A DNA stretch of 7,606 nt from a virus. Taxonomy: Duplodnaviria > Heunggongvirae > Uroviricota > Caudoviricetes. Made by a program: the position numbers and the translations under genes. Under the pieces are notes generated by a model. The model did not search any database. It was not told the origin of the DNA and saw only the letters and a list, made by a program, of their open reading frames with translations. Of this stretch, positions 1 through 7,606 are shown one piece after another. How positions within the stretch are numbered: the first letter of the stretch is position 1; each line of letters opens with the position of its first letter. The DNA lies in IMG/VR virus record IMGVR_UViG_2706794681_000003; one strand, 5' to 3'.

Positions 1-119
1 GTCCGGGCATGAAGATACCCCGCGCTCAGCGTGGACTGATGTTCAGACGCCCATGCAGGCGCACCGGATACGGCCAGACAAATGGCTGCGGACAAAATGG
101 CGGCACAAACTTTACGCAT
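1..119 (-). CDS. lom: Lom-like outer-membrane/secreted protein, 5' partial (first 39 codons; continues beyond window start)
   Basis: Minus-strand ATG at 119..117, preceded by GAGAGG about 5 nt upstream. Translation MRKVCAAILSAAICLAVSGAPAWASEHQSTLSAGYLHAR is open to the window edge and has a typical signal peptide (basic n-region, hydrophobic core, A-W-A cleavage motif). It sits immediately downstream of J, where lambda carries lom. Too short for the supplied ORF track. Confidence 0.6.
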   Translation of the reverse strand, partial: MRKVCAAILSAAICLAVSGAPAWASEHQSTLSAGYLHAR

Positions 120-124
120 AATTA

Positions 125-130
125 CCTCTC
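125..130 (-). promoter_or_regulatory. Ribosome-binding site for the lom-like gene
   Basis: Minus-strand GAGAGG ending about 5 nt before the ATG at 119. Confidence 0.5.
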
Positions 131-143
131 GCTTTTCTGCAAT

Positions 144-167
144 AAAAAAGGCGTCATTCCTGACGCC
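144..167 (-). terminator. Rho-independent terminator downstream of J
   Basis: On the minus strand: GGCGTCA-GGAA-TGACGCC (7-bp perfect GC-rich stem, 4-nt loop, 150..167) followed directly by TTTTTT (144..149). Lies 23 nt after the J stop codon and before the lom RBS. Confidence 0.65.
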
Positions 168-189
168 ATTTATTGGGGTTATAAATATT

Positions 190-3100
190 TCAACGAATAC
201 TGATGCCGGAAGCCGCTTTTTTGGTCACAATCACCGTACAGTCGGTGATATTGCCTGCCCCCTGATTGCCTTTCTGGAAAATCTTAAACTCCAGAGTGAC
301 GCTACCACCACCACTAGGCATATCAATAACTGCACTGTAACTACCGGGAATGGCACCTTTAGTTTCTCTGGATGCGATTAATACGCCGTTTTTGCGAACT
401 TCAAAACCATAACCCGTGTATCGCGTGCCTCCTGGGTTATTTCCGCTCCCCGGATCGTCATACGCTATACCGTTAAAAATAATGGGCGGAATAATAATCT
501 GGCGGTCAAAGTTATGATCATCGCTTATGGTGACTGTAACCGTCCCGTTTGGTGTTTCCGTGTTACCCCACGTACCAGCCTGTTTCGGAAATGATTTGGA
601 TACAGCTTTAACGAAGTCACCTCTGACCTGAGTCGCCTCCAGCATGCCCTTAATCGTACAGTTTTCATTTACCGTGACATTGTTGAGCGTCCCGGCGTTC
701 GCATTCACACTGCCACTGATATCCGCATTTTTAGCGGTCAGCTTTCCGTCCGGAGTCAGGGAAAATGCCGATGGATTTCCACCGCTGGTAATGGTGGGGG
801 CCGTCAGGCGTTTCAGGAACACGTCGTTCATGAATATCTGATCGCCCTGACCAACAAACATCGGTTTTGTGTTGCCATTCGCAGGATTAACCATCGCAAT
901 CCTGTCCGCCGCCAGCAGCACCTGACTCTGCATGCCGTCAGGGGTGTTCTCAATACCGGCACCAATACCCGCGATATAAAGGCGTCCGTCCTGCATCTGC
1001 TGCAGCTTCACAGCCCACATGCTGTTCAGGTTATTATTTGTATCAACCTGAACCTTCTGTATCTGCTGAATTGCCGCACTCTGGTCTTCCAGTTTCTTAT
1101 TGACGGTCTGCGTGATTTCATTGCTGACATCCGTAATGGACGTCCTGATTTCAGCCAGGTCAGGCGCAAGCTGACCGTTATCAATCTGCGTCCACAGCTC
1201 CTGAGCCAGATGGGTTTTCCCTATCTCGCCTTTGAAAAAATCCAGATAACCGGATGCATCATCACTCGGCTGACCAACAGCCTCCACGAATGCCGATTTG
1301 CCAACGGTGTTCACACTGCGGATATAAAAGTAATAATCATGGCCCGGTTTGATATTGATACTGGCGGCTATCCAGTACAGCGCCGTGCCAAGATAGCGTG
1401 CTGTGGTTTCAACCTGCCTGATATCCGCAATCCGCTTTTCCGAGAACCAGAACTCAAACTGTACCGTCGGATCATAAACCGCAAGATGCGGCGTGGCGGT
1501 TATCTGAAAATAGCCCGGCGTCAGCTCAATCCGCGACAGCGCTGCCGGTGCGGCAATCCGGAACGATACCGACGCCGGATCGCCCTGCTGCCCCCACGCA
1601 TTTACTGCCCGGACTGTCAGCCTGTAGTTCCCCAGCGCCAGTTGTGTGAAGCGGTAAGTGGTTTCCGTCGTCCGGGCCGTGCTGACCNNNNNNNNNNNNN
1701 NNNNNNNNNNNNNNNNNNNNNTCAGGTGCTGCACCGCTGGCGGCGTGACACCATTCACCGTGCCGCTCTGGTCGCCGTCAAAGTGCGCCCCGTTATCCAC
1801 GATGGCTTCTTTTTCCGGCACATGCTGCACGGCGGTGATGGCATACGTGCCGTCGTCGTTCTCACGGATACTCACGCAGCGGAACAGGCGCTGGCGCAGC
1901 GTCGGCAGCTTCAGCCCCCATACGCTGTATTCAGCAACACCGTCAGGAACACGGCTCACTTTTACCTTCACGCCGTCGGTGACGGACTGGACCTCCACGC
2001 TGACCGGATTACCCTCACCGTCAACCAGGCTTATCAGCGTGGTGCCGGAGGATGGCAGCGTGATTTCACGGTCGAGCGTCAGCGTCCGGGTCTGGCTGTT
2101 CACCGCCAGCACGCGCCCGCCGGTGCGGATACCGGCATAGTCATCATCGCAGATTTCAATGACATCGCCCGGTACATGACGAAGCCCTTCAGCACCCACG
2201 CTGAAATCCACGGTCTGCGTCTCCAGCAGTTCCGTTTTAATCAGCCACAGCCCGGCGCGGTGTGCCTGCCCCCGGCTGGTACAGCCAAAGGCATCCATCT
2301 TCGTGACGTTACGACCGTAACGGACAATGGCCTGCGTATCCTCCACAAGCTCTGTCGCCGTCTCCCAGCCGTTATCCGGGTCAATCCAGTTCACCTCAAC
2401 GGCATTATGGCGGTCTTTCAGGGCGCTGAAACTGTAGCGGAACGGCGCGCCATCATCCGGCATCACCACATTACTGCGGTTATAGGCCCACACCTTATCC
2501 GACTGTCGGTCCTGCACGAACGTCAGCGTCTGCCCGTTCCATACCGGCATACAGCGCATCGCCGAGCAGAAATCACTGAGCACATCCCACGCCTTGCGCT
2601 GTGTGGTCAGCCAGGCATTACAGGTGATGCGCGGCTCCGTGCTGCCAAAGCCGTCCGGCACCGACTGGTCACAGTACTGGCCGATGACATACAGCGCCCA
2701 TTTATCCACATCTGCCGCACCAAGACGTTTCCCCATGCCATAGCGCGGATGGGTCAGCATATCCCACAGACACCAGGCCATGTTGTTGCTGTATGCCGGT
2801 TTTAACGTTCCGTCCCAGATACCGCTGTATTGCCGCGTCTGCGGATTATAGTTCGACGGCACCTGCAGAATGCGCCCGCGAAGATGATAATTACGGCTCA
2901 CCTGCTGGCTGCCGAACTGTTCCGAGTCCACCTGCACACCGACCAGTGCCGTGTTCGGGTAGCACTGTTTCACATCGATGATTTCGGTGTATGACGACCA
3001 GAGCGTTTTGTTCTGCAGCTGGTCTGTGGTGCTGTCCGGCGTCATTCTGCGCATCCGGATATTAAACGGGCGCGGCGGCAGGTTATCCACCACCACTGAG

Positions 3101-3594
3101 GCCAGATACTGCGAGGTGGTTTTACCCTTAATGGTGATGTCTTTTTCCGTCACCCAGCCACCGTTACGCTGTATCTGAACCAGCAGGCGAACTTCAGACG
3201 GATTCCTGTCTCCCTTTGAGGTGGTTTCCACCAGTGCCTGTACACCGAAGGTAAAACGCAGTCGGTCAATGTTTGCCGACGTGATGGTCCGGGTGATCGG
3301 CGTGTCATATTTCACTTCCGTACCCAGCACCGTCTCGGAGCCGGAGGATTCAAACCCCTCCGGCGGTGACTGCTCCTGCTCACCTGCCCGGAACACCACC
3401 GTGACGCCGGAGATGTTGGTATTCCCCTCACTGTCCAGCACCGGCGTACTGTTCAGCAGCACGCTTTTTAATCCATCCACCGGACCTTCAACCGGCCCTT
3501 CGCTGATGGCATCGATCACACTCAGCAGCTGCGTGGACTTCAGGTTGTCCTTCGCTTCGCGCGGGGTATGCCCCTTACTGCTGCCTTTACCCAT
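190..3594 (-). CDS. J: Central tail fibre / host specificity protein J (tail tip), 1134 aa
   Basis: Full ORF, ATG at 3594 with GGAG about 8 nt upstream. The N-terminal and central portion ([24 protein letters not shown]...) is near-identical to lambda gpJ as I recall it. The C-terminal ~360 aa are divergent and lower in GC. Contains a 34-nt N block (1688..1721) that keeps the frame. Confidence 0.95.
1688..1721. other. Masked/unresolved sequence (34 N) inside J
   Basis: Run of n characters; the J reading frame is preserved across it (12 X codons). Confidence 0.99.
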
Positions 3595-3654
3595 TCGTCA
3601 TGCTCCATAAACGATAAAACCGCCCGGAGGCGATTTCACATAAAACATTTTGCA

Positions 3655-4227
3655 TCAGCGACCAATCACCACAACCTGACCACCGTCCCCTTCGTCTGCC
3701 GTGCTGATCTCCTGAGATACCACACGTGACCCCACGCGCATTTCACCATACAGAACAGGCATAACATTGCCCTGGGCAACCATGTTATCCAGTGAGGAGA
3801 AATAGGTGTTCTGCTTACCGTTATCCGTTGTCTGTGTGCGGGGAGTTCTGGCTTTCGGTGCCAGCATCTGAGCCACACCGCCGAGCACCATACTGGCACC
3901 GAGAGAAAACAGAATGCCGGTCATACCACCGGCACCAATGGCAGCCCCCCATGCTGCAAGGGTGGCTCCGGCGGTAAAGAATGATCCGGCAATGGCGGCT
4001 GCTCCCAGGACAATCTGGAATACACCACCTGACTTGGCCCCGGCGACTCTGGGAACAATATGAATCACAGCGCCGTCAGGCAGAGCCTCATGTAACTGTG
4101 CCGTTAATCCGGACGTGCTAACATCCTGCCCGGCAATACGCACCTGATACCAGCCGTCGCTCAGCTTCTGACGAAACGCAGGGAGCTGTGTGGCCATCGC
4201 CCGGATGGCTTCAGCCCCTGTTTTCAC
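3655..4227 (-). CDS. I: Tail tip assembly protein I (start uncertain; may extend to 4251)
   Basis: ORF KTGAEAIRAMATQLPAFRQKLSDGWYQVRIAG... ending ...EGDGGQVVVIGR matches lambda gpI as recalled. The track start at 4227 is a GTG. The frame is open upstream only to an in-frame TGA at 4267..4269. The codon at 4251..4249 is 'atn' on the minus strand, which would be ATG if the masked base is C on the plus strand. There is a 60-nt spacer before J. Confidence 0.85.
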   Translation of the reverse strand: MKTGAEAIRAMATQLPAFRQKLSDGWYQVRIAGQDVSTSGLTAQLHEALPDGAVIHIVPRVAGAKSGGVFQIVLGAAAIAGSFFTAGATLAAWGAAIGAGGMTGILFSLGASMVLGGVAQMLAPKARTPRTQTTDNGKQNTYFSSLDNMVAQGNVMPVLYGEMRVGSRVVSQEISTADEGDGGQVVVIGR

Positions 4228-4882
4228 ACGAAGATCGATGCGGCGGCCNATACCTCTCTCGTTTGCTCAGTTGTTCAGGAATATGGTGCAGCAGCTCGCC
4301 GTCACCACAGTAAATGGCGGCATGATTCGGCACCGATGAACCAAAACAGCACAGCAGCACATCGCCCGGCTGCGCCGCTGACAACGGCACCTGATACAGC
4401 CCTGTGGCCTCCAGATTATCCAGATAGAGATTCTGACCGTGACGCCACCAGTCATCCTCACGATAAAAGTCCGGCATCTCAATCCCCGCCAGATGGTAAG
4501 CGTCCCGGAACAGCGTGTAACAGTCCGTCACCCCGTGCTCAAAGCGCCGCCCGGTAAGATGTGGCACACAGCGGAACTTGTGAATCGCCCCCCGGCAGAC
4601 CAGCCACCACGGCAAATCACTCTGCACCTGCAGCCGCCGGTCGGCCTCACTCAGCCAGGGCAGACCACCGGGGTGGCTGTGGACCAGTGCCACAATCTCA
4701 CCCTGCATCTCTGCCTGCAGCCAGTCTTCCGGCGACATACGGAAATACGCCTCCGGCTCACCGGAGATATTCACGCAGGGGAAATATCTTTCCCCCTCCG
4801 GCGTTCTTACCACGAAGCCGCACGACTCCGCTGGAGCACATCGCCGGGCGTGCGCCAGAATCGCTGATTCTGTCTCTGTCAT
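4211..4882 (-). CDS. K: Tail tip assembly protein K (JAMM/MPN + NlpC/P60 two-domain protein)
   Basis: ORF MTETESAILAHARRCAPAESCGFVV... with a JAMM motif H-S-H-x7-S-x2-D (residues 68-81, nt 4640..4681) and a downstream Cys (residue 121, nt 4520..4522) followed by His residues, as in NlpC/P60 enzymes. ATG is 5 nt after the L stop. The 3' end overlaps the I start region out of frame. A single masked base (4249) lies in the last 13 codons, so the exact C-terminus is uncertain. Confidence 0.85.
   Translation of the reverse strand: MTETESAILAHARRCAPAESCGFVVRTPEGERYFPCVNISGEPEAYFRMSPEDWLQAEMQGEIVALVHSHPGGLPWLSEADRRLQVQSDLPWWLVCRGAIHKFRCVPHLTGRRFEHGVTDCYTLFRDAYHLAGIEMPDFYREDDWWRHGQNLYLDNLEATGLYQVPLSAAQPGDVLLCCFGSSVPNHAAIYCGDGELLHHIPEQLSKRERYXPPHRSSCENRG
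4249..4249. other. Single masked base (n) in the K/I overlap
   Basis: Single n character; it affects one K codon and a possible I start codon. Confidence 0.99.
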
Positions 4883-4887
4883 GGGAT

Positions 4888-5586
4888 TTACTGCGAAAGT
4901 TTGTTAATGGAAAGGAAGCCGCCAAAGTTGCCGACGTTATTGCGAAACTTACAGCCACTCAGGCATTTGCTGCATTTATCCTTCGTGATGTCGGACGTTG
5001 GCTGGTCATATTCATCCGCGACCGCCGGACCGTGATAACCGCACTCATCGCCGCGATAGGTCCAGGTGCAGGTGTTGGCCAGCATGATACGTCCCGGAAA
5101 AACAGCGCCATCTGTTTCCGTCGGCGTGGACAGCACAAAGGAGGCACTGACCGCGCTCAGTTCGCTGCACTGCTCGACGCGCCAGCGGCTGATCACCTCC
5201 TGCTCCGGATCGGCATCACTGTTTCCGTTGACGAAATTCACCGCATCCAGAAAACGGGCGTAAACCTTACGCCTGACCACCGTTCCGCCGACCAGACTCT
5301 GTAGATCTTCCGCCATCCCGGTGACCATACCGTACAGGTTAGAAACCGTCAGCGTGGGGCGCGTACTGGTGCCTTTGCCATTCAGTTCAAAACCACTCCC
5401 CTGAATGGGATACGGCTGATACTGTCGCCCCTGCCAGGTGACCGGCTCACCTTTTTCGTTCTGCTCATTACAGAAAAAATAACGTTCTCCACCGACCTCT
5501 GTCAGATCGATTTCCCAGAGCACCACGCTGGCCGACTGCTCCGCACGGGTGCATTCATTCAGTGTTTCCTGTTGGATATCCTGCAT
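4888..5586 (-). CDS. L: Tail tip protein L, 232 aa
   Basis: Full ORF MQDIQQETLNECTRAEQSASVVLWEIDL... with C-terminal cysteines at residues 173, 182, 205, 208 and 212. Its start overlaps the M stop (TGATG). Same length as lambda gpL as recalled. Confidence 0.95.
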   Translation of the reverse strand: MQDIQQETLNECTRAEQSASVVLWEIDLTEVGGERYFFCNEQNEKGEPVTWQGRQYQPYPIQGSGFELNGKGTSTRPTLTVSNLYGMVTGMAEDLQSLVGGTVVRRKVYARFLDAVNFVNGNSDADPEQEVISRWRVEQCSELSAVSASFVLSTPTETDGAVFPGRIMLANTCTWTYRGDECGYHGPAVADEYDQPTSDITKDKCSKCLSGCKFRNNVGNFGGFLSINKLSQ

Positions 5587-5915
5587 CAGTTCACCACCTG
5601 TTCAAACTCTGCGCTGAACTCAACACGCAGCATACTGACCCGCGACGACCATTTTGCGCAGGTCACCTTTATCTGCCGCCACTCATAAGGCGGCGTCCAC
5701 AGAAAGGCTTTCCAGCCCCCGTGCTCTTCCAGAAACGACTCCAGTACCATGGCCTCCTCACGGGGGACAGAAAGCGTCACGCTGTACGTTTTCAGGTTGG
5801 CATTCAGCCCGGCAGGCGCTCGCTGGGAATAGCCATCACCAAAGCGCACCTTTCTTACAGAAGGGGCCGAAGCCACATCCATACCGGGTTTCACTTTCCA
5901 GCGGAAGGTTTTCAT
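5586..5915 (-). CDS. M: Tail tip protein M, 109 aa
   Basis: Full ORF MKTFRWKVKPGMDVASAPSVRKVRFGDGYSQRAPAGL... Its ATG overlaps the H stop (ATGA at 5915..5912). Same length as lambda gpM as recalled. Confidence 0.95.
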   Translation of the reverse strand: MKTFRWKVKPGMDVASAPSVRKVRFGDGYSQRAPAGLNANLKTYSVTLSVPREEAMVLESFLEEHGGWKAFLWTPPYEWRQIKVTCAKWSSRVSMLRVEFSAEFEQVVN

Positions 5916-7606
5916 CGTCCACCTCCGGAGAACAGGCCACCATCACGCATCTGTGTCTGAATTTCATCACGGGCACCCTTGCGGGCCATGTCATACACGG
6001 CCTTCATCATCTGTGGACCTGGCAGACCATTCGTACCGTCGTTCTGAATNNNNNNNNNNNNNNNNNNNNNNNNNNNNNNNNNNNNNNNNNNNNNNNNNNN
6101 NNNNNNNNNNNNNNNNNNNNNNNNNNNNNNNNNNNNNNNNNNNNNNNNNNNNNNNNNNNNNNNNNNNNNNNNNNNNNNNNNNNNNNNNNNNNNNNNNNNN
6201 NNNNNNNNNNNNNNNNNNNNNNNNNNNNNNNNNNNNNNNNNNNNNNNNNNNNNNNNNNNNNNNNNNNNNNNNNNNNNNNNNNNNNNNNNNNNNNNNNNNG
6301 CCGCCACCAACAGCCCCGCCAATGGCGCTGCCGATACTCCCGACAATCCCCACCATTGCCTGCTTAAGCAGAATTTCTGTCATCATGGACAGCACGGAAC
6401 GGGTGAAGCTGCGCCAGTTCTGTTCACTGCCGGTCAGCATCGCCGCCATATTCTGTGCAATACCATCAAAGGTCTGCGTGGCAGCACTTTTAACCTGCGA
6501 CATACTGTCCGTGGCGCTCTCTTCCCACTCACTCCAGCCGGACTTCAGGCCTGCCATCCAGCTCCCGCGAAGCTGGTCTTCAGCCGCCCAGGTCTTTTTC
6601 TGCTCTGACATGACGTTATTCAGCGCCAGAGGATTATCGCCATACTGTTCCTTCAGGCGCTGTTCCGTGGCTTCCCGCGCTGCCTGCCGGTCAGTCAGCC
6701 CCCGGTTTTTCGCATCAATGGCTGCCCGTTTTGCCCGTTGCTGCTGTGCGAATTTATCCGCCTGCTGCGCCAGCGCATTCAGGTGCTCCTGATACGTAAC
6801 CTTGTCACCAAGTGCAGCCAGCTGGCGTTTGTACTCCAGCGTCTCGTCTTTATGCGCCAGCAGGGATTTCTCCTGTGCGGACAGCTGGCGACGTTGTGCC
6901 GCCTCCTCCAGTACCGCGAACTGACTTTCTGCCTTCCACAAATCCCGGCGCTGCTGGCTGATTTTCTCATTCGCTCCGGCATGCTTCTCCAGCGTCCGGA
7001 GTTCTGCCTGAAGCGTCAGCAGGGCCGCATGAGCACTGTCTTCCTGACGATCGCCCGCATACACCTTCACGCCGGACTGTTTCGGCTTTTTCAGCGTCGC
7101 TTCATAATCCTTTTTCGCCGCCGCCATCAGCGTGTTGTAATCTGCCTGCAGGATTTTTCCGTCTTTCAGTGCCTTGTTCAGTTCTTCCTGACGGGCGGTA
7201 TATTTCTCCAGCGGCGTCTGCAGCCGTTCGTAAGCCTTCTGCGCCTCTTCGGTATATTTCAGCCGTGACGCTTCGGTATCGCTCTGCTGCTGCGCATTTT
7301 TGTCCTGTTGACGCTGTTGATCTACCCTCTTTTGGGCTGCATCCCGCTCCAGGCGTTTTTTTTCACGATCATCCCAGTAACGCGCCCGTGCTTCATCGTT
7401 AACGAAATAATCATCCTTGCGCAGATTCCAGATGTCGTCTGCTTTCTTAAACGCAGCCTCTGCCTTAATCAGCATCTCCTGCGCGGTATCAGGACGACCA
7501 ATATCCAGCACCGCATCCCACATGGATTTGAATGCACGTGCAGTCCTGTCTGCCCAGGTCTCCAGCGTGCCCATGTTCTCTTTCAGGCGGCGGGTCTGGT
7601 CATCAA
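5912..7606 (-). CDS. H: Tail tape measure protein H, 3' portion (5' end beyond window; interrupted by masked block)
   Basis: The minus-strand frame is open to the window end (…DDQTRRLKENMGTLETWADRTARAFKSMWDAVLDIGRPDTAQEMLIKAEAA…). It contains a long charged, Q/K/E/R-rich predicted coiled-coil region, then the hydrophobic Gly-rich MVGIVGSIGSAIGGAVGGG, then the N block, then IQNDGTNGLPGPQMMKAVYDMARKGARDEIQTQMRDGGLFSGGGR and a stop overlapping the M start. The two flanks of the N block are in different frames (ORFs 5991..7574 and 5912..6346). Confidence 0.9.
6050..6299. other. Masked/unresolved sequence (250 N) inside H
   Basis: Run of n characters. The H frame upstream and downstream of the block would need a span of 250±1 mod 3 to join, so the block length is probably not the true length. 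Confidence 0.99.

Follow-up and report, generated by a model that had tools for sequence, protein, structure and literature searches.

The stretch of DNA analysed here, hereafter the window (7,606 nucleotides), very probably contains the standard lambdoid J-lom junction of an Escherichia/Shigella prophage, in which a terminator belonging to the phage backbone is followed by an optional lom cassette and is read through in lytic growth under the control of Q. We document the identity of the gene, the structure and covariation of the terminator, the boundaries of the cassette and the absence of a recognisable promoter. The junction itself is already known. The J-lom arrangement is a textbook feature of phage lambda, the terminator is annotated in public records, and nothing in the window departs from published lambdoid phage biology or from existing annotation.

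The window is the entire 7606-bp draft contig CWTW01000182.1 of GCA_001252435.1, reversed. Its genes are all encoded by the minus strand and follow the order of the lambda tail genes (H, M, L, K, I, J). The assembly breaks off within lom at one end and within the tape-measure gene H at the other, as is typical of repeated prophage DNA in short-read drafts. Since the window is the complete contig, lom is not extendable from it, and the phage, E. coli and IMG/VR loci yielded no longer sequence identical to it (best match, 98.5%). The gene content of the contig consists of tail genes, and the antitermination system of the phage is not readable from it. Runs of N are found in J (34, at 1688..1721), in the K/I overlap (a single one, at 4249) and in H (250, at 6050..6299). 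Read across its gap, J has 1134 codons, a length that is unreliable because the closest relative (locus L002) carries 127 nucleotides opposite the 34 N, i.e. 93 more and in frame, with which J would be 1165 residues long. The apparent frameshift in H and the long alternative-frame ORFs at that place are artefacts of the 250-N gap, and the mechanical ORFs 5991..7574 and 5912..6346, both on the minus strand, were discarded with several others as products of translation through N. An antisense ORF of 531 codons inside J (1210..2805, plus strand), which spans the gap at 1688..1721 and is annotated in no relative, is most likely spurious. The features of the junction are the following:

190..3594, minus strand: J, the tail-tip or host-specificity gene (ORF list; the matching records all annotate J or host specificity protein)
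190..192, minus strand: TGA stop codon of J (sequence and ORF end)
176..185, minus strand: conserved spacer TTTATAACCC between the J stop and the hairpin (junction comparison)
150..167, minus strand: terminator-type hairpin with a 7-bp stem, GGCGUCA/UGACGCC, and a GGAA tetraloop (scan, fold, covariation, GenBank annotation)
141..149, minus strand: U-tract TTTTTTATT, which at the same time bounds the lom presence/absence cassette on the left (sequence; lom-less junction in phage Tritos)
125..130, minus strand: Shine-Dalgarno sequence GAGAGG of lom, 5 nt before the ATG (sequence)
1..119, minus strand: 5' end of lom, 39 codons and 2 bases, cut by the contig end (translation, Pfam, PHROG)
48..119, minus strand: predicted Sec signal peptide, residues 1-24 (MRKVCAAILSAAICLAVSGAPAWA), with cleavage predicted after A-W-A (hydropathy and the -3/-1 Ala rule)

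A preliminary description of this DNA had placed the J stop at 190..192, a stem-loop with six T at 144..167, the motif GAGAGG and an ATG at 119, and all of these are present on the minus strand with exact coordinates. It had further described the ORF opened by the ATG as lom-like, as containing a signal peptide and as leaving the window, which is borne out for the visible fragment. The ORF starts with the ATG at 119..117 and runs off the window at base 1, so that 39 residues are visible, MRKVCAAILSAAICLAVSGAPAWASEHQSTLSAGYLHAR. Inspection and hydropathy reveal the n-, h- and c-regions of a signal peptide, namely a positively charged MRK, a hydrophobic core spanning residues 4-17 and A-W-A before Ser25. 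The 39-residue fragment matches the Pfam family Ail_Lom (PF06316) over profile positions 1-38 with 66 bits, for a cut-off of 23 (E = 4.9e-18), as well as PHROG 108, 'Lom outer membrane protein' (E = 4e-14). It is identical at 38 of its 39 positions to a 199-aa 'Ail/Lom family outer membrane beta-barrel protein' of E. coli LD93-1. The one difference is the last visible residue, Arg in place of Ser, and Arg is a known allele of other Lom variants. The position of the ORF after J is that of lom in lambda. Taken together, these matches identify it as an Ail/Lom-family gene at the level of its sequence.

The full-length relative matches Ail_Lom with 407.7 bits over positions 1-199 of 199 and is approximately 45% identical to lambda Lom. 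Among solved structures, 'Outer membrane protein lom' (9wso) matches it best; the structures of OmpX and Ail come next, at E = 1e-17 to 1e-18. In the 2026 copy of the PDB, entry 9wso contains this protein as a lambda-type chain of 206 aa; our literature search found no paper describing the structure. The NCBIfam models for Rck and OmpX match below their equivalog cut-offs (115 versus 258 bits and 99 versus 176 bits, respectively), and the protein is therefore classified as Lom proper rather than as an orthologue of Rck or OmpX. Ail of Yersinia, OmpX of E. coli and Rck/PagC of Salmonella are homologous eight-stranded barrels, but their genes are chromosomal or plasmid-borne, not carried by phages, and lie outside a tail operon. 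Full-length relatives have the complete barrel, with an aromatic residue at the C-terminus (...GVGYKF), while the window stops 39 codons into the gene. The product of lom is predicted to be secreted and to form, like other members of the Ail/Lom/OmpX family, an outer-membrane beta-barrel with eight strands.

As for the role of such proteins, lom is non-essential and dispensable for plaque formation (PMC10695390). The mention of Lom in PMC3594210, which cites Vica Pacheco et al. 1997, links it to adhesion to epithelial cells. When over-expressed, Lom strongly protects against lambda-vir and not against T7, and it has been suggested to limit non-productive adsorption late in infection (PMC12366544). 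No model matching Lom was found in the PADLOC library of defence systems.

The hairpin after J, GGCGTCA-GGAA-TGACGCC, starts 22 bases past the stop codon and is followed by TTTTTT at 149..144 and then by ATT. Five of the seven pairs of its stem are G-C, and UUUUUUAUU lies immediately 3' of it. It folds with -12.6 kcal/mol (z = -4.2 relative to dinucleotide shuffles), and 1 of 200 shuffles folds as well. No other intergenic sense-strand site in the 7.6-kb window has both a G+C-rich stem and an unbroken T6. Plain terminator-like patterns are not above chance (2 versus 1.2 expected, in positions 1..1200), and the significance of the hairpin therefore comes from its position, its energy and its conservation with covariation, not from the pattern count.

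For this comparison, 117 lom-linked junctions were gathered from IMG/VR by an exact pattern taken from the U-tract/Shine-Dalgarno region, and they comprise 17 distinct variants. The stem occurs in three main versions among them, GGCGCCA/TGGCGCC, GGCACCA/TGGTGCC and GGCGTCA/TGACGCC. Over the 17 variants, 97.5% of the cells are paired, compared with 24-56% in slid controls, and the covariation score was reached by none of 500 shuffles; compensatory changes affect two of the seven pairs, counts behind which there are few independent events given that the junction sequences are closely related. This pattern fits a structure that would have been kept as such, and not merely a kept sequence. In GenBank, the homologous hairpin of phages 434, mEp460 and Ayreon is labelled a (rho-independent) terminator, presumably by prediction. 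Fold, covariation and these three annotations agree with the earlier view of the strong stem-loop as a terminator, and we consider the hairpin, as predicted, a bona fide terminator-type element. It also scores on the plus strand as a weaker terminator, with the tail ATTTATTGGG, and an upstream A-rich run can pair with the U-tract, so that the element may act in both directions. No Rfam family matches at gathering thresholds, and two sub-threshold matches to sRNAs (21 and 18 bits, for cut-offs of 45 and 70) were set aside as terminator look-alikes.

Upstream of the hairpin, the ATAACCC part of the spacer is invariant in all 17 distinct junction variants (loci L007-L130). The full TTTATAACCC is present in nearly all lom-containing variants and in 11 of the 12 commonest lom-less variants, across different J C-termini, and it is absent from lambda itself. 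It may be a patch of homology at a module boundary that serves in recombination.

The closest counterparts of the window are found in 434, mEp460, Ayreon, Evi, Stx-converting phages and E. coli prophages (e.g. WP_001233090.1), with 93-98.5% DNA identity over the J 3' end, the terminator and the lom 5' end. The layout of terminator, Shine-Dalgarno sequence and ATG is identical in this group, and a single base differs just 5' of the stem (T instead of G, window 168). Lambda is more distant. Its Lom (NP_040601.1, encoded between J and stf) belongs to the same Pfam family, occupies the same place after J and is preceded by the same GAGAGG, which is identical in all lom-containing relatives as well. 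A terminator-like hairpin with a U-run also lies between the J stop and the Shine-Dalgarno sequence in lambda, with a second terminator after lom, as in the relatives. However, the lambda hairpin has a CGUCCG/CGGGCG stem, a GGAA loop, a folding energy of -9.7 kcal/mol and a shorter U-run, and the signal-peptide sequence and the J C-terminus differ, in addition to the modest protein identity given above.

Whether the terminator belongs to lom or to the phage backbone can be seen from phages that have no lom. In phage Tritos, J is followed by the same hairpin and T-run and then directly by the ribosome-binding site and start codon of stf. A pattern drawn across this lom-less junction retrieved 86 viral contigs, of which 76 had enough flanking sequence for analysis. 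All 76 have the same hairpin family followed by an ORF starting MAVQISGVLKDG (stf), and Lom was not found in them by tblastn within 900 nt. The same J-end hairpin and stf start are thus present with lom at 117 junctions and without it at 76, a presence/absence pattern of the moron type between identical flanks, which supports the initial suggestion that lom is cargo. Comparison of the junctions places the lom cassette, made up of leader, Shine-Dalgarno sequence, lom and a second hairpin, between two T-runs, for a length of approximately 0.7 kb. The second terminator-like hairpin (CAGCCCGCCGG...GGCGGGCTTTTTT) was found between lom and stf in all eight lom-containing relatives in which this junction was read, lambda included, and is annotated in GenBank for 434, mEp460 and Ayreon. 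Because the first hairpin is kept with or without lom, the J-distal terminator is to be considered a backbone element and not part of lom. The J-lom-stf order is that of the relatives and of lambda; in the window its J side is confirmed, and its downstream side lies off the contig.

On these comparisons lom is best described as an optional cassette, moron-like in its presence or absence. Like morons (Juhala et al. 2000; PMC3594210), it lies between backbone genes with identical flanks whether it is there or not, and in the relatives it has its own terminator after the gene, is non-essential for plaques (PMC10695390) and is reportedly expressed from the prophage (PMC3594210). Unlike morons, it has no recognised promoter of its own, and its base composition is that of its neighbours; the G+C content of lom (0.55) equals that of J (0.56), and composition therefore gives no mark of foreign origin.

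The junction is widespread and mosaic. Of 5426 complete E. coli genomes, 4533 have a match under J or Ail/Lom annotations, as do 182 phage records, and most of the matching genomes carry several copies (median 2 per genome). Mosaic breakpoints are concentrated in the U-tract and at the 3' extremity of J (window ~228 and ~207). In many phages the match to the window is confined to the final 15-36 nt of J and what follows, with a shared terminator and lom and a different receptor-binding end of J, while Tritos and ev207 match it only up to the T-run. The J C-terminal sequences ahead of the same lom cassette are of at least five types, not counting that of lambda, and the main Lom alleles reassort among several of these types (IMG/VR loci L011-L130). 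A coupling of Lom alleles to the J receptor-binding domain, as in an allele-specific self-exclusion, was rejected at this resolution, as the alleles mix across J types. In one EHEC prophage (L009; LC567820.1, PPompW_14744, positions 1607..3119), what is left of lom at this place encodes 108 aa, and the type III effector gene espO comes next, on the opposite strand. This points to the region after J as a hot spot for cargo.

In the transcription model that we favour, J ends and is followed by the conserved intrinsic terminator, and a strong ribosome-binding site and the start of lom come 10 bases past the U-tract. By analogy with lambda, Q-modified RNA polymerase coming from the late promoter would ignore both terminators in lytic growth, and lom would then share a transcript with J and stf, with its own Shine-Dalgarno sequence serving for translation. 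In the repressed prophage, again as in lambda biology, the terminator would stop non-antiterminated polymerase straying from the tail genes, and lom expression would come from leakage through the terminator or from a weak promoter. Read-through from J is most likely the main route of lom transcription. The same terminator stands ahead of the virion gene stf, and stf lies behind two terminators in the lom-containing relatives; late transcription must therefore cross them. The 2013 work of Liu and colleagues is reportedly a ribosome-profiling study of lambda. In lambda, Q antitermination is required over the whole 27-gene late transcript (PMC10695390), and Lom expression rises sharply late in infection, according to the statement in PMC12366544 that cites Liu et al. 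2013. The preliminary description had reasoned that, with a terminator after J, lom is not simply read through and so probably has its own promoter. This reasoning is not supported, considering that the same terminator precedes stf, that Q antiterminates late transcription in lambda and that no promoter-like site was found.

It is possible, if somewhat unlikely, that lom is its own transcription unit, driven in the lysogen by a promoter in the J 3' end or overlapping the terminator, with the terminator insulating it from the late operon. Such a unit is in line with reports of lambda lom expression in lysogens (PMC7067206, PMC1151598) and with the classical definition of morons by their own promoter and terminator (PMC3594210); production of Lom from the prophage is also described in PMC12366544. 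In phage Phi24B, lom is reported to be constitutive and uncoupled from induction (PMC3342100, PMC4651098), which speaks for a separate promoter, at any rate in this phage with its short tail and different organisation. The lambda lom promoter has been described as little known, and one microarray study left lom undetected in a lambda lysogen (PMC2147009); no mapped lom promoter was found in our literature search.

Several observations in the window and its relatives speak against this own unit. On the sense strand of the 600 nt upstream of lom, a consensus scan and a crude PWM with shuffles detected no sigma-70-like site above chance, the best PWM score being 9.8 for a shuffle-maximum median of 9.6. 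The preliminary description had seen no convincing -35/-10 in the short interval, and the scans agree with it on this point; its proposal that the promoter may lie inside the J 3' end finds no support in them. The two hits that overlap the intergenic region are not credible. From TTTATT-17-AATTAT, transcription would begin within the coding sequence, and in ATGGCG-17-TTTATT the -11 A is missing and the -35 is poor. TTTATAACCC offers a -10 look-alike (TATAAC) that lacks the critical final T and whose transcripts would hit the hairpin. The 10 nt that separate the U-tract from the Shine-Dalgarno sequence leave no room for a promoter downstream of the terminator, and the transcript of any promoter further upstream would run into it. 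Moreover, no promoter-like or non-coding-type block common to the at least five J C-terminal types was found ahead of lom; the DNA near the J stop is conserved because the protein end, ...KK..GISI[RS], is conserved. The presence of the terminator before stf where lom is absent also argues against such a unit. Nevertheless, an own unit concerns the prophage state only and is compatible with late read-through, and a separate weak, non-consensus or activator-dependent promoter for lom expression in the prophage is possible. A more elaborate variant, in which the J-distal terminator sets lom expression in the prophage as an attenuator of a weak or activator-dependent promoter in the J 3' end and both U-tracts are recombination points for gain and loss of lom, appears improbable to us.

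It is quite improbable that the hairpin is mainly a stabiliser or processing site of the J mRNA 3' end, or a homology patch for recombination of tail modules. Hairpin, TTTATAACCC and T-run are indeed common to phages with different J C-termini, with or without lom, and the mosaic breakpoints fall nearby and in the T-run itself. In addition, Q-modified polymerase would ignore the hairpin in the sole phase of strong J transcription. However, all features of an intrinsic terminator are present, from the 7-bp G+C stem and the tetraloop to the U6 immediately 3', and pairing is conserved rather than sequence, while a homology patch needs no pairing. Termination and these other roles are, besides, not mutually exclusive. 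Lastly, that the copy of lom in the window is a truncated or decayed, non-functional remnant is very improbable, since, although its ORF is visible for 39 codons only before the contig ends and although 4 of 105 related loci have clearly shortened Lom ORFs (103, 108, 143 and 185 aa) and one Stx-phage relative has a 108-aa remnant beside an effector gene, Lom is intact at 199 aa in 100 of the 105 loci and has 200 aa in one, the Shine-Dalgarno sequence, start codon and signal peptide are intact, the visible part has no defect, and the contig break is of the kind expected for repeated prophage DNA.

Because late transcription in lambdoid phages is antiterminated, the presence of a terminator within their late operon carries no information on read-through. 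The one distal to J is part of the phage backbone and is retained irrespective of lom. The question of a lom promoter active in the prophage state has gained some relevance since over-expression of Lom was reported in 2025 to block infection by lambda-vir (PMC12366544). Should the hairpin act as an attenuator, the conditions or factors that modulate termination at this site would control the levels of Lom in lysogens.

Follow-up and report, generated by a model that had tools for sequence, protein, structure and literature searches.

In the 7,606-nucleotide stretch of viral DNA analysed here (the window; IMG/VR record IMGVR_UViG_2706794681_000003), the distal part of the tail fibre gene J is very probably a mosaic of two independently exchanged cassettes, one forming the shaft and upper beta-prism and the other a C-terminal tip of the phage 434 type that likely docks on OmpC. 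The window contains a lambdoid tail-tip operon in the order H-M-L-K-I-J-lom on the (-) strand, where all long open reading frames (ORFs) with homologues in the program-made ORF list are found. Comparison of ORF order gave the same H-M-L-K-I-J succession in lambda, phi458 and 434. The annotation of 434 also includes a terminator in the corresponding position 3' of J, and this phage shares the order I-J-terminator-lom. The Pfam labels of the neighbouring genes in a contig labelled Shigella sonnei (GCA_900159355.1, here L008) are also consistent with the place of J in the tail-tip operon. The window has the following layout:

5991-7574, (-) strand: H, tape-measure gene, truncated at the window end and interrupted by a 250-N run
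6050-6299, no strand: the 250-N run in H, read from the sequence
5586-5915, (-) strand: M, from the ORF list
4888-5586, (-) strand: L, from the ORF list
4211-4882, (-) strand: K, from the ORF list, with a single N at 4249
3655-4227, (-) strand: I, from the ORF list
190-3594, (-) strand: J, tip attachment protein or central tail fibre, 1134 codons as read, with a 34-N run inside
1688-1721, no strand: the 34-N run, within FNIII-1 (Ig_J), replacing about 127 nt (43 codons) that phi458, lambda and 434 possess
150-167, (-) strand: terminator-like hairpin with a T-run after it, located between J and lom, read from the sequence
1-119, (-) strand: beginning of a lom-like gene for an outer-membrane protein (Ail/Lom), from the sequence, the Escherichia coli annotation under the match and the gene order of phi458 and L008

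The domain series and the operon position identify J as a lambda-type tip attachment protein. A Pfam search with the window's own translation retrieved FNIII-A_GpJ, Phage-tail_3, Ig_J, Ig_J_second, Phage_Tail_Tip and Ig_GpJ_C, with E values from 1e-14 to 1e-43. The Ig_J match is truncated by the N-run, and the complete six-domain set is present on phi458 J. Phage_Tail_Tip (E = 2.5e-31) spans the middle cassette and the conserved island described below, and Ig_GpJ_C (E = 1.1e-25), the "C-terminal receptor binding domain," spans the last ~135 residues. Because the 34-N run stands for about 127 nt, J reads 93 nt shorter than its relatives, with the frame kept across the gap. The 1134-residue product given in the original prediction is correct for the ORF as read but includes 12 X residues, and alignment with relatives indicates that the real protein is probably 1165 residues long, like that of phi458. 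L008, which is 99.1 to 99.9% identical to the window at the nucleotide level (97.8% for the best complete E. coli genome), carries a 141-N gap (7860-8000) at the same site in J, and these N-gaps look like an assembly break in a gene with several prophage copies. Over its full length, J shows 95 to 96% nucleotide identity to the J genes of phi458, ev099, Ayreon and cdtI, and its last 369 residues match a partial S. sonnei "phage tail tip protein" (P0002) at 100% identity.

J was aligned with its counterparts in lambda, 434, phi458, Chlobot and 2851, and later in phage 21 and Lambda_2E9, and identity was scored both by sliding window and by segment. Five segments were distinguished, listed here 5' to 3' in the gene with their protein identities:

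1552-3594, (-) strand: hub domains and FNIII-1; 97% to lambda, 98% to 434, 98% to phi458, 98% to Chlobot
1228-1551, (-) strand: FNIII-2 up to ...YLDFFKG; 94% to lambda, 95% to 434, 99% to phi458, 98% to Chlobot
889-1227 (889-1279 with the mismatch zone), (-) strand: middle cassette of type B, alpha-helical shaft and upper beta-prism; 42% to lambda, 44% to 434, 100% to phi458, 100% to Chlobot
670-888, (-) strand: conserved island, lower beta-prism, with ...SGSVNAN; 88% to lambda, 85% to 434, 99% to phi458, 95% to Chlobot
193-669, (-) strand: receptor-binding domain, Ig-like (Ig_GpJ_C), 434 type, 159 codons; 41% to lambda, 95% to 434, 97% to phi458, 46% to Chlobot

The sliding nucleotide identities and the mismatch maps agree with these segment values. 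Nucleotide mismatches to lambda are dense between 1279 and ~841, and none fall in 1280-1386. The original prediction had placed the departure from lambda just after YLDFFKG, followed by a conserved island and a divergent C-terminal stretch of about 150 residues. The alignments bear out this outline and support an exchange of distal J relative to lambda: the mismatches begin some 14 codons before the motif, the island is present, and the last 159 residues are 37 to 41% identical to those of lambda. The identity drop sought by pairwise alignment was found, but as two separate drops, to 42 and 41%, rather than one. The island at 670-888 is 85 to 99% identical across all J types compared. Identity to Chlobot collapses immediately 3' of it, and identity to 434 recovers at its 5' edge. 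The alignments thus place the crossover zone between the two cassettes in this island. The last 159 codons are also 97% identical to those of phage 2851. A finer breakpoint is visible within the receptor-binding domain at ~520: on its 5' side the window is 100% identical to phi458 and 88 to 90% identical at the nucleotide level to 434 and 2851, and on its 3' side it is 99 to 100% identical to 2851 and 434 and 87 to 96% identical to phi458.

The two cassettes assort independently. The type-B cassette is joined to different receptor-binding domains in phage 21 (21-type), Lambda_2E9 and Chlobot (A8-like), and the 434-type domain is joined to the short lambda shaft in 434 and to a third shaft type in 2851. 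Phage 21 J and the Chlobot or "A8" gpJ share the type-B shaft with the window (97 to 100%), whereas their receptor-binding domain belongs to a third type, 46% identical to that of the window. In the phage collection, the middle cassette was found in 67 records, 65 of them at 90% identity or more, and the 434-type domain in 74, with both together in about 23 to 25. Among the best 120 database proteins, the 434-type domain (92 to 100% identity) occurs with middle cassettes that are 97 to 100, 79 to 81, 72 to 76, 59 to 61 and 29 to 45% identical to that of the window, that is, with at least five middle-cassette classes, and type-B cassettes are also joined to receptor-binding domains of only 40 to 54% identity. 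Both cassettes are common in complete E. coli genomes, with the type-B cassette present in 3559 of 5426 (two thirds) and the 434-type domain, at 92 to 100% identity, in 2092 of 5426. At least 80% of window positions 1-1600 was found in one place in 1173 of the 5426, so that the combination occurs in ~22%. The same full-length combination of type-B shaft and 434-type domain is found in phi458, cdtI, Ayreon, ev099, ev243, mEp332 and some Stx2 phages, which are 94 to 97% identical to the window over 190-1300 and ~96% over the full length of J at the nucleotide level, with differences that are allelic only.

The type-B middle cassette is 28 residues longer than that of lambda and is 97% identical to that of phage 21 at the nucleotide level. 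According to the published lambda structure, gpJ continues after FNIII-2 as an alpha-helical shaft, a beta-sheet prism and an Ig-like receptor-binding domain, and shaft residues 841-861 refold into a sheet upon LamB binding. The cassette aligns to lambda residues 821-905, with the 28-residue difference at ~835-845, and on this ground it corresponds to the shaft and upper prism and includes no receptor-contacting part. It also covers the stretch that in lambda refolds from helix to sheet on receptor binding. An AlphaFold2 monomer model of a 369-residue fragment displays long helices in the cassette, but pLDDT is below 50 for fragment residues 1 to 225. Because the fibre part of the monomer model cannot be relied upon, the description of a longer helical shaft draws on the lambda alignment and the published structure. 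It is conceivable, though we consider it improbable, that the type-B shaft and upper prism constitute an independently selected mechanical transducer, tuning O-antigen reach or the DNA-ejection threshold whatever the porin, with the short form of lambda as the minority; this minority status is an assumption, the genome counts being those of type B.

The receptor-binding domain closely matches that of 434. Of its 159 residues, 151 are identical in the two phages (95%; similarity 98%, no gaps, E = 3e-115), leaving eight substitutions, and a 15-residue loop that has no counterpart in lambda is identical to that of 434. Structure prediction gave pLDDT values of 70 to 92 for this domain, and the best Foldseek matches were the gpJ structures of A8 (9wca, closed, and 9wcb, with OmpC) and lambda (8xck, closed, and 8xcj, with LamB), with E = 1.3e-23 to both 9wca and 8xck and a target-normalised TM-score of 0.66 to 9wcb. 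A sequence search of the PDB matched lambda gpJ and A8 gpJ through to the C terminus (E = 1e-97 to 1e-107). The model therefore assigns to the domain the Ig-like fold of the solved gpJ domains. Among these, A8 gpJ (9WCA; 9WCB with OmpC) is a solved J receptor-binding domain bound to OmpC.

The assignment of a receptor follows from a comparison of lambda with 434. Identity between the J proteins of these two phages is 98.5, 96.3, 98.8 and 94.5% over the first four segments and 40.5% over the receptor-binding domain, and a lambda phage given the J gene of 434 binds OmpC, which is the receptor that 434 uses (PMC3509688, PMC11101478); a third paper likewise treats the 434 fibre as OmpC-targeting. 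Because lambda and 434 J differ essentially in this domain only and 434 J gives OmpC use, we infer that OmpC specificity maps to the 434-type domain. OmpC is thus the likely receptor of the window's J allele, as judged by sequence relationship, and LamB probably is not, the domain being of a different type; the suggestion in the original prediction of an outer-membrane receptor other than that of lambda is in keeping with this. In the literature, no adsorption, host-range or receptor data were found for phages with the same J allele (phi458, mEp332 and the PhiR phages), and a 2026 receptor-prediction preprint covers the GpJ of Drexlerviridae and not the J type of the window. Three 20- to 21-mers conserved among 434-type domains were absent from the supplements of a base-editing paper that uses chimera 1A2, where the sequences are perhaps not given as text.

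The J of the window can be set against those of lambda and 434. Lambda gpJ (8IYK, 8XCK, 8XCJ) has the same domain architecture, is 94 to 97% identical over the first two thirds and belongs to the same receptor-binding-domain fold family. It differs in its shaft cassette, including the 28-residue difference, lacks the 15-residue loop and uses LamB, whereas the J of the window likely uses OmpC. In 434 J, the hub, FNIII domains and island are 85 to 98% identical to those of the window, whereas the shaft and upper prism are of another type, with that of the window 28 residues longer, and over the ~150 nt at the 5' end of the receptor-binding domain nucleotide identity is just 88 to 90%.

We propose that positions 190-1300 specify the distal portion of a lambdoid prophage's trimeric central tail fibre, in which the cassettes would have been exchanged separately by homologous recombination in conserved flanks. 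The first cassette would be the shaft and upper beta-prism, in the common type-B form seen in phage 21, phi458 and Chlobot, and the second the C-terminal Ig-like receptor-binding domain of the phage 434 type. Putative recombination flanks lie at the end of FNIII-2, in the lower-prism island and in the terminator and lom region downstream of J. As in the pairs lambda and LamB and A8 gpJ and OmpC, three copies of the receptor-binding domain may dock on a trimeric porin, most likely OmpC, and we infer that the rearrangement on docking would travel up the prism and shaft and open the tail tip.

The original prediction had instead taken the last ~360 codons of J as one compositionally foreign module, marked by a GC step at its boundary and devoted as a whole to receptor binding. 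The step itself is real. GC contents of 0.52, 0.42, 0.52, 0.50 and 0.50 in the 60-nt windows of 421-720 and of 0.47 at 1201-1260, against 0.62, 0.65 and 0.65 at 1501-1560, 1741-1800 and 2041-2100, reproduce the earlier hand counts almost exactly. A two-segment likelihood change-point in J gave a GC of 0.594 before and 0.497 after (2*dLL = 30.5), a value reached in 0 of 200 shuffles of 30-nt blocks, of which the highest was 17.5, and a Mann-Whitney test on 60-nt windows gave p = 9e-7. GC is accordingly lower over 190-1500 than over 1512-3594, and identity to lambda does fall past ~1279. However, the change-point lies at ~1512 and not at 1250-1400 as had been proposed, which is ~230 nt 5' of the homology break, within the stretch whose protein is 94% identical to that of lambda. 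It corresponds to gene nt 2083 and, because J reads 93 nt shorter here, to nt 2176 of the relatives, precisely the position of the change-point in the J genes of lambda, 434, phi458 and Chlobot. GC and GC3 of FNIII-2 are 0.52 and 0.56 in the window and 0.53 and 0.59 in lambda, against 0.59 and 0.72 in the hub and FNIII-1 of the window, and in the middle cassette GC matches that of its lambda counterpart (0.52 versus 0.51). The receptor-binding domain alone is compositionally unlike its lambda counterpart, with a GC of 0.47 against 0.55. Since the step recurs in lambda J at the homologous position, upstream of the break, it is no evidence of exchange, and the reduced GC throughout the 3' third of J is an older, ancestral property of the family, lambda included. 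The region is further split by the island, its two diverged blocks are paired differently in 434, phage 21, Chlobot and 2851, and the receptor-binding domain family is matched by 193-669 only. A single module is hence highly improbable: two cassettes, at 889-1227 and 193-669, flank the island, and it is just the last ~160 codons that belong to the receptor-binding domain, the upstream cassette being shaft and upper prism. The case carries a caution, as a GC step within a gene does not by itself show recent exchange when the reference gene has the same step.

With J read as two cassettes, two further alternatives bear on its function. The 434-like domain may, owing to its eight substitutions, use another receptor or only certain OmpC alleles. 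Precedents exist, in that the native receptor of phage 21 is LamB and a single J substitution is reported to add OmpC, and in that A8 and 1A2, which are natural gpJ C termini, differ in the OmpC variants they accept; for these reasons, the specificity could differ from that of 434, for instance in the OmpC alleles recognised. The gap-free match to 434 at 95% identity and 98% similarity argues against a change of receptor, as do the 15-residue insertion, identical to that of 434, and the wide occurrence of this domain type, and such a change appears unlikely. Similarly doubtful is the alternative that J belongs to a decayed prophage and forms no working fibre, the mosaic then being without present function in the host. 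The window probably derives from a draft S. sonnei assembly, N-runs break both J and H, K contains one N, the 34-N run hides ~127 nt of J, and the protein database holds an aberrant duplicated S. sonnei J fragment (P0001). Yet the six tail-tip ORFs all remain open apart from the N-runs, the frame of J is maintained across its gap, and J is 95 to 96% identical at the nucleotide level to those of phages propagated on named E. coli hosts (such as phi458 and Ayreon).

A 434-type (h434) domain on a J backbone that carries the common long shaft is already known and falls within the known mosaicism of lambdoid tail fibres. The central fibre of this prophage can be annotated as 434-type and probably OmpC- rather than LamB-binding, with little import beyond annotation. 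The map of crossover zones (end of FNIII-2, lower-prism island, and terminator and lom region) is useful for the design of chimeric J proteins like those with which lambda particles have already been retargeted.

Some minor features of J were also observed. The drop in GC and GC3 lies at approximately lambda codon 725, just inside FNIII-2, and is common to lambda, 434, phi458 and Chlobot in a stretch that is 94 to 99% conserved; it may represent an old mosaic boundary of the J family. In phage 2851 J, the change-point occurs later, at nt 2482 of its own gene. P0001 (Shigella sonnei, 608 residues) is a J fragment that contains the segment from FNIII-2 to the island twice, joined as ...NPPAFSLTP followed by PTVQFEFWF..., and arose either through aberrant recombination or through misassembly of J genes present in several copies. 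On the (+) strand, a 531-codon open frame (1210-2805) runs antisense to J, and in L008 a 303-codon antisense ORF was called, without a Pfam match. The frame over J most likely arises from the GC-rich codon usage of this gene rather than being a gene itself.

Follow-up and report, generated by a model that had tools for sequence, protein, structure and literature searches.

The window, that is, the whole stretch of DNA analysed here (7,606 bases), is the entire WGS record CWTW01000182.1 of the draft assembly GCA_001252435.1. The record is a scaffold of four pieces of 1307, 1800, 2527 and 1687 bases, and it contains three runs of N, at 1688..1721 (34 N), 4249 (1 N) and 6050..6299 (250 N). The Ns of all three runs were already present in the record deposited at NCBI. 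The original prediction had been made around the lone N at 4249, which was indeed found at this position, and had missed the two longer runs. The minus strand of the window carries a lambda-like tail module with the genes H, M, L, K, I and J and the start of lom, as recognised by nucleotide identity and Pfam searches. The genes were assigned on the basis of a nucleotide identity of 95-97% to phage 434, to ev099 and to numerous further annotated lambda-like phages. The Pfam results agreed with these assignments, with Prok-JAB and NLPC_P60 in K (residues 4-98 and from residue 111 on, respectively) and Lambda_tail_I in I. The genes were located as follows:

right end of the window, minus strand, 3' part of H (tape measure)
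5586 to 5915, minus strand, M
4888 to 5586, minus strand, L
from 4882, minus strand, K
ending at 3655, minus strand, I
190 to 3594, minus strand, J
first bases only, minus strand, lom

Translation of the deposited sequence around the N reproduced the features that had made the start of I appear ambiguous. An ATG at 4323..4321, a TGA at 4269..4267, a codon 'atn' at 4251..4249 and a GTG at 4227..4225 were all present, and translation of the minus strand from 4323 gave MPPFTVVTASCCTIFLNN*ANERGXGRRIDLRV. The open reading frame in the K frame extended from 4882 to 4211 (223 aa), with the end ...SKRERYXPPHRSSCENRG*, and thus terminated at 4211 as had been described. The list of open reading frames contained a short I of 190 aa with a GTG start (3655..4227). 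The length of about 223 aa that had been given for lambda gpI agreed with the annotation of phage 434 and with the restored I described below. The shortened appearance of I had been attributed either to a truly shorter N-terminus, to an error or indel in the sequence close to the masked base, or to unconventional decoding of the K/I overlap. Only the second of these alternatives was borne out by the analysis, in the form of about 86 missing bases.

In phage 434 (OL657226.1) K is located at 14132..14875 and I at 14773..15444, so that I starts within the 3' end of K in another frame. The K/I junction of the window (4150..4400) was aligned to that of phage 434, an alignment to the lambda junction having been proposed. 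An indel was found at the N and the remainder was fully collinear: 85 bases of phage 434 had no counterpart, exactly at the N. Reading the T that precedes the N as belonging to a synonymous TAT variant of a Tyr codon raises the count to 86. The flanks were 86 bases apart in every relative compared (87 where the alignment stopped one base short), and BLAST comparisons with ev099 and phage 434 likewise showed sequence missing at the N. The closest relatives found, the IMG/VR contigs L048, L123 and L036 (99.2-99.9% identity), have 86 bases between the flanks, and the 86-base stretch is also present in eight further IMG/VR contigs. The N therefore lies exactly where the relatives are contiguous, with flanks that are collinear with them, a point that the original prediction had also missed. 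As judged from these sequences, the missing 86 bases would comprise, for I, the ribosome-binding region, the start codon ATG and codons 1-26; in K they would correspond to 28 complete internal codons and parts of the two adjoining codons.

The two other runs of N in the record also differed in length from the sequence that is truly missing. They lie within J and H:

1688 to 1721, no strand, scaffold gap inside J, 34 N in place of 127 bases in relatives
6050 to 6299, no strand, scaffold gap inside H, 250 N in place of 279 bases in relatives

The gap in J is 93 bases (31 codons) short, and the frame is kept; J accordingly has 1134 aa, compared with 1165 aa in ev099. The gap in H is 29 bases short. 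As this shortfall is not a multiple of three, H is split into two frames, with open reading frames at 5991..7574 and 5912..6346 and an apparent premature stop at 5991. The lengths of 127 and 279 bases were found in ev099 (by BLAST), in L048, L123 and L036, and in eight more IMG/VR contigs. Runs of 1, 34 and 250 N thus stand where 86, 127 and 279 bases are missing, so the numbers of N are placeholders or estimates and not true lengths. Length-preserving masking by the data provider was rejected as a source of the Ns, since the lengths of the runs differ from those of the sequence replaced and the record at NCBI already contains the Ns.

To restore K and I, the 86 bases of L048 were put in place of the N; the donor is a 99% identical relative and not the same strain. 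The restored K had 247 aa and ended with ...RERYTDKWQRRTHSLWRYRAWHASAFTGICNDLAAASIFV. It was equal in length to K of phage 434 and identical to it at 237 of 247 positions (96%); its C-terminal end reads ...GICNDLAAASIFV. The restored I had 223 aa and started with MAATHTLPLALPGMARICLYGDLQRFGRRIDLRV..., with 218 of 223 residues identical to I of phage 434, which is of equal length. On the restored sequence the ATG of I lies at offset 641 from the start of K, and upstream of the gap the codons of the true I frame start at positions 4250+3k and not 4251+3k. Around the N the features are as follows:

4250 to 4882, minus strand, gene K, tail tip assembly protein (JAB/MPN and NlpC/P60), codons 1-211, ending ...SKRERY
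4249 to 4249, no strand, single N, very probably a join of sub-contigs standing for about 86 unassembled bases
4224 to 4247, minus strand, true 3' end of K, the last seven codons (AAASIFV) and the stop codon TGA at 4226..4224, translation AAASIFV*
3655 to 4248, minus strand, gene I, tail tip assembly protein I, codons 27-223 and the stop codon, beginning GRRIDLRVKTG..., with the start in the gap
4211 to 4248, minus strand, spurious K tail (X)PPHRSSCENRG*, a wrong-frame reading across the join that is neither the K nor the I frame there
4267 to 4323, minus strand, chance 18-codon open reading frame MPPFTVVTASCCTIFLNN* inside K, in a frame unrelated to I after restoration

Since 86 leaves a remainder of 2 when divided by three, the frame shifts when the join is read across. 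This shift produces the false C-terminus of K with its stop at 4211, an I reading frame without a start, and a TGA that seems to lie in frame upstream of I. The features at 4323 (ATG), 4269 (TGA) and 4251 ('atn') are in the third frame; they arise by chance and have no biological meaning. The original prediction had taken 4211 as the end of K; this stop proved to be an artefact, and translation of the gap-filled K placed the true stop at the TGA at 4226..4224. Its suggestion that 'atn' may be an ATG found no support: were the N real in an 85-base deletion, the reference would call for a T at this position of the minus strand, and the codon would be ATT. Homologues that start I at the equivalent of 4251 were considered in the same context. 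The annotation of phage 434, the restored sequence and the left-flank matches described below placed the start of the homologues elsewhere, 26 codons upstream and within the missing stretch.

The effect of the gap was also visible in the conserved domains. The score of Lambda_tail_I (PF06805) increased from 74.1 bits for the fragment in the window to 95.1 bits for the restored I (gathering cutoff, 23.8), and the coverage increased from positions 18-83 of 83 in the deposited fragment to 2-83 after the fill. The deposited fragment of I has neither a start codon nor a complete N-terminal domain, and an I with an ATG and about 223 aa was obtained only after the fill with L048. In K, where JAB (PF14464) was present, the NlpC/P60 profile (PF00877; 105 positions) was covered at 1-88 by the deposited sequence and at 1-105 after the fill; the gap explains the shortfall in the deposited K. 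I has an N-terminal ubiquitin-like beta-grasp domain. Because of the gap, the deposited sequence lacks the start of this domain and, in K, the end of NlpC/P60. Processing of I was predicted by Iyer et al. (2006; PMC1779556).

The flanks of the N were then searched for in larger collections. The 57-base left flank of the N, which ends in GGTAT, had exact matches in at least 120 viral contigs of IMG/VR and in 4 genome contigs of the GTDB species representatives. Among the 125 left-flank matches listed, 124 continued with ACCGACAAATGG..., which holds the start codon of I, and one ended at the end of its contig. All 124 informative matches among those listed ran into the normal ...ACAAATGGCAGCG..., and in 118 of the 125 listed the right-flank motif followed exactly 86 bases downstream. 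The junction of the window was seen in none of the left-flank matches listed. The junction pattern, with the N as a wildcard, was absent from IMG/VR and from the GTDB species representatives, a result that bears on junctions with a determined base. A 45-base query centred on the junction was found in 0 of 5,426 complete E. coli genomes and in 0 of 50,697 phage records, whereas a control query, also of 45 bases but carrying the normal continuation, was found at 8,566 places in 4,207 complete E. coli genomes. In the collections searched, no independent genome thus had the same junction with a determined base.

The right flank as it occurs in the window had no exact copy among viral contigs or metagenome contigs. 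The best match among the complete E. coli genomes was only 97.9% identical to the window, so that none of these closed genomes was an identical one from which to read the gap. One contig that carries the 57 bases of the E. coli lambdoid K without a mismatch (at 1513..1569), L125 (JAEWTL010000010.1, 19.9 kb), is labelled 'MAG: Bacillota bacterium' and is probably a mis-binned enterobacterial prophage contig.

Taken together, the N at 4249 is very probably a placeholder at the join of two short contigs in a short-read draft, with about 86 real bases left unassembled. What looks like an odd start of gene I is not a real feature but an artefact of the assembly. The real genome almost certainly has a K of 247 aa and an I of 223 aa in the ordinary lambda arrangement with conventional translation, and the start of I almost certainly lies within the 3' end of K, in a frame other than that of K and with an overlap of 103-104 bases. 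Neither unusual decoding nor a shortened I is present. As to the origin of the gap, the short-read assembler may have broken the conserved tail region, and the presence of several similar lambdoid prophages in one genome would be the probable cause of the break; similar copies of the tail region were found at a median of 2 and at up to 14 places per complete E. coli genome. The scaffolder would then have joined the pieces with estimated gap sizes and a minimum of one N. Where they detect no overlap between the pieces, scaffolders of the SSPACE type put in a single 'n'. That gap sizes are hard to estimate from paired reads is stated in the GapFiller paper (PMC3446322); its remarks on the error of gap sizes are general and include no explicit statement on single-N joins.

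The deposited sequence, read literally, would describe a real deletion of 85 bases in a decaying prophage, with the N as an ambiguous base call at the junction. If this were true, K would lose the end of NlpC/P60 and I its start and the beginning of the ubiquitin-like domain, both would be inactivated, and the element would be a tail-defective cryptic prophage. Degenerate tail modules are common in prophages. Degenerate K variants in integrated prophages are mentioned by Iyer et al. (2006; PMC1779556). Such a deletion is nevertheless very unlikely here, since it needs the coincidence that an N falls exactly at the junction in a 7.6-kb record in which two other N-runs also replace longer sequence. 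Furthermore, the junction did not occur in any searched complete E. coli genome or phage record, against the 8,566 normal places, and all 124 informative left-flank matches among those listed were intact. The alignment to phage 434 revealed no evident microhomology at the junction, and the flanks were otherwise 99% intact.

A truly shorter I, starting at 4251 ('atn' read as ATG) or at the GTG at 4227, or a K/I overlap decoded by frameshifting or readthrough, is even less probable and can almost be disregarded. The GTG-started reading frame of 190 aa does exist, and both the automated annotation of the source contig and the record of phage ev099 use this start. However, positions 1-17 of the conserved Lambda_tail_I domain are missing from the fragment, and ev099, like all other relatives, has the upstream ATG and the 26 codons in conserved form. 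The GTG call in ev099 is therefore an annotation choice only. With regard to recoding, nothing is left to explain once the gap is recognised, and a programmed frameshift or readthrough is unnecessary. An in-frame fusion of K and I, of a kind known from some prophages (PMC1779556), was also considered. It was rejected since the K frame past the N reads PPHRSSCENRG* and not the I frame.

The public records of the intact phages ev099 and 434 differ in the annotated starts of K and I. In ev099 (L002, LR597635.1, 3123..4366) the annotated I (573 nt, 190 aa) begins at the internal GTG and the annotated K (675 nt) at a downstream start, and for phage 434 (L003, OL657226.1, 3054..4366) an I of 223 aa and a K of 247 aa are annotated. 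The short I call of ev099 is the same as the automated call on CWTW01000182.1. The gene calls of the latter record (L136; 2725..3396 and 3380..3952) are artefactual products that are already in the protein collection. The artefactual K in this collection has 223 aa, contains the X and the false tail and has no Pfam hit recorded; the I has 190 aa.

Single Ns in the same tail module were also observed in other IMG/VR contigs that derive from draft isolate genomes, namely L041 (at 8833, 9992, 11485 and 13607), L032 (at 3113) and L084 (at 898). Their flanks come from different parts of the tail module; to the left of the L041 N at 9992, for example, lies the N-terminal region of I, and to the right of it the middle of K. 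The BLAST pieces on the two sides of the N were out of order in L041 and L084. These single Ns between mismatched flanks indicate that single-N joins are common in such data. The three contigs look like chimeric scaffolds across different prophage copies.

The anomaly at the start of I has no biological significance. A lone N in a draft record can conceal tens of bases, and open reading frames across it are therefore unreliable. In this record it has already led to artefactual calls, the 223-aa K with a false C-terminus and the 190-aa I with a GTG start. In scans, every N, even a single one, should be treated as a possible join of contigs.

Compared with known systems, the locus corresponds closely to the K/I junction of phage 434. 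The flanks align with it base for base at about 95-97% identity, and after the 86 bases have been filled in, gene lengths, overlap and stop positions are identical. The sole difference is the 86 bases missing at the N, which are an assembly gap and not biological. In its arbitrary runs of 1, 34 and 250 N joining short contigs, the record resembles the short-read scaffold gaps of the SSPACE/GapFiller type.
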